Below are positions 1-63,038 of a DNA stretch of 63,038 nt, piece after piece. Numbering within the stretch: position 1 is the first letter of the stretch; the number at the start of each line of letters is the position of its first letter. Made by a program: the position numbers and the translations under genes. The notes under the pieces were generated by a model that worked only from the letters and a program-made list of their open reading frames with translations, had not been told where the DNA came from and ran no database searches. Source of the DNA: Bdellovibrionota bacterium (GTDB taxonomy: Bacteria > Bdellovibrionota > UBA2428); assembly GCA_964201665.1 (NCBI GenBank), contig CAXNEW010000005.1, positions 1 through 63,038 of the forward strand. Direction: 5' to 3'.

Positions 1-1613
1 ATTCCACGGGTCATGCGCGCCTCAGAAGTTTCCGTCTCTCCGGTTAAAAACACTGGCCAACCCGCTTCACGTAACTCCACACCAAGAAATCTCGCAAAAC
101 CCTTCAGATCAGCCTCGGCATTGTTCTTCTTTAATCGCCCAACGAAATCGACAAAGGCCAATTCCATTTCAAAAGCCAAACTCTGTAATTCAAGCTCGTC
201 TACAACCTGTTTATCGATCGGAAAAAAAGGGTCGGGACTGGGAGAATCAAGCGGACTCGAAAAAAAGAGTCCCTTCTTTAAAAACTCCACCACTTCTTCA
301 GGAGTCTGCGATACTTCCAAAACTTTTTCAAAAAAAATCTTTTTTCCGGGTTGTCCCCAGATTTTTCGGCCTAAGCGCGACAACTCCCAAACCGGCAAGG
401 TTCGATCCGCTGCAAACAAATTCAAAAAGGCAGTAGATGAGGCATAAGAAAGCCCAAGACTTCGTGGATTTCGCCCTGAAACGATCTTTTCTGAGTCATC
501 AACAACGGAACCCAAAGTTTCAAGTCCATCCACGATTTCTAACGCCGCATTTAACTGGGTGGGCGAGAATCCATCGGTTCCTTTTTTTGAATTTAAAAAA
601 CTAACCAAAAATCCGCGAAGCCCAGCCGATGAAATGGGGGTTCTTAAATTTGTAAAATCCTCGCGGGTGTCGCAAACCAGAATCGCTGAATCCGTCCATT
701 TTTGTGCAAATTCGGTTAGACCCCGTATATAGGCTCGCAAACCTTCACTTCTTTCCTCACCATGGGTTACCAGGGCCATATGGTTTTTAAGAATCTGTGG
801 ACCTAAAGATCGCAGGGCTAAAAACTCGGTCTCAAAAATTCTTTGCCCCGAAGAGTTCCATCTAACTTGATAGGATTTTCGAAGGGACACCAATTGTTCG
901 CGGTAAGTTGAGGGAATTTGGAACACTTTTTCAGCGTGTTTCAAAACTGCGATGCCGTTTTCTATGAACCTGATGTAGATCTGAAACTGTCTCAAAAACA
1001 CTTCACGTCGTGATAAAATTCCTTGCAGGATTTTTTCTTTTTCAATCTGTGAAAGCTCAGAGCTTTTTAAAATTTCCGAATTTGACCGAATCCAAGTTAT
1101 ATAGGGGTTCAAGTCTAAAAAAAGCTGGTCCATTTCTAACCAAATCTGATCAAAAGCAGCTAGTACCCAAGAAATTTTTTGCGAGGCTTTTTGCGGGATC
1201 GAACCCAACTTTTGCAAATCCCTAGAAATACCTGGAGGAAGTTTGTAGGTGGTAAGTCCCTGCTGCCTAGAGGCATCTAAGAGGCCGGAATTTGATTCCG
1301 CCACAAGAGTCAAACTTGAGTTAATGCCCTCAATCTGGTCTTTAAATTTATTGGGTTCACCAGTGGCTAAAGTGTAATCTGAAAGTAACTGAAAAAAAGT
1401 TCGAACATTCTGAAGTCTTTGAACATCCTTTGATTTTATTTTTTCCTCACGAATCGTTAAGGGATCCCCAGCCTCAAGCAAAATCCCCAAACGCAACAAA
1501 TGCCGGTAGGCCGTTGGATGTAAAAACTCAATAGGCCCCTCTTCCGCGAAGGTGATTGGGCTTAGACTCAAGGCTGAGCTCAAAAATAAAAAACGCCCTA
1601 ATAACCGCAACAT
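1..1613 (-). CDS. hypothetical secreted protein, partial (3' end runs off the left edge of the window)
   Basis: Absent from the ORF track because no stop lies in the window. Hand translation of the minus strand from the ATG at 1613 gives MLRLLGRFLFLSSALSLSPITFAEEGPIEFLHPTAYRH, a signal-peptide-like N-terminus. I checked the frame for stops at 1-240, 1020-1080 and 1440-1613 and found none. The plus-strand ORFs 13..447 and 1010..1225 are low-complexity antisense shadows. It starts 12 nt after the stop of the upstream gene, which suggests an operon. Confidence 0.6.
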   Translation of the reverse strand, partial: MLRLLGRFLFLSSALSLSPITFAEEGPIEFLHPTAYRHLLRLGILLEAGDPLTIREEKIKSKDVQRLQNVRTFFQLLSDYTLATGEPNKFKDQIEGINSSLTLVAESNSGLLDASRQQGLTTYKLPPGISRDLQKLGSIPQKASQKISWVLAAFDQIWLEMDQLFLDLNPYITWIRSNSEILKSSELSQIEKEKILQGILSRREVFLRQFQIYIRFIENGIAVLKHAEKVFQIPSTYREQLVSLRKSYQVRWNSSGQRIFETEFLALRSLGPQILKNHMALVTHGEERSEGLRAYIRGLTEFAQKWTDSAILVCDTREDFTNLRTPISSAGLRGFLVSFLNSKKGTDGFSPTQLNAALEIVDGLETLGSVVDDSEKIVSGRNPRSLGLSYASSTAFLNLFAADRTLPVWELSRLGRKIWGQPGKKIFFEKVLEVSQTPEEVVEFLKKGLFFSSPLDSPSPDPFFPIDKQVVDELELQSLAFEMELAFVDFVGRLKKNNAEADLKGFARFLGVELREAGWPVFLTGETETSEARMTRG

Positions 1614-1624
1614 TGCGCATAGCG

Positions 1625-2506
1625 TTAGTTTGTTTTGAAGCTTAAGTCAAGGTCCTTTTCGAGCGGGAAAACCTCTAAAAACCAAACATAAGGCATGAAA
1701 ATCGTCAGCAGGGGCACCAGAACAAAAAACCCTAATCCGAGAGTTAGCAGGAGCCCTATATAAAATAGGAATGAATAATAAAATGTAATCCATTTATAAA
1801 AAAACCAGTTCTTAAAAACGAGTTTTAGGCCTATCCCAAAAGCATTTGTTGCGGGAAGTTTTTCAAAATGAACGGCAAACGGCGCCACCGTCCCAGCAAA
1901 ATAAACAAAAAAGAAAACTTGCATGGCTACAAGTGACCAAATGACAAGAAAGGCCCAGCCCCAAACCGGAACCGATTGGAAAACCGTAAGTGCGGTTTCT
2001 AAAAAAGAATTCACCCAAGACTGAATTTCAGACTGACCCATTTGACCTGTAGCCAAAAGTGCAAAAAATGAAATTGGCGTCAAAAACATTCTTGAAATCA
2101 AACTCCCATCAATTCTCAAATAGAGAGTAAGGAAAATAGGAAGGGCCCCCAAAAAAACAACACCCAAATAAGCAAAATATTGAAGGAGCCCCAGCTTCAA
2201 CCATTCGCCCCATTGCTGTGGCACCTGCTTAAAACCTCGAAAAAAAAATTGAAGCCTGACTTCGTCTAATGATTGCCCCTGCCGCTTTGCCCGAACAAGC
2301 TCGGCCATACCCACACAAACAAGAGGTGAAACAAACCAACTGCTTAAAAGAAACCCAATCACCGGAAACTTTGCTAGCGAGATTGAAACAACTAACAAAG
2401 CAAAAAAAATTCCCGTGAAAAACACAAAGCTCCCCTTGTAGTCAGCCCAGGCCTGCTTAATGTGTAAATGTGTTTTGTTGAGTCCAAAATGCGGAATTGG
2501 GGTCAT
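1625..2506 (-). CDS. polytopic inner-membrane protein, function unknown
   Basis: 293-aa ORF with several long hydrophobic segments (FVFFTGIFFALLVVSISL, LGVVFLGALPIFLTLYL, GLLLTLGLGFFVLVPLLTIF). No catalytic motif recognised. Confidence 0.6.
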   Translation of the reverse strand: MTPIPHFGLNKTHLHIKQAWADYKGSFVFFTGIFFALLVVSISLAKFPVIGFLLSSWFVSPLVCVGMAELVRAKRQGQSLDEVRLQFFFRGFKQVPQQWGEWLKLGLLQYFAYLGVVFLGALPIFLTLYLRIDGSLISRMFLTPISFFALLATGQMGQSEIQSWVNSFLETALTVFQSVPVWGWAFLVIWSLVAMQVFFFVYFAGTVAPFAVHFEKLPATNAFGIGLKLVFKNWFFYKWITFYYSFLFYIGLLLTLGLGFFVLVPLLTIFMPYVWFLEVFPLEKDLDLSFKTN

Positions 2507-2521
2507 TATTCGGAGATTATC

Positions 2522-3547
2522 TTAAACGACCTCAATTATGAAACGGGTATTTTGAGATTCTTTATCAAGAAAAATTCGGGTTCCGTTAGCCTCACACAGG
2601 CTTCGGGCCAATGAAAGTCCCATGCCCGTACCCCGATCCTTAGGTTTTGTTGTAAAAAAGGGCTCAAAAATTTTTTCCGCTAATGACCTCGGAATAGGTG
2701 GCCCATTGTTTTCAAACCAAAATTGCAATTTACCCGAAGTTGTTTTTTTGGCTCCAATTTCTATCAGAGCTTTCTCATCGCTTACGGCCTTTTCGGTCAA
2801 AGCATCTCGGGCATTGAGCAAAAGATTCATAATGACCAAGGACATCTGAACTTTGGAGATTTTAAGTTTCTCATGGAATTCAGGCGCTTCGGAATTTAAG
2901 ATTTTTATATCTATTTTTCGGCCCTTCAAAGCGGGGCCAACTAAAACCAAAGACTCCGACAAAATTTCATTTATTGAAGTTTGTGCTCCGCCAAAATTAC
3001 CTTGAGAGCCACCCTGTGAACCATAAATGAATCCCCGCAGGGAGGCCGAAATTTCCATCATACGTTTTACGTTTACATCCAAGCGATCCCACATCTCGAG
3101 ACTGCTTGGCGGCAACTGCCCAAAGGAACCTTTAAGCTCCTCGCGCAATTGCTGAGAAAATGCCCTCACAGAAGTTAGGGGATTGTTGAGTTCATGGGCA
3201 AGAATTGCTGTAAGTTCACCGAGGGTTAAAAGTTTTTCTCGCTGTAGTGTCGCTTCATCAGTTGCCAAGTTTTTAGATTTTTTCCAAACCGAAAACCAAT
3301 TACCCAAGCGCACGAATATAAGGCCAAAAAGTTGCGAAATTCCAAAGGCCCAAATTGTTGTGAACTGAAAGTTTAAGGGCAAAGTTGCTCCAATCGACGC
3401 CGGAGCACGTGAAATTTCCCCATCACTTACAAAAGACTGAAAACCCCAAAAACTAAGTGCCGAGAATGCCACAAAAACAAAAAAATCTCTGGATTGCCAA
3501 AGAGAGGCTGCGACCGGCCCGGCCGAGTTTTTTAACAATGACCTCAT
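2522..3547 (-). CDS. sensor histidine kinase
   Basis: H-box LAHELNNPLTSV. HATPase_c N-box NLLLNARDAL and G-box DRGTGMGLSLARSL. Two N-terminal TM segments. No cognate response regulator is adjacent. Confidence 0.85.
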   Translation of the reverse strand: MRSLLKNSAGPVAASLWQSRDFFVFVAFSALSFWGFQSFVSDGEISRAPASIGATLPLNFQFTTIWAFGISQLFGLIFVRLGNWFSVWKKSKNLATDEATLQREKLLTLGELTAILAHELNNPLTSVRAFSQQLREELKGSFGQLPPSSLEMWDRLDVNVKRMMEISASLRGFIYGSQGGSQGNFGGAQTSINEILSESLVLVGPALKGRKIDIKILNSEAPEFHEKLKISKVQMSLVIMNLLLNARDALTEKAVSDEKALIEIGAKKTTSGKLQFWFENNGPPIPRSLAEKIFEPFFTTKPKDRGTGMGLSLARSLCEANGTRIFLDKESQNTRFIIEVV

Positions 3548-3666
3548 GAAAAAAGCAGACCCCCTCTTTAGACCTATCGGCAGACTTAAAAAGTCTATTG
3601 AGTCTTGTTTTGCCTTTGGAACTGGGCATTAATGGGGACCGACATTGAGTAACAGGGTGGGGGTCG

Positions 3667-5001
3667 GTGATGGGGTTTTCGAAACAGTTGCTAAATTATT
3701 GTTATTTTTGTTTTAAATTCTGTTTAGGTGCTTGGGTTTTTTTAACTTCTCCTCAAAATCTTCGAGCTGAGCCCAGCTGCGCCGACCAAATTAGGGCTAT
3801 TTTTGAAAGAAACAATTCAGATTCCATGGACCTCATGATTCCTGAAACTGTAATGGAGCAGGTTGATCTTATGCTCCAGAAAAACCTGGGACTCAGCTTG
3901 CCAGAGAATTTTGAAACGCGGCTTTGGGCTGAAAACCCAGACACCGGGCTTAAACAAGTTCTATTGGGTCCCCTAGTCCCCAACGAAAACACACCCCCCA
4001 AAGTCAGGGCTTTGTGGGAGGAGGCTGAAAAAAATGGAGCAAAAATCTATGTTCATTCCATTGCCTTTGACCCCAAAAAACCACCCACAGAAGAAATGCT
4101 TCAAAACCTAGAATTTGGACCCTCAAATTTTGTAAATCGACCCGACTCCAATGAGCTTTTCATAGCAATTTCACCTGCCCATGGCCTGCAGCCTTTTGTT
4201 TTGGCCCATGAGAACCAACACCTGAAGGATTTTGTAAAAATTACAAACGAACTCAAACAATCAGGACTTTCAAAAGAAGAAATTGAAAAGCAAATAGCTT
4301 CCAGGTGGAACTCTCCACGTGGAACATTTTTGGCCGAAAGAAATGCTGTAATCGCAGAGGCAAAATTTCGAAGGTCAGAAATTTTAGACGGTGAACTCCC
4401 TCCAAATTTGGATTCAACAAATCCCCTAAATTCTCTTTATATACAGCGGATTGTTTATCCCTATTTCGCTGCTCTCACGCTTTCCACCAAGCAAGTCGCA
4501 TTGTTTTTTAATATTCACTCCCAAATGAAACTGGGTCTGACGGAAGCCGAAATTGCAAAACGATTGGCTGAGGTGGGACGAATCTTGGAACCGATTTTCT
4601 GGCGGAAATTAATTGCAGCCCGCGCTCACTTTGAGGCTTTTTTAAATCACACCGCGAGTCTTCAGGCTGGCAGTGCGATTGAAACGGCAACGCTAGAGGG
4701 ATTCTCAGAATTCATTCAAGGGCTTGCCACCTGGAAAGGAACGGCTCGAAATATCGGCCTACTCAAAGACTATGTCGAATATTCTCGCTCGCTAAGCACC
4801 CCGCTAGAAAAACGTGTTTTCAAATCACTCCCCATGACTGAAAGCTGGGAAAAAACCCGCATCAAATATTTAGAAAAAAATCCTTATGGCAGAAATCCTC
4901 AAAAACCTGATTTATTTCATTTTGCTTTGTCTCGGGCCGACATAAACCCAATGGATTTAGCTCGGCTGTTGGTCGAAAAAAGGCGACTAGAACAACGCTA
5001 A
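3667..5001 (+). CDS. secreted hypothetical protein with an HExxH motif (possible zinc metallopeptidase)
   Basis: 444-aa ORF with a hydrophobic N-terminus (FCLGAWVFLTSPQNLRA). HENQH is encoded at nt 4207-4221. The start could be GTG 3667 or ATG 3670. Confidence 0.6.
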   Translation: MMGFSKQLLNYCYFCFKFCLGAWVFLTSPQNLRAEPSCADQIRAIFERNNSDSMDLMIPETVMEQVDLMLQKNLGLSLPENFETRLWAENPDTGLKQVLLGPLVPNENTPPKVRALWEEAEKNGAKIYVHSIAFDPKKPPTEEMLQNLEFGPSNFVNRPDSNELFIAISPAHGLQPFVLAHENQHLKDFVKITNELKQSGLSKEEIEKQIASRWNSPRGTFLAERNAVIAEAKFRRSEILDGELPPNLDSTNPLNSLYIQRIVYPYFAALTLSTKQVALFFNIHSQMKLGLTEAEIAKRLAEVGRILEPIFWRKLIAARAHFEAFLNHTASLQAGSAIETATLEGFSEFIQGLATWKGTARNIGLLKDYVEYSRSLSTPLEKRVFKSLPMTESWEKTRIKYLEKNPYGRNPQKPDLFHFALSRADINPMDLARLLVEKRRLEQR

Positions 5002-5010
5002 CAAAGCCAA

Positions 5011-5496
5011 TTAAAAAAGAAATCGAAGACCAAGAAGCCCGTAAAAAATATTTTGTTGTTCTTCCAAATCTCTTTGGAATCGCAGCTCAGCCTTGAGTGC
5101 AATCGCCGGAGTCAAGGCAAACAAGTAGCTACCCGCCCCGGTAAGTCGAATTCCACTTTCAACACCCTCGTAGGATCTAAAAAAATAAATGAGAGCCCCT
5201 GAAAATTCCACAGGTTCTAAAAACCAGCGAAACTCAGGTCCGCCGCCGATGCCTTCCTTAGCCCTGAAATTTGGTGTCAACCCAAAGTGCTGATCAAAAT
5301 TGACCCCCATCCCGAATCCATCCACCAAAAGGTACCCCACGTTCACGGCACTCAAAACCTCAGCTGTACTTTCTAAATTTGAACCCACATAGCCTGAGAG
5401 ATAAAAATCCCCTTTGTCAGCCGCAAAAACAGGCTCCTGGATAAAAATGAATCCAATAGCCAGTCCGAGATAAGCAAAAACACGTTTTATAAACAT
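5011..5496 (-). CDS. small outer-membrane beta-barrel protein
   Basis: Signal peptide MFIKRVFAYLGLAIGFIFIQEPVFA, alternating hydrophobic pattern, and a C-terminal aromatic residue (LRFLF). Confidence 0.6.
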   Translation of the reverse strand: MFIKRVFAYLGLAIGFIFIQEPVFAADKGDFYLSGYVGSNLESTAEVLSAVNVGYLLVDGFGMGVNFDQHFGLTPNFRAKEGIGGGPEFRWFLEPVEFSGALIYFFRSYEGVESGIRLTGAGSYLFALTPAIALKAELRFQRDLEEQQNIFYGLLGLRFLF

Positions 5497-6467
5497 TTTT
5501 CAGTTTGCTCAAAACCAGGCTTCAATGCAAATGAATGCCGAGCATGTATTTCGCGAACCGTCCCCGTAAAACTTCTCATAACTATAGAATGGGTCGTAGC
5601 CCCGCCTTTAACAAAATGGACTCCCTTGAGCCAAGCCCCGTCTGTTACGCCCGTTGCACAAAAAATCACCTGACCACGAGCAAGTTCGTCCATTGCGTAA
5701 ACTTTGTCTGGATTTTTTACTCCCATTTTAAGTGCACGAGATTTTTCTTCTTCGCTACGCCACATAAGCTTTCCGAAAAAATCTCCGCCCAAGCATTTAA
5801 GAGCAGCCGCAGAAATAACTCCTTCAGGCGCCCCTCCACTACCTAGCAACAAATCAACACCTGTTTCGGGGTTGCAAGTCGAAATGGCAGCCGAAACATC
5901 TCCGTCAGCAATGAGTTTAATTCGACAACCCATATTTCGAACCTTACCAATGATTTCTTTGTGGCGATCTCGATCCAAAATTACAACAGTAATTTCTTCA
6001 ATCGGTTTCCCTTTACAACTAGAAACTGTTTTTACAAGTTCCTCAGTAGACATTTCATAGTTTATCTTTCCACGGCACTCTGGCCCCACGGCAACTTTAT
6101 CCATGTAGGTGTCAGGCGCGTGTAAAAAATTTCCGCGCTCTGCAATAGCTAAAACCGAAATGGCATCATAGTGGCCGAGTGCACACAAATTGGTGCCTTC
6201 AAGCGGATCCAGAGCCAAATCAACAGCGTGAGAATGGCTTGCACGCCGACCAACTTCTTCTCCAATAAAAAGCATGGGCGCCTCATCGCGCTCGCCTTCA
6301 CCAATAACCACTGTGGCCGCGATATTGACGGTATCTAAGGCTTTTCTCATGGCATCCACTGCGGCTTGATCAGCGGCATTTCTATCGCCTCGGCCCATCA
6401 GGCGGGCGCTTGCAATGGCAGCTGCTTCAGTAACTCTCACAAACTCCAAAGCCAAATTACGGTCCAT
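5487..6467 (-). CDS. glpX: fructose-1,6-bisphosphatase class II
   Basis: MDRNLALEFVRVTEAAAIASARLMGRGDRNAADQAAVDAMR is the typical GlpX N-terminus. I moved the start to ATG 6467, which has GGAG 9 nt upstream. The ORF-track start at 6548 would overlap mutS2. Confidence 0.9.
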   Translation of the reverse strand: MDRNLALEFVRVTEAAAIASARLMGRGDRNAADQAAVDAMRKALDTVNIAATVVIGEGERDEAPMLFIGEEVGRRASHSHAVDLALDPLEGTNLCALGHYDAISVLAIAERGNFLHAPDTYMDKVAVGPECRGKINYEMSTEELVKTVSSCKGKPIEEITVVILDRDRHKEIIGKVRNMGCRIKLIADGDVSAAISTCNPETGVDLLLGSGGAPEGVISAAALKCLGGDFFGKLMWRSEEEKSRALKMGVKNPDKVYAMDELARGQVIFCATGVTDGAWLKGVHFVKGGATTHSIVMRSFTGTVREIHARHSFALKPGFEQTEKCL

Positions 6468-6510
6468 GTAATTTTTCTCCTTCAACGATATCTGCTGACC
6501 TAAATCGATT

Positions 6511-9078
6511 TTATTTTGCTCGTTCAACGACTGTAACTCCATCGCCACCCTCTCCGGGCCAACTGCCGGTTCGATAAGAAAGATCTGCGCGTTCCTTTTT
6601 TAAGTACCCGCGTATGGCATCTTTCAGACGATCCGATCCGTGCCCATGAATAATTGTCACAAGAATTTCTTCTTCAGTTCGATAAATTTCGTTTAAAGAA
6701 TTTTCAACTTTCCTAAGAGCCTCTTCAACAGTTTTTCCCCGTACATCACACAAGAGTGAGCCACTTCCCGCAGAACTTGGTCGCACAGCTGTCGATGAAA
6801 TAACCGGCGCGCCCAATTTTTTTTCTTTGTGTGTATCGGTCAGGGCTTTTTGAGTTTTTGCGTGTCTTTCTTTTTCTCGTGAGAGTTTTTTTATTTTTGA
6901 CCTCGGCACACCTACTTGAAGATCACCCACTAAAACCAAAACCGGAGTTTTCGCGCCTCGTGAAAAATCTTTAGGAGTTTCAACAATTCGACCAACCCCA
7001 AAACCGTCAACCTCTACCCACAAATCGCCAACAATCTGGTTGTCGTGAAGTTCGAGATCCTCGCCGAGTTGAGAGGATTTCTCGGCAACTCGACCACGAA
7101 TTTCATCTGAGACCTCAGAAATTTTTGAGAATAGATTTTTTGCGCCCTGACCTAACTCTACCGAGGTCGCACTTCTGACAGAAGTCGAAAGCTCGTCTCG
7201 AAGCTGACTTAAACTTTTAAGTAAAGATTTTGCCTCTTCTCCCAATCCTTCGCGTTGCTTAAGATCAAGTTCTTTGGCTTTTTCTTGGGCCTTCAATTCG
7301 CGCTCGCGTGCTTTAGACTCAGCAAATTCTAGTTGTTTTTCTTTTTCAATTAATTGAAGGCGCGCCTTTTCGAGTCTCGACAGGGCCAAGGACACATCCT
7401 CATTCATTTCTCCTCGTAAACTTCGGGCCCGATTCAGTACTGCTGAGGGCAATCCCATCTGTTCGGCAATTTCAAAGGCCGAAGAGTCTCCGGGTAGGTC
7501 GAGCTGAATTTTGAAAGTGGGTTTACGATGAGCCTTATCAAACGACATCGAAGCAATTCGACATCGCTCATCGGTCATTGCAAACGTTTTGAGTCCACCA
7601 TAATGAGTGGTCACAAAAACTCTTAAGTTTCGATTGAGAAGCTCCTCAATAACGGATTGGGCGAGGGGTTGGCCCTCCTCAGGTGAAGTTCCAGTGGCAA
7701 TCTCGTCAACCATGACCAAATCACCGGGCCTCGTATTTTCAAGCATGCCCTTGAGGACTTTGAGGTGGCCCGAAAAAGTGGAAAGATTTTCTTCAATGCT
7801 TTGATCATCACCAATATCGGCCATAACCCCACGCAGATCGCTCGGAACTGTGGCTTTTTGAGCCGGAACTGGCAAACCCGACCTGGCCAACAATACCGAC
7901 AGCCCCAGGCTCTTTAGCAAAACAGTTTTTCCGCCGGTGTTGGGGCCCGTTAAAACAAAGGCCCCCTTCCAGCTTAGCGAGTTGTCTACGACCTCACGCT
8001 GCAGACACAAAAGCGGATGGTACAGTCCCTCAAAAGTTAGAAAAGAATCTGCCCCGGTGGCCGTAAGGTCCTCTGCCACGGTAGCCACTCTTTTCCAGTC
8101 TTCAATCCAAAGTGAGGAGGCCAATAAAAAATCAGCCCGGGTAATAATTTCAACATTAGTTTCAAAGGCCCTTAAAAAAGGCTGCGAGTCTTTTACAACT
8201 TCCGAAAGAATTCGCTCGATCTCGTGCTCAATTTCCATTTCGGTAACTTTAAGTTGATTATTCCATTCCACAATTTCTTGAGGCTCAATAAAAAGTGTTG
8301 ATTGTGAATTTGAAACATCATGAACAATTCCGGGAACCCGTCCTCTGAAATTGGTCTTGATGGGAACCACATAGCGGCCATCTCGCAGGGTAATATAGAA
8401 ATCCTGCATAACTTCCGCCAAACGGGGGTTATGCAAAAAATCATCCAGGCGATTTTTAATTTTTTCATGCAGTTCTTTAGATAAAGAGCGCAAGGCCCTT
8501 AAATCCTCAGACGCAGAGTCAACAATCTGTCCCTGGCTATCAAGAAGCGGAAAATGTTTACGACTCCATTCCTCAGCCAATTGGATTCCAGTTAGAGTCT
8601 TAAGGAGTGAGGCCTTTGTTGTGCCATAGCGATTTAAAAAATGATACAGCCCCTGAGCGCTTTTATGAAACCGAACAAGATCTACAAATTCCGAAACAAC
8701 TATCGAGGCTGACCTCTGAATCCGAACCAAGATATTGCCCAAATCGGGGACATCCCCGAGAGGCAAATTTAACTGACTCTCGCGTCTGAGATCCAAAAGC
8801 TCGAGAACCGCCTGAGACTGTAAAGAAGCCTCGCTTCTGTTGAGTTCTGTTTTTTTAGAATCATAAAAATGGGGGGCCCAGCCTGGATTTAGATTTTCTG
8901 CAGCGCGCTTTCCAAAAACAGAGCGAGCACGGTTAGAGATTTCAAAACGAACAGTCTGCCTCTCAAGAACTTCAAGAGTTCTAAAATCTACCCAAAAGTT
9001 GGGATCGGTTTCGTTTTGTATATTTCGAGAATCCAAACTTAAGAGACTACGCTCCCTTGATGAGACTTTCAAATTCAC
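6511..9078 (-). CDS. mutS2: endonuclease MutS2 (MutS ATPase plus C-terminal Smr domain)
   Basis: Walker A GPNTGGKTVLLKS. MutS domain V motifs (DEIATGTSPEEG, TTHY). C-terminal Smr domain (DVRGKTVEEAL...TIIHGHGSDRLKDAIRGYL). The start codon at 9078 is GTG and is uncertain. Confidence 0.9.
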   Translation of the reverse strand: MNLKVSSRERSLLSLDSRNIQNETDPNFWVDFRTLEVLERQTVRFEISNRARSVFGKRAAENLNPGWAPHFYDSKKTELNRSEASLQSQAVLELLDLRRESQLNLPLGDVPDLGNILVRIQRSASIVVSEFVDLVRFHKSAQGLYHFLNRYGTTKASLLKTLTGIQLAEEWSRKHFPLLDSQGQIVDSASEDLRALRSLSKELHEKIKNRLDDFLHNPRLAEVMQDFYITLRDGRYVVPIKTNFRGRVPGIVHDVSNSQSTLFIEPQEIVEWNNQLKVTEMEIEHEIERILSEVVKDSQPFLRAFETNVEIITRADFLLASSLWIEDWKRVATVAEDLTATGADSFLTFEGLYHPLLCLQREVVDNSLSWKGAFVLTGPNTGGKTVLLKSLGLSVLLARSGLPVPAQKATVPSDLRGVMADIGDDQSIEENLSTFSGHLKVLKGMLENTRPGDLVMVDEIATGTSPEEGQPLAQSVIEELLNRNLRVFVTTHYGGLKTFAMTDERCRIASMSFDKAHRKPTFKIQLDLPGDSSAFEIAEQMGLPSAVLNRARSLRGEMNEDVSLALSRLEKARLQLIEKEKQLEFAESKARERELKAQEKAKELDLKQREGLGEEAKSLLKSLSQLRDELSTSVRSATSVELGQGAKNLFSKISEVSDEIRGRVAEKSSQLGEDLELHDNQIVGDLWVEVDGFGVGRIVETPKDFSRGAKTPVLVLVGDLQVGVPRSKIKKLSREKERHAKTQKALTDTHKEKKLGAPVISSTAVRPSSAGSGSLLCDVRGKTVEEALRKVENSLNEIYRTEEEILVTIIHGHGSDRLKDAIRGYLKKERADLSYRTGSWPGEGGDGVTVVERAK

Positions 9079-10342
9079 TTTCGAGCTTTTGGTTTCGGGT
9101 GTCAGACTTCAAAACAAGAATTTTGCCACCGCCTAGACCTTTAGTTTTTTTCAAGTTCCTACGTTCTGTAAAATCGACTTCATGGCCCGGCCCCCCCACG
9201 GTGGCCCGAATTTTTGAATTTATAAGGGCCAACTGGGCACCAAATCGTAGCAAATTTTCGTGAGCAGCTGATTTTGCCCCAAATCCAGGTTGTCCTCGGG
9301 GAATCCAAACATGTCCCCCCGGCGAAGTGCGAATGTGAAACCACAGGTCGCGATCGCGGGCCTGACGGTACAACTCATCATTCTCTTTTGAGTTCCTACC
9401 TACCCTAGCCCAAAGACCCGGGTCCCACGGACTTTGGATCCACAACCCTGGTTTTTTCTTAGGTTTTAAAATTTCACTATCAGCAGAAATTTCCTCTTTT
9501 GGTTGGGACTGTCTCTTTGTTTTCAAAACCGGGGATTGAGTTTTTAAACTTTCTAGTCGCGTCTTTGAGCCCAAATATTTTTTTTCAAATTTCTTTTTTT
9601 GCTTGAATACAGCGTCTAAAAATTCCCAAGTTTTTTCATTTTTCAAAACTGGAATTTCCTTTTTTGCCTGGGCCTCTATAAAAAACTCGTGACTCAAAAA
9701 ATTTTGAAACTCGCCGTTGGTCTCTAATGATATTGCTAAATCGGCCCAAAACTTAGATCTCAAATTGTATCGATTTACGTCGGCTAAAACATTGGCCTCC
9801 AGGTTTTTGAGTTTTTTAGTTTTCTGATTCTCAAGGTGTTTTTGACTATTGGTTTCGACTTTTGAGGCAGCCTGACCCCAGTTTGCGAGTTCAATTTGAG
9901 ACCTAAAATCCTTGGGCCGACCCGGGACATGAATTTCAAATTCTAAAACCGGTGGATTTTGGTGGGCCGAAATTTTTCCTTTAAGTTTAGCCCCACCCGC
10001 AAACTCCCATAAAAATTCACTTTCACTGACTGAGGTAGACCTTGTTATTTTTTTGTTTTTTAGATGGGATTTTGCAAAAATCAGGGGCGGGCAATCATGA
10101 AGTTCAAGACGGATTTGTTCAAAGATCTTAGATTTTTCTGAAAAGCGCCAGGCAAGCTGTCCACGCTCTGAACCCAAAAAAAGGGCCTCCTTGCCAATAG
10201 ACGGGGTGCCAGAGGCCCAGGGGAAAAAATCAAAGCTGAAAATATAGCCCCGCCCACCCTTTACCCTGAAGCTCCGCATGGCCTGAAATTGCGATCCTTC
10301 GGCTATAAGGTTGACAAATTGCGTTAATGTTTGAGATACCAT
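9047..10342 (-). CDS. NFACT-R (DUF814) domain protein, short RqcH/FbpA-like
   Basis: The C-terminus GRNSKENDELYRQARDRDLWFHIRTSPGGHVWI matches the DUF814/NFACT-R signature (GkNn.qNd.L...d.WfH....pGsHv). A Lys/Glu-rich, coiled-coil-like middle region is present. The 3' end overlaps the mutS2 ORF by 32 nt. Confidence 0.7.
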   Translation of the reverse strand: MVSQTLTQFVNLIAEGSQFQAMRSFRVKGGRGYIFSFDFFPWASGTPSIGKEALFLGSERGQLAWRFSEKSKIFEQIRLELHDCPPLIFAKSHLKNKKITRSTSVSESEFLWEFAGGAKLKGKISAHQNPPVLEFEIHVPGRPKDFRSQIELANWGQAASKVETNSQKHLENQKTKKLKNLEANVLADVNRYNLRSKFWADLAISLETNGEFQNFLSHEFFIEAQAKKEIPVLKNEKTWEFLDAVFKQKKKFEKKYLGSKTRLESLKTQSPVLKTKRQSQPKEEISADSEILKPKKKPGLWIQSPWDPGLWARVGRNSKENDELYRQARDRDLWFHIRTSPGGHVWIPRGQPGFGAKSAAHENLLRFGAQLALINSKIRATVGGPGHEVDFTERRNLKKTKGLGGGKILVLKSDTRNQKLESEFESLIKGA

Positions 10343-10410
10343 ATGAATTCTGGGGCTTTTGTTTAAACTGCCCCGTTGTTTGGGAGAGTTTTAAGGAGAG
10401 TTTTAAACCG

Positions 10411-11139
10411 ATGTCTGCAAAAGCTAAAGCTAAAAAACCTGTTTCAAAACAAGCGTCTAAAGCAGTTAAGGCGGCTAAGGCCGCCAAGCCGAAGTCGGTA
10501 TCCGCAAAAGCTCCAAAAAAGGTTGAGGCAAAAGTTGCAACCCCTACCCCAAAGGCGCCTGCAAAGCGGGTCACCGTTGTTGATAAAAAACGCTCTATGG
10601 CTGAGGCCGCCCTTGAGGCTGCTTTAGCTGAAGTGAGTGGTTCAGGTGGCTCATCTACTCCTGCGGGGGCTGAAGAAGAGTTTGACCCTGCAGTCTTCTT
10701 TGCCGCCAATGGTGGCAAAGGACTCATTCGAGCCCAAGTTATGCGCAAAGAGCGTGTCGATTTTAACCTTGGGGTTAGATATCGCTATTTAAAGGGGCCG
10801 CTCGTATTTAATGCAGATCTTTTGAATCTTTCAAAAGGTGGTTTGTGTCTGAGAACTCCAGAAGTTGTTAAATCAAAATCTGTTATTCGAATAGAAGTTC
10901 CCCTTCCTCACACCAGTGAACTTTTTGCTGTTCAGGCAGAAGTGATTTGGAGTGACTATATCGGCGAAGGCAAAGGAAAAAATCGCCCCATTCAAACGGG
11001 ACTTAGATTTATGCCTATGTCGCTAGCCAAACAGGCTGTGATAAATCAATTCATACAGCAGCGTCGTGATGAAGTGATCATGGCAAAAATCGGACTCGAT
11101 AAGTTTACAGATTCTGTCCCCGTAGCCGGCCTCGACTAA
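10411..11139 (+). CDS. PilZ-domain protein with a Lys/Ala-rich histone-H1-like N-terminal tail
   Basis: I chose the start at ATG 10411, which has AAGGAG upstream. The N-terminus is MSAKAKAKKPVSKQASKAVKAAKAAKPKSVSAKAPKK. The PilZ-type NLSKGG (D/NxSxxG) motif is preceded by RKERV, an imperfect RxxxR. Confidence 0.7.
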   Translation: MSAKAKAKKPVSKQASKAVKAAKAAKPKSVSAKAPKKVEAKVATPTPKAPAKRVTVVDKKRSMAEAALEAALAEVSGSGGSSTPAGAEEEFDPAVFFAANGGKGLIRAQVMRKERVDFNLGVRYRYLKGPLVFNADLLNLSKGGLCLRTPEVVKSKSVIRIEVPLPHTSELFAVQAEVIWSDYIGEGKGKNRPIQTGLRFMPMSLAKQAVINQFIQQRRDEVIMAKIGLDKFTDSVPVAGLD

Positions 11140-11366
11140 CAAACTCTTGCCAAAAAGGCCCATCTTTTAATTTCTCACTCCCTTGGATACCCCTACGATT
11201 TCAGGTTTTTTGGTGATCCTTGCTTCTCATTTTTTGGGATCGCGTTCGATTTCCAACGGGATCTGGGAAGGGTCTAACGGGGCAGCCTTTATGCTTTGAC
11301 CAAAAAAATGTTTATTAATGACCAAATATTGGTTTAACGTTGACCAAAATCGTATACAATAGCTAT

Positions 11367-12548
11367 ATGTCTGAATTATTTTGGGAATTAAAGGGGTGGG
11401 AATTAGAAGATCCTCACCTAAAAAGGCGAAATGCCTTACCTTTTCAACGAACAATCCCTTTCATTCCAGTAGAAAACGGCTTGTATATTATTCGAGGCCC
11501 AAGGCAAATTGGAAAAACGACCTGGTTGAAAGAAGTTTTGAGTCAAAAAGTCAAAGCCAAAGAAAAGTGTTTTTATTTGAGCTGCGAGAAAGTTCAAAAT
11601 TCAGGCGAACTTTCAGAAATTCTGAAAGCCACCAGAGACTACGGGACAATCCTTCTAGATGAAATCAATTATGTCGAAGGATGGGACAAGGTTGTAAAAA
11701 GCGAAATCGATAGCGGCAAATCAAAAATTCTCATGATCACAGGCTCACACTCCGTTGATTTGCGACGTGGCGCCGATCGTATGCCAGGGCGATTTGGAGC
11801 GGGACAAGAATTTTATCTTTTACCAATGAGTTTTTCTGAATTTCTTGAAGTCAGAAATCAGGCGGGTTGGAACAAGAAAACCCATATCGAAAATATCAAC
11901 GACTATTTTAAAATCGGGGGGTTTCCTGCGGCGTTAGCCGAAGCGGGGCCTAAGGTGCAGTTTCCGACCAAAACCCTAGACACCATTCGCCGTTGGGTTG
12001 TGGGTGATTTTGTACGGCTAGGTAAACAAGAAAATTTTGTAACCGAATTGATGATTCAACTCCTGAAAACGATGTCATCGCCGGTGAGCCTTCAAACGAT
12101 CGCAAAGAAAACAAGTATGGGCTCTCACAATACGGCGCAAGATTACATTTCAGTTCTTGAAGACTGCTTTGCATTGAGAACTTTGTATTTAGTCGATCAG
12201 AATTCGGGGTCTTATCGTTTTCGAAGTAACAAAAAATTTTATTTTCGTGATCCTATTTTGTTTTGGCTCGCGTTGAAACTCGATGGAAAAAGTTATGATG
12301 AAAAACACTTTGAGAAACTTGCTGAAATGGTCGCAGCGGAACATCTTTGTAGTCGCTATGATCGAGTTGGATACTTTTCGTCGCCAAGCTCAGGCGAAAT
12401 AGATTTTTTTCGTCACGACGCTTGGGCTTTAGAGCTCAAATGGTCAGAGATTCCAACCAACTTATCAAAAGCCTATCTAAAAATTGCCTTGTTAAATAAA
12501 AAAGTTTGGACCAAAAAAAACTACCTCCTAGAGTGGCCCGAGATGTAA
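11367..12548 (+). CDS. AAA+ ATPase (AAA_14 / DUF4143-type)
   Basis: Walker A GPRQIGKTT, Walker B ILLDEI, and C-terminal architecture typical of DUF4143 ATPases. ATG 11367 is preferred over the TTG at 11340, but the start is uncertain. Confidence 0.75.
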   Translation: MSELFWELKGWELEDPHLKRRNALPFQRTIPFIPVENGLYIIRGPRQIGKTTWLKEVLSQKVKAKEKCFYLSCEKVQNSGELSEILKATRDYGTILLDEINYVEGWDKVVKSEIDSGKSKILMITGSHSVDLRRGADRMPGRFGAGQEFYLLPMSFSEFLEVRNQAGWNKKTHIENINDYFKIGGFPAALAEAGPKVQFPTKTLDTIRRWVVGDFVRLGKQENFVTELMIQLLKTMSSPVSLQTIAKKTSMGSHNTAQDYISVLEDCFALRTLYLVDQNSGSYRFRSNKKFYFRDPILFWLALKLDGKSYDEKHFEKLAEMVAAEHLCSRYDRVGYFSSPSSGEIDFFRHDAWALELKWSEIPTNLSKAYLKIALLNKKVWTKKNYLLEWPEM

Positions 12549-12572
12549 AAAACAGGCCTCACGGACGACGAG

Positions 12573-14294
12573 TTAGTCGAAATATTTTTCGAAGTCTGAT
12601 CCTAGGATTCTTTCCACGTGGGGGCGCCATTTTTCGCGCCACTGGAGTTCCAAATCTTGGGCCTGACCAAGATTTTTTTCTTTAGAAGCTTCAGACAATT
12701 CGGCCGTGGGGTCTGCCGAAAACCGAGCAAAGCTTAGGAATCTAGTTTTTATCGTTTCTAAAAATTTGAGTTTATCGAAGCTTCCATCGCTTTTTCTATT
12801 TTTGGAATCCGCCGAAATGAAATCTTCAAAGATTCGATAATTTTGATCGTCAAAAAACTGCGCAAAGCTATGGGCCGTTTTTTCAAGTTGAACCGAAGTC
12901 TCAGATTTGGGATCAATCAAACGGGCGGCATCGAGCGCATGAAGAATGTTTTTTCCCCTAAGGATAAAACTTTCAAGAACATCGGGTGGTAGCAAAACCA
13001 ATCCGACCAAGTGAAGCATCTGATCATGAAAAAATGGAGTCCCTTGTTCGCCAAAGGAGTAAGTTTTTTCTAAACAAAGATTTCGTAAATACTCCTCAGA
13101 AGAATTCCCCCGAAACCGCGGGGTCGTAATCATTTTAATTGGCAAGTCCCACAAATTAAGTTGGTCAACCAAGTCATAAACACTTGTTATTTGCCAACGG
13201 TTGACTCCCTCAAGGCGAGACCAGTTCAATTTTTGAGCTAAACTGGGGAATAAATCTAAGAACTTATCAATCAAGAATCCCCGCCCCTCTAAGTATCCAT
13301 TGGTAAGTTTCCAAACTCGCAAACGATTTTTCAAATCAGCTTCAGAATTAGGAGGGTAATTCAATTTTTTGAGAACACTCTCTGAGGGGTTAGGATTTCC
13401 CGAGATTGCGTAAAAAATCTGGCGCTCGGGGCTAATGAACTTACTTTCAATCGAAAACATTTCAGACTCAGGAGTCACCCACTCGCGAGGCGGCAGTCCT
13501 TTTATGTTTTTAAAAATGAGGCCCCTGCGATCTTCATATCTAATTCCCTCATAGAAATCCGCAACCGAAACAATTTTTTGATGGGTTCTTTTTACAGAAT
13601 AATCTCCGCCCGAATCCAATTGAATAAGCAACAATTGGCCAGAATCAAAATTTATCGACTGAAGTCTAAATAGCTTTCGCTGACCTTGCGTGTCTTGGAA
13701 AAAAAAATTCTGCCCAAGTTTAATGTTTGACAGAATGACACCCAAAAAACCATCGCTTCGGGTTAAAACTTCCTTTGATCCCAAGTTGAGATTGTAAAAA
13801 ACAATCTCCAAACCATTTCGGAGCTGAGTAAAATAAGCTTCAACATTGAATTTACCTAGAACTGAGGCCCACCAAGATCGGGGCTCTGGTATTGTTAAAA
13901 TCAATTTCCCAATTTGGCTTCTAACTTGATCCAAACTTGGAGTTTCTCTAAAAGGCCCGCCCCCAATAAATGCATTCGCATTATATTTTCCGCCCATTCG
14001 ATTGTGAGTGAGTAGGGCTCCAATGAGTTCAAACAATTCGGGTTCGCGAGATCGAATGTGGTTTAAAAAAAATTCATGCCCATCAAGGGACTGAACAAAA
14101 TGAATTCCAGTTTGAATGAGTTTTTGCCGCTCTAAACCTTCATAGGGCCAATTCCTTAGAGGAGCTTGCACAGCTCGACCACCCAATAGAATTTTCGCAT
14201 CTGTGGTGCATTCAATTTTCAGCGAGGGCATGGCCTCGATGGGCTCGCACAATGCGAGACCAAAAACACAGATAAGTCTTAGAAATTGTTTCAT
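12573..14294 (-). CDS. hypothetical secreted protein
   Basis: 573-aa ORF with signal peptide MKQFLRLICVFGLALCEPIEA. No recognised motif. Confidence 0.6.
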   Translation of the reverse strand: MKQFLRLICVFGLALCEPIEAMPSLKIECTTDAKILLGGRAVQAPLRNWPYEGLERQKLIQTGIHFVQSLDGHEFFLNHIRSREPELFELIGALLTHNRMGGKYNANAFIGGGPFRETPSLDQVRSQIGKLILTIPEPRSWWASVLGKFNVEAYFTQLRNGLEIVFYNLNLGSKEVLTRSDGFLGVILSNIKLGQNFFFQDTQGQRKLFRLQSINFDSGQLLLIQLDSGGDYSVKRTHQKIVSVADFYEGIRYEDRRGLIFKNIKGLPPREWVTPESEMFSIESKFISPERQIFYAISGNPNPSESVLKKLNYPPNSEADLKNRLRVWKLTNGYLEGRGFLIDKFLDLFPSLAQKLNWSRLEGVNRWQITSVYDLVDQLNLWDLPIKMITTPRFRGNSSEEYLRNLCLEKTYSFGEQGTPFFHDQMLHLVGLVLLPPDVLESFILRGKNILHALDAARLIDPKSETSVQLEKTAHSFAQFFDDQNYRIFEDFISADSKNRKSDGSFDKLKFLETIKTRFLSFARFSADPTAELSEASKEKNLGQAQDLELQWREKWRPHVERILGSDFEKYFD

Positions 14295-14352
14295 TTTGCG
14301 TGCTGCGTTATAGTCATTTTACTCGGCCAGACAAGAAAATAGGGTCAAACCG

Positions 14353-16113
14353 CTAAGTAACCAAAATACTTGATGTTTCTCCGCTGCCTGCTCCAAAGCT
14401 ACCGACTGACTTTTGGGGGATTCCCTTTGGAATCGAACTCAAAAGTTTTTTTGTATATTCGTGCTGAGGATTTTCATAAATCGAAACTGCGTCAGCCATT
14501 TCAACAACTTTGCCGCCGTACATGACGACCACTTCATCAGAAATAAATTTCACAACTGCCAAATCATGAGAAATAAAAATATAAGTTAAATCAAATTCGT
14601 CTTGCAGATCTAAAAGCAAATTCAAAATTTGAGCCTGAATACTCACATCCAAAGCCGAAACGGACTCATCGCAAATAATAAAATCAGGCTTAACGGCCAG
14701 GGCTCGCGCGATACAAATGCGCTGCCTTTGTCCGCCAGAAAACTCATGAGGGTATCGACTTAGAAATTTAGGATCTAAGCCCACTTTTTTCATCAGCACA
14801 CCGGCGCGCTCTAAGCGGTTTTGGTGGTTATCGCCAATTTTATGAATGGTCATGGGTTCGGCAAGTGCTGCACCAATTGTCATTCGAGGGTTTAACGACG
14901 CGTAGGGATCTTGAAAAATAATCTGCATCTTACGACGCATCTGTCTCATCGCCTCACGATCGAGCTTGGTAATGTCAGTACCATTGTAATTTATAGTGCC
15001 CGCAGTGGGTTCAATGAGTCTTAAAATTGTGCGACCTAAAGTGGTTTTGCCACAACCTGATTCTCCGACAAGGCCCAGGGTTCGACCCTTACGAACTGTT
15101 AGACTCACATCGTCTACAGCCTTAACCCAAGATTGAACTCCGCCAAAAATACCACCACGAATGGGAAAATGTTTTTTTACATTCTTGATTTCTAAAAGAA
15201 CGCCGTTGGAATCTGAAAGCGGTCGTGTTGTTTTTGTTTTACCTAAAAGGTCAGATGATACGGGCTTTTCGCGTCCGTCTTCGGTCATGAAATCGCTGAC
15301 AGTAGCCAACCTTAAAGGATGGTGATCAAGTCTGGGTCTGCAAGCAATAAGGCCCTTTGTGTAGGGATGACTTGGGGCCTGAAAAATTGCACTCGTTTTA
15401 TTTTTTTCAACAATTTTTCCGCGGTACATCACTGCGACTTCGTCAGCAATATCGGCAATGACACCTAAATCATGGGTGATAAAAAGCATGCTCATTTTGT
15501 ATTGAGCCTGAAGCTTAGCGAGTAACTCGAGAACCTGTTTTTGAATCGTCACATCAAGTGCTGTTGTGGGTTCGTCAGCAATCAGAAGCTTCGGTGCGCA
15601 GGCGATTGCCATTGCAATCATGACTCTTTGTTTTTGCCCACCACTCATTTCGTGAGGATAAGAATCAATGCGCGCCTTGGGATTTGGAATTCCCACCTGG
15701 TCAAGCAGGTCGAGGGTTTTTTCGCGGGCTGTTTTAGTATTCAGTTTTTGGTGAAGAATCAAAGCCTCAGCAATTTGATATCCCACGGTGAACACGGGAT
15801 TCAAACTGGTCATGGGCTCCTGAAAAATCATTGAAATTTGGTTACCGCGAATAGCTCGCATTTCAGATTCGGTAGCTTTGACCAAATCCTTACCTTGAAA
15901 CAAAATTTCACCATTAGAAATTTTTCCGGGAGGATTGGGAATCAAGCGCATAATGCCGAGCGAAGTTACGCTTTTTCCAGAGCCCGATTCTCCAACAATG
16001 CCAACAGTTTTGCCTTCAGGTATCGAAAACGAAATATTATCGACAGCCTTTACCAGCCCCTCGGAGGTTGAAAAATCAATGGAAAGATTATTAATAGTCA
16101 AAAGCTCAGACAT
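14353..16113 (-). CDS. peptide ABC transporter, fused double ATP-binding protein (DppD/DppF-like)
   Basis: Two Walker A motifs ([16 protein letters not shown]), two signature motifs ([16 protein letters not shown]) and two Walker B motifs. Confidence 0.9.
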
Positions 16114-16136
16114 GATTTTTGAAGGTCCCTACACAA

Positions 16137-17021
16137 TCAGGTTCGAAGCTTTGGGTCAAAGGCATCCCGCAAAGCATCCGAAAACAAACTAAAAGCCAAA
16201 CATATAAAAAACATCCCTAATGTCGCCCCAATCAGGCCAGACCAGATTCCCTGCATCAGCTCGCCCTTGGCGTCATCGATCATGAGCCCCCAACTGGCAG
16301 AACCGGTTTGGGCCCCTAGGCCAAGATAGGTCAGAATGACTTCCGATTTAATGGCTGTAACAAATCGAAGGCTAAAACTGATAATCACAATATGCAGTAC
16401 ATTTGGTAAAATATGTAAGAAAATTCGGCGTCCGTGCCCAGCGCCGAGGGCGGCCGCAGCAACGACATAGTCCCGATTTTTGTGTTTCATAACTTCACCT
16501 CGAATCAGCCGAGCAAGACTGACCCAGGTGGTTAGGCCCAAAGCTAAATTCACCGCAAAAATTCCTTTTCCTAGGGCAAAGGCCATCGCTACCAAAAGTA
16601 GAAAGTCGGGGATATTAGAAAGCATGGTGTAAAACCAAGTAATTATATCGTCTACCCACCCTCCAAAATACCCTGCCAAACACCCCATGATGACCCCAAT
16701 GGGAATCGAAATTAAACTTGTCATGAGTCCCACAAAAAGGGCTGTGTATGTCCCCTGCAAAACCTTACTTGTTATGGACCGACCAAAAATATCTAGCCCC
16801 AACCAATAGCGCCAGTCCTTTGCAAAATCTGGCCCCAGGCGCGAAGGACCAATCTCCTCCTGCCAGCCGGAGGCAATCCACCCAAATTTTACCGACAAAC
16901 CGACCGCTACATAAATAAGAATGATAGCAAAGCTCCAAAAAGCAAAAGGATCTAAAACCAATCGCCTCGCGGCATCGGCCCAAAGGGACTGCCCTTTAAT
17001 TTTTCGAGCTATGAATTTCAT
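16137..17021 (-). CDS. peptide ABC transporter permease (OppC/DppC-like)
   Basis: Polytopic BPD_transp_1-type permease. Overlaps the upstream permease by 4 nt. Confidence 0.85.
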   Translation of the reverse strand: MKFIARKIKGQSLWADAARRLVLDPFAFWSFAIILIYVAVGLSVKFGWIASGWQEEIGPSRLGPDFAKDWRYWLGLDIFGRSITSKVLQGTYTALFVGLMTSLISIPIGVIMGCLAGYFGGWVDDIITWFYTMLSNIPDFLLLVAMAFALGKGIFAVNLALGLTTWVSLARLIRGEVMKHKNRDYVVAAAALGAGHGRRIFLHILPNVLHIVIISFSLRFVTAIKSEVILTYLGLGAQTGSASWGLMIDDAKGELMQGIWSGLIGATLGMFFICLAFSLFSDALRDAFDPKLRT

Positions 17022-17953
17022 CGAACCTCCACCCGTGGGTCCGCAAGGGCATAAAGGATATCTGAAATCACATTGAAAACAATGTATGCCATTGTACCAA
17101 ACACCGTCATCGACATGAGAACAGGGCGATCGTTGTTTGCGATTGCCCTCACAATGATGTCCCCCAGCCCGGGAATACTAAAATAACTTTCTAGTAGAAG
17201 AGCACCCAAAATCAAAAATGGAATCGAAATCACAACATCCGTAATAATTGGAATCAGGGCATTTTTAAGGACATGCCTAAACATAATGGGCCCCGTCCCC
17301 AACCCCTTGCTACGAGCTGTTCGAACATAGTCTTGATAAAGCTCATCCAATATCACGGTACGATAAAAGCGCATTTGCGGAGCCAAAGATAAAACAACAT
17401 AAATAATCGAAGGTAAAACTAGATACTCCCACCGACCGGACCAGGAAGTATCGTAACCACTTATCGGAAACCATCCCCATTTGTAGGCCAAAAAATATTG
17501 GCCCGCCAAAATGTAGACTAGTAAACTTATACTTTGGCCACCCACACTAAAGGCAACAGCTGCCCGGTCGTTCCAGCGACCCCGGTTTATAGCCACAAAA
17601 ATTCCGAGACCTAAGCTCAAAAAAATTGAAATTAAAAATGGCGGAAGTAAAAGGGACAAACTGGCTCCAGCTCCATCCGAAATCATGTCAATAATTTTTG
17701 TTTTGTAGGCGTAGCTTCGCCCAAAATCCAATTGAAGATACTGTTTGAGCATCATGAAATATTGAGTGTACCAGGGTTGATCGAGGCCCAATTCTGACCT
17801 GATTGTCGCTAGGGATTCAGCACTCGCGTGGCGGCCTGCAATTTGCAAAGCCGGATCGCCTGGAACCACATTGAATATAAGGAACAATAAAAAAGTGGTT
17901 CCAAGCAAAATCGGAATTGAATACAAAAGCCGGCGAATGATGAACCCTGTCAC
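17018..17953 (-). CDS. peptide ABC transporter permease (OppB/DppB-like)
   Basis: N-terminus IIRRLLYSIPILLGTTFLLFLIFNVVPGDP is the typical OppB/DppB start. Confidence 0.85.
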   Translation of the reverse strand: MTGFIIRRLLYSIPILLGTTFLLFLIFNVVPGDPALQIAGRHASAESLATIRSELGLDQPWYTQYFMMLKQYLQLDFGRSYAYKTKIIDMISDGAGASLSLLLPPFLISIFLSLGLGIFVAINRGRWNDRAAVAFSVGGQSISLLVYILAGQYFLAYKWGWFPISGYDTSWSGRWEYLVLPSIIYVVLSLAPQMRFYRTVILDELYQDYVRTARSKGLGTGPIMFRHVLKNALIPIITDVVISIPFLILGALLLESYFSIPGLGDIIVRAIANNDRPVLMSMTVFGTMAYIVFNVISDILYALADPRVEVR

Positions 17954-17959
17954 AACAGA

Positions 17960-19747
17960 CTACTTTAACCCCTTCGCGCGCCTTTCGGGGTCTACGCGCA
18001 TATATTTCGCAGGTGATGACCCCATGTATCCAGGTTTCGAGTTGTAGGTCCAAGGCATATTGACCTGGTAGGCCAAACGATGGGTTTCAACGATCCAAGG
18101 GAGTTCTTCAGTGAAAATTTCTTTCATGCGGCGAATGAGTTTTCGCCTTTCCGGCGAGTCCACCATGCCGCGAACCTGTTCATAGAGTTTGTTGTACTCA
18201 GGATTGTCCATGTTTGAGGCATTGGGGCCTGGGGCTTTATTTTTTCCGTAAAGGAGCTGCAGAAAGTTTTCGGCGTCGGGGTAGTCGGCAAGCCAAGCAA
18301 TGCCCCAAAACTGAGCTTTTTTATCGTTAAGCTTTTTGCTGAGTTCCGCAAACTGGTTCACATTGACCTTCAAATTAATTCCAATTTTTTGAAGTTCTCT
18401 TTGTACCTTTTCAGCTCGCTGCCTTGAAGTGGCGCCCTGGGTTGATTCATACACTAAATCGGGCATGCCCTTTCCTTCAGGAAATCCCGCTTTGGCCAAA
18501 TACTCTTTGGCTTTTTCGATATTGTATTCGGTGTACGGATTCACAAAATCTTCTTCGTAACCCGCAATTCCTGGCGGCACAGGACTGTGAGCCTGGAGGG
18601 CTCGATTATTATAAAATTCTTCGATATTTTTTTTGTTATCAAGAGCATGAGCAATGGCACGACGTAAATTGACCCCACCCTTTTTGATAACAGGATCTTC
18701 GAGATTAAACGCCAGGTAAGTCACATCGGGATCAATGGCTTTTCTTAAAAACATCCCCTTTTTCTTGAAGTCCTCTGTCAGGTCTTGAGAAGCAACATCA
18801 ATGGCTTCTTTGTAATTATCTTTTGGAATTCCGCCGACATCAACTCCACCGGATTTGAGTGTGAGCCAGGCTGTCGAGTCTTCAACAAAAACCAAATATT
18901 CGATTTTTGAGGCAAAGGGAATTGTTTTACCTGCATCACCTAAGAGATTGGCTTCCTTGTCTCCGGGCTCACCTTCTGAGGGATAAACCTGACCACGGTA
19001 GTTGGGATTTTTTTCAAATGAAACTTTGGAATTTTTAAGCCACTCAACCAACTTGTAGGGACCAGATCCAATGGGTTTATTCACAAAGTCAGGGCCCAAG
19101 GCTTCAACAACTTCTCGGGGTACCACAAAGGTAATTGGCATCGCGAGCACAAACAAAAGCTGTGGATATTTTCGCGTAAGTTTAATTTTTAGAGTGTAAT
19201 CATCGGGGGCCGAAAAACCTTCAGGTAACTCATCATAATTCGTGTTACCCAATTTTTTTTGAACGTCTCTCCACTCGTTGAGGCCTTTAATGTGGCCATC
19301 AAAGATCCAAAAATTTCCGGTTCCAATTTTAGGGTCGGCGACTCTTAAAAAAGAATAAATAAAATCTTTTGCTTTTACTTCGCGCCCTTTACCGTCACGA
19401 AACGAAGGGTGATCGGTAAAATGAACTCCCTTGCGAATTTTAAAAATGTATTCAAGGCCGTCCGACGAAATCGTTGGCATTGTTTCGGCCAGACTGGGAA
19501 TGAGTTCGTGGGGCCGTTTAAGATAATGATACTCAAGTAGGCCTTCGTAAACCAAGCTTGTCATATAGGCCGAATAAGTTTCTTCAACCAAAACAGGGTC
19601 CATGGTTCGGGCATCCGCGATAATTGGAATTCTAAGTGTGTCATCGGTTGCCGATACTCGAGAACCCCGAGTGCAACTTAAAACTGAAAAAAGGACTAGT
19701 GAAAAAAAAGAAATGTTAATGAGTTTTGATTGAAGTTTTTTATTCAT
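17960..19747 (-). CDS. ABC transporter substrate-binding protein, family 5 (OppA/DppA-like), lipoprotein
   Basis: SBP_bac_5-like sequence. I moved the start to ATG 19747, giving MNKKLQSKLINISFFSLVLFSVLSC with a lipobox-like Cys. Confidence 0.85.
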   Translation of the reverse strand: MNKKLQSKLINISFFSLVLFSVLSCTRGSRVSATDDTLRIPIIADARTMDPVLVEETYSAYMTSLVYEGLLEYHYLKRPHELIPSLAETMPTISSDGLEYIFKIRKGVHFTDHPSFRDGKGREVKAKDFIYSFLRVADPKIGTGNFWIFDGHIKGLNEWRDVQKKLGNTNYDELPEGFSAPDDYTLKIKLTRKYPQLLFVLAMPITFVVPREVVEALGPDFVNKPIGSGPYKLVEWLKNSKVSFEKNPNYRGQVYPSEGEPGDKEANLLGDAGKTIPFASKIEYLVFVEDSTAWLTLKSGGVDVGGIPKDNYKEAIDVASQDLTEDFKKKGMFLRKAIDPDVTYLAFNLEDPVIKKGGVNLRRAIAHALDNKKNIEEFYNNRALQAHSPVPPGIAGYEEDFVNPYTEYNIEKAKEYLAKAGFPEGKGMPDLVYESTQGATSRQRAEKVQRELQKIGINLKVNVNQFAELSKKLNDKKAQFWGIAWLADYPDAENFLQLLYGKNKAPGPNASNMDNPEYNKLYEQVRGMVDSPERRKLIRRMKEIFTEELPWIVETHRLAYQVNMPWTYNSKPGYMGSSPAKYMRVDPERRAKGLK

Positions 19748-19813
19748 GCCTACACTTAGAAAAACCAAGTTATAGCCAAGGTGTCAAAGGTCCGGCCAAA
19801 TTGAATTGAAACC

Positions 19814-19976
19814 AGGGCGTATTTGCATTTGAGAATTTATTCCTAAATGAGCGAATTTTTCGCTGCCACTTATGGGCCGACGACGCGCTATACGAAGGGA
19901 TAACGCTAGGAGGGCCATATGTGGAAGCGGAAAATGCAGCCATTTCGGAATGAATTGGCAATTGCAAATACGCCCT
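19814..19976. repeat. 163-bp imperfect palindrome (foldback element) in an intergenic region
   Basis: I paired positions i and 39790-i by hand. The outer 14 bp are perfect (AGGGCGTATTTGCA / TGCAAATACGCCCT). Roughly 50 of the next 65 positions pair in the same register with no indels. The central ~25 nt are unpaired. Confidence 0.7.
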
Positions 19977-19985
19977 AGAGACTCT

Positions 19986-20864
19986 TTAAAAATCTTTCAC
20001 AAAAATTGACGCGGGAGGTCTCCACTCAAAGGGCTCCAGACTAGGATTTTCCCAAACCTCTACTTGGCTCCAATTCCATTCAAAGGGAAGTTTTTTTCCA
20101 CCGCTTGTGAAACGACTCTGAAGTGGAAATCGAGAGGCCCCCTCGCCTTTAAAATTGAAATATTCAACCTCGAGATCGGCCCGGCCGTTTTGGAAAGCCA
20201 TTTTGCCTTTGAAAAATTCGACTTTCAGTGGGAGCCCTAGGTCGGCGTCAAGCCAATATCTTAGAGACGGCGTTTTGGGTGTCTCGGAGGGGAATTCCAA
20301 AATGAGAGAATGGCTTTCTTCATCAACGCGGCAGTTTGAAGTTTCCTTTTTCAAGGGGTTTGGGTCCAAGCTAACTTGTGTCAAAAGTGAGGGAACCAAA
20401 AATTCCGGAATCGCGGGAAAAGGCAGATCTTTCAAAAAAAAGTCCCGACGCAAACTGTCCTTTTGGTATTCCTCAAAGGGCAAACGATAAACAAGTTTTT
20501 CTCGGGGCACAAAAAGTTGAACCCATCTTGTATTGGCAACAAACAAGGCTACGCGCACTCCGAGGGGACCCACCACTTCAGCCCGCAAAAGAAAGGGCTC
20601 TCGCACGGCCACTTCTAAATCCAAATCTCCGTCAGGGGTTGAAAAAACTGCGCGCCCCCTTAGGGACTTGTAAAACTGATTTCGAAACTTAATTTTTTCA
20701 AAAATACTCAGACAAGATTTAGCATCAGGTAAAGCGCGATTTCCTTTGGGGTCAGATTTGGAGTCCGGTGAGGTTGAGGCGCATCCGCTAAATAAAATCA
20801 GACTCAACCCAAAAATGAGCGATTCTCGACAGCCACTACTTAGAGGCCGGAATGCGATCGCCAA
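19986..20864 (-). CDS. outer-membrane lipoprotein, LolB-like/DUF4292-like (tentative)
   Basis: Lipobox LILFSGC followed by ASTSPDSKSD. The ORF-track N-terminus up to 21164 lies inside the TPR gene in another frame and has no plausible ATG. The TTG at 20864 is my best guess. TTG 20894, GTG 20900 and TTG 20807 are alternatives. Confidence 0.5.
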   Translation of the reverse strand: MAIAFRPLSSGCRESLIFGLSLILFSGCASTSPDSKSDPKGNRALPDAKSCLSIFEKIKFRNQFYKSLRGRAVFSTPDGDLDLEVAVREPFLLRAEVVGPLGVRVALFVANTRWVQLFVPREKLVYRLPFEEYQKDSLRRDFFLKDLPFPAIPEFLVPSLLTQVSLDPNPLKKETSNCRVDEESHSLILEFPSETPKTPSLRYWLDADLGLPLKVEFFKGKMAFQNGRADLEVEYFNFKGEGASRFPLQSRFTSGGKKLPFEWNWSQVEVWENPSLEPFEWRPPASIFVKDF

Positions 20865-22734
20865 TGCATTGGGGCAAATGGGTTTCTCGGTCAAACTCAC
20901 AACCCGTGCCCACCAACTTGTTAAAATTTTGCAATTTAACTTCAATTTTTTTCTTATCGGCAGATTTTGATGGCTCAGCTTGAAGTGCGAGTTCATAGAA
21001 CTTTTTAGCTTCCTCAAAGCGACCGATTTTGACAAGGACATCGCCCAAATGATCGGCAATAACATATTCCTCGGGCTGTAAGACCAAAGCTTCGCGCAGT
21101 ATTTTTTCAGCCTCAGCATTTTTTCCTTTTCTAAAAAGCACCCATCCAAGAGAATCCATAACAAAGGGATCCTGGGGTTTAAGCTTTAGGGCCTTGCGAA
21201 CATATTTTTCGGCTTGATCAAGATTCCGATTTTGGTCAGCCCAAATATAACCCACAAAATTCAAGGCCCCAGCATGGTTGGGATTTGACTTTAAAATTTT
21301 GAGCATAGGCTCTTCGGCTTTGGCCTCGAGTCCTCGTCTTTCAAGAAGGGAGCCCTTGGTATAAAGCAGGCGCTCGCTATCGGGATAATCTTTGAGACCC
21401 CTTTCGATTTCTTCCAAAAATTCTTCAGGCTTGGCTGAAGTCATTTCCAAAAGATTTCCATGGAGCTCGCCCATGTCTTCAAAAAAACTTTTCTTAAACT
21501 CCAATTCTGTCCAACCTCGATTTTCGTATTCTTGCAGAGCCGCGAGTCCCTCGGCCCTCTGAGCCAGTTTGCCATGTAAATAAACGCGACGTTTGAGTCC
21601 ATCGACGTACAGATCTGAATCAGAGCTAAGCTCTTGGTAAACTTTCACGGCATTTTTGTAATTTTTTTGGTCCTCATGCAAAGCGCCCAAATAGAAACGA
21701 ACATTGTCGCTTGTGGGTGATTCTTTAAGAATTTCCTCAAATTTTTTCACCGCCTCATCGGGGTTGCCTTGATCAATTAAAAGCAAAGCAATTTTGAGTC
21801 GATTATTGAGGTCTTTGCTATCAACTCGTTCTAAATTTTCAAAGGCCTTTAGGGCCTGTATGGAATTTTCTTTTTCTAAAAACAACTGACCAATTTTTCG
21901 GTGAAAGGTCACATCATCGGTTTCATCAGCTAGCCACAGATAGGTTTTGAGGGCTCCCTCTTTGTCACCCAGTTCTTCTTGAAGAAAGCCTAAATAGGTT
22001 CCGGCCTGAACAAACCCAGGCCGAATGTCGAGGGCTTTTTCATAGGCAAGAACGGCCAGCTTGGCTTTGCCGCGTTCTTGATAAATTCGTCCTAAATAAA
22101 ACTGCGCGAGTGCGGAATCGATGTTCGTTTTTAAAAATAGGGTCAATCGGGCCTCGGCCCTTTCAAGTAGCTTTTCCTCAATATCAATGAGGACTGAATA
22201 AAGAACGATTTCTTCATCGTTGGGAAATTCTTTTTCTAAATCTTTAAGCGCCCCTCGGGCCTGATCAAACTCTTTTTGTGTTGCCAACAGATTGGCAAGC
22301 AAAAGCCTGGCTTTTCTGTTCTTTGGATTTAACTCAATAGCTTTTTGAATTCGGGCGCGCCCCTCTTCAATTTTTCCGCCCCCTAATTGAGCTTCGCCAA
22401 GGAGAGTTTGAACATAAGAAGACTCCGGGTCCATTTGCCCGAGTCTTTCGAAGGCCTGTTGCGAATCCTCGATAAATCCAGAGGACTCTAAACGCGAGGC
22501 AACCAAAAAATAGTAGATCGCATTCACTCCATCGATGGCTGATTTTTCTTCGGGACTCGAAACCTGGGGTCCCTCAAATTTTAAGGGTTTCAAAATTTTA
22601 TTTAAATCTGGCGGTGGGTGAGAAACCATGGGCTCACTCCATTTTGAAAGGTCCAAACATGAAAAAAGAAATACCAGGGCCCCCAAGGACCACGGAAACT
22701 GCCGAAAATAAAGTATTTTTCGGATCCAAGACAT
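20836..22734 (-). CDS. tetratricopeptide-repeat (TPR) protein with N-terminal signal/anchor
   Basis: Many TPR-like 34-aa units (A..Y.KAL...P......LG), for example AEKYVRKALKLKPQDPFVMDSLGWVLF. Hydrophobic N-terminus WSLGALVFLFSCL. Confidence 0.85.
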   Translation of the reverse strand: MSWIRKILYFRQFPWSLGALVFLFSCLDLSKWSEPMVSHPPPDLNKILKPLKFEGPQVSSPEEKSAIDGVNAIYYFLVASRLESSGFIEDSQQAFERLGQMDPESSYVQTLLGEAQLGGGKIEEGRARIQKAIELNPKNRKARLLLANLLATQKEFDQARGALKDLEKEFPNDEEIVLYSVLIDIEEKLLERAEARLTLFLKTNIDSALAQFYLGRIYQERGKAKLAVLAYEKALDIRPGFVQAGTYLGFLQEELGDKEGALKTYLWLADETDDVTFHRKIGQLFLEKENSIQALKAFENLERVDSKDLNNRLKIALLLIDQGNPDEAVKKFEEILKESPTSDNVRFYLGALHEDQKNYKNAVKVYQELSSDSDLYVDGLKRRVYLHGKLAQRAEGLAALQEYENRGWTELEFKKSFFEDMGELHGNLLEMTSAKPEEFLEEIERGLKDYPDSERLLYTKGSLLERRGLEAKAEEPMLKILKSNPNHAGALNFVGYIWADQNRNLDQAEKYVRKALKLKPQDPFVMDSLGWVLFRKGKNAEAEKILREALVLQPEEYVIADHLGDVLVKIGRFEEAKKFYELALQAEPSKSADKKKIEVKLQNFNKLVGTGCEFDRETHLPQCIGDRIPASK

Positions 22735-22871
22735 CTACCCTTTGTATCGACATAAATGGAGGTCAACTTGAAGACTTTTTTGGGAGTTGTTTCCGCCAGT
22801 AGCGGCTCTAAATGGCCTGTAAATCTTAAATCCGAACTACAACTTAAATACTTGTTTTGACAGTGTTTTTA

Positions 22872-23909
22872 TTAAACAAGAGTTTGTCGCCTAAGCTCTT
22901 CCAAGATTTCTTCGCCATTTGTTGTTGCAGTTCCTGCCTTACCTACAACGACGCTTGCTGCTGCATTTGCAGCTGCAGCGGCGACTTCAAGCGAGGCTCC
23001 GGCCGAAAGAAAAGCAGCCAAAACAGCAACCAGAGTGTCGCCAGCTCCGGTGACATCAAAAACCGTTCGTGCAAGGGCTGGCAAACTGTGAGCTACTTGT
23101 TTTTCATTTACCCAGGTTAAGCCGTGGTGACTTCGAGTAATCATGGCAACATCAATTTCAAAATCTTTTCTGATTTTTTGAGCGGCTTCGGCGACTTTCT
23201 TTGAATCAGCGCCCTTATCCAAGGAGTACCCTAAAATGACTTCCGCTTCGGCGATATTTGGAGTCAGCATCCATGAGCCTTTGTAAGCCTTTGGCGGAGT
23301 GTTTCGATTGGGATCCACAAGAGTCCGAATGCCTTGAGCTCTCGCAGCAGAATTAAGTTTTTGGACAAAAACTTCGTCTAAAAACCCCTTTGCGTAATCT
23401 TGAATTACGAGCATCGAGGCACCCTTAAGCTTGGCTTCAATTGCTGATCCTAGTTTTTGCTGCAGGTCGCGACTTAGGGGTTTTATTTTTTCGGAATCCA
23501 CCCTTAAGAGCTGATGGTGGGAGGAAGCAAGGAATCGAGTTTTTTCGATGGTAGGACGAGATGAATCTTTTTCAATAAAGGAATGAACGTGGCTACCTAA
23601 ATTTTTTACTAAACCTGAAAGTCGGTCACCGCTTGAGTCTTCGCCAATAATTCCGAAAACATCAATTTGTAGATTGGGAAATGGGCCTTTAAGAGTACTC
23701 AAATTTCGAATCACATTGCCCGCACAGCCTAATTCGTCTCGAGTTTTTTCAATGACTAAAACGGGCACCGGAGCCTCGGGCGAAATGCGATCCACACTGC
23801 CCCAAACAAAACGATCCAGGGCCAAATCTCCCACGACGACCACCCGAGCAGGAGTGGTTTTTGGTTTTTCTAAAAACTCAATAGCTTGACCGACCCATTC
23901 TGCAAACAT
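22872..23909 (-). CDS. hldA: D-glycero-beta-D-manno-heptose-7-phosphate kinase (RfaE domain I, PfkB family)
   Basis: N-terminus VVVVGDLALDRFVWGSVDRISPEAPVPVLV is the RfaE/HldA signature. C-terminal PfkB motif DVTGAGDT. Confidence 0.8.
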   Translation of the reverse strand: MFAEWVGQAIEFLEKPKTTPARVVVVGDLALDRFVWGSVDRISPEAPVPVLVIEKTRDELGCAGNVIRNLSTLKGPFPNLQIDVFGIIGEDSSGDRLSGLVKNLGSHVHSFIEKDSSRPTIEKTRFLASSHHQLLRVDSEKIKPLSRDLQQKLGSAIEAKLKGASMLVIQDYAKGFLDEVFVQKLNSAARAQGIRTLVDPNRNTPPKAYKGSWMLTPNIAEAEVILGYSLDKGADSKKVAEAAQKIRKDFEIDVAMITRSHHGLTWVNEKQVAHSLPALARTVFDVTGAGDTLVAVLAAFLSAGASLEVAAAAANAAASVVVGKAGTATTNGEEILEELRRQTLV

Positions 23910-23956
23910 GGGTAGATTCTAAAGCATGCACCGAAGCTTCTCAATCTCATATAAAT

Positions 23957-24002
23957 GTATCTCATTATTTACATTTTCTTTGTTTTGTATATAATGAGAT
24001 AC
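23957..24002 (+). promoter_or_regulatory. predicted sigma70 promoter flanked by a 12-bp perfect inverted repeat (candidate operator of the XRE gene)
   Basis: GTATCTCATTAT (23957-23968) and ATAATGAGATAC (23991-24002) are exact reverse complements. TTTACA (23968-23973), a 16-nt spacer and TATAAT (23990-23995) lie between and over them. The ATG at 24007 implies a very short leader. Confidence 0.5.
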
Positions 24003-24006
24003 GCAT

Positions 24007-24486
24007 ATGCCCGCAAAAACCCCCGCAATTGCGAAATCGCTTAAGGAAAGACTCAGACAGATTGGTGAGCAAATCCGTAAGCGCCGAAAAAGCCTAAATA
24101 TTAGCGCGACGACCACCTCGGAAGCTGCCGAACTTTCTCGAGTAACTTTGCATCGAATTGAAAAAGGAGAACCCTCCGTTACCATGGGTGCCTATATTTC
24201 GGTTATCTCTGCGCTTGGTCTTAAATTAGAATTGAAAGACAGTACAAGTCTGAAGCAAAAAAATAGCTCATACAAACTTCCAAAAACGATACGCATAAAA
24301 AATTATGGTCAGCTGAAGCGCCTAGCATGGCAGCTCGACAAGGATACTGAACTCACCCCAAAAGATTCTTTGGCACTTTATGAGCGAAATTGGCGTCACA
24401 TTGATTTTGAGGCCATGGACACCAACGAACGAAGTTTACTCAATGCTTTACTTGTAAAGTTTGGGAAGGAGTCGCTGCTTGTTTAA
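24007..24486 (+). CDS. XRE-family helix-turn-helix protein with a ~80-aa C-terminal extension (putative antitoxin)
   Basis: HTH_XRE pattern LRQIGEQIRKRRKSLNISATTTSEAAELSRVTLHRIEKGEPSVTMGAYISVISALGLKL. Its 3' end overlaps the downstream nucleotidyltransferase gene. Confidence 0.8.
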   Translation: MPAKTPAIAKSLKERLRQIGEQIRKRRKSLNISATTTSEAAELSRVTLHRIEKGEPSVTMGAYISVISALGLKLELKDSTSLKQKNSSYKLPKTIRIKNYGQLKRLAWQLDKDTELTPKDSLALYERNWRHIDFEAMDTNERSLLNALLVKFGKESLLV

Positions 24487-25174
24487 ACGGGAACACCACT
24501 TGCATATCGCAACTATTCTTCAGGCTTTAGATTCTGAACTCCTGCTGAAATACAATTGCCTCTTCGGCGGCGGTACCGCAATTGCTTTGTCCCATGACGA
24601 ATTTAGAGAATCGGTAGACATTGATTTCTTAATTTCAGATATTTCTGGTTACCAAAATCTAAGGGAAACATTAAAAAAAAAGGGGTTAATGGGTATCACT
24701 CGAAGTGGAATGAAACTAGAAACACCGCACGACCTACGCGCCGATCAATATGGCATTCGCACTTTGATTCCTATCTCGAACACTGCAATTAAATTTGAGA
24801 TTATTTTTGAGGGACGCATAAAATTGGATCCTCCCAGTGCTGAAAATAGAATTTGCGGCATCTACTCACTCACCGAAACTGACAGGGCTGCTTCTAAACT
24901 CCTGGCTCTGTCTGATCGATGGGCCGACGACTCCACCTTTAGTCGCGATTTAATTGACTTAGCGATGCTCAATTTACCAAAAAAAGTTTTTCATCGGGCT
25001 CTCGACAAAGCCACGGGCGCCTACGGCGCAAGCGTCATTCGTGATTTGACCAAAGCCATCATTAAACTCAGTGAACGCGAAGGTCGGCTTGATGAATGTA
25101 TGGCGGCACTCAAAATAGTTGACACACCCAAAGCTCTTCTTTGGAAACGTATTCGATCTCTAAAAACTAAATAG
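24479..25174 (+). CDS. nucleotidyltransferase, AbiEii/AbiGii toxin family (DUF1814)
   Basis: LFGGGTAIALSHDEFRESVDIDFL matches the DUF1814 signature (GGTAL...R.S.DiDf). TTG 24479 is preferred because GGAGTCGCTGC precedes it, which places GGAG 7 nt upstream. TTG 24461 is the ORF-track alternative. Confidence 0.75.
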   Translation: MFKREHHLHIATILQALDSELLLKYNCLFGGGTAIALSHDEFRESVDIDFLISDISGYQNLRETLKKKGLMGITRSGMKLETPHDLRADQYGIRTLIPISNTAIKFEIIFEGRIKLDPPSAENRICGIYSLTETDRAASKLLALSDRWADDSTFSRDLIDLAMLNLPKKVFHRALDKATGAYGASVIRDLTKAIIKLSEREGRLDECMAALKIVDTPKALLWKRIRSLKTK

Positions 25175-25276
25175 TCGACCTTTTTGACGGACGCCTTTTT
25201 TCAAGCCGCTTTAAGGTCCCGCAAAATCTCATTGCCTATTGCCAAATAATTTCAATTCAACAACACTGGGGGCCTA

Positions 25277-26179
25277 GTGCGCAGTGGATTCTCAATAATT
25301 CGTAACGGCGATACTTTGGGTTATCCTTATCTTGAATCCCTTCAGAGTTTAGCGCCACTGGTTGATGAAATTGTTGTCGCGCATGGTGATTCGTCGGATT
25401 CCACATTGCAAAGTCTTGAGCATCTTAAGTCGCGACTTTCCTGCCCTCTTAAAATTCTGAATTCTCCGTGGGACCCTCAAAATCTAAAAGGGGGGTTGGA
25501 ACTTTCTCGCCAAACCAATATTGCACTTGAAAAATGCCAAAATGATATTTGTTTATATATTCAGGGCGATGAAGTTTTCTCAGACTCCAATACTCAGCAA
25601 ATTCTTCAAGACCTGGACCGCTTCGAGGCCGAGCAAGACCTTGATGCTCTAGCTTTTAGTTGGGTTCATTTTTATGGCTCCTATGAAACTGAAGTGCGTT
25701 CAGCAAAATGGTATCGACGTGAGATTCGCGCGATAAAAAAAAGTCGCAATCTAAAAAGTTATGGCGATGCTCAAGGATTTCGAACCTGGAATCCTCACTC
25801 GCAAAAATGGACAAAGCCTCGCGCGGCTCTTTCGCGTGGCCAGGTATTTCACTATGGCTGGGTAAGAACCCCCCAAGCCATGGCCGCAAAGGCTTCTGAT
25901 TTTGATAGGCTTTGGCACGAAGGCAAAAGCCCTTTTGACCGAAACCCTAATTCAATTTTTTCTGATCAATTTGGGATTAGGAAGTTTAAGGGTAAACATC
26001 CATCAGTTATGAAGGATCGAATCCAATCAGCTTTTTTGTCCCAAAAACCCCTTCACGAACTCAGCAATCCTCCTAAAAATTTAAAATTTTTGAGACTCGC
26101 TACTTCTGAAATTCTAGAGTCAGCTTTTGACTATCGTCCTGGTGAGTTCAAAAACTACAGTTCGTTAAAACGATTCTAG
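25277..26179 (+). CDS. hypothetical protein, possibly a GT-A-fold glycosyltransferase-like LPS core enzyme
   Basis: 300-aa ORF with a GTG start, sitting among LPS genes. The N-terminus FSIIRNGDTLGYPYLESLQSL...VVAHGDSSDST is only loosely GT2-like, so the product call is weak. Confidence 0.4.
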   Translation: MRSGFSIIRNGDTLGYPYLESLQSLAPLVDEIVVAHGDSSDSTLQSLEHLKSRLSCPLKILNSPWDPQNLKGGLELSRQTNIALEKCQNDICLYIQGDEVFSDSNTQQILQDLDRFEAEQDLDALAFSWVHFYGSYETEVRSAKWYRREIRAIKKSRNLKSYGDAQGFRTWNPHSQKWTKPRAALSRGQVFHYGWVRTPQAMAAKASDFDRLWHEGKSPFDRNPNSIFSDQFGIRKFKGKHPSVMKDRIQSAFLSQKPLHELSNPPKNLKFLRLATSEILESAFDYRPGEFKNYSSLKRF

Positions 26180-27213
26180 GGCGTTTCATTATCTATTTCA
26201 AAAAATTCTAAGGGCGCGCGATGCCAGTAGCCGGCGGGGCGCCAGCGTTTGAAGCTTTCGACTTTTTTCTTTGGATAGTACCCGATGGAGTGCACTCCTA
26301 GGGCATGGGCCAAATGAAGTGGGCCGGTGCTTGACGACACAACTCCTCGGGCTTTGGACAGATAGCCCACGAGAGTTTTTAAATCTTCAAAACCCTCTAT
26401 AATTGAAACTCGTTTTTCTTTTGAAATGCGGTCTTGGCGCAAAAATTCGAGTCTTTGCTTGGCGTCCCAACCTTTGACTAAAAATTCAACGTGAGTTTCC
26501 GAGTCGAGTTTTAAAATTTCGTGGGCCTTTTTTACATAAAACTCTATAGGAAGATTTTTTGCCGAACCCCGATTGGAAACAACCAAAACCCAGTAGTGGG
26601 GGTGAGGCCTGGGAAATTGCCAATTTTCGGGAATCTGAAGACTCGGTAGTCCGGTAAAAGTAGGAACAGGAATTTTTTTGGACTGCAAGAAAGCACGAAC
26701 AAGATCGAGATTGTATTCCATTTCAGATTTTTCAACGCGACTTCTATTTTGAGAAATGGACTCACTAAAAATCCAAAGACTTGAAATCTTTGTCCGCGGA
26801 CCAAGAGTAAATTCAGCAGAAATGTTTTTAAAAAATTTTCCGAGTCTTTTATCGACTACAAGCGATATAGCTGCCGACGCTGGCTTCAGGGCTTCTTTCG
26901 ACTCCGATTCAATAACGCCTTTTGAGTCAATGGTGTAAAAATGAGTGCAAAGTTTATTGAACTGGGCCCATTCGGCTAAATCTCTATTTGAACGATCAAC
27001 CAGTAAATTTATCTCAGATTCAGGCCCCAGCCCAGCTTTTAGAAAACCCAGAGCCGGCAAGGATAAAACTAAATCCCCTATGGCATCGGTTCGGGTAACC
27101 CATATACTGTCCCGATTTTTGAGAGGGAGATTAATCACAAACCCCAAAGATAGCTTGAGCTGATTCCAAATGATAGTGTTTCTTTTAGTATGAACACTCC
27201 GATTCGTAGGCAT
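26176..27213 (-). CDS. glycosyltransferase family 9 (LPS heptosyltransferase-like)
   Basis: VTRTDAIGDLVLSLPAL and SSSTGPLHLAHALGV are GT9 signatures. The start may instead be GTG 27138, because 27213 overlaps the divergent ABC gene. Confidence 0.8.
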   Translation of the reverse strand: MPTNRSVHTKRNTIIWNQLKLSLGFVINLPLKNRDSIWVTRTDAIGDLVLSLPALGFLKAGLGPESEINLLVDRSNRDLAEWAQFNKLCTHFYTIDSKGVIESESKEALKPASAAISLVVDKRLGKFFKNISAEFTLGPRTKISSLWIFSESISQNRSRVEKSEMEYNLDLVRAFLQSKKIPVPTFTGLPSLQIPENWQFPRPHPHYWVLVVSNRGSAKNLPIEFYVKKAHEILKLDSETHVEFLVKGWDAKQRLEFLRQDRISKEKRVSIIEGFEDLKTLVGYLSKARGVVSSSTGPLHLAHALGVHSIGYYPKKKVESFKRWRPAGYWHRAPLEFFEIDNETP

Positions 27214-28992
27214 TTATTTCCTCTGCTTTGGGAACAAAAAAAGTGGATTTTTGTTTCATTCTTTTTCGCCTTGGGTGTCGCTCTGGTTCAGATTCAAACG
27301 TCGGTTCTTGTAAAAAACCTCATGGATCGGGCCATTATTCCCAAAAACTTTAATTTAACACTCGATCTTTGCGGACTTTTAATCCTTTGGGTTTTCTTAG
27401 AGGGTCTTTTTGATTTCTTTCACAAATATTCGCTGCGTCTGGGCGCCGAGAGACTTGTTAGAGATCTGCGCAATCGGGTCTTTAATAAATACCTGATTTT
27501 TTCGCGGGCTATTTCGTACAAATACACGTCAGGCAAAGCTGTAACTAATATCAGTTTAGACATCGCCTCTGTCTCGCTCGCCCTGGTGTACAGCACGAAT
27601 CTTTTGCGTGAACCTCTGATACTTTTGGGCCTGTTTGGTTATTTGTTTTATCTCAACGTTCAGCTCACTTTAGTTTGCCTTTTGGCTGTGCCACTCTTAC
27701 TTTCGGTTGGATTTTTTCTCGGAAAAAGCGCCCGCCGAAACCAGGCCAAAATCCAAACCCGCCAAGAAGCTGTAATGGCACTAACTATCGAGTCCGTTCA
27801 GGGACTTGAAACGGCACAAACACTGGGCCGCCCCCTTTTGCTGGCTCAGCGTTTTTCAGAAAAAACTCAGGAAGTTTATCAGGTTTTTTTACGACTTATT
27901 CGGTCGGAAGAATTAAACAGTCCGCTTTCAAAATGGGTCGCTAGTTTTTTTGGTGCCGGACTCATTGGTTACGCCGGATTTTTGGTTTCCAAAGACATGA
28001 TGACTGCCGGTGAACTTACCGCTTTTATTGTTACGGCCGGAAGAATTCAGCAGCCCCTACGATTGCTCAATGATGTGAACGTAAAATTTCAACAGGCCTC
28101 GGCGGCTGCTGAACGACTCAGATCTACCCTTGATGAAAATTTGGATGCCGTGAGCGCGGCTCAGCAAGAAGAATTTTCAAAAAACGCCAAACCCGCTCCG
28201 TCGCCGGCGCCCGAAAAATCTGTCGAAATTGAATTTAAAAATGTATCTTTTCAGTATCCTCGTTTTGCCGCTGATTCCAATCCGCGTGCGCCCCACTGGG
28301 CCTTAAACAATGTTTCCCTACAAATTCGCCCGGGACAGAAATGGGCCCTTGTGGGACGAAGTGGAGCTGGGAAAAGTACCTTTGTGCGACTTGTTTTAAG
28401 GTTGATGGATCCCACTGCGGGATCTCTCCTTTTAAACAAAAAAGATATTCGTCATATGCGTTTGGGTGAATATCGAAATTTTTTCACTTATGTGCCGCAA
28501 GAAAGTTTTTTGCTGAGCCAAAATGTGAGAGCTAATTTTGAATTTGTTAAAGAGCCTCAAAACGACCAAGAAATTTGGGATGCGCTTGAAAAAGCCCACG
28601 CCGCAAATTTTGTAAAGGCCTTTCCTAAGGGTCTTGATCAGCCCTTAGGCGAAAATGCGAACCTGCTTTCGGGGGGCGAAAAACAACGGCTATCTCTTGC
28701 ACGTGCTTTTTTCAAAAATTCTCCGGTGATTGTGTTGGACGAAGCCACTTCAAATCTTGATGCCCATAGCGAAGCCCTTATAAAACAAAGTTTAGACTCA
28801 TTGCTAAAAAACAGGACGGCTTTGATTATCGCTCACAAACTCACAACAGTTAAACAGGTTGATCGGGTCGCCGTTTTTGACGGCGGTCAAATTGTTGAAA
28901 CCGGTTCACCCGAGGAACTCCTAAAAAATCCGGCGGGATCCTTTTCTCAACTCTGGATGGCTCAGGGGAATGGGCATCAGCTACCCGTTTAA
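27190..28992 (+). CDS. ABC exporter, fused permease/ATPase (MsbA-like lipid A flippase)
   Basis: Six-TM ABC_membrane domain followed by Walker A GRSGAGKST, signature LSGGEKQR and Walker B VIVLDEATS. Lies in lipid A/LPS context. Confidence 0.8.
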   Translation: MNTPIRRHLFPLLWEQKKWIFVSFFFALGVALVQIQTSVLVKNLMDRAIIPKNFNLTLDLCGLLILWVFLEGLFDFFHKYSLRLGAERLVRDLRNRVFNKYLIFSRAISYKYTSGKAVTNISLDIASVSLALVYSTNLLREPLILLGLFGYLFYLNVQLTLVCLLAVPLLLSVGFFLGKSARRNQAKIQTRQEAVMALTIESVQGLETAQTLGRPLLLAQRFSEKTQEVYQVFLRLIRSEELNSPLSKWVASFFGAGLIGYAGFLVSKDMMTAGELTAFIVTAGRIQQPLRLLNDVNVKFQQASAAAERLRSTLDENLDAVSAAQQEEFSKNAKPAPSPAPEKSVEIEFKNVSFQYPRFAADSNPRAPHWALNNVSLQIRPGQKWALVGRSGAGKSTFVRLVLRLMDPTAGSLLLNKKDIRHMRLGEYRNFFTYVPQESFLLSQNVRANFEFVKEPQNDQEIWDALEKAHAANFVKAFPKGLDQPLGENANLLSGGEKQRLSLARAFFKNSPVIVLDEATSNLDAHSEALIKQSLDSLLKNRTALIIAHKLTTVKQVDRVAVFDGGQIVETGSPEELLKNPAGSFSQLWMAQGNGHQLPV

Positions 28993-28995
28993 AAA

Positions 28996-29823
28996 ATGCC
29001 AACACGAAGTTTAGAAACTCCAACCGATGCCAAACGAATTTTAGTTGTTTCGGATTTGCACATCACAAAGTCGGACAGTCCACTTTATCGAAATTTTATT
29101 GATTTCTTAAAGAAAGAGTTTCAAAACCACAAAAAGGCAGGCGCTGATCATGAGCTTTGGTTACTTGGGGATATCTTTGACTTTATGGTGGGGCCCTTCG
29201 ACTTTTGGCTCAAAATTTATTCAGAATTTTTTATTGAGCTCACTCGCCTTTTAAATTCAGGAGTGCGCATTCTTTGGATACAAGGCAATCACGATTTTTT
29301 TATTGAGGGACTTGAAAACAAATTGCCAAAGGGAATTTTTATTCGCGATGATTTTATGAATATTGAGATTGTCGGTTTTGGTAGGTGCTTTTTGGCTCAT
29401 GGCGATTTAGTGGATTTAAAGGATCGCAAATACCAACGGTGGCGGGCTATAACTCGAAAACCTTTGTTGCGAGCGGCACTGAGCTGTCTGCCCCAATGGC
29501 TCGTTTTGAAATATTTTTTGCCTTTTGGGCAAAACTTAAGCCAAAAAAGTCGCAAAAAAAGCCAAAATTGGGAGTCCAACTCTCAGTTTATTGCTGGCAA
29601 CAAAGAACTCTTTAGGGAATTTAGTCGTGAAAAGTGGAGCGCTGGCTTTAGAGGAGTTTTTCTGGGGCACAACCACATTTCGGACCAATACACAGAGAGA
29701 AACCATTTTCTACTAAATTGCGGTAGCTCTTTTGAGTTTCGGGATGGCAGGTTTAGTTTTTTTGATTGGAACCTTGAAACCGGAGAACTACCGCGTCGCG
29801 TTATCTGGCGCCCTTCCCCTTAA
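28996..29823 (+). CDS. lpxH: UDP-2,3-diacylglucosamine diphosphatase (LpxH-like metallophosphoesterase)
   Basis: Calcineurin-like motifs VVSDLH, LLGDIFDF, GNHDF and HGD, in LpxH-like order and spacing. Confidence 0.75.
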   Translation: MPTRSLETPTDAKRILVVSDLHITKSDSPLYRNFIDFLKKEFQNHKKAGADHELWLLGDIFDFMVGPFDFWLKIYSEFFIELTRLLNSGVRILWIQGNHDFFIEGLENKLPKGIFIRDDFMNIEIVGFGRCFLAHGDLVDLKDRKYQRWRAITRKPLLRAALSCLPQWLVLKYFLPFGQNLSQKSRKKSQNWESNSQFIAGNKELFREFSREKWSAGFRGVFLGHNHISDQYTERNHFLLNCGSSFEFRDGRFSFFDWNLETGELPRRVIWRPSP

Positions 29824-29868
29824 TATTGTCCTTCCCAAATTTTGGAAACTACTGAAAAATAAAGGGAT

Positions 29869-30621
29869 ATGAGCTCAGCAACACAGACCTCACCCGGACA
29901 TCATGGATATCGCCAAAAACCTAAATGGATTTACTTTGCCTCTATTGTGCTGATGCTCACTCCGTTTGGAAATTTGCTGTGGTCTTTGGCCTCGCTCAAT
30001 GTTCAAGATTGGTACATGCCTTCGGCTTGGGCCCATTGGGTTAAGTTTGTTTCACCAACTACATGGTTTCTATTGGCAATGATTTTTTCTAGTGGAATTT
30101 TGCTCCTTGTTGTACGCAAATGGACTTGGACCCTGAGCCTTGCTTGTTTGGGTGTCATCGTTGTTTATGACATCGTAATGATTGCAAGCAATCAGTTTGA
30201 ACTGATGGGCAATTTTCCTCTCATACTCATGCTTCTGGCCACGCTTTCGTTTGGACTTGGTCTTTACCTAACTGAATTTCGTAAACCCTACCTTTACCCT
30301 CGCATGCGATGGTGGGAAACCAGTCCCCGTTTTCGCGTTGATCTGCCCATTGGAATATCTTCGGCTGAACACTCGGGCAATCTTGTAGATATTTCACGTT
30401 CTGGTCTTTTGGTTGAATGGGATGATCCCAAAAAAACCCCCAGCCTCGAGGGTGAACTTGTTGCTACCCTACCTACTCAAGTAAAAATTCCGGTAGTTGT
30501 CGCAAGGCAAACCGCCCGAGGCTACGGACTTCAATATGGCGAGCTTTCGACAGATCACAAAAAAGACATCCGATTCTTTCTTGATACCTTGTCAGACGAC
30601 CCCACAAAGCTTTTGCGCTAA
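29869..30621 (+). CDS. membrane protein with C-terminal PilZ-like domain
   Basis: Four hydrophobic segments, then RMRWWETSPRFRV ... DISRSG (DxSxxG). Confidence 0.65.
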   Translation: MSSATQTSPGHHGYRQKPKWIYFASIVLMLTPFGNLLWSLASLNVQDWYMPSAWAHWVKFVSPTTWFLLAMIFSSGILLLVVRKWTWTLSLACLGVIVVYDIVMIASNQFELMGNFPLILMLLATLSFGLGLYLTEFRKPYLYPRMRWWETSPRFRVDLPIGISSAEHSGNLVDISRSGLLVEWDDPKKTPSLEGELVATLPTQVKIPVVVARQTARGYGLQYGELSTDHKKDIRFFLDTLSDDPTKLLR

Positions 30622-30683
30622 AAAAATTTAAAACCTTCGAATCAATTCAAACACTTAGCCTAAGTTTTTTTTGACTCATTGCG

Positions 30684-30712
30684 TTGACACTAGACTCTAA
30701 ACGCTGTACGCT
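30684..30712 (+). promoter_or_regulatory. predicted sigma70 promoter upstream of the 30856 gene
   Basis: TTGACA (30684-30689), a 17-nt spacer and TACGCT (30707-30712). This would give a ~135-nt leader. Confidence 0.35.
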
Positions 30713-30855
30713 CTCGCCCCTAAATGGTTGGACTCAAGCTTTTTAATTACACACCCAAATCAGATCCGGCGAACAAGTTCGAACCTGCCAGATTCATCTG
30801 CAAAAAACATTAGGAAATTAAATTTTAAAAATTTTTAAAATCAAAGGAAAACAAA

Positions 30856-32433
30856 GTGCCAAATATTTTTAAAGCTCGAAAATTCATTACTCTCAAATTC
30901 CTACTTTTGTTTTCGTTTGGAGCCTCCGCAGGAGAGCCACTTTTGGGTCCCCAAACACTCAGCTTGGATTCGTCGTGCGCAAACCTTTTAACGAGAACTC
31001 TACAGGCTACCCAAATAGAATTTGCCCGCAACTTTCTTAGGTATCCACCCGATGATATCCAAACAGGACTTTTTGCTGCCTTGATGGCCTACTTTCCGAG
31101 GTCGACAGTGCTTTTTTCAGAGCCTCTCAGTGGTTCAGATACTGTCAACAAAAACTCCATTTCGTGGTTTTTAAGGCGAGAGGGACACCGCGAGGCCGAC
31201 CGAACTTTCACTAGTATTTTACTTCTCCAGAAAATTCTACGGGGTATGAATCCCCAGGAATTCAAAACCCCAATTGCCCCACTCAATCCGACTGAAGCCG
31301 AAATATTAAAAATTCGGCAACTCGTTTTTGAGTTTCTCACGGGTGATTCACAAATTATTTTTGATGGGAATGAATTTGAAAAAGTGAAACTCGAAAGGCT
31401 TCATGCCCTAATTGTTCGTCTCATTTTTCATGACCAAGGAAAATTCGAAACTGTACTTAGAGAATTGAGGATTCGAATTTCGGAAGGCGGAGAGGACCCG
31501 AATCTAGTTCTGAGCGCAGACCACGACCTAGCCACCAAACTAATGATGGACCGATTTAGAATGGAAATGGGAGATTTAAATACAGTTTTTCCAGAACCCG
31601 ATGCCTGGATGAAAAAAAGTCAGATCGGTGCACTCAACCCTGGAAGAGTTTTTCAGTTCGAGGCCCCTGCCGCCCACCTAGCGCCCTTGCAGAATCTCGA
31701 TCATGAGACTTTTCTGTTTTGGTTGGTCAAAGAAATTTTTGATGTTGGAGGAGTCAAGGGCTCAGAACATCCCAGCGGATCTTTTTGGATTAAGCCTGTA
31801 ATTAACAACTATTTTCAGCTTTTAGAAGCCTATCGTTTGGGTCAAATTGGAAAATCATCAACTGAAATAACTAAATACTATCGAAGTTTGCTGCAAAAGG
31901 CAGGGCAGGAACTTGGCATTGTCGGCCAAACAAGTGAGGATTTAGCAATTATAAAACTTGCTCGTCTCTTTAGGCTTAATCAATTTCCCGAAATCGGACG
32001 TAATCGACGAATTCAAATTTTAAAAAATTTGTTTTTAAATCTTGATTCCAAGGACCGCGCTAAATTGATCGAAGAGCTCAATTTGAATGGAGTCGATGAC
32101 GGGTGGGCTTTTACTTTTGGATACCTTCCCCAGGTATCAGAGAATATTCAAACGAGTCTAGGCGTCTGGGTAAAAACTGCTGAAGAATCAGCCACTGACG
32201 TTTCGATTGCCAATGCTCTCGATGTTTCGATAAAAATACTTCTAAAAATAGTAAATCTCGCCCGTCCGAATGTTAGCAACGATTTGTTACAAAAAAATGG
32301 CGAATACACCTTGGAGATGCCCGGTATCGCCGATTTTATTAAAAAGAATGGGACCGCAGGCCTTTTAGAAACGCCATTGAATTTTAAACCAGCTGGACTT
32401 AATAGCGCAACAATTACACTAGGTACGAAATAA
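30856..32433 (+). CDS. secreted protein of unknown function (P1), with His/Asp motif set; paralog of the N-terminal half of P2
   Basis: GTG start. Signal peptide FLLLFSFGASAGEP. Motifs IFHDQGK, SADHD and EIFDVGGVKGSEH. It aligns by eye with P2 at several blocks (see findings). Confidence 0.7.
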   Translation: MPNIFKARKFITLKFLLLFSFGASAGEPLLGPQTLSLDSSCANLLTRTLQATQIEFARNFLRYPPDDIQTGLFAALMAYFPRSTVLFSEPLSGSDTVNKNSISWFLRREGHREADRTFTSILLLQKILRGMNPQEFKTPIAPLNPTEAEILKIRQLVFEFLTGDSQIIFDGNEFEKVKLERLHALIVRLIFHDQGKFETVLRELRIRISEGGEDPNLVLSADHDLATKLMMDRFRMEMGDLNTVFPEPDAWMKKSQIGALNPGRVFQFEAPAAHLAPLQNLDHETFLFWLVKEIFDVGGVKGSEHPSGSFWIKPVINNYFQLLEAYRLGQIGKSSTEITKYYRSLLQKAGQELGIVGQTSEDLAIIKLARLFRLNQFPEIGRNRRIQILKNLFLNLDSKDRAKLIEELNLNGVDDGWAFTFGYLPQVSENIQTSLGVWVKTAEESATDVSIANALDVSIKILLKIVNLARPNVSNDLLQKNGEYTLEMPGIADFIKKNGTAGLLETPLNFKPAGLNSATITLGTK

Positions 32434-34784
32434 TGTTTCCAATAAATTTTAAAAATCTAACTTTAATTTTGTCAGTTATCTTTTGCAGTGGGACCCGCGC
32501 GAGCACACCAGAATGTTTTTGGGATTTGAAAATTGCAATTGGAGCCTCAATGAATGAGCTTCTGGCTGATTTCGGTAGCGGAACAGTTAGTGATTCAGAA
32601 ATGATTCGAAGACTGGTTATATTGTACCCCGATCTTCTGAAATTAACCGGTAGTGTGAATGCAACACCCGAGACAGCAGGCCTGGCTACAATAAATTCTG
32701 CCCAGTCACCCTCGAAACAACTTTTCGGGACTGTCCATACTGAATTCGATCGGACGATGGTTGGAATTCTCGCAATGAAGTGGACACTCGAAGGCAACTA
32801 CAATCAGATTTCGAAAATTCAGAAACCTGAAATTCGGCTAACTCAAAAAAGCTTCTCAGCCATGCGAGAATTGGCTCAAAAGAATTTGAGTGGCCCCGGA
32901 GATCTGAATGCCATGATCACCTACATGGTTATCAATGACTTAGGTAAAGTGAAATCCGTTGTCGCTGATTTGAAACAAAAATTTAACATTGAAGATCCAG
33001 ATCATGATGTCATTTTATGGAAAGCCTTGGTCAATGACCCAAGTATTTCGACGGCTTTTTTAAAGTTACCTGCCGATTCGCAGAAAAAAATTCTTGCTGG
33101 GTTGGAATCCCGTTTTAGCCTGCCGCAGTTTATTCAAGGGGAAAATGTTGCTGGAAGTCTGCCTCCCCTGGCCAAATTGAATGAGACCGATTTTTACTTT
33201 CACCTACTACATGCAGTTTTTGATCTAGCCGGAGCCGCTGGACACGTAAACCCTGACGGGTCTGTAGTGATGACCGAAGTTACCTATGCCGGAGTAGAAT
33301 CGGCCTTGGAAAAACTAAATTTACTAAGACAAGGGGTTGCGCCGGCAGAAGTTTATACCTCGTTCATGAAAGCCAGGGCTCAAAAATTAGAGATTGATAC
33401 CACGGCAAATGATTGGCTCATTTCTACCCGATTAAGTCTTTTGTTTAGGGCCACGGGTCCAACCGAAGTTAAGTTAGTCAAAGAAGTTTTTGCATCGTTG
33501 CCTGTGAATGCTCGAGCCATTATCGAGAAAGAGCTTTCTGCCTATGGAATTGACGATGGATTTTCTGTGCTTGTTTATTATGCTCCGGCACTGATCGCCA
33601 ATCTTCGTGGTGCTTTCAAACAAGCGAATATTGCTAACTCCGACAAGGAAGCCCTTGAACTCGGCCTCATTACACTTGCAAGAATTTTTCAAGAATCCCG
33701 CGTCTACTTGAAAAAGCGCTCGGGCAGTGGAGTGTTTACGGTTAATATTGAGTCGATAGCTGCGGCGGCTGGGAAGGATTTTTCACAACTTCGCACTAAG
33801 AATATTAAACTCAAGGCCGTTGGCCTTGGGTCTTCTGCCGAGTTAGTCGAAAAGACCGCCATTGATGCCGCGATTTTTCCAAAATTGGCTGATTTAAGAA
33901 ATTTGCCTGGTAAACGGATTGCAGTTGTTGGGATTGGCGGTGGTTCGGATGGGATTCAGGCCGCAATGCTTGGAAAACTTTTTGAGGCGCAAGGAAAAGA
34001 CGTCGCTTGTGTGGTTTCAGTTCGGACCTCGACCACAGGATCACAGGGGGGAAAAACTGCCATTGGATCTGCACGTACAGTCCAAAATCATGGCGGATTT
34101 GTGAATGGCGACACGGGCGTTGTAAGAATTAAATCGGACTCCACAGGTGAGGGCCGTTTTGTTGAAAACATTCCCGCTGAAGAAAAGAAAGTATTTTTAG
34201 TATTAGACCCCGACGAAACTAGCGACCCAATTTTGCGCCGCCAGACTATTATGAGCCGAATTCAAAGTGCCTTGGCTGAATCGGGTGGAGTGGACGCTAT
34301 TTATGCAGTTGATACGGGCGGGGATGCCCTTTACTCAGCTAGCACGGGTTTGGATGGAGCAAAGGCTACGCCTGATCAAGATCTCAGAGTTCTAGCCGCA
34401 CTCCACGGCCTAAGCTCCAAATACCAAGTGATGTCTGTTGAAATTGCGGCTGGTGTCGACTCACCCAAAAATGCTGAGACAGTTTTAACGGCGGCTAAGG
34501 CCCAATATTATGAGCCCACCACCACCGAATCTGCAGGAATTTTAGACCAATACATCGCCTGGCGAATGGATGGCACAGATGAAGAACGCTATGGCAAAAC
34601 CCCACTCGCGTGGCAGGCCGCTCTCCGCGGACAATTTGGGATGCAAGTTTTGCCACTTCCCACCCGGATAGTTATCGATCCCAAGAATCCATGGATTACG
34701 ATCTTTAGGATTGATCCGTCGATGAGAGGGATTTTCTTTATGAATATCGAAGATCACCTTAAAGCCATTGGTTTTCAGCCCTAA
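32433..34784 (+). CDS. secreted two-domain protein of unknown function (P2): P1-like N-terminal domain plus DUF1152-like C-terminal domain
   Basis: Its ATG overlaps the P1 stop (TAATG). Signal peptide LTLILSVIFCSGTRA. The N-terminal domain has INDLGK, DPDHD and AVFDLAGAAGH. The C-terminal ~305 aa has VVGIGGGSDG and AVDTGGDALY. Confidence 0.7.
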   Translation: MFPINFKNLTLILSVIFCSGTRASTPECFWDLKIAIGASMNELLADFGSGTVSDSEMIRRLVILYPDLLKLTGSVNATPETAGLATINSAQSPSKQLFGTVHTEFDRTMVGILAMKWTLEGNYNQISKIQKPEIRLTQKSFSAMRELAQKNLSGPGDLNAMITYMVINDLGKVKSVVADLKQKFNIEDPDHDVILWKALVNDPSISTAFLKLPADSQKKILAGLESRFSLPQFIQGENVAGSLPPLAKLNETDFYFHLLHAVFDLAGAAGHVNPDGSVVMTEVTYAGVESALEKLNLLRQGVAPAEVYTSFMKARAQKLEIDTTANDWLISTRLSLLFRATGPTEVKLVKEVFASLPVNARAIIEKELSAYGIDDGFSVLVYYAPALIANLRGAFKQANIANSDKEALELGLITLARIFQESRVYLKKRSGSGVFTVNIESIAAAAGKDFSQLRTKNIKLKAVGLGSSAELVEKTAIDAAIFPKLADLRNLPGKRIAVVGIGGGSDGIQAAMLGKLFEAQGKDVACVVSVRTSTTGSQGGKTAIGSARTVQNHGGFVNGDTGVVRIKSDSTGEGRFVENIPAEEKKVFLVLDPDETSDPILRRQTIMSRIQSALAESGGVDAIYAVDTGGDALYSASTGLDGAKATPDQDLRVLAALHGLSSKYQVMSVEIAAGVDSPKNAETVLTAAKAQYYEPTTTESAGILDQYIAWRMDGTDEERYGKTPLAWQAALRGQFGMQVLPLPTRIVIDPKNPWITIFRIDPSMRGIFFMNIEDHLKAIGFQP

Positions 34785-34847
34785 GACTGGCCGTTTTTTT
34801 GGTCTAAACCGTTGAAATAAGTAGGCATTTTTGCCAAGGTTTACTTA

Positions 34848-34876
34848 TTGACACACTGCGTTACTTAAGTTAGAGT
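34848..34876 (+). promoter_or_regulatory. predicted sigma70 promoter upstream of the 34891 gene
   Basis: TTGACA (34848-34853), a 17-nt spacer and TAGAGT (34871-34876). The ATG at 34891 would be within ~10 nt of the predicted start site, with no SD. Confidence 0.4.
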
Positions 34877-34890
34877 GCCGGGTTCATAAA

Positions 34891-37320
34891 ATGAAAATCT
34901 TGAAGCTCGGCACTTTTTTTTTCTGTTTAATATTTTTCGGTAACTCGAATTTATTTGCGGCTTACCCGAATCGTCGAATCATTATTACTGACGTGATGGA
35001 TGATGATATCCGTGCGATTTTTCATCTACTTTCAGATTTTGAAAAGCGAAAAACTATTGAGGCCTTTGTTGTCACTACAGGAAATGTCTATTTAAAGGCG
35101 GCAATTTTGCGCGAAATAATTGCAACAACCGGTTACTCGGTTCCGGTTTTTGAAGGAACCCCTACCAATTTAAGGGATAACCCCGTTACTTTTTTTGCTG
35201 GAAATTTTGAACTCGAGGGTAAGCATGTTTTGGATCCCCAACTCCTCAAAGATTTAAAAAAACTTCGATGGAATAAGGGGACCGCCGCTGAAAAAATTAA
35301 GGAAATTATTGCTAGAGTTCACAAATCCAAAGAAAAACTCGATGTGATTCTTCTCACGGCCCCAATTGATTTGGTCGAGGCACTCAAAATCACCGACCCC
35401 AATCTTTCAAAAGAAACCTTTGGAGATTTATTTGCGATGGGACTTTACCGAAGAAACCCCAACGGCCCCTGGGGAATGCCCTTTAACTTTCAGGCCGGAT
35501 CTGAATCTGTGCAGGCGCTGTTTCAAAGCGTGGATGCCGGTTTCTTTGAAAGAGCCTTTCATGTTCCAACGGATACTGTTCAAGAGGGGGCTGGACTCCC
35601 TGGTGGTTATTTTCCTGAATCCATAATTGGGAGTGAATTGAAGGCGAGACTGGCGAAGGTGTTAGAAGGCGACCAACAACTCAGCAGTCATTTTAAAGCT
35701 GCCCAAGAATATGGACTCGCTTGGTGGTCCAGTGCCGGGCAACAATTTGGGTTGGGTTTAACAAACAATAGTCGATGGGTAGCTGGAACATTAAAGAATC
35801 CGGCCGAAGCAACTGGTTTTTATGTGGCTGACCACCTTCCAGTTGTTCTTTCGAATTTAACTGACATTGAATTGCAGAAACTTTCATTCAAGGCGGGGAC
35901 TCAAAGGCCCCTAAAAAATTCTGATGGCACCTGGGCCTTCCAATCTGTCGAACCTGACGCAATGTCAGGTGGTTTTGTCGATTTGGTTTCACGAGATGGA
36001 CTCGTTAAGGACCTTGAATTTATCGACGGTTTGGGAATTTTAAGAATACACTTAGAACAACTAGAAAAACTGGCAGAGGCCCGGGCTAAAAACCCGGCCA
36101 ATTTTTTTTCCGCCTTTGTTGCGACCCCAAATTTTAAGTTTTCGCTGAAAAATGAAGTTGAGCGAAAGTCCTCTGCTCGCTCAAACCCTTTGGCAAACCC
36201 TTTAAAACCACAAAAAGAGGGCCCGCTACTTTTGGTTTTCAAAAATTCTCCTGATGATTGGCTGGCATTGATTCATTTGGTCGCCGAACCAAATTCAAGA
36301 AAAGCCTTACAAGCCGGAGGAATTATTGTAGAGGGATTTGATACCCTTCTTCAGCAAAAATCAGTTTTAGAATTTCTGAAATCACTAGGAATTGAAAGTA
36401 TTCCTGTTGCCCAAGGTTTCGAATATTCCTTTGAGCAAATTAATAAATTTCCTAATTTTCAGGGAGAAATTGCACTCTCACAATTCAAACACTCCCACCG
36501 TGCGTTTCATAAATCTGACGAGGCCATTGACCCTAGCAAAATTTTAACGAGTCATTTATTGTTAGCAAAAATTTTCGCCGAGGCTCAAAAAACTAATAAA
36601 AAAATTGACACCGTTGTCCTTGGCGAGGGAATGGATGTGGTCAATTTTTTAAACAGTAATCAGGAGTTTGTTTCTTCTTTAGGAGAAGTCGCGATTATGG
36701 GCGGCGGGCGAAAGGGAAAACAAGTTGGGACTATAGATTTTACCCGCAACTGGCTTCTCAATCGGGGTGAAATTTTAAAATTCTGGCAAAAGGTAGCACC
36801 TTCAACTCAAGGAGTTTTTGTTTTTTCAACCAGCGAGTTCGGTGCCACACTCCTAGCGGAGAAAAATGGCGATTTAGGAAATGCCTCCGCGGCCATTAAA
36901 GGTTTAAAAGAAAACTCCGCAACTTTTCCAGCCCTAACTCAAGTCATTGATCACTGGGAAAATTGGTCTCGAGTCTTTGATTGGGTCATAAACGGTTCGA
37001 AAAAGGGCGAGGCTTTTCAACCTGAAAAGACATTCGATGTGGTTCGTGTTTCGTCGTTAGGAGTCCATATTGCCGACGCCTATATTTCTGGAGCTCTAAC
37101 TCACCGACGGCACGGTTGGGATTTTACTGAAGTGGACCCTTTAAAATTACTCAATGACTCGGCATTGACCCCTAAGGAGGGGTCCAGTTTTTACTGGATC
37201 ACAAATCAAACCCCCGGTGAAGTTGCAGAAGTTTCTGAGCGATTTGCCGACGCCCTAGGCCATTTTACTAAGTCCAAAAATTGCTACGAGAATTTAAAAA
37301 TCATTTTTTTAAGCAACTGA
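34891..37320 (+). CDS. secreted protein with two tandem nucleoside-hydrolase-like domains (P3)
   Basis: Signal peptide FFFCLIFFGNSNLFA. RRIIITDVMDDDIRAIFHLL...VVTTGNV...VPVFEG resembles the IU-nucleoside hydrolase / Sde182 NH-like N-terminal motif. A second, degenerate copy is LLLVFKNSPDDWLALIHL...IPVAQG. Confidence 0.7.
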   Translation: MKILKLGTFFFCLIFFGNSNLFAAYPNRRIIITDVMDDDIRAIFHLLSDFEKRKTIEAFVVTTGNVYLKAAILREIIATTGYSVPVFEGTPTNLRDNPVTFFAGNFELEGKHVLDPQLLKDLKKLRWNKGTAAEKIKEIIARVHKSKEKLDVILLTAPIDLVEALKITDPNLSKETFGDLFAMGLYRRNPNGPWGMPFNFQAGSESVQALFQSVDAGFFERAFHVPTDTVQEGAGLPGGYFPESIIGSELKARLAKVLEGDQQLSSHFKAAQEYGLAWWSSAGQQFGLGLTNNSRWVAGTLKNPAEATGFYVADHLPVVLSNLTDIELQKLSFKAGTQRPLKNSDGTWAFQSVEPDAMSGGFVDLVSRDGLVKDLEFIDGLGILRIHLEQLEKLAEARAKNPANFFSAFVATPNFKFSLKNEVERKSSARSNPLANPLKPQKEGPLLLVFKNSPDDWLALIHLVAEPNSRKALQAGGIIVEGFDTLLQQKSVLEFLKSLGIESIPVAQGFEYSFEQINKFPNFQGEIALSQFKHSHRAFHKSDEAIDPSKILTSHLLLAKIFAEAQKTNKKIDTVVLGEGMDVVNFLNSNQEFVSSLGEVAIMGGGRKGKQVGTIDFTRNWLLNRGEILKFWQKVAPSTQGVFVFSTSEFGATLLAEKNGDLGNASAAIKGLKENSATFPALTQVIDHWENWSRVFDWVINGSKKGEAFQPEKTFDVVRVSSLGVHIADAYISGALTHRRHGWDFTEVDPLKLLNDSALTPKEGSSFYWITNQTPGEVAEVSERFADALGHFTKSKNCYENLKIIFLSN

Positions 37321-37323
37321 TGT

Positions 37324-37359
37324 CAGTAAAAAGCGTAAGGTCCCTTACGCTTTTTACTG
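37324..37359. terminator. bidirectional intrinsic terminator hairpin between convergent genes
   Basis: CAGTAAAAAGCGTAAGG (37324-37340) pairs perfectly with CCTTACGCTTTTTACTG (37343-37359). A/T runs inside both arms give U-tracts on either strand. Confidence 0.75.
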
Positions 37360-37396
37360 AAGGCTAAGTCCTAAACTGGGAGAACTCGGGAACAAG

Positions 37397-38410
37397 TCAT
37401 TGATCACTCAATTTGGAATTTACAAGCCCGTAGATTCCGTACTGAATCAAATAGCTAAGAGTATATTCTGGAAATTCTTTCTCGAATATTTTCATGAGGG
37501 CCAAGTAGTGTTGGCCGGCCTGGTCGGTTTGAAGCTCTGATTTTCTGTTTCCCAGAGACTTAACATAGGCTGTTACCAACCCCTCTGCTTTTTTCAAATA
37601 CTGAATTTGTGATTTTACCGCGAGTTCGAGTTTCACAGCATGGCCTCTTCCACCATATACAGTCGGATTCTGAACTTTGAAGATTGATTGAATTTCTTTT
37701 AAGCCTGAAATCCAACCTTGGATTGTGGGATTGGGTTTTCCATCGACAATTCCCCCTTCAAGCCAAGCATGGGTTTGGTAATGAACCATATCCCCAACAA
37801 AAAGGGCATTTTGGGAAGGTATATATGCGATTGTCTGGGTACTACTCACACCGGGAGTAGTGAGAACTGAAAGATAAATTCTTTCGCCATTTCTAAGCCT
37901 AATCTCGGTCTTCTTTTCGAAAACCGTTTCGACACGCGGGAGCAAGGGGTAAGTTTCTTCACTAAACATCTTTGCAATATTCACAAAATAGTACTTCTTG
38001 TAGTCGTGAACCCCTTTCAGATTCTCTAAAGTTGCCTCGGATGCTGTGACTTTCGCCCCGAGTGCTTGAAATTCAGAGACACCATTGAATTTATCGGGGT
38101 TGGGGTGGGTGAGAATAACATGGGTAATTGGGCTCTGAGTTTGAGTCCTAATGAATTCTATTGATTCTTTTGCAAGCTCAGGGGTGAATTGTGTGTCAAA
38201 AACTACGACCTCCTCACCATTGTCGTAAAAGAAATTTTTAGTGTTGAACCCATTGGCTTCAGATTCAAAATGAAAAATCTTCTTGGTGGCGGATAAGCTC
38301 TCAATCCCTGGATCTTGAGTTATTTGTGCTCGAGCGCACCCGCCTGAGATGAGTGAAAAAAGGAAAGATTGAGCGGTTAGAAGTTTTGAAAAGTTCATTG
38401 TGGCCTCCAA
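37397..38410 (-). CDS. metallo-beta-lactamase-fold lipoprotein with a degenerate metal motif
   Basis: Lipobox-like LISGGCA. MBL-like layout, but motif 2 reads THPNPDK instead of HxHxDH. The start may be ATG 38398. Confidence 0.7.
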   Translation of the reverse strand: MEATMNFSKLLTAQSFLFSLISGGCARAQITQDPGIESLSATKKIFHFESEANGFNTKNFFYDNGEEVVVFDTQFTPELAKESIEFIRTQTQSPITHVILTHPNPDKFNGVSEFQALGAKVTASEATLENLKGVHDYKKYYFVNIAKMFSEETYPLLPRVETVFEKKTEIRLRNGERIYLSVLTTPGVSSTQTIAYIPSQNALFVGDMVHYQTHAWLEGGIVDGKPNPTIQGWISGLKEIQSIFKVQNPTVYGGRGHAVKLELAVKSQIQYLKKAEGLVTAYVKSLGNRKSELQTDQAGQHYLALMKIFEKEFPEYTLSYLIQYGIYGLVNSKLSDQ

Positions 38411-38474
38411 AGTTTAAATGTTTTTGTTGTTTACTGAATACATTTAACTCTGGGCTCCGTCTTAAGGCTTCCAG

Positions 38475-38510
38475 TTTTCGGCCAAAAGTCCTGCCGGTTT
38501 TGGCCAAAAG
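38475..38510. promoter_or_regulatory. two tandem palindromic sites in a divergent promoter region (candidate operator)
   Basis: TTTTCGGCCAAAAG (38475-38488) and TTTTGGCCAAAAG (38498-38510), the second containing the perfect 12-bp palindrome TTTTGGCCAAAA. Their centres are about 22 bp apart. They lie between the MBL gene and the AraC gene. Confidence 0.4.
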
Positions 38511-38558
38511 ACAATATCGCGTCTTTATTTAGGACCTATTCGGATTTAGCTTAACGGT

Positions 38559-39362
38559 ATGGCCTCCAACAGAGATTCGGTAGTTACTCATCCCGGAGTT
38601 TCGGTGATTTACCAAAAAATTCGAGGCAGCGAGGTTGGGTTGCATTCCCATGAGGATCATGAATTTTTTTTTCCGATCCAGGGAGAAATTCAGGTTCTGG
38701 ATCATGAAAAAAAAATTATGAAAGCGGGGCCCGGAAAAATGGTTTATCTACCCCCGAACACTCAACATTCATTTCTTTCAGATGCAGTTTCTCAGGGAGA
38801 AAGAATCATTCTTTTAGTTAGCCAAATTTTATGGAAAAAGCACAGCGGAGTCATTTCTACACCCCGAGTGATGTCTGCGAGTCAACTCTGCAAGGAAATT
38901 GTATTCCAGTTACTCATTAATCCAAAAACTAAGGCCCTCTCGGCTCTCATTCAGACACTCATCGAAACCCTCTCAGAAATGATCGAGACCTCAAATGAAA
39001 ACTCAGAAAAGGAAATTTCTTTTTTTGTGTCGAAGACTAACGATCAAAGATTGAAAAAAGCGTTGTACTTAATTTCTGAAAATTTTACTGCCACTTTGTC
39101 GTCCGCTCATATTGCGAAGGCATCGGGTTTGAGCGTGCGAAATTTAAATCGACTTTTTTTGAATGAATTTGGGATGACTCCAAAACAAATTCAAACAGCA
39201 CTTCGTATTCAAGAAGCCAAAAAAGAACTTTCAGCCGGAAAAACGAATGTCACCGATACCGCTTTAAGCATTGGGTACAGCTCTGTTTCCCAATTCATAG
39301 CGATTTTCCGACAACACACGGGGCAGATTCCCTCGGCCTTTTTGCCTAAATCATCTCTTTAG
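38559..39362 (+). CDS. AraC-family transcriptional regulator (cupin sensor plus HTH_18)
   Basis: N-terminal cupin-like region (HSHEDHEFFFPIQGE). C-terminal AraC HTH (IAKASGLSVRNLNRLFLNEFGMTPKQ ... IGYSSVSQFIAIFRQHTG). Confidence 0.85.
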   Translation: MASNRDSVVTHPGVSVIYQKIRGSEVGLHSHEDHEFFFPIQGEIQVLDHEKKIMKAGPGKMVYLPPNTQHSFLSDAVSQGERIILLVSQILWKKHSGVISTPRVMSASQLCKEIVFQLLINPKTKALSALIQTLIETLSEMIETSNENSEKEISFFVSKTNDQRLKKALYLISENFTATLSSAHIAKASGLSVRNLNRLFLNEFGMTPKQIQTALRIQEAKKELSAGKTNVTDTALSIGYSSVSQFIAIFRQHTGQIPSAFLPKSSL

Positions 39363-39422
39363 CCAGCGGAACATCAATTCGAAATCAATTTTCGAGGTTT
39401 ACTGAAGGGGTTGTAGGTTCGT

Positions 39423-39962
39423 CTAATCACCTTGGGTTCGTCTATGCGGATGCAAGCGAATGTCGGTGAACTCCTTGGGTAAATCCTTTTCGTTTTGGGG
39501 GATTCCCCAAAGATTTTTAATACTTTGGGGGATCTTTATGAGACTGTAATTCTTGAGTTCCACACAGACTGTTCGGAGTTCGGACCAATACAAAGTGCCC
39601 GGCAGAGCTTCTAAGGGCTGACTTTGGTTTATTTTTAGAAATTCTTCTGTTGGCGGGACATCAACCACCGACTGATTGAATCGAATTGACGCCTGCTTGA
39701 GGGCACCGACTCGCGTGAGTACAAAAATTTCTTTGCCCAAAAAGGCCGGGCGTAAAAACTTTTGAAAAACATCAGAGATTAAAATCCCCTGCCCTTCCTT
39801 GTGAAATTCATGAAGGCTTACTCCCATATTCAAGAATAATTCTGACCTGGCTCTTTCTAAAAGTTTTAAATAAACCGGATGGTGCAAGACTCCGAAATAG
39901 TCGACGTCTTCAAACTGCACTCGAATCGGGTACACGAAAGTTTTTTCAAAAATAGTTTTCAT
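39423..39962 (-). CDS. acyl-CoA thioesterase, 4HBT/YbgC-like hotdog fold
   Basis: VQFEDVDYFGVLHHPVYLKLLERAR is the typical 4HBT N-terminal motif. Lies 14 nt downstream of spoVR. Confidence 0.7.
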   Translation of the reverse strand: MKTIFEKTFVYPIRVQFEDVDYFGVLHHPVYLKLLERARSELFLNMGVSLHEFHKEGQGILISDVFQKFLRPAFLGKEIFVLTRVGALKQASIRFNQSVVDVPPTEEFLKINQSQPLEALPGTLYWSELRTVCVELKNYSLIKIPQSIKNLWGIPQNEKDLPKEFTDIRLHPHRRTQGD

Positions 39963-39976
39963 TTACCTAACGCCCT

Positions 39977-41482
39977 TTATGCTGAAACTTCTTTTGAAGA
40001 AAACTGTGTCCCATCAAAACTCAGCAGCGTGGGCTTTGTTTCAAGCACCGTTTGTATGTGCACAGGCCGCCTCCAAAGAGCCTGAAGATTCCTTAGAGTC
40101 AGATCGGCGTAGTCCCCCCGAAGATCTTGGCCCTCATGGGAATGAATCAGCAGAAGCTCGCCACGATTAAGAAAGTTTGAGTCGACAACCTGAATAATAG
40201 GCTGACCAAAATTCACAAGTTTTTTTAAGAGCTGCGATTTAATGGCCTGAAACTCGCGGGTTGTGATTTCGTTTTGGCCGGTGCGTTCGTTAAAATCAAA
40301 GGCAAAGAATCTTTGTTTGCGGCAAAAATCTTCTGTAAAAAACTCGTCTATAAAAGTGGCGTCGTTATAAAGCGACCGCACTTCAAATATTTTTTTTCGC
40401 CCAAGCCCCAATTTTTTATCCCACTGACTTTTTGCAAGATAGTCGTCGCAATTGTCCCAATCTTTTCCAAATTGGCCCTTATTCCATCGGTCTTCGATGT
40501 CATGAAAAAGTTCGTAGCCCACCTTATAGGGATTAAAGCCGCCCTTAGGTGTGGCTAGGGTTCCACTATGAACATCGGCAAAATCAACAATCTCAGAATC
40601 CGAAAGCAAATGCTCGCTCATAAGCTTGGCGTGCCAGTAACTGGCCCAACCTTCGTTCATAATTTTCGTTTGGCCTTGGGGAGTAAAATAAGCAGCCTCG
40701 TCGCGAACAATTGTGAGGCAATCTCTCTGCCATGGCTCGAGCGGAGCGTTTTCAATTAGAAAATTAAGAACATCGCGCTCGGGTTTTTCGGGAAATTTTT
40801 TTGGCGTTGCTTGTAGATTTTCGAAATCTTTTCTCTGTTGGTTAATCACCTTGTCGGGATTAACGAAAGATTCCATATAAGATTTAGTTGGTATTTTTGT
40901 AGCCTTAAAAACCGTTGATTCAGGTGGCTGTTTTTCAGAATCAGGAATTCCCGGAATTCTTTGAACCCCGCCCAAATTGTTGAGGTCGATTAAATTATCA
41001 ATCGAAAGACACCGGTCCAAAAATTCTTCAACAACCTCGACACCCTTTTGATCTTGATATTCACGAATACGAACTGCGTGATTGGCCATTTGATCAAGCA
41101 TGCGGCGATTGGTGTGCGAAAAGGTGCGATTATGTTTGAAAAAATCGCTGTGGCCATAAACATGGGCCATGACGAGTTTTTGTTCCATTAATGAATTTGA
41201 ACTGAGTAAATAGGCGTAGCAGGGGTCGGTGTTAATCACCATTTCATAAATTTTTGACAGACCGTGTGTATAACTTTTTGAGAGCCGGTCAAAATCCATC
41301 CCAAAGCGCCAATGTGGATAACGAGTGGGAAAGCCTCCAAGAGAGGCCAGCTCGTTGACCTCGTTGTAATCAACGACTTCAAAAATCACTTCAAAAAAGT
41401 CTAAACCCGCATCTATTGCTTTTTGGCGAGCAATTTTTTGCCATTGTTGCAATTCTTCGGGCATCCGCCTTCGGCCAACCAT
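39977..41482 (-). CDS. SpoVR/YcgB family protein
   Basis: GLDFFEVIFEVVDYNEVNELASLGGFPTRYPHWRFGMDF and later blocks are characteristic SpoVR. AAGGAGG sits 5 nt upstream of ATG 41482. Confidence 0.9.
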   Translation of the reverse strand: MVGRRRMPEELQQWQKIARQKAIDAGLDFFEVIFEVVDYNEVNELASLGGFPTRYPHWRFGMDFDRLSKSYTHGLSKIYEMVINTDPCYAYLLSSNSLMEQKLVMAHVYGHSDFFKHNRTFSHTNRRMLDQMANHAVRIREYQDQKGVEVVEEFLDRCLSIDNLIDLNNLGGVQRIPGIPDSEKQPPESTVFKATKIPTKSYMESFVNPDKVINQQRKDFENLQATPKKFPEKPERDVLNFLIENAPLEPWQRDCLTIVRDEAAYFTPQGQTKIMNEGWASYWHAKLMSEHLLSDSEIVDFADVHSGTLATPKGGFNPYKVGYELFHDIEDRWNKGQFGKDWDNCDDYLAKSQWDKKLGLGRKKIFEVRSLYNDATFIDEFFTEDFCRKQRFFAFDFNERTGQNEITTREFQAIKSQLLKKLVNFGQPIIQVVDSNFLNRGELLLIHSHEGQDLRGDYADLTLRNLQALWRRPVHIQTVLETKPTLLSFDGTQFSSKEVSA

Positions 41483-41499
41483 TTTTGCCTCCTTGAGAA

Positions 41500-42654
41500 C
41501 TATCGACCTGAACCCAAAAAGGTTCGAATCGAATCGTAAATACCTTCTTTATCAGAAATACGGGTCGCAACCACTTTAGGCTGCTCATTAAATCGCTCAA
41601 GTAAATCTTTAAAAAACTGTCCCGATCCATACCGGCTTTCAACCTGACCATAACTAAACTGATTTGCCAGCGGCAACATATCTTCCGAAACCATATCTAA
41701 ACAAATTTTAGTGTCTTCACTTGACCAGTTATCGCCATCAGAGAAATGAAAGGGATAAATATTCCAATCAGCCGATGGGTAATCTTTATGGATAATATCC
41801 AAACACAATCTGTAGGCCGAACTAATGAGAGTTCCGCCCGATTCTCGAGTTCTATAAAAAGTATCTTCATCAACTTCGCGCGCCGAGGCGTCGTGAATAA
41901 TAAATCTGCGGTGAATGCCCTGGTATTGGCTTCTTAGCCAGGTATCGATCCAAAAAGATTCGGTGCGAACAATTTCTTTTTGCTCGTCTCCCATACTTCC
42001 TGAAACGTCCATCATGTAAATGATTACAGCATTGGTCTGAGGTCTTGGGGTTTCTGACCAACCTCGATATCTCAAATCTTTTTTTACCGGAACAATTATA
42101 GGATTTTTGGCATCGTAAATGCCTGAAGCAATTTGGCGCTTAAGGGCTTCTTTGAAGGTCCTTTTAAAATGCCTTAGTGATTGAGGGCCTTCGGTATGAA
42201 TACTCGTATAGCGCGTTGATTTTGTAGTGACCTCGTGTGAGCCCTTGGGTTCAATATGGGGTAGCTGAAGTTCTTCACCCAACATTTGAGCAAGTTCTTC
42301 AACTGTAAAATCGACTTCAAGCTCGTGCTGACCTTCAGAATTTCCTGCCTTTTTTTCGCCGCCTTCGCCCTCTTGGGGTTGGCCATTCACGGGATCTCCA
42401 GGTTTGCCATCTCCTTGGCCCACTCCACCCTTGTTGGAATCACCAAAGATAAACCGAGGTAAATCTATCTGCGGAACTGGGATAGTAACTCGATCATTTC
42501 CTTTTCTTGAAATGAGCTCGCCGTGAGAAATAAACTTTTTTAGATTTTGGCGTATTTTTCCGCGAACAATGTCTTTAAAGCGACTGTGATCTCTTTTGAT
42601 TCCTGACAGCGTAAAAGTACGACTCGCCGAGTTGGAACCATCCTGACCAGACAT
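41500..42654 (-). CDS. YeaH/YhbH family protein (DUF444, vWA-like)
   Basis: N-terminus [24 protein letters not shown] and the vWA-type block [13 protein letters not shown] are DUF444 signatures. Confidence 0.9.
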
Positions 42655-42661
42655 GTTTTAA

Positions 42662-43885
42662 TTATAACTCAATTTGAACGAGCCGTGGCGGAGACCCTGG
42701 TTTTTCTTGGTGATTTTGCCACCATGAACCCTCGCCACCCCACAAAATAATTTTTGTTTTGCTCGTTTGGTTCTTGTTTTGGGTGTTTTGATTAGCTTCG
42801 TTGTCAAAATTTTCAAAACCAAAGGGCCAAAGTGTAAGTGACCCCATGTGACTCATTCCCGCGACTAATCCAAATGATTCAATTTTTGGCAAAGGCGGCA
42901 GCGCCTCCTTATCTTCAGGATTGTCTTCGGTGTTTAAAATTTCAAAACCCTTAATTTCAGCACCTTCTTTGCGTTCTACTGAAAAAACAATTCGTCCCCT
43001 ATTTGGAGCGTCAGGGATTTGACACACAGCTCTTATCGATAAATCCGAATCAACTAAAACCTGTGATTCTTCCTCGTGACTGATGGGATTGCGTCTGACG
43101 CGAGCTAACTGTTTACAATTTTTATTGGTGAAATAAAGCCACCCATCAAGCCCCGCCGCAGAGGATCCCATTCCCGAACTATCTGCCAGGCGAATTGGGG
43201 TGGGCTTAGCTTTAATATCAGTTAGGGCCATGCGCAAAAGTCTTCCTTTGTCGCCGCAAAGCCAAAAAAAACCTTCTTCGCTTTTATCTTTGTGTAAATA
43301 AAAAGTAGGTCCTAAGTCTTTTCGAAGGGTTTCTCGTTTTTCGGTATGCAAGTAGGGTTCACGCCAAAGTGCCTGGCCCTGAAGCCCAAAAATATAATCG
43401 CCAATATGTGCAACATCCCAAACCATGCCGGGATCTTTAAATCTTCTAACTTTAAATTCATGATTAACAATTTGCACAATCGAATGGCGAAGCAGAGCCC
43501 CCATTCCATCGTCTTGTTTAAGAAGAAACTCACGAAGTGCATCGCCAGCTTTGGTCACAAGATTTTGCCCAAAAATTGAGGTTACAAACTCAGGCAAAAA
43601 ACCCTTGTGGTAACTGACCAGGGCCGTATCACCACTCGTTGTGGACCTGAGTCCGTGGCCTAAACCCCAGAGCGACTTATCCTCAAGGGCCTCTTCGAGG
43701 CCCGAATCTTCAAAGGACAAAAAACTTCCGTCAGCTGCCAGGCGCACTTCAAAAAGGCAGGGATTTGCCCACATCAAACCGCATGACAAATTATTTTTTG
43801 AATTGCAGTGAAGTGCAGAAATGAAGGGATGGGGTTTAATCCCTTGAATTTTTTTTGTGGGAACTTCAAGTAAATTATAATTCAT
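42662..43885 (-). CDS. hypothetical protein (407 aa), translationally coupled to valS
   Basis: Its start overlaps the valS stop by 4 nt, and its stop lies 8 nt from the yeaH start. No Walker motif or other signature recognised. Asn/Gln-rich stretch near the C-terminus. Confidence 0.6.
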   Translation of the reverse strand: MNYNLLEVPTKKIQGIKPHPFISALHCNSKNNLSCGLMWANPCLFEVRLAADGSFLSFEDSGLEEALEDKSLWGLGHGLRSTTSGDTALVSYHKGFLPEFVTSIFGQNLVTKAGDALREFLLKQDDGMGALLRHSIVQIVNHEFKVRRFKDPGMVWDVAHIGDYIFGLQGQALWREPYLHTEKRETLRKDLGPTFYLHKDKSEEGFFWLCGDKGRLLRMALTDIKAKPTPIRLADSSGMGSSAAGLDGWLYFTNKNCKQLARVRRNPISHEEESQVLVDSDLSIRAVCQIPDAPNRGRIVFSVERKEGAEIKGFEILNTEDNPEDKEALPPLPKIESFGLVAGMSHMGSLTLWPFGFENFDNEANQNTQNKNQTSKTKIILWGGEGSWWQNHQEKPGSPPRLVQIEL

Positions 43886-46587
43886 AGTTGTCCGAGTTCA
43901 CTTAAGGTTTTTTGAACTCTGTTCAGTTTGTCCTCAATCTCAGATAACTTCAACCTCTCCTTGTCGATAACTTCTTTTGGGGCCCTTTCAACAAATTGCG
44001 GATTCTGGAGTTTTCCGTGTTGGGCACTCAAAAGTTTCTCAAGTTGAATTTTTTCTTTTTCAAGGCGCGTTTTTTCTTCGGCTACGTCAACGAGATCCTT
44101 AATGGGAATCGAAAATTCTACCGCTTTGCCGGCCTCAAGAGCGGCCACCACCGCCTTGGAATGGGGCTCAGTGAGCTCCTGTTCAACAAAATCGACAGCA
44201 GTCGTTTTTGCGAGATTTTCTATGAGCTCACCATTTGCACGCAAAATGGAAAGGCTTTTCTGAGTCTCAGGTCTAACATTGGCATAAACTCGAATTTTTT
44301 TTGCAGGAGAAACTTTATTTTCAGAGCGTAAATTTCTTATTGCCCCAATGACCTCTTGCAAAAAACGAAACTCGGCAAGGGCCTCAACATCCGGGAAACC
44401 TTCTCCCGAGGGAAATTTTTGCCAACATAAAAACTCACCAGGCGCGACACCCGGCAACTGGGCATACAATTCTTCCGTAACATGTGGACAAATGGGATGT
44501 AGAATTTTTAGAGCCTCTGAAAGCACATACAGTAAAACAGGCTGCGCTTCTTTGCGCCGGGTTTTAGTTGATTCTAAATACCAATCACAAAAATCATTCC
44601 AAAAGAAATGATAAATTTTTTCAGCAGCCTCCTGCATTTTAAATTCATCCCAAGCTTTTGAAACCTCCCGTGCTGTTGCGTCGAGACATGCCAGGATCCA
44701 GCGATCACTCAAATTGGCGCTTAAGTTGGCGCTCAAAGATGTGAGATTTTTTGGGCGGGCTTTCCATGAAGCTTCGCTGACAGAAGTTTCCATCAAAACA
44801 AATCGGGTGGCATTCCACACTTTGTTGATAAAGTGTTTGTAGCCCTCAATCCGCTCGTCAGAGAGTTTTAAATCGCGCCCCTGTACACACAATGCATTTA
44901 GGGTCAGGCGCAATGTATCGGCCCCCATGCGTTCGGCGATTTCTAGAGGGTCTTTGACATTCCCTTTTGTCTTAGACATTTTTTGCCCTTTTTCATCGCG
45001 GACCATGGGGTGAAGTAAGACTTTTGAAAAAGGAGCCTGACCTAAAAATTCTTGTCCAAACATGATCATCCGAGCGACCCAGAAAAAAATAATATCAAAA
45101 CCCGTTTCTAAGACTGCATTTGGATAAAACTTTTTAAGGTCGTTATTATTTTTGTCGGGCCAACCCAAGGTTGAAAACGGCCAGAGCCCAGAAGAAAACC
45201 AGGTATCAAGAACATCCGGATCTTGTTCCCATTTTGTCTGCGAACATTTTGCGCAGGCTTTTGTAGGAATTTTTTCGCTAACTTCGATTTGGCCGCATCC
45301 CACGCAATGAAAAGCAGGAATCTGCTGTCCCCACCACAACTGTCTTGAAATACACCAATCTTTTATTCCCTCAAGCCAACGTAAATACTGATTGCGAAAT
45401 TCCTCGGGAATAATTTGAACCTGATTTGTTTGAACAACTTTAAGGGCGCGATCACCCATTTGAGTCATTTTTAAATACCACTGGGTGGACAAAAAGGGCT
45501 CTACAACATCGCCCCATCTTTCAGAAAGCCCAAGCCTTAAGGTGTGTTTTTCAATTTTTTCAAGAAGACCCAGCTGATCAAGTTCTGAAACAATGCGTTT
45601 TCGAGCTTCAAAGCGATCAAGACCCGAAAACTGCGCAGCAGTTCCGGGAAGTCCCTCAACAATTGTTGCTGATTTTGTAAACACATTTATGCGAGGAAGT
45701 TTATGGCGAGCTCCAACTTCAAAATCGTTGTGATCATGAGCAGGAGTAATTTTTACAGCTCCAGTTCCAAACTCCAGATCAACAAAAGTATCGCCAATGA
45801 TAGGAACTGTGCGGTCAACAAAGGGAAGTTTTACAGATTTTCCGATCAAACTTTTGAATCGAGGATCGTCGGGATGAACTGCCACCGCAACATCACCTAA
45901 CAATGTTTCAGGACGGGTGGTCGCAACAACCAAAAACCTTGAAGGTCCACCACCTTCAATCGGATAGCGGATATGCCAAATCTGTCCTTCGCGCTCCTCA
46001 TTTGTGACTTCTAAATCTGAAAGGACTGTTTGGCCCTTTGGACTCCAGTGAACCAGTCGCTCTTCGCGGTAAATAAGGCCTCGTTTATGGAGTTCAATAA
46101 AAGCGGCTGTCACGGCGCCATTTAAATTTGGGTCCATCGTAAAGGCCTCGCGACTCCAGTCGCAACTTGTTCCGAGCCGTCGAATCTGACTCACAATTCT
46201 GGGCTTGTAGGCCTCAATCCAATCCCAACATTCTTTCAAAAAACCTTCTCGACCTAGGCTTCGATAATCTATTTTCTTGGTTTCAAATAAATGCCGGGCC
46301 ACCGACATCTGCACTGCAATCGAAGCATGATCGGTTCCGGGTAGATAAAGAACTTCGTCGCCCGCCATTCTTCGCCACCGTGCCAAAACATCTTGCAGCG
46401 AAATCCCCAACGCATGCCCCTGGTGTAAGACTCCTGTGACATTTGGAGGAGGCATCATTATGGACCAGTTCTTACCGGTGGGGGCTCGATGTCGCTTACG
46501 ATCTTCTTCGGGTTTACCTAGAAAATTTTCTTGCCACTGCTTTTGCCATTTAGAGTCGTGAATTGTGGGCTCATAAGCCTTGTCCAT
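43882..46587 (-). CDS. valS: valine--tRNA ligase
   Basis: PPPNVTGVLHQGHAL (HIGH region), KMSKTKGN (KMSKS), a CP1 editing domain and a C-terminal coiled coil. Confidence 0.95.
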   Translation of the reverse strand: MDKAYEPTIHDSKWQKQWQENFLGKPEEDRKRHRAPTGKNWSIMMPPPNVTGVLHQGHALGISLQDVLARWRRMAGDEVLYLPGTDHASIAVQMSVARHLFETKKIDYRSLGREGFLKECWDWIEAYKPRIVSQIRRLGTSCDWSREAFTMDPNLNGAVTAAFIELHKRGLIYREERLVHWSPKGQTVLSDLEVTNEEREGQIWHIRYPIEGGGPSRFLVVATTRPETLLGDVAVAVHPDDPRFKSLIGKSVKLPFVDRTVPIIGDTFVDLEFGTGAVKITPAHDHNDFEVGARHKLPRINVFTKSATIVEGLPGTAAQFSGLDRFEARKRIVSELDQLGLLEKIEKHTLRLGLSERWGDVVEPFLSTQWYLKMTQMGDRALKVVQTNQVQIIPEEFRNQYLRWLEGIKDWCISRQLWWGQQIPAFHCVGCGQIEVSEKIPTKACAKCSQTKWEQDPDVLDTWFSSGLWPFSTLGWPDKNNNDLKKFYPNAVLETGFDIIFFWVARMIMFGQEFLGQAPFSKVLLHPMVRDEKGQKMSKTKGNVKDPLEIAERMGADTLRLTLNALCVQGRDLKLSDERIEGYKHFINKVWNATRFVLMETSVSEASWKARPKNLTSLSANLSANLSDRWILACLDATAREVSKAWDEFKMQEAAEKIYHFFWNDFCDWYLESTKTRRKEAQPVLLYVLSEALKILHPICPHVTEELYAQLPGVAPGEFLCWQKFPSGEGFPDVEALAEFRFLQEVIGAIRNLRSENKVSPAKKIRVYANVRPETQKSLSILRANGELIENLAKTTAVDFVEQELTEPHSKAVVAALEAGKAVEFSIPIKDLVDVAEEKTRLEKEKIQLEKLLSAQHGKLQNPQFVERAPKEVIDKERLKLSEIEDKLNRVQKTLSELGQL

Positions 46588-46646
46588 TGTGCTTAAGTTA
46601 TATCGAGCCCTTGGGGCCCCATCAACTTTTATTCCGAATCACTTCG

Positions 46647-47783
46647 CTAAAATTTATCGAGAGTGAATCGTTGTTTTCTTCGAGCGACTTTTTTATCCTT
46701 GAGATCCATCCCAAGTTTTAAGCCGACTAAGTAGTATCGGTTCTGTTGTTGCCCAGCCATGGCTCCAATTTCTTCGCCATAAGTTACTAAATCGATATCA
46801 ATCAGTGGAAGTACCTTTAAGGTGAGGCCTGCCGTCCAGTAACCTTCATTGAATCCTGCGCGAAGATCGACCAAAACAAGTTCCACATCCATCCCAAAGT
46901 GAATGCGTTTAGTGATGTCGATGTTTTGGGTATACATTTGCCTGACATCAAAATAGAAACCTAAAGATGACAGGGGCAAATTTAAACCATAGGCGACTCC
47001 GACGTTAATTTGCTGTTCTTGCCGAGAGGGCACTCGCAAACGACTGGAGTTTGTAAAAGTTGTTGCCCCAAAATCTTCAACTGCGAGCCCCAACCCAAAC
47101 CACTGCTGGGACCCCATCGGTTGATGATATTGAATTCCGCCATTGAGTCCGAAGGCATTTCCCCTTCGCAAAATTGAACTCAAATAAGTTGGAGAATAAT
47201 TTAACAAAGCGGCACTCGTAATTGCCTCATCAACATAAAGTCTTCGGGTATAACGCAAAGACAATCCCCAATAAAACCTATCAGCAATACCAGTACCAAA
47301 TCCAACGAGTCCGCCGTAGTCATTTCGAGCATAAAGATTGAGCCGTGGATAAACAGGATCTGAGTATAGAAACTGAGTTTCCCCATAATCAAAAAATCCA
47401 ACGACGAGTCCAGGTACGGCCACATGCGGGAAAAAATTTCCCTGCAAACCCATCGGAACCCCAAGCAAAGGCTCAAGTTTGGCACTGAGGGCCCCGTCTC
47501 CACCAACAAAGGCGTTGAACGCTGTATAACCTTGAGCAATGTTTGAGTTTCCACCAAAGGAGGAATCCAAAAAATTGAATATGTAAATTTCATTTCGCCC
47601 AATTCCCGCGGGATTGTAGAATCCCGATAGGCCGTCATTGACCGCTGCGATCCCGGCATTGCCTCGGCCCAACCATCGAAAATCGCGATAGCCGTCGCGC
47701 GTTGTTTTTTCTTGAGCTTGGGCACCTGAAACAAAACCCAAAAAAATTAAAGCAAAAATTTTTAGGGGGTCAGAACCAGACAT
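46647..47783 (-). CDS. outer-membrane beta-barrel protein, PorV/FadL-like (tentative)
   Basis: I moved the start to ATG 47783, giving MSGSDPLKIFALIFLGFVSGAQA. The motif GRGNAGIAAVNDGLSGFYNPAGIG resembles the G.G.A..A..D....f.NPA motif of FadL/PorV-type barrels. The C-terminal residue is F. Confidence 0.6.
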   Translation of the reverse strand: MSGSDPLKIFALIFLGFVSGAQAQEKTTRDGYRDFRWLGRGNAGIAAVNDGLSGFYNPAGIGRNEIYIFNFLDSSFGGNSNIAQGYTAFNAFVGGDGALSAKLEPLLGVPMGLQGNFFPHVAVPGLVVGFFDYGETQFLYSDPVYPRLNLYARNDYGGLVGFGTGIADRFYWGLSLRYTRRLYVDEAITSAALLNYSPTYLSSILRRGNAFGLNGGIQYHQPMGSQQWFGLGLAVEDFGATTFTNSSRLRVPSRQEQQINVGVAYGLNLPLSSLGFYFDVRQMYTQNIDITKRIHFGMDVELVLVDLRAGFNEGYWTAGLTLKVLPLIDIDLVTYGEEIGAMAGQQQNRYYLVGLKLGMDLKDKKVARRKQRFTLDKF

Positions 47784-48628
47784 ATGCCCCCTCCCGCAAA
47801 TTGCCCACCGGTTCCAAGCCCGATGCCTCCTGAAAGTGGCCCCAAATTTACAAGATTTCGAGTTAGTAAACAATTTACGTTTGTTGGGTCAGACGAACAA
47901 GGTAGCGGGGTTGTAGTTAGTGAATCTGGGAGAGAAACATCTCTAATGGCATCGATAGCTCCCCCTTCAACAGTGACTCCAGACAATGCATCGACAACTC
48001 TTGGAATACTTGTAGAAATATTGTCTACCATATCATCAGGCAACCCTGTCATGACGCCCTCAAAGTCATCGACCGTGTGGCAGGCAGTAAAGTTTTCACG
48101 AACGACTCCCTCAGAGTTAAAGGCATAGGTCGCAAGGGCAGCGCCAATTCGTGAATAAAAGACAAAAACTGCAAATAGATTCATTTCTGAAGATCGCCCT
48201 GCAGCTGTCGCCGAAAAAGCCTCGATCACGGCCGTAGCCGATTCAATATCAGCGATCGTATCCTCGTCAGCGCCGGGATAGTGTTCGGCAAAAATAGTGA
48301 AAAGAGATTTTGTTCCGCCGTCACTGGCAATCGTAGTCAAGAGATCAAGAACTCTGAGTCCTGCTCGCCCCGCATATGCAGAAGCTGACAAATAAAAAAC
48401 TTCTTCATTGGTGGGTTGAGTTATTTTTACAGGCGCAATAGTACTTGCCGCCAAATCCCAGTTTTGTTCACTTAGATATTGTTTAGTCTGAAAAATTAAA
48501 AATTCATCGGAGCTTCGGTTTCCAACTTCTCGTAAAACATTCGAACACCCGACTACTGTGAAAAAACCTAAAAACAAAAAAATATTTTTGATGGATTCAA
48601 GAGGCCTAAGTTTAGAACGTGAGCGCAT
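47762..48628 (-). CDS. lipoprotein of unknown function
   Basis: I moved the start to ATG 48628, giving MRSRSKLRPLESIKNIFLFLGFFTVVGC (lipobox). It overlaps both neighbouring genes. Confidence 0.6.
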   Translation of the reverse strand: MRSRSKLRPLESIKNIFLFLGFFTVVGCSNVLREVGNRSSDEFLIFQTKQYLSEQNWDLAASTIAPVKITQPTNEEVFYLSASAYAGRAGLRVLDLLTTIASDGGTKSLFTIFAEHYPGADEDTIADIESATAVIEAFSATAAGRSSEMNLFAVFVFYSRIGAALATYAFNSEGVVRENFTACHTVDDFEGVMTGLPDDMVDNISTSIPRVVDALSGVTVEGGAIDAIRDVSLPDSLTTTPLPCSSDPTNVNCLLTRNLVNLGPLSGGIGLGTGGQFAGGGICLVLTP

Positions 48629-49715
48629 AACGCCCCACAAATTTTCGGTCGTCGCGACGAGTACCGGTACCCCAGAATAAATTTTCGCCGTAGGATCCGC
48701 CTTCTAAAATCACGCCTGCGAGATTGAGTCCGACACCGGCGGTCCAATAGGCACCCTGGTTAACTCCAACTCGAAAAAAAATTGAACTTTTAAATGAAAG
48801 CTCCCACCCGGCATTGATGCGTTCTTGGTAATTTTCAGAAATTCTGACCAAATCTTTTACGTCAATGGAGAGACCACTTTTGATTCCTGGAGCATGTTTT
48901 AGATTTAACGAAAATCCCGTATTGATTCTTTGTCGAATCGGATTTGGACTGCCCGGAGTTCCAGAGGCTCCGGTGAAAATAACGCGTCTTTCAAGTAAAG
49001 TTGTGTTGCCAATGTCTTGAACTGAAACTCCCCAAGCCGGCAAGGCCGAAAAGGGTAACTGAACTAACAAACCCGCATCAAAACCGTAACCCAAACCCTC
49101 TTTCCATTCTGATCCAAAAGACAGCCCCCCGGCCGCAACTTCTGCTGCGGGAATTCTTCGGTCCATTTCGGCTCGGTTAATAACTTTGGCGCCGGCTCCG
49201 ATTTTTAGAATTCCGCCAAACAGCGCTGCTCCCATATGTGTACTGAGAGCCAAATCCGTATAGGCAAATAAATCTAGGTCTCCAGTCTCAGCATCCACAA
49301 AGGCCTCAGTGTAGGAACGTACAATTCCACCTACCGAAAAGTTCTTCACCATAAATTGGGGATAGTAACCAACGCCAAGGGAGTGAACGGATCCGGGATT
49401 GTTTGCCACAATGGTCGTGATTCCCTGGAGCTGCCCCAGGGCAGGCAAAATTGTAAACATTGCTTGAGAACCCTGGAGTTCAAGATCAAAAATTTTTGTT
49501 AGGGGTTTACCCTTTTTAGCAACTGAGGCTGGATTGTAATAAACAGCATCAAAGTTGTTGTTGTAGGCCGTATAGGCGTCCCCCATCATTTGCGGGCCCG
49601 AGCCCTGATAAAAAGGGCGACTTCGCTGGGCTTGCGAAAGATCCTGAAAAATGAAGAATAGAATCAAAGACAGGAGGGATTTTATTTTGAAAAATTTATA
49701 CAAATCGTTTTTCAT
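48612..49715 (-). CDS. outer-membrane beta-barrel protein, PorV/FadL-like (tentative)
   Basis: Signal peptide LLSLILFFIFQDLSQA. Motif MMGDAYTAYNNNFDAVYYNPASV. C-terminus YALTF. Confidence 0.65.
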   Translation of the reverse strand: MKNDLYKFFKIKSLLSLILFFIFQDLSQAQRSRPFYQGSGPQMMGDAYTAYNNNFDAVYYNPASVAKKGKPLTKIFDLELQGSQAMFTILPALGQLQGITTIVANNPGSVHSLGVGYYPQFMVKNFSVGGIVRSYTEAFVDAETGDLDLFAYTDLALSTHMGAALFGGILKIGAGAKVINRAEMDRRIPAAEVAAGGLSFGSEWKEGLGYGFDAGLLVQLPFSALPAWGVSVQDIGNTTLLERRVIFTGASGTPGSPNPIRQRINTGFSLNLKHAPGIKSGLSIDVKDLVRISENYQERINAGWELSFKSSIFFRVGVNQGAYWTAGVGLNLAGVILEGGSYGENLFWGTGTRRDDRKFVGRYALTF

Positions 49716-50882
49716 TTATAAAACCCCTCGCATTTCAAGAACCCAAAACCTGGTTGCCACAGAGTTGTCTCCAATGAGTTCAGAATATGAACCCACTCCA
49801 ACTTCGACTCCTTCGTAGCGCAACAAAAGACCGCCCGAACCTCGTCCTCCCTTGAGTCCTGCATTCAGAGAAAGCAAAACCGGAAGTCTAAACTCCCAAC
49901 CAATGGCTATTTTTTCGGAAGCCCCAGCCTGTCTATTCCAATCTAAATATTCTACGCGGAGTGCATTGCGAATTCCTCGGAAAATTTTTGGCGTCCCGAC
50001 ACCAAAACCCACTGCAATGTTGTTGGGTAGAGCTTGGAAGCGTCGACCTTTTGACGTTTTTTGTCCCAAAAAAAACTGAGTGGTACCGACATCACGCCAT
50101 CCGATACCCATTTGTAGAGCCCAATCCCCCACTAAATCCCGAGGAGCTCCATAGAGCCAGCCATAGTCGAGTCCGCCAGCAAGGGCCCATTTTGTGGACG
50201 CAGCTCCAGCACCCACCAAGGGAGTAGCGGCCAAAACTTGTTCAGAAGTGTAAGCAGCTTCATTTCCTTGTCTAAAAATAGCTTTGATTCCCGTGCCAAT
50301 TTCCATGTGGCCAATTTCATCGCGATCAAACAAAACTCCACCGACTGCTAGCAGCCCAGCAAAATCACGATAACGAATAACTTCCATACTGCCATTGGTG
50401 AAAAGCTCTGCTTGGGCGTGTTGGTTAAAATTAAACGAAAATCCCGCTTCATCAGAAAGCCATCTCGAAGAAACTTCAAGTTTTGATACCTGCGGAATCC
50501 CCTGAGCAGCCGAAATTCGATTCGCCAGTGCGTCGGTATCAAGGTCTACAGCTGCAAGACTTTCAGTTGCCGAGTAAACGCCCCCAGCATTCGTTGAACG
50601 AACAACAACAGGGTGCGTCCTTAGCGTGTCGGTACCGAGCAGCGAAAGCAGCGCAGGATTCTGTGTGATTAAATCAGAGTCAAAAACATTGGCCTTCGCC
50701 CAGGAGGGTAACTGTTCAGCAATCGGATGAGTCACTCCCGTTGAGCCTCGACTCAAACTCGAGGTGGAGGGGCTAAACCCCACCCAAGAATCGAATCTTT
50801 GAGCCGAAAAACAAGAAACTGAAAATGTCATATTCAAAACTAACTTAGTTTTATTTGTTAGCCTGACGACAAACCTTCCCAT
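49716..50882 (-). CDS. outer-membrane beta-barrel-like protein, divergent paralog of the two downstream barrels
   Basis: Gly/aromatic-rich alternating pattern, and ITQNPALL at the position equivalent to the NPA motif. The N-terminus is atypical and the start is uncertain (ATG 50882 or 50831). Its stop abuts the next ATG with no gap. Confidence 0.5.
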   Translation of the reverse strand: MGRFVVRLTNKTKLVLNMTFSVSCFSAQRFDSWVGFSPSTSSLSRGSTGVTHPIAEQLPSWAKANVFDSDLITQNPALLSLLGTDTLRTHPVVVRSTNAGGVYSATESLAAVDLDTDALANRISAAQGIPQVSKLEVSSRWLSDEAGFSFNFNQHAQAELFTNGSMEVIRYRDFAGLLAVGGVLFDRDEIGHMEIGTGIKAIFRQGNEAAYTSEQVLAATPLVGAGAASTKWALAGGLDYGWLYGAPRDLVGDWALQMGIGWRDVGTTQFFLGQKTSKGRRFQALPNNIAVGFGVGTPKIFRGIRNALRVEYLDWNRQAGASEKIAIGWEFRLPVLLSLNAGLKGGRGSGGLLLRYEGVEVGVGSYSELIGDNSVATRFWVLEMRGVL

Positions 50883-50913
50883 CTGGGGTTTATCGGAACT
50901 TTTAACCCTGCTT

Positions 50914-52164
50914 CTAAGTCAGGAATTTGACGGGCTTTTTCAGAACTTTTATTGCGTAGGCAAGCCATATGAATCCGGCAATGGCGAAAAAAGTTGGCAA
51001 AATGAGCAAAGCGCTTTGCAGGGAATTCCACTTATCTGCCAGCCGCCCCACGATTTCCGGCGACCACATATCCCCAAACATATGAATACAAAAAATTGAA
51101 AGAGCCATTCCACTCGCTCTGAGGTTAATCGGAACACTTTCAATGATCAGGGTGTTGATAGGCCCCGTTGGTAAAAAAATTAAAAAAATGGCAATCGCTA
51201 AGCAAGCCGACACGATTGCTGAATCGGAACTTGTGAAAGCGACAACAGAAAGCGGCACAGAGGCCAAGGTAGCGAAGGCTAAAACAAAGGCATAGCCAGC
51301 TCGAAATTTTTTCTGAAGTGCCGTCGCTGCAAACCCCCCAATAAGGGTACCCAGTAATCCCGCAACGACTGTTACTGCTCCAAAAAATGTAGCTGCTTTT
51401 TCGTTGGGCATTCCATGAATCCGATGAAGAAAAGTTGGACCCCAGTAGGCATAGGCGCCCAAGGCAAAGGCATATGCGCAATAGCCTGCGACAATATAAA
51501 TAAATTCTCGAATTTTAAAAATACTTAAAACATCGCGGAACGCTGGAATTCTATGAGCCGATTGATGAAGCCCATCACTCTCGCCTCGCTTGGGTTCTGG
51601 AAAAGGTAAAAGCAAAAGGGCCAACACAAGTCCCGGTGCCCCAGCCCAAATGAAGGCTTCTCGCCAACCGTGAGCAGACGCAACTTGGCCACCTAAAATA
51701 TAACCAAGAGCCGATCCGACCGGAATCGCTACAAAAAAAATGGTCATCGCATTATTTCTTTTTGCCGGACTGAAAGAATCAGAAATGAGCGCAGGACTTA
51801 TGGCCCCGTAGCTGGCCTCTCCGAACCCCACAAGCAGCCGGTAAACCAAAAGCGTGCCAAGGCCCGTTGCAAATCCGGACAAAACAGTTCCCAGACTCCA
51901 AATAAAAACTCCGCCAGCAATGAGCCATTTTCTAGAAATCCGGTCCCCCAGATAACCAAAAAGTGGCGAAATTAAAAAATATCCAAGCATAAAGGCCGTC
52001 GATACTCGCCCCAATTCTCCATCTGTCAGTTGGAGGTCTTCTTTGAGGGGAGTTAAAATTGCAGAAAGAACGTATCGGTCTAAATAATTAAGAAGATTTA
52101 ACCCCGTGAGTACAATCAACAAGGCCTTAGGCGATAATCGAAATTTGTTTACAGTAGAATTCAA
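50914..52164 (-). CDS. MFS transporter
   Basis: 12-TM pattern with MFS loop motif GYLGDRISRK. Confidence 0.85.
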   Translation of the reverse strand: MNSTVNKFRLSPKALLIVLTGLNLLNYLDRYVLSAILTPLKEDLQLTDGELGRVSTAFMLGYFLISPLFGYLGDRISRKWLIAGGVFIWSLGTVLSGFATGLGTLLVYRLLVGFGEASYGAISPALISDSFSPAKRNNAMTIFFVAIPVGSALGYILGGQVASAHGWREAFIWAGAPGLVLALLLLPFPEPKRGESDGLHQSAHRIPAFRDVLSIFKIREFIYIVAGYCAYAFALGAYAYWGPTFLHRIHGMPNEKAATFFGAVTVVAGLLGTLIGGFAATALQKKFRAGYAFVLAFATLASVPLSVVAFTSSDSAIVSACLAIAIFLIFLPTGPINTLIIESVPINLRASGMALSIFCIHMFGDMWSPEIVGRLADKWNSLQSALLILPTFFAIAGFIWLAYAIKVLKKPVKFLT

Positions 52165-52217
52165 TGGCCCCTCCGCAGTTAATAGCGCAAAACGAAGGAA
52201 TTAAAGATCAATAGGGG

Positions 52218-52949
52218 CTAAGGGTCAAACCGGACACCGACTCCACGTACAGTATGAAAATGTTTGGGTTGGTCTGGATCGGGTTCAAACTGCTTTCGAA
52301 GCCTGCCAAGAAAAAAATCAACAGTGCGGGTTTTGGGAAGCCACCTGTAACCCCACACGTCCTTCAAAAGCTCTTCGCGGGTCAAAATTTTTCCAGAATT
52401 CTGCAAAAGTTTTTGAAAAAATTTAAACTCAATAGGAGTGAGTCGGGCCCAACCCACGGGTCCCAAAACTTCTTGAGTTTCAGTTTTCAGAGTCCAAACA
52501 GTTGAGAGATTCGAATTTTTTTCGTTTTGCAAAGGAGGTGCCGAGCCCGAAAAGCGCCGGCTGAGCGCTCTAAGCTTGGCCTCGAATTCTTGCCAACTAA
52601 AGGGCTTTGGCAAATAGTCATCGGCGCCTAAATTTAACCCGGTTATTCGATGATGGGTTTCGCCTAAAGCGCTTAAAATTAGGATTGCACCTGTAAATTT
52701 TTTTTGCCTTAAAAAATTACAAAGATCGAGCCCTTCGCCGTCTGGAAGCATCCGGTCCAATAAGACAATATCAAACTCTAAAGCCTTTTCATTTTTAGTC
52801 AAAAGCGCTTCTTTGGCATCCTTAAGGGTTGGAACCCAGACAAAGGGAATCCCCAATTTTGAAAGAGCTTGGCCCAAAGCTTCACCAAGTGCGGGTTCGT
52901 CTTCCACCAAAAGTGCATTTTTAAAATTAATTTTTTGCATTCGACTCAA
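52218..52949 (-). CDS. OmpR-family response regulator
   Basis: Receiver domain (LLVEDEP, VLLDRMLPDGEG, KPF) plus winged-helix trans_reg_C domain (LTPIEFKFFQKLL ... VRGVGVRF). Confidence 0.9.
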   Translation of the reverse strand: MSRMQKINFKNALLVEDEPALGEALGQALSKLGIPFVWVPTLKDAKEALLTKNEKALEFDIVLLDRMLPDGEGLDLCNFLRQKKFTGAILILSALGETHHRITGLNLGADDYLPKPFSWQEFEAKLRALSRRFSGSAPPLQNEKNSNLSTVWTLKTETQEVLGPVGWARLTPIEFKFFQKLLQNSGKILTREELLKDVWGYRWLPKTRTVDFFLGRLRKQFEPDPDQPKHFHTVRGVGVRFDP

Positions 52950-53952
52950 ATGAGGCGGCTGAATTTTTTAGTAAAGACAAAGGAGAGGGATCAATTTTTC
53001 CTTGAATTGAGAAAACAGAACCTAAACCCAAACCAGGGCTTTGCGCTGTTAGCTTAAGTCCCGTGGATTTGGCAGCCTGCTTAGCTAGAAATAATCCCAA
53101 GCCGGTACCCGGCACAGCAAGGGAACTTTTTTGAGGCAGTCTAACAAAACGGCCAAAGATTTTTTTTCGATCTCGAGGATGAAAACCCACCCCCGAGTCC
53201 TCGATTTTCAAGACCCAAAGGGTCTTTGTTTTTTCTGCAATCAAGTCCGTTCTTAATAGGACTCGGCTACCTTCTGGCGAAAATTTGCCTGCATTTGAAA
53301 TGATATTTTCAACAATCAGCCCCAACAACTTTTGATCAATCATGACATTAAAAAAAAGACGCTCGCCAACTCTTTCCAGAATCTGTTTAGGGCCCAGAAG
53401 AGCTCGCCACCGAGGCATTTGACTGGCAATCCAATCTTCCAATGTGAAAAGATCTTTCTGAGGCTGCAATTTGCCAACATCTCCTCGAGCCGCAATTAAA
53501 AGACTTGAAACATCTTTTTTGAGTCTTTTGAGTTCAGCCTCGAATAGGTTCCAAAGTTTCTGATTTTCAGGCGAGGATTCTTTTTCTTGGTCTCTCAAAA
53601 GAGATGCCGTTAATTCCATAGTTGCAAGTGGGGTTTTAAGCTCGTGAGTCACTCGCGCTAAAAATTCTGACTGTGCTTGGTTGGTTTTCATTTCTTGTAA
53701 AAGATTATGCAAAAAAAGATAAAGAATCGCACATACAAACAAAAAGCCTAAACTTCCCAAAACTCCATTGAGCCAGGGGCTATCAAGCTGGCCCGACCTA
53801 TACCGAAAACCATCTACAATGCGTGACAATTGATCATAACGATCAACTAAAATTAAATTCCAAGAAGTCGCCAGGGTTACAAGCAAGCTAAAAACAACGA
53901 AAAAAAGAGAAATCCAGAGGGCTTTTCGAAAAGAGGGTTTCACTACGTGCAA
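52927..53952 (-). CDS. sensor histidine kinase
   Basis: H-box VTHELKTPLATM and G-box GTGLGLFLAKQ, with two TM segments. Overlaps the response regulator gene by 23 nt. The start is TTG or GTG and is uncertain. Confidence 0.85.
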   Translation of the reverse strand: MHVVKPSFRKALWISLFFVVFSLLVTLATSWNLILVDRYDQLSRIVDGFRYRSGQLDSPWLNGVLGSLGFLFVCAILYLFLHNLLQEMKTNQAQSEFLARVTHELKTPLATMELTASLLRDQEKESSPENQKLWNLFEAELKRLKKDVSSLLIAARGDVGKLQPQKDLFTLEDWIASQMPRWRALLGPKQILERVGERLFFNVMIDQKLLGLIVENIISNAGKFSPEGSRVLLRTDLIAEKTKTLWVLKIEDSGVGFHPRDRKKIFGRFVRLPQKSSLAVPGTGLGLFLAKQAAKSTGLKLTAQSPGLGLGSVFSIQGKIDPSPLSLLKNSAASFESNAKN

Positions 53953-54069
53953 ATAAAACTCGTTACGGCCCCTGCATCAACTACAAAAGGTACAATCCAA
54001 ACCGCTAGTTCCCAAAAAACCAATTCCAGTTCACCTGGGGGCCATAAAGTAGCCCAATAGAAGCGGAGA

Positions 54070-54813
54070 TCAACTCTGCTGACGGAACTTAGTTAGGGGA
54101 AAGAACTGGATGCCAAGAGCCATAACCTCTGAGCAATCTCCAGTCGTTAACTCTTGAATACATTCTTTTCTAAACTTTTCTAGTCTTCGTTTTATCAATG
54201 GAATTTTGCTGGGATTTACGGAAAATGTATCTGTAGAAATACTACGTTTTTCGAGCTCCGACTGAGAATGCTCCTTCATGACTTCAATCGCCTTTTTCAT
54301 TATTTCTTCATGGTAGAGTCTCACAGCATCGAGACTCTGTTTTGTAGATATTTCAAGGTGAGGTTGAGCTTTTTTGTATTTGCCTTTCGAAATTTCAATC
54401 AAACCTATTTCCCTAAGTACCTGTACCGCCGGTGCAACCAAATTAGAATTTATGCCGAGCCGACGAGAAATCCAAACGGGGTCATAGGTAAAGTCTTTGG
54501 TATTTATGAGGTCTAAAACTGCAATGTAATACCAATCTCCCAAAACCTTTAAATATGATGAAAACTGATTCAAGGAAATCGAACTCTGAACAACCTTCTT
54601 TTTTTGAGAATTTTTCCCCAAGTAACTCGCTAAAAACTTTTGCTCTAAGTTCAACTTCTGAGAAAAAAAAACAAGTTTCTGAGGACTTAATTTTCGTTTA
54701 CCCCGGAGCACCATACTCAAATAGGCGTGGGTAACCCCTAAATCCCGCGCAAATGCACGCAAAGAATAACCTGGATTTAATCGAATTCTTTTTGCAAGTT
54801 CTTCCTGAAGCAT
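54070..54813 (-). CDS. HTH protein of the TIGR02147/DUF4423 type
   Basis: N-terminus LNPGYSLRAFARDLGVTHAYLSMVLRGKRKLS is the characteristic HTH of this family, as I recall it. Confidence 0.6.
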   Translation of the reverse strand: MLQEELAKRIRLNPGYSLRAFARDLGVTHAYLSMVLRGKRKLSPQKLVFFSQKLNLEQKFLASYLGKNSQKKKVVQSSISLNQFSSYLKVLGDWYYIAVLDLINTKDFTYDPVWISRRLGINSNLVAPAVQVLREIGLIEISKGKYKKAQPHLEISTKQSLDAVRLYHEEIMKKAIEVMKEHSQSELEKRSISTDTFSVNPSKIPLIKRRLEKFRKECIQELTTGDCSEVMALGIQFFPLTKFRQQS

Positions 54814-54893
54814 CGTTTTCTTTATCCTGATTTATTCAAAAATACACAAACAAATACTGATTACTAGAATTGAGAGTGTTTACAACCTTGTTT

Positions 54894-54912
54894 TGTTACC
54901 ACATTGGTAACA
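54894..54912. promoter_or_regulatory. 8-3-8 perfect palindrome in a divergent intergenic region (candidate operator)
   Basis: TGTTACCA cat TGGTAACA, lying 81 nt upstream of the HTH gene start. Confidence 0.3.
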
Positions 54913-55123
54913 CAAACTCAAATTCCGATTTATGTTTGGCTTTTTTTTAACTAAAGAACGGGCAGAAACAAAAACGGAATGCCCCTTGAAACTGTTTGTT
55001 TGCGCAAGCAACTCACATATTTTTCCTTTGAAAAAAGGTCATTTAATGCTATGCGTAATTTACATTTTTATAGAGATTCCAATTTTTAATTGAGTCAGTT
55101 TACATACACAAATGGAGATCGAA

Positions 55124-56827
55124 ATGCCAAAAAAAGCCTTTAAATTCAATATTTTATTACTTTGCACCTTATTTTTTACCGGATTGGAGGCCATGGGACA
55201 GATTCCTTCCTCCACCCCAACTCCACCCACACCGCTTGCCCCCAAAGGCGGCGGAAGCACCAGCGTCGTGGGCGGTGGAGATGCTTTTGTTACTCCAGAA
55301 GGGAAAGTACTTTTTCTAGATCTTGCAGAAAGGGAACCTATTTTTGTTCCAGATTTACCCGCCTTCGGAATGGTTAAATCGCAAATTTTGCAGTTGTCCG
55401 CCTACCTGCCAACACTCTTCGATTCACTCAATGATATTTTTTCATCGGGGGAATTTAGTTGGTATTTTACATCTAAGGTTTTACCCAATGTACCCGACGA
55501 GAGGGACGGTCAAGAGTATGATCGATCGGGTTTGTATTTTAAGGATGACGGCGAAGAAAAAATTCTTCAAGCCGCAGTCTTCCTATCTAGTACTCGCGAA
55601 ATATTGATCAACAAGGACCTTTTACAAAAAATGCCTCCCTCCTCTCAGGCTTTTTTATTGGTACACGAGGCACTGAGGGCCCTTGTTTGGAAACAAAACC
55701 AAATCAAGCCCCAGTCAGTTTCTTTAAAAAAGTTTGTTTCGAAAATTATGAATTCCAATTTTGAAAGGCTCTCGCAGAAAGATCACTTTTTCATTGGCAT
55801 TTTAGAAACCCTTCCCGAACTGTTTGGGGCTTCCAGTCAGGATTTTTTGATTTTTATCGAAAAAAATCGAAAAATTGATATCTTTGGGAACCCAAAAGTC
55901 GCGAGTCTGTTAAAACAAGGCCTAGTAAAATCCATAGTTGGCGATTTGCAAAAAATTCAAGATTCTGAACCCTTAAAGACATGGCTAAACAACTTTTATG
56001 GAGAATTACTTTTCCATGATTTTCTGGACAGGTTTTTGGTGCATCAAGATGGATTTTTTTCGATGTTAGAAAGCGGGGAAACACAAATCATAAACCGTGC
56101 AAAATTGGTTAGGGAGGCCGCGTTGGCTACCAACAAACGCCAACTTAATGAATCTGTTTTTGTACGAATAAGTCCCTACCATGGCTATTTTCCTGTCGCC
56201 AACCTAGAGGTTAATTTTAAAAACAACAGAGTCTACTCCTATGCAGGTTTACTCAGAAACCGCGTAAAAAGTTCCAATATCGGGGATGCAAATCAATTTG
56301 AAAACTTTTTGGTAATCGTAAGCTTCAACAGGCAAACCCAAAAGCTAAGTTTCTTCAAAAGCAGTCAAGTTTTCTTTGAGAGAAATCCGATTCCTGAGTT
56401 GGACCACCTTGCAGGTTCGGATAAAAAATCATCCCCAGCTTACAGGTTTCTTAAATCTGGCAAACTGCCCGACTTTCCAACGTTGGATATGACGACTGAA
56501 AGAAAGGTTCAAGATTTGGACTTCAACTATCTCGCTGGAGGAGTCGGATGTTTTTCTTCCTTCGGATCTCCTGGATTGGTTAAACTTACTCGAGAAGATA
56601 AATCTGGATCAGTCTTTAGATTTGAGCCCTTTGTTGAATTTTTTGACTATTCTCCCTTTGAAGGAATCTCCGATCCATTGGAAATTTATTTACTGGAATC
56701 CTTAAAAAAACTTCCTAGTGATACCTTTGTTTTCGATTCCTCAGATTTTTCCGGCGAAAGATCCGATTTTCGACGTATTGGAGTCATCAACTTACCAACG
56801 GGGGAAGTTGAAAATCCTAAGCGATAG
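55124..56827 (+). CDS. hypothetical secreted protein
   Basis: ATG 55124 is preferred, with GGAG 7 nt upstream. Signal peptide FNILLLCTLFFTGLEAMG. A Pro/Thr linker, then GGGSTSVVGGGDAF. No recognised family. Confidence 0.6.
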   Translation: MPKKAFKFNILLLCTLFFTGLEAMGQIPSSTPTPPTPLAPKGGGSTSVVGGGDAFVTPEGKVLFLDLAEREPIFVPDLPAFGMVKSQILQLSAYLPTLFDSLNDIFSSGEFSWYFTSKVLPNVPDERDGQEYDRSGLYFKDDGEEKILQAAVFLSSTREILINKDLLQKMPPSSQAFLLVHEALRALVWKQNQIKPQSVSLKKFVSKIMNSNFERLSQKDHFFIGILETLPELFGASSQDFLIFIEKNRKIDIFGNPKVASLLKQGLVKSIVGDLQKIQDSEPLKTWLNNFYGELLFHDFLDRFLVHQDGFFSMLESGETQIINRAKLVREAALATNKRQLNESVFVRISPYHGYFPVANLEVNFKNNRVYSYAGLLRNRVKSSNIGDANQFENFLVIVSFNRQTQKLSFFKSSQVFFERNPIPELDHLAGSDKKSSPAYRFLKSGKLPDFPTLDMTTERKVQDLDFNYLAGGVGCFSSFGSPGLVKLTREDKSGSVFRFEPFVEFFDYSPFEGISDPLEIYLLESLKKLPSDTFVFDSSDFSGERSDFRRIGVINLPTGEVENPKR

Positions 56828-56834
56828 GAATCAT

Positions 56835-57611
56835 TCAAAACTCTAGGGTCAGGTTAACAGGACAGTGATCTGACCCTAGGACCTTGTCCTCAATTGAGGC
56901 TTCCACAATAGCCCCTTTAAAAGCCTCTGGGACTGAATGAAAATCAATTCGCCAACCCAAGTTTCGGCTTCGAGCATTCAAGCGAGCACTCCACCATGAG
57001 TAGGCGTCAGTTTTCTCAGGGTTTTTGTATCTAAACGTATCCACCCATCCCGAATCTAAAAATTCAATCATCCAGGCCCGCTCTTCGGGAAGGTAACCTG
57101 CTGTTTTTTGATTTTCATTGGGCCGGGCCAAATCTATTGGAAAGGGCGCGATATTGTAGTCTCCGCACAGGACTACACATTTTTTAGTTTTTAAATACAA
57201 ATCATTGAGATTTCTTGCCAGCTCTTTGCAAAATTCCAATTTGAATCCGAGGCGGGCCCCTTTATCCTGAGAATTTGGAAAATAGGCGGAAACAAAAATC
57301 ACCTTCTCAAAATGGGCAATCAACACCCTACCCTCAAAATCGAATTCTGAGATACCCAAACCCCTTTGAACCATCAATGGTTTTTCTTTGCTAAGAATTC
57401 CCACCCCGCTATAGCCCTTTTTTTGCGCCGGAAACCAATTCTTGTGAAATCCCGGAAAATCGAGAACTTCGGGTGGAATCTGGTTTTCTTCGGCTCGAAC
57501 CTCTTGAAGGCCAATAAAATCTGAATTTGACGAATTTAGCCAACTCACAAAGCCGTTCTTTGAACAAGCCCTTATTCCGTTAACATTCCAGGAAGAGAAA
57601 TTTAGAAGCAT
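56835..57611 (-). CDS. xth: exodeoxyribonuclease III
   Basis: SWNVNGIRA, LQEV, GDYNIAP and GSDHCPV are the ExoIII/AP endonuclease motifs. Confidence 0.9.
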   Translation of the reverse strand: MLLNFSSWNVNGIRACSKNGFVSWLNSSNSDFIGLQEVRAEENQIPPEVLDFPGFHKNWFPAQKKGYSGVGILSKEKPLMVQRGLGISEFDFEGRVLIAHFEKVIFVSAYFPNSQDKGARLGFKLEFCKELARNLNDLYLKTKKCVVLCGDYNIAPFPIDLARPNENQKTAGYLPEERAWMIEFLDSGWVDTFRYKNPEKTDAYSWWSARLNARSRNLGWRIDFHSVPEAFKGAIVEASIEDKVLGSDHCPVNLTLEF

Positions 57612-57759
57612 TGCGACACTGTCTTAGAAACACATTTATAATTTTGCAAATTTTCGCCAAAAATCTGTTTTTTAAAAACAAAGCTTGGGTCTGCGATCAG
57701 GCGAATATAGAATCAATCTTTGCCCTGGGCCGCGTTTGGATCTTACTCGAGGAGATTTC

Positions 57760-59772
57760 ATGTTAAAAAATATTCTGTCACTTAAAACTACGAAAAAACT
57801 TTTGTTTTTTGTATTTATTTTTCCGTCCCTTGCCTGGTCTGACATCGGCGGCCTCACATGTATTCGCCTCCCCGAACTTATGCGGGCTTACTTGGTGGCC
57901 CATGTAACTAAAAAACAACTTGATGACGCTGTAAAAAAAGAAGCCATTAAACAGTATTTAGAAACATTGGATCCTTCTAAAACTCAACTTTTAGCCTCAG
58001 ACATTGCGATTGCCGAAAAAGAATTGATGGCCTTTTTTGAAGAAATGACCCAAGGAAATTGCGGAGCTCTCGACAGACTTCAAAAAATTCTTCTCACCAG
58101 AGCCGTCGAAGCCGAGCAGTTTACAAAAGCCAGTCTCAATAACCCAAAATACAAAATTGACGAAAAAGCTGAAATCATCACCGATCCCAAAAAGCGAGCC
58201 TATCCGAAAACTATTGCCGAAAAAGAAGGTCTCTTGCTTTCATTTATTCATTTTCAGATGGCCAACTATTTAGCCACTGACACGAAATTTCCTGAAGCTA
58301 AAAAGCAGCTCATCCATCGTTACGAACTTGTCACAAAGCGTGTTCGCGAACGTACGAATAGCGATTTAATCAATACCTTTGCAGATTCATTTTCGTCAGC
58401 ACTCGATCCCCATTCGAGTTATTTTTCAAAGGACGCGCTTGAGGATTTTAGAATCAGCATGGGGCTTTCACTTGAAGGAATCGGTGCCTCATTGAGTTCT
58501 GAAGATGGATATACAATTGTTCAAGAAGTCATTCCTGGTGGAGCAGCAGACAAAGCCAAGACCCTCAAATCCAAAGATAAAATCGTAAGTGTTGCCCAAG
58601 ACAAAGGAGATTTTGTCAGTGTCATTGATATGGATCTCAAAGAAGTCGTTAAGCTGATCCGTGGAAAAAAGGGAACTCGAGTGCGCCTGAATATTTTAAG
58701 GCAGTCCGGAGAATCCACTGACCGTGTTGAGATTGCCATTGTACGAGACAAAGTCGACCTCAAAGAACAAGCCGCCAAACTTCAAATTGAAGAAATCAAA
58801 CGCGGCGACAAATCCTTCAAACTCGCTGTTATCGAGTTACCCTCATTTTACGGAGACTCAGACAGAAACAAAAGATCAAGTCTTGCCGATATCCGAAAAC
58901 TCTTGAGCGAAGCCCAAGAAAAAAAAGCTGATGGTGTGCTCTTAAATTTATCCCGAAACGGCGGAGGTCTTTTAGACGACGGCTATAAAATGGCAGGTCT
59001 TTTTCTTCGAACAGGACCCATTGTTGCCACTCGCGATGCGCGCAATCGAGTAGATATTCTTGCAGACAAAGACGAGACCGTTGCCTTTTCGGGGCCCTTG
59101 GTTGTTTTAACCAGCAGGCTCAGCGCCTCGGCATCAGAAATTTTAGCGGGCGCCCTACGAGATTATAAAAGGGCAGTCATTGTGGGTGCCGATCGCACTT
59201 TCGGTAAGGGAACCGTACAAACAGTACTGCCTCTTCCTGGTGAATTAGGCGCCATGAAAGTCACCAATGGAATGTTCTTTTTGCCAGGCGGACAATCTAC
59301 CCAGCATCAGGGGGTGGCGGGTGACGTGATAATTCCTTCGCCTCTAAATTTTGAAGAAATCGGGGAAGACAAAATTGACGGCAGCCTGCCCACTCAAAAA
59401 ATTGCCTCCTTTAAGGGGACTGAAGCCAACTATGACAAAGGCCCAATGGCTTGGACAGAAGTTCGCGATGACTGGGTTTCAAAAATAAAATCAGCCTCCC
59501 AGGTTCGTGTTTCTAAAAATGAAAAATTCAAAGAAATTTTAAGCGAAATCGAAGAAGCCAAAAAGAACGAAGGAAAAATTAAAGTTGCCGACCTCCTAAA
59601 GAAGGACGTTGAAAAAGACAAGAAGCGAAAAGAAGCCGAAAAGAAAACTTTTGCTGAAAGAACTAAAGATGCAGATGCCCCGGTTGTGGGCGAAGCCGTG
59701 CAGATATTGGCAGATCTCATTGCCCTGCAAAAGGGAATCTCACCTACCGCCGAAGTTGAGAAAGCCCTTTAA
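57760..59772 (+). CDS. S41 carboxy-terminal processing (tail-specific) protease
   Basis: I moved the start to ATG 57760, with GAGGAG upstream. Signal peptide LLFFVFIFPSLAWS. PDZ region LEGIGASL. Catalytic block SASASEILAGALRDY...GKGTVQ. Confidence 0.9.
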   Translation: MLKNILSLKTTKKLLFFVFIFPSLAWSDIGGLTCIRLPELMRAYLVAHVTKKQLDDAVKKEAIKQYLETLDPSKTQLLASDIAIAEKELMAFFEEMTQGNCGALDRLQKILLTRAVEAEQFTKASLNNPKYKIDEKAEIITDPKKRAYPKTIAEKEGLLLSFIHFQMANYLATDTKFPEAKKQLIHRYELVTKRVRERTNSDLINTFADSFSSALDPHSSYFSKDALEDFRISMGLSLEGIGASLSSEDGYTIVQEVIPGGAADKAKTLKSKDKIVSVAQDKGDFVSVIDMDLKEVVKLIRGKKGTRVRLNILRQSGESTDRVEIAIVRDKVDLKEQAAKLQIEEIKRGDKSFKLAVIELPSFYGDSDRNKRSSLADIRKLLSEAQEKKADGVLLNLSRNGGGLLDDGYKMAGLFLRTGPIVATRDARNRVDILADKDETVAFSGPLVVLTSRLSASASEILAGALRDYKRAVIVGADRTFGKGTVQTVLPLPGELGAMKVTNGMFFLPGGQSTQHQGVAGDVIIPSPLNFEEIGEDKIDGSLPTQKIASFKGTEANYDKGPMAWTEVRDDWVSKIKSASQVRVSKNEKFKEILSEIEEAKKNEGKIKVADLLKKDVEKDKKRKEAEKKTFAERTKDADAPVVGEAVQILADLIALQKGISPTAEVEKAL

Positions 59773-59803
59773 CAAAATTTAATTTTTTAAATTAAATTTT
59801 GTT
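59771..59803. terminator. AT-rich perfect 15-bp palindrome between convergent genes
   Basis: AACAAAATTTAATTT ttt AAATTAAATTTTGTT. It spans both stop codons. Only one G:C pair, so it is weak thermodynamically. Confidence 0.35.
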
Positions 59804-60517
59804 TAGGCCCCATTTCGAAAGTACGGCTGTGCGTTCGGCCTCAGTTACAACTTTTTTAAATTTTGCATTGGCTTTGCCTCGAACTCTGTTTTCGCATTCG
59901 GCCCATGTGGTGTGGGTCTCGAGTTTGCCTTCAATAAAACTTAAATACTGAGGACTTATTTTTTTGGCTTTCGCGGAGGGCGCGCAATCACCCACGGGGT
60001 CTAGCCCAACGGCTTGTGCTGAGCCTGAAAAAAATGCGATGGGATTGCCTTTTGAAAAAGCGACTGCCACTTCGTCTACACGTTCGTTACACCCAATGCC
60101 AGAATGAGCAGGCACATAACTCCATTCTATTTGGCTATTTTTAGAAATCGCTGAAACTTTTTCTTCTAACCTTTTCCAATGTTCTTGATTTTGAACTGCA
60201 GCTCCGTCAGATTTGATCCAATTTTTGGCCTTCCATCCCTTGATCCATTGGGTGATTCCATCAATCAGATACTTCGAGTCGGCCTGAATTCGAACTCGAA
60301 AGGCCCCCTCTTTTTGGGTCAAAAAGTCGAGGGCCTGAATCGCGGCCTCTATTTCCATTTTATTATTTGTTGACGCGGGTTCATGTCCCCCAGCCTCAAA
60401 AAGAAGGTCTTTCTCAACAAAATAAATAAGATAGGCCCAACCACCAGGGCCTGGATTTTTTGAACAGGCACCGTCCGTAAAAATTATGACTTCATTTGTT
60501 TCAAGTTTTTTTGCCAC
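59792..60517 (-). CDS. rnhA: ribonuclease HI with a C-terminal hybrid-binding (Cauli_VI-like) domain
   Basis: IIFTDGACSKNPGPGGWAY and YVPAHSGIGCNERVDEVA are RNase HI motifs. The C-terminal YLSFIEGKLETHTTWAECENRVRGKANAKFKKVVTEAERTAVL resembles the RNase H1 N-terminal/Cauli_VI HBD. GTG 60517 is preferred over the TTG at 60586. Confidence 0.8.
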   Translation of the reverse strand: MAKKLETNEVIIFTDGACSKNPGPGGWAYLIYFVEKDLLFEAGGHEPASTNNKMEIEAAIQALDFLTQKEGAFRVRIQADSKYLIDGITQWIKGWKAKNWIKSDGAAVQNQEHWKRLEEKVSAISKNSQIEWSYVPAHSGIGCNERVDEVAVAFSKGNPIAFFSGSAQAVGLDPVGDCAPSAKAKKISPQYLSFIEGKLETHTTWAECENRVRGKANAKFKKVVTEAERTAVLSKWGLNKI

Positions 60518-60609
60518 AAAGGGCGATATAATAGAGCTATTAGACGCTATACGCGAGACGCAAAGTCTCCCGTGGCGAGGGTCCAATGGGCCCGGAAGGA
60601 GGTGGTGCT

Positions 60610-60663
60610 GTGATCAGTAGTTATAAATCTCACTCACACAGTTCGGAGGTAAGGCTCTTCTAG
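60610..60663 (+). CDS. candidate 17-codon small ORF (MISSYKSHSHSSEVRLF)
   Basis: AAGGAGGTG (60596-60604) is a perfect anti-SD complement, and its GGAGG core ends 7 nt before GTG 60610. An in-frame ATG at 60586 would give 25 aa. A strong terminator lies 32 nt after the stop. There is no other support. Confidence 0.25.
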   Translation: MISSYKSHSHSSEVRLF

Positions 60664-60694
60664 AAATCTAGTTAGAGTTGTAGCTTTTGAGCGG

Positions 60695-60737
60695 GGCGGG
60701 GATTTGGGGTGAGACCCAAATCCCCGCCTTTTTATTT
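60695..60737 (+). terminator. rho-independent terminator, plus strand
   Basis: GGCGGGGATTTGGG (60695-60708) pairs with CCCAAATCCCCGCC (60715-60728). The loop is 6 nt and is followed by TTTTTATTT. There is no T-run on the opposite strand. Confidence 0.8.
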
Positions 60738-60792
60738 AGCATTCGTGAAAAGGGCCAATTGCGGACTGGTAGCCATTCCAACCGGATTTACT

Positions 60793-60817
60793 GTCATCCC
60801 GAATGAAATGAGGGATC
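60793..60817 (+). repeat. REP-like 25-nt hairpin repeat, copy A
   Basis: GTCATCCCgaatgaaatgaGGGATC. Confidence 0.5.
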
Positions 60818-60848
60818 CCCCCGCACTTGGCTGCCTAGAAACGTTAAA

Positions 60849-60873
60849 GATTCCTCCCGCTGGTCGGAATGAC
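60849..60873 (-). repeat. REP-like 25-nt hairpin repeat, copy B (inverted relative to A)
   Basis: The reverse complement reads GTCATTCCgaccagcgggaGGAATC. It has the same ends as copy A, and a C-to-T change in the stem is compensated by G-to-A. Confidence 0.5.
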
Positions 60874-60888
60874 CCTCAATTTTCCTAG

Positions 60889-61296
60889 TTACTGAACAAG
60901 GAGCTTGGCGCCCTTGTGTGGGGCATGAAACTGGCAGGTGATGTCCAGCTCGCCTGAGGCTTCAGCCGGAATGGTGACCTCAAAAACTTCGGGTTTGTTG
61001 CGAAGAACTTTTTTTGCAATTTTGAGTTTTGGAATCGCAAAACCATGAAAATCAAAGCCTCCGGTGAGATCATAGACAGCTTTAATTTTTAGGGTTTCAC
61101 CTTTTTTTACATTCACTGATTTTGGAGTCCAATGAGTCACTTCCCCGATTTTTTCAACTTTAAACTCAACTTCTTTGGGATTTGAGGCAAAACTTGAATT
61201 GGCCGCCACAAACGCTAGAACTAAAAAACTCCAAAAAATGAGGCCCTTAAGAGCTGGGTTTTGTTTTTGGATCGTTTTAGTGATCTTAAAATTCAT
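60889..61296 (-). CDS. small secreted cupredoxin-like protein
   Basis: Signal peptide LIFWSFLVLAFVAANSSFA. Beta-rich sequence with FHGF ... CQFHAPH, resembling a cupredoxin His/Cys/His ligand set. No obvious axial Met. Confidence 0.6.
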   Translation of the reverse strand: MNFKITKTIQKQNPALKGLIFWSFLVLAFVAANSSFASNPKEVEFKVEKIGEVTHWTPKSVNVKKGETLKIKAVYDLTGGFDFHGFAIPKLKIAKKVLRNKPEVFEVTIPAEASGELDITCQFHAPHKGAKLLVQ

Positions 61297-61343
61297 AAGT
61301 TGCTTTTCTCCTTGTACTGACTCTATACCCTTTACCGACTCAA

Positions 61344-62192
61344 ATGACGACCGAGGGGAAAGCCTATACCGAACAACTCGAAGCCCTTTATGAGGGTTTC
61401 CCTTGCGGCCGACTTTGGATCAAACTCGCCCAAACTGAAAATGAAAGGCAGGAAATTTTTCGCCTGCGTTTTAGGGTTTTTAACGACGAACTGGGTGAAG
61501 GCATTCCAGAAAATCGAGAAATTGGGATGGACATTGACCCCTACGACGCCTTTTGCGACCACCTTATGGTTTTAAGCGAAGACAAAAAAAAGGTCGTCGG
61601 CACCTATAGGTTGTTACCCGGAGTTTCACGACCCGAATCGGGCTTTTATTCCGAAACCGAATTTAACCTTAAATCTATTCCTATTAATTTTAGCGAAGCC
61701 GTAGAGCTTGGCCGAGGATGCATAGAACCCGAGTTTCGTAGGCAAACAACGCTTATGGCGCTCTTTTGGGGACTTCACCGGTATATGTTTGCCCGAAACG
61801 CCCGTTACCTTTTGGGCTGCGGCTCACTGCCTAAGATGTCCAATGACGATGCTGAGGCTACCTTTGATTTGCTAGCCAGCCGCGGAGTTTTAAAAGAAAA
61901 TCTGCAGGCCTATGTATTAGAAAGTCATCGGTTTTCGGGAGACCCCTCACTCGGAAAAGCTCAGATTCCGGCACTCATTGAATTCTATTTACAGTTTGGG
62001 GCCAATGTTTTGTGTAGGCCTGCCTATGATCCTGTTTTTGGGTGCTTTGATCTTTTGATGCTTTTTGACATGGATAACCTTTCAGAATGGGGCCAAGACC
62101 TTTTGGAGCGTTTTGACAGGCGACTTCTTGCCCGGGCAAATCGAGAATCACCTTCTGGACTTTCAGGATTTTCAATAGATTCCAACCTTTAA
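61344..62192 (+). CDS. GNAT-family N-acyltransferase (Acetyltransf_5, OlsB / N-acyl amino acid synthase-like)
   Basis: ERQEIFRLRFRVFNDELGEG...DPYDAFCDHLMVL...VVGTYRLL matches the OlsB/hemolysin-like GNAT family pattern. Confidence 0.75.
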   Translation: MTTEGKAYTEQLEALYEGFPCGRLWIKLAQTENERQEIFRLRFRVFNDELGEGIPENREIGMDIDPYDAFCDHLMVLSEDKKKVVGTYRLLPGVSRPESGFYSETEFNLKSIPINFSEAVELGRGCIEPEFRRQTTLMALFWGLHRYMFARNARYLLGCGSLPKMSNDDAEATFDLLASRGVLKENLQAYVLESHRFSGDPSLGKAQIPALIEFYLQFGANVLCRPAYDPVFGCFDLLMLFDMDNLSEWGQDLLERFDRRLLARANRESPSGLSGFSIDSNL

Positions 62193-62339
62193 GTCGAGCT
62201 GCCCACCGCATTTGAATCAGTGCCAGATTATTTAAGACCTTTTGTTGCAAATTTTGTTTAAACTAAACATTCGTTCTTTTGGGGAATCTGCACAGGGGAA
62301 GTGCCGAACGAAAAAGCCAACGAAAAGACAGACGCGGGG

Positions 62340-62363
62340 AATTCAAGATCGTCTGGGAATGAC
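62340..62363 (-). repeat. REP-like hairpin repeat, copy C (more divergent)
   Basis: The reverse complement reads GTCATTCccagacgatcttGAATC. Confidence 0.35.
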
Positions 62364-62380
62364 CGATAGGGGGAGAGGAT

Positions 62381-63038
62381 ATGGCGGGAAACGAGGGGGG
62401 GAGGAACGGTCCTGTTCCTTTTACTTTAAAAAGAGGACAAGTCTATTTTTCGTGGCTTCTGCGACATCAGATTTTTGTTTTTGCTGTGGCCCTTTTGTTC
62501 ACCATTGTTGGCGGCTACTACGCTTCAAAAATTTACCTAAAACCCTCATTGTCTGCCTTACTCCCCGAGGACCTACCTTCGGTTAAAAATTTAAATCAAG
62601 TTATGAAAGAAGTCGGCGGTACGGGCTTGCTTCTTATTGCTATTGAATCGCCTGACTTTAAAGCAAACCGAAAATTTGTAGATGAGTTAGCAGCGGAATT
62701 AAAAAAACTTCCTGGAAACAGGATCCGTGAAATTGAATATAACTTTAAAGAAGTTAGAGACTATGTCGAAAAATTTGGACTTCATTACCTTTCCAAAAAT
62801 GATCTTTTAAGTCTTAAGTCAAAAATTGAATCCGAAATTATTGAGAAAGGCGAAAAACAAAAAGGCCGAGCTGTCGCTTCATTTTTAGGACTTGACGACG
62901 ATGAAGGAGTCGCAGCCCCTGCGACCGACACCAAAGATACTAACGCCGCTGATAAAAAATCCACAGAAACCACCCCTCTTTTGGGTACACTCGACTCCAG
63001 AATTCAAAGAATTTTGGAATATCCGGATGACTATCTTG
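62381..63038 (+). CDS. MMPL/RND-family transporter, N-terminal part (runs off the right edge)
   Basis: Absent from the ORF track because no stop lies in the window. Hand translation from ATG 62381 (GGAG 5 nt upstream) gives MAGNEGGRNGPVPFTLKRGQVYFSWLLRHQIFVFAVALLFTIVGGYYASKIYLKPSLSALLPEDLPSV..., that is, a TM helix followed by a periplasmic domain. The frame stays open to 63038. Confidence 0.7.
   Translation, partial: MAGNEGGRNGPVPFTLKRGQVYFSWLLRHQIFVFAVALLFTIVGGYYASKIYLKPSLSALLPEDLPSVKNLNQVMKEVGGTGLLLIAIESPDFKANRKFVDELAAELKKLPGNRIREIEYNFKEVRDYVEKFGLHYLSKNDLLSLKSKIESEIIEKGEKQKGRAVASFLGLDDDEGVAAPATDTKDTNAADKKSTETTPLLGTLDSRIQRILEYPDDYL

Follow-up and report, generated by a model that had tools for sequence, protein, structure and literature searches.

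Known systems closest to the locus

Nucleoside hydrolases of the IU-NH type, such as RihA/YeiK (PF01156), carry the family motif DxDxxxDD, whose first aspartate acts as both Ca2+ ligand and general base. The same nucleoside-hydrolase (NH) fold is found in the XopQ/HopQ1 type III effectors. Two further groups bear on the locus described here: the HD phosphohydrolases, PDEs and HD-type oxygenases (Cas3 HD, MIOX), and the secreted Zeta-toxin/AvrRxo1-type kinases together with nucleotide-targeting conflict domains. The Pfam families DUF6829 (PF20717) and DUF1152 (PF06626) are catalogued but unstudied; the literature searched contained no paper mentioning either, and searches of the PDB returned no solved structure for them.

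The locus lies on a contig of a Bdellovibrionota bacterium and was analysed in a window, i.e. the whole stretch of DNA under analysis, of 63,038 nucleotides. Three neighbouring plus-strand genes, P1, P2 and P3, encode two DUF6829 proteins and a double nucleoside-hydrolase-like protein. Our preferred reading, to which we give a probability of about 0.4, is that they form an exported enzyme set that works, outside the cytoplasm of the producer, on small molecules derived from nucleotides or containing ribosyl groups.

Gene layout and export signals

The coordinates of the open reading frames agree with the three consecutive genes proposed in the earlier note on this DNA. The features are as follows:

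30684..30712, plus strand: candidate P1-P2 promoter, TTGACA-17 nt-TACGCT, read from the sequence, with a weak -10
30856..32433, plus strand: P1, 525 aa, with a signal-peptide-like N-terminus (aa 1-25) and DUF6829, lacking DUF1152
31141-32148, plus strand: DUF6829 domain of P1 (Pfam, aa 96-431)
32433..34784, plus strand: P2, 783 aa, with a signal-peptide-like N-terminus (aa 1-23), DUF6829 and a DUF1152-like domain
32685-33746, plus strand: DUF6829 domain of P2 (Pfam, aa 85-438)
33885-34781, plus strand: DUF1152-like Rossmann-type domain of P2 (about aa 485-783)
34848..34876, plus strand: promoter-like site ahead of P3, TTGACA-17 nt-TAGAGT, a consensus match only (10/12 matches)
34891..37320, plus strand: P3, 809 aa, with a signal-peptide-like N-terminus (aa 1-23) and two nucleoside-hydrolase-fold domains
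34969-36090, plus strand: P3 domain 1 (about aa 27-400), nucleoside-hydrolase fold
36223-37260, plus strand: P3 domain 2 (about aa 445-790), nucleoside-hydrolase fold
37323..37360, no strand assigned: bidirectional intrinsic-terminator hairpin between the convergent genes P3 (plus) and 37397-38410 (minus)

P1 starts with GTG, preceded 8 nt upstream by AAAGGA, and is translationally coupled to P2 through the sequence TAATG, in which the stop of one overlaps the start of the other, as had been noted before. The site at 30684 combines a good -35 with a poor -10 and scores too low to be called by the consensus scan, and the leader of ~170 nt upstream of P1 showed neither an Rfam family nor a stable structure. 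P2 and P3 are separated by 106 nt. The earlier suggestion that P3 has its own promoter holds to the extent that a consensus site is present; such sites are, however, no commoner in the region (7) than in its shuffled versions (9.3). The strong terminator said to close the block is indeed there, with a 17-bp stem (-24.3 kcal/mol, z -7.2) flanked by an A run on the 5' and a U run on the 3' side.

Export was judged by a custom heuristic combining hydrophobicity with the small-x-small rule at -3/-1. By this heuristic each of the three N-termini shows a basic n-region and a hydrophobic core, whose Kyte-Doolittle mean across 9 aa lies at 2.3-2.9, together with a small-x-small site, the predicted cleavage being at ASA|G in P1, TRA|S in P2 and LFA|A in P3. 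Judged from their N-termini, P1, P2 and P3 thus all look Sec-exported, in line with the signal peptides first assigned to them. Similar signals are carried by the closest P2 homologs (P0002-P0004 and P0006) and by several DUF6829 representatives of 810-990 aa, whereas the more distant homologs lack them by the same heuristic.

P1 and P2 as DUF6829 proteins

P1 and the N-terminal part of P2, previously aligned by eye in four blocks, are paralogous. BLASTP aligns them at 25% identity over 327 aa (E 3e-20), a span that includes all four blocks, and the DUF6829 profile scores 59.3 bits on P1 and 207.5 bits on P2, well above the gathering cutoff of 27. The family signature, derived from 233 domains, reads E-R-T / (H/N)DLGK / DHD / QxE / Hx3D / G..G / R / YYxP / N, and some 20 polar or charged positions of the domain are near-invariant in bacteria and eukaryotes. 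In P2 the signature is complete, position 168 being N; P1, a diverged paralog of P2, keeps it except for L170Q, H260K and Y382G. The difference between HD in P1 and ND in P2 is real and was confirmed in the alignment. The proposal built on it, that P1 is an enzyme and P2 a pseudoenzyme, is not supported, because N is the majority state of the first dyad position (129/233 domains, against 50/233 with H) and it is P1 that has lost the conserved H260 (to K) and Y382 (to G). P1 further differs from its longer relatives of 846-885 aa, 51-53% identical across the whole of P1, which bear a C-terminal DUF1152; other relatives (533-576 aa) are short like P1.

The additional C-terminal domain of ~300 aa that had been described for P2 scores 21.9 bits against DUF1152 in the whole protein and 24.8 bits alone, so that the cutoff of 27 is not reached; two homologs do exceed it, L045 with 34 bits and L019 with 29.9 bits. 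In a Foldseek search of BFVD, the model matched a DUF1152 protein of Hyperionvirus with probability 1.0 (E 2.5e-4, target TM 0.61, 309 columns). Based on the near-threshold score, the passing homologs and the modelled structure, the domain is assigned to DUF1152. It contains the glycine-rich loops GIGGGSD, DTGGD and TPDQD. P2 is the conserved two-domain unit DUF6829+DUF1152, which is the commonest DUF6829 architecture.

The AF2 model of P2 reaches pLDDT 89 and pTM 0.88, and neither P1 nor P2 has a significant neighbour in the PDB. The statement that the locus has no well-characterised family stands for P1 and P2, which belong to families without a characterised function.

Whether DUF6829 is a loosely HD-like, metal-dependent hydrolase, as had been speculated, is a related question. 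The domain resembles HD proteins in being all-alpha, with (H/N)D-L-G-K at a helix end, followed by DHD and then H-x3-D, and Cas3_HD reaches near-threshold scores on the (H/N)DLGK motif of three homologs, all eukaryotic (22.5, 17.6 and 24.8 bits). On the other hand, DUF6829 (~400 aa) is larger than a typical HD domain, P2 and most of the family have N where the dyad histidine would be, and P1 and P2 themselves lack a significant match in sequence or structure. Foldseek matches to PDE and HD proteins are weak (E 0.4-1.7), and neither hmmsearch against the PDB nor hhalign found anything. An HD-like metal site in DUF6829 is thus weakly indicated.

These observations also bear on the idea that DUF6829 has no catalytic role and binds a ligand or acts as a scaffold, which would make P1 and P2 binding proteins or sensors and not enzymes. 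Such a role would suit the N in the dyad, the lack of a significant Foldseek match to any known enzyme fold, and protist proteins in which three mostly degenerate copies follow NACHT and ankyrin repeats, the usual place of the sensor module in NLR-type proteins; it is nonetheless the least probable of the alternatives and hardly to be expected, as the near-invariant polar and charged positions are more typical of an active site and the partners of the domain are consistently enzymes rather than transporters or regulators.

P3, an atypical tandem nucleoside-hydrolase-fold protein

P3 was described from the start as a tandem nucleoside-hydrolase-like protein, and this description is well founded. 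PF01156 matches both halves; P3 scores 52.8 bits, above the cutoff of 34.2, and its second half alone 26.8 bits, below it. The top Foldseek matches in the PDB, with probability 1.0 and a target TM reaching 0.72, are exclusively nucleoside hydrolases, and XopQ, like P3 an exported or secreted NH-fold protein, is among the structural matches; the confidence of the P3 model is low (pLDDT 62).

P3 shares with IU-NH the fold, the above-cutoff Pfam score and the DD pair, along with an FN..(D/S)PE-like segment. It differs in having two NH-like domains in a single chain, in bearing a signal peptide and in its aspartate cluster. In domain 1 the motif reads (I/V)TDxxDDD, in P3 itself I-T-D-V-M-D-D-D, and the first aspartate is replaced in all homologs covering the segment (5/6). 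In domain 2 the cluster reads F-K-N-S-P-D-D, and both leading aspartates are lost. As the first motif aspartate is missing in both domains, P3 may not be a hydrolase. P3 is an atypical tandem NH-fold protein with an altered Asp cluster, and only 6 clusters of its type were detected among 5.8 billion proteins.

Relatives and gene neighbourhoods

The DUF6829 family comprises 1683 representative clusters. Fusion to DUF1152 occurs in ~20 of them, and in L016, L031, L035, L038 and L049 the two domains are split into adjacent overlapping genes. The distribution of the pair is patchy and mainly covers prey- or host-dependent lineages, with matches enriched in Bdellovibrionota, Patescibacteria, Omnitrophota, Rickettsiales, Gastranaerophilales and Micrarchaeota. 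A Sec-type leader sets P1, P2 and their closest relatives apart from the more distant homologs, which lack it.

A nucleotide or nucleoside theme had been suggested for the locus, and it gains independent support from the company that DUF6829 keeps elsewhere. In three Bdellovibrionales contigs a secreted Zeta_toxin-DUF6829 protein adjoins a P2-like gene; DUF6829 is also fused to a PTP phosphatase and to Nuc_deoxyri_tr2 (deoxyribosyltransferase-like). Further, a P1-type gene is immediately preceded by the gene for a secreted NUDIX protein, and one Omnitrophota ORF combines DUF6829, DUF1152, a weak Prs-like match, HAD, methyltransferase, CN_hydrolase and NAD_synthase. Because of these fusions and neighbours (Zeta_toxin, PTP, Nuc_deoxyri_tr2, NUDIX, HAD, NAD synthase), a nucleotide or ribosyl-compound theme for DUF6829 is supported. 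Kinases of the Zeta-toxin/AvrRxo1 type and conflict domains are absent from the window itself, so their link to the locus is one of association.

Function of the locus

As an exported enzyme set, P1, P2 and P3 would act in the organism's own periplasm or in prey, as is conceivable for a Bdellovibrionota-type organism. DUF6829 would be the catalytic or ligand-binding core, with the polar set E..R-T, (H/N)D-L-G-K, D-H-D, Q-x-E, H-x3-D, R, Y-Y-x-P and N as a putative metal-binding, possibly HD-like site. DUF1152 would be its Rossmann-like partner, with glycine-rich loops suited to binding phosphate or ribose. P1 and P2 probably form a hetero-oligomer, a proposal made because the family repeatedly shows DUF6829 copies in tandem or next to each other, of which one is intact and the others have diverged. 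P3 may belong to the same route, binding or cleaving an N-ribosidic substrate or product.

The alternative that survives best, though unlikely, is that P3 is functionally unrelated, an independent exported nucleoside-hydrolase-like gene adjacent to a P1-P2 operon by chance. The 106-nt gap and the consensus promoter ahead of P3 would fit this. Further, most P2 homologs stand alone without conserved neighbours, a P3-like gene being absent near most of them, including the Bdellovibrionota loci L018, L019 and L046, and the P3 homologs P0035, P0039 and P0037 have no DUF6829 neighbour. However, the P2-P3 adjacency is kept at 66% and 42% identity in one other contig, that of the closest relative, and in L010 a P3-like fragment abuts a P2-like gene in frame. 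A 158-nt inverted repeat flanks the L010 fusion, which may reflect a rearrangement or an artefact of assembly. That other DUF6829 proteins are tied to other N-glycoside or nucleotide enzymes also speaks against a chance neighbour. The full triad was not found in the relatives' contigs examined. The notion of a three-gene 'system' thus keeps the P2-P3 adjacency in one other contig and the rearranged L010 fragment, and is otherwise overstated, as P2 homologs mostly stand alone and three P3 homologs lack a DUF6829 neighbour.

Less probable again is that the proteins are prey-directed toxins or effectors, poisoning a nucleotide, NAD or UDP-sugar pool that is essential to the prey, and not catabolic or salvage enzymes. 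This would agree with the signal-peptide-bearing Zeta_toxin fusions beside P2-like genes, with the fused PTP being of a polymorphic-toxin type, and with XopQ among the structural matches of P3. Zeta and AvrRxo1-type kinases require ATP and cytoplasmic substrates, which we count on the same side, together with the mobile-element-like contexts of some relatives (integrase or relaxase nearby) and the eukaryotic homologs within NACHT-ankyrin-TCAD9 proteins. Against it, no immunity gene is evident within the window, none of P1, P2 and P3 matched the PADLOC models of known anti-phage defence systems, GC content is uniform across the window with no mobile-element genes at the locus, and many homologs lack an export signal and lie among housekeeping genes.

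Beyond the exported enzyme set preferred for P1-P2-P3, a wider and more tentative proposal concerns the family. DUF6829+DUF1152 might be an unrecognised two-domain enzyme on a NAD-, nucleotide- or NDP-sugar-derived molecule in predatory or host-dependent prokaryotes. In Bdellovibrionota it would be Sec-exported and prey-directed, with NH-like, Zeta-kinase or NUDIX partners; in protists it would serve NACHT-ankyrin proteins of immune type as their effector or sensor. If this is true, P1-P2-P3 would be one natural instance of a new chemistry of inter-organismal conflict or scavenging.

Layout of the locus

The locus comprises three consecutive open reading frames on the plus strand, whose lengths and order agree with those proposed in the earlier note. 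Its features are:

30684, plus strand: TTGACA hexamer with a poor -10 behind it (position as in the earlier note)
30856-32433, plus strand: P1, 525 aa; GTG start with AAAGGA 8 nt upstream
32433-34784, plus strand: P2, 783 aa; ATG start
P2-P3 gap, plus strand: promoter-like match TTGACA-17-TAGAGT
34891-37320, plus strand: P3, 809 aa
37323-37360, both directions: hairpin with a 17-bp stem, A run before and U run after; -24.3 kcal/mol, z -7.2

The P1 stop codon overlaps the ATG of P2 in the sequence TAATG, which confirms the coupling overlap, and P2 is separated from P3 by 106 nt. P3 had been assigned its own promoter; a matching site does lie in the gap, but it is to be read as a consensus match only, because the region holds no more promoter-like sites than shuffled sequence does. 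Judged on the sequence, the predicted bidirectional terminator after P3 is real, as the hairpin flanked by A and U runs parts P3 from a convergent gene. The P1 leader gave no Rfam match and no stable fold and therefore holds no clue to a riboswitch. Further, a simple test of hydrophobicity and of the -3/-1 positions shows the n-, h- and c-regions of a Sec signal peptide at the N-terminus of each of P1, P2 and P3. The three proteins are apparently exported, as had been suggested, and the leaders are of Sec type.

From a reading of their translations, the flanking genes look ordinary chromosomal. The upstream side (27190-30621) holds an MsbA-like ABC exporter, an LpxH-like metallophosphoesterase and a membrane protein whose C-terminus resembles PilZ; the downstream side (37397-41482) holds a convergent exported protein of the metallo-beta-lactamase fold, an AraC-type regulator, and thioesterase-like and SpoVR-like proteins. 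The GC content is even throughout the window.

Families and structures of P1 and P2

The paralogy of P1 and P2, proposed earlier by eye, is borne out by 25% identity across 327 aa (E 3e-20), and both proteins match the Pfam family DUF6829 (PF20717), with 59 bits for P1 and 207 bits for P2. The C-terminal ~300 aa of P2 score narrowly below the cutoff for DUF1152 (PF06626; 22-25 bits against 27), which homologs of P2 exceed (34 and 29.9 bits). The AF2 model of P2, built on a 33-sequence alignment, is of good quality (pLDDT 89, pTM 0.88). Its N-terminal domain is all-alpha and its C-terminal domain alpha/beta and Rossmann-like; the model matches a DUF1152 protein of Hyperionvirus (BFVD A0A3G5AD54) with probability 1.0 and a target TM of 0.61. 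This giant-virus protein is the sole significant structural match of P2; Pandoravirus YspA/SLOG-domain proteins are among the weak matches to the DUF1152 domain.

A Foldseek search of the PDB with the P2 model returned nothing at E < 0.1. The weak matches include PDE2A, PDE4D, PDE1B and the HD-domain protein EF1143 for the N-terminal domain and generic Rossmann folds for the C-terminal one. Searches of the PDB by phmmer and profiles with P2 and the DUF6829 core yielded spurious weak matches only, NCBIfam gave no meaningful match and no PADLOC defence-system model was matched. A literature search by name or accession (PF20717, PF06626, IPR010581) found nothing on DUF6829 or DUF1152, and neither is named in the literature found on TCAD9 and Rhodanese-phosphatase. 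P1 and P2 thus belong to families that are catalogued yet uncharacterised, and the earlier view that they have no well-characterised family is supported.

P1-type proteins are a small clade, with 10 clusters, in which members of 846-885 aa retain DUF1152 and members of 525-576 aa, P1 of the window included, lack it. P1 stops exactly where its longer relatives run on into DUF1152, and the short form is also present in at least 4 other clusters.

The DUF6829 signature

DUF6829 is a large family: when 1.84 billion representatives were searched with its profile, 1683 clusters at 50% identity were matched (E<=0.001). Around 20 polar residues are near-invariant, and the signature across 233 domains reads E-x2-R-T, (H/N)D-L-G-K, D-H-D, Q-x-E, H-x3-D, G-x2-G, R, Y-Y-x-P, N. 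The HD-like dyad has N (129) more often than H (50). The proposal that P1 is an enzyme and P2 its pseudoenzyme, drawn from the HD dyad in P1 and ND in P2, is not supported, because P2, with N at the dyad, carries the complete family signature, whereas P1 carries H but has lost H260 (to K) and Y382 (to G).

Whether DUF6829 is HD-like at all is a plausible but unproven lead. Cas3_HD matches locally the HDLGK segment of three eukaryotic homologs (22.5, 17.6 and 24.8 bits; cutoff 23.1), and the weak Foldseek matches of P2 to PDE and HD proteins bear on the same question. The DUF6829 profile was negative against PDB sequences, and hhalign of the core gave no signal with either of two single sequences, one containing MIOX and the other a SpoT HD protein, which is a weak test. 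Beside a catalytic reading of this polar signature stands a rival in which DUF6829 is a non-catalytic sensor.

P3, an atypical nucleoside-hydrolase fold

The tandem nucleoside-hydrolase likeness noted for P3 is sound in fold, not in catalytic residues. Both halves match IU_nuc_hydro (PF01156), and the P3 model, although shallow (6 sequences, pLDDT 62), retrieves nucleoside hydrolases only, with probability 1.0 and the effector XopQ among them. The Asp cluster of the family, DxDxxxDD, appears as (I/V)TDxxDDD in the first domain and as FKNSPDD in the second, so that the first Asp is missing from both. In IU-NH this residue is the Ca2+ ligand and general base. P3 thus shares the fold of IU-NH without a counterpart to its first Asp and does not qualify as a canonical nucleoside hydrolase; it is an atypical, duplicated, exported variant. 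Proteins of this type are rare, with 6 clusters found.

P1-P2-P3 as a possible unit

The adjacency of P2 and P3 is repeated in the contig of the closest relative, at identities of 66% for P2 and 42% for P3. There, the gene upstream of the P2 homolog P0002 encodes 822 aa with no Pfam match on record and is not among the P1 matches at E<=1e-20, so this contig does not establish a conserved triad. An apparent 'Rosetta-stone' fusion of P3 and P2 on contig L010 was downgraded. There, ~130 aa of a P3-like C-terminus read in frame into a P2-like gene, but a 158-nt stretch at the end of the contig repeats the start of that gene in inverted orientation (94%; nt 1-158 against nt 646-803), so the contig is weak evidence for a P2-P3 link and the joined frame may stem from a rearrangement or from faulty assembly. 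The open frame (L010:1-3498) runs from the P3-like fragment through DUF6829 and DUF1152 into an extra ~240-aa C-terminal domain, without a Pfam match and with LOG/SLOG-like glycine motifs by eye (VYGGDS, AFGGGQISLEE).

A rival reading holds P3 to be unrelated to P1-P2. DUF6829 is absent from the neighbourhood of three further P3 homologs, and no P3-like gene is near the Bdellovibrionota loci L018, L019 and L046; on the other side stands the repeated adjacency. Collectively, the principle of P1-P2 pairing is well supported and the P2-P3 link moderately so; the full triad is seen in this window only, and support for a conserved multi-gene system is partial.

Partners and distribution of DUF6829

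In this subfamily, DUF6829 and DUF1152 are obligate partners. They are fused in ~20 of 33 close clusters and lie as adjacent, often overlapping genes at five loci (L016, L031, L035, L038 and L049). DUF6829 occurs in bacteria, protists and a few archaea. Among the species genomes of GTDB, a scan found the family in Bdellovibrionota, Patescibacteria, Gracilibacteria, Omnitrophota, Gastranaerophilales, Rickettsiales and other Alphaproteobacteria, one Micrarchaeota MAG, some Clostridia and a few others; this patchy distribution is enriched in prey- or host-dependent lineages, though the family is not exclusive to them. Outside Bdellovibrionota, neither conserved gene neighbours nor a signal peptide was found for P2 homologs.

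Paired DUF6829 paralogs also occur elsewhere. On three Bdellovibrionales contigs (L012 and those of P0004 and P0006), a P2-like gene is directly followed by a gene for a signal-peptide-bearing protein of ~955 aa (L012:3735-6611) with an N-terminal Zeta_toxin kinase and a degenerate DUF6829; on L012 a phage-integrase gene comes next. The protein has a ~300-aa middle region without a family, and NIGK and NH replace NDLGK and DHD. In the region L051:4090-7909, a signal-peptide-bearing NUDIX protein lies directly upstream of a P1-type gene of the short form (533 aa). Downstream of that gene is a signal-peptide-bearing 313-aa protein, which is not DUF1152; its DxNGT (HAD-like) start is similar to the N-termini of giant protist proteins. 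Genes for rve integrase, relaxase and 2H-SAK are present on this contig as well.

These protist proteins, from Perkinsus olseni and EukProt transcriptomes, have three DUF6829 copies in tandem behind TCAD9-kinase, NACHT and ankyrin modules, one intact with the HDLGK signature and two degenerate. The proteins of this architecture (P0042, P0048, P0052, P0069, P0074 and P0041/P0185) are mostly 2000-4500 aa long; one Perkinsus gene model adds MIOX and SET domains and may represent merged neighbouring genes. Elsewhere, a PTP phosphatase (P0054) or Nuc_deoxyri_tr2 (P0144) is N-terminal to DUF6829, and an Omnitrophota frame of >2280 aa (L023:6927-13766) combines DUF6829, DUF1152, a weak Prs-like match, HAD, MTS methyltransferase, CN_hydrolase and NAD_synthase. 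The latter shares its N-terminal region with L020 and reaches the contig end without a stop codon.

Proposed role and significance

From these associations we infer a role for P1-P2-P3 in nucleotide-type chemistry. P2, probably in complex with P1, would be a metal-dependent enzyme or ligand-binding unit, in which the DUF6829 pocket and the glycine-rich DUF1152 loops act jointly on a phosphorylated compound of ribosyl or nucleotide type; P3 would bind or cleave an N-ribosidic bond in the same route. Zeta kinases and NUDIX enzymes need ATP, UDP-GlcNAc, NAD or ADP-ribose, compounds found in the cytoplasm, and for this reason the exported Bdellovibrionota versions would most plausibly act on prey contents, in scavenging or as toxins. 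A rival takes the latter course alone and sees in the three proteins toxins rather than salvage enzymes.

The block is not a described system; no defence-system model, RNA element or NCBIfam name applies to it. For giving two DUFs a function it is a good candidate. One of them, DUF6829, has many members and no significant neighbour of solved structure. For experiments the locus has a compact form: two paralogs and an atypical protein of the nucleoside-hydrolase fold, all apparently exported. Even if the proposed role is wrong, the locus would still be a clean entry point to the function of DUF6829 and DUF1152. The partners (nucleotide kinases, phosphatases, N-glycosidases, NUDIX and NAD synthase) and the hosts, largely predators, episymbionts and intracellular bacteria, point to nucleotide-type metabolite chemistry where organisms meet.
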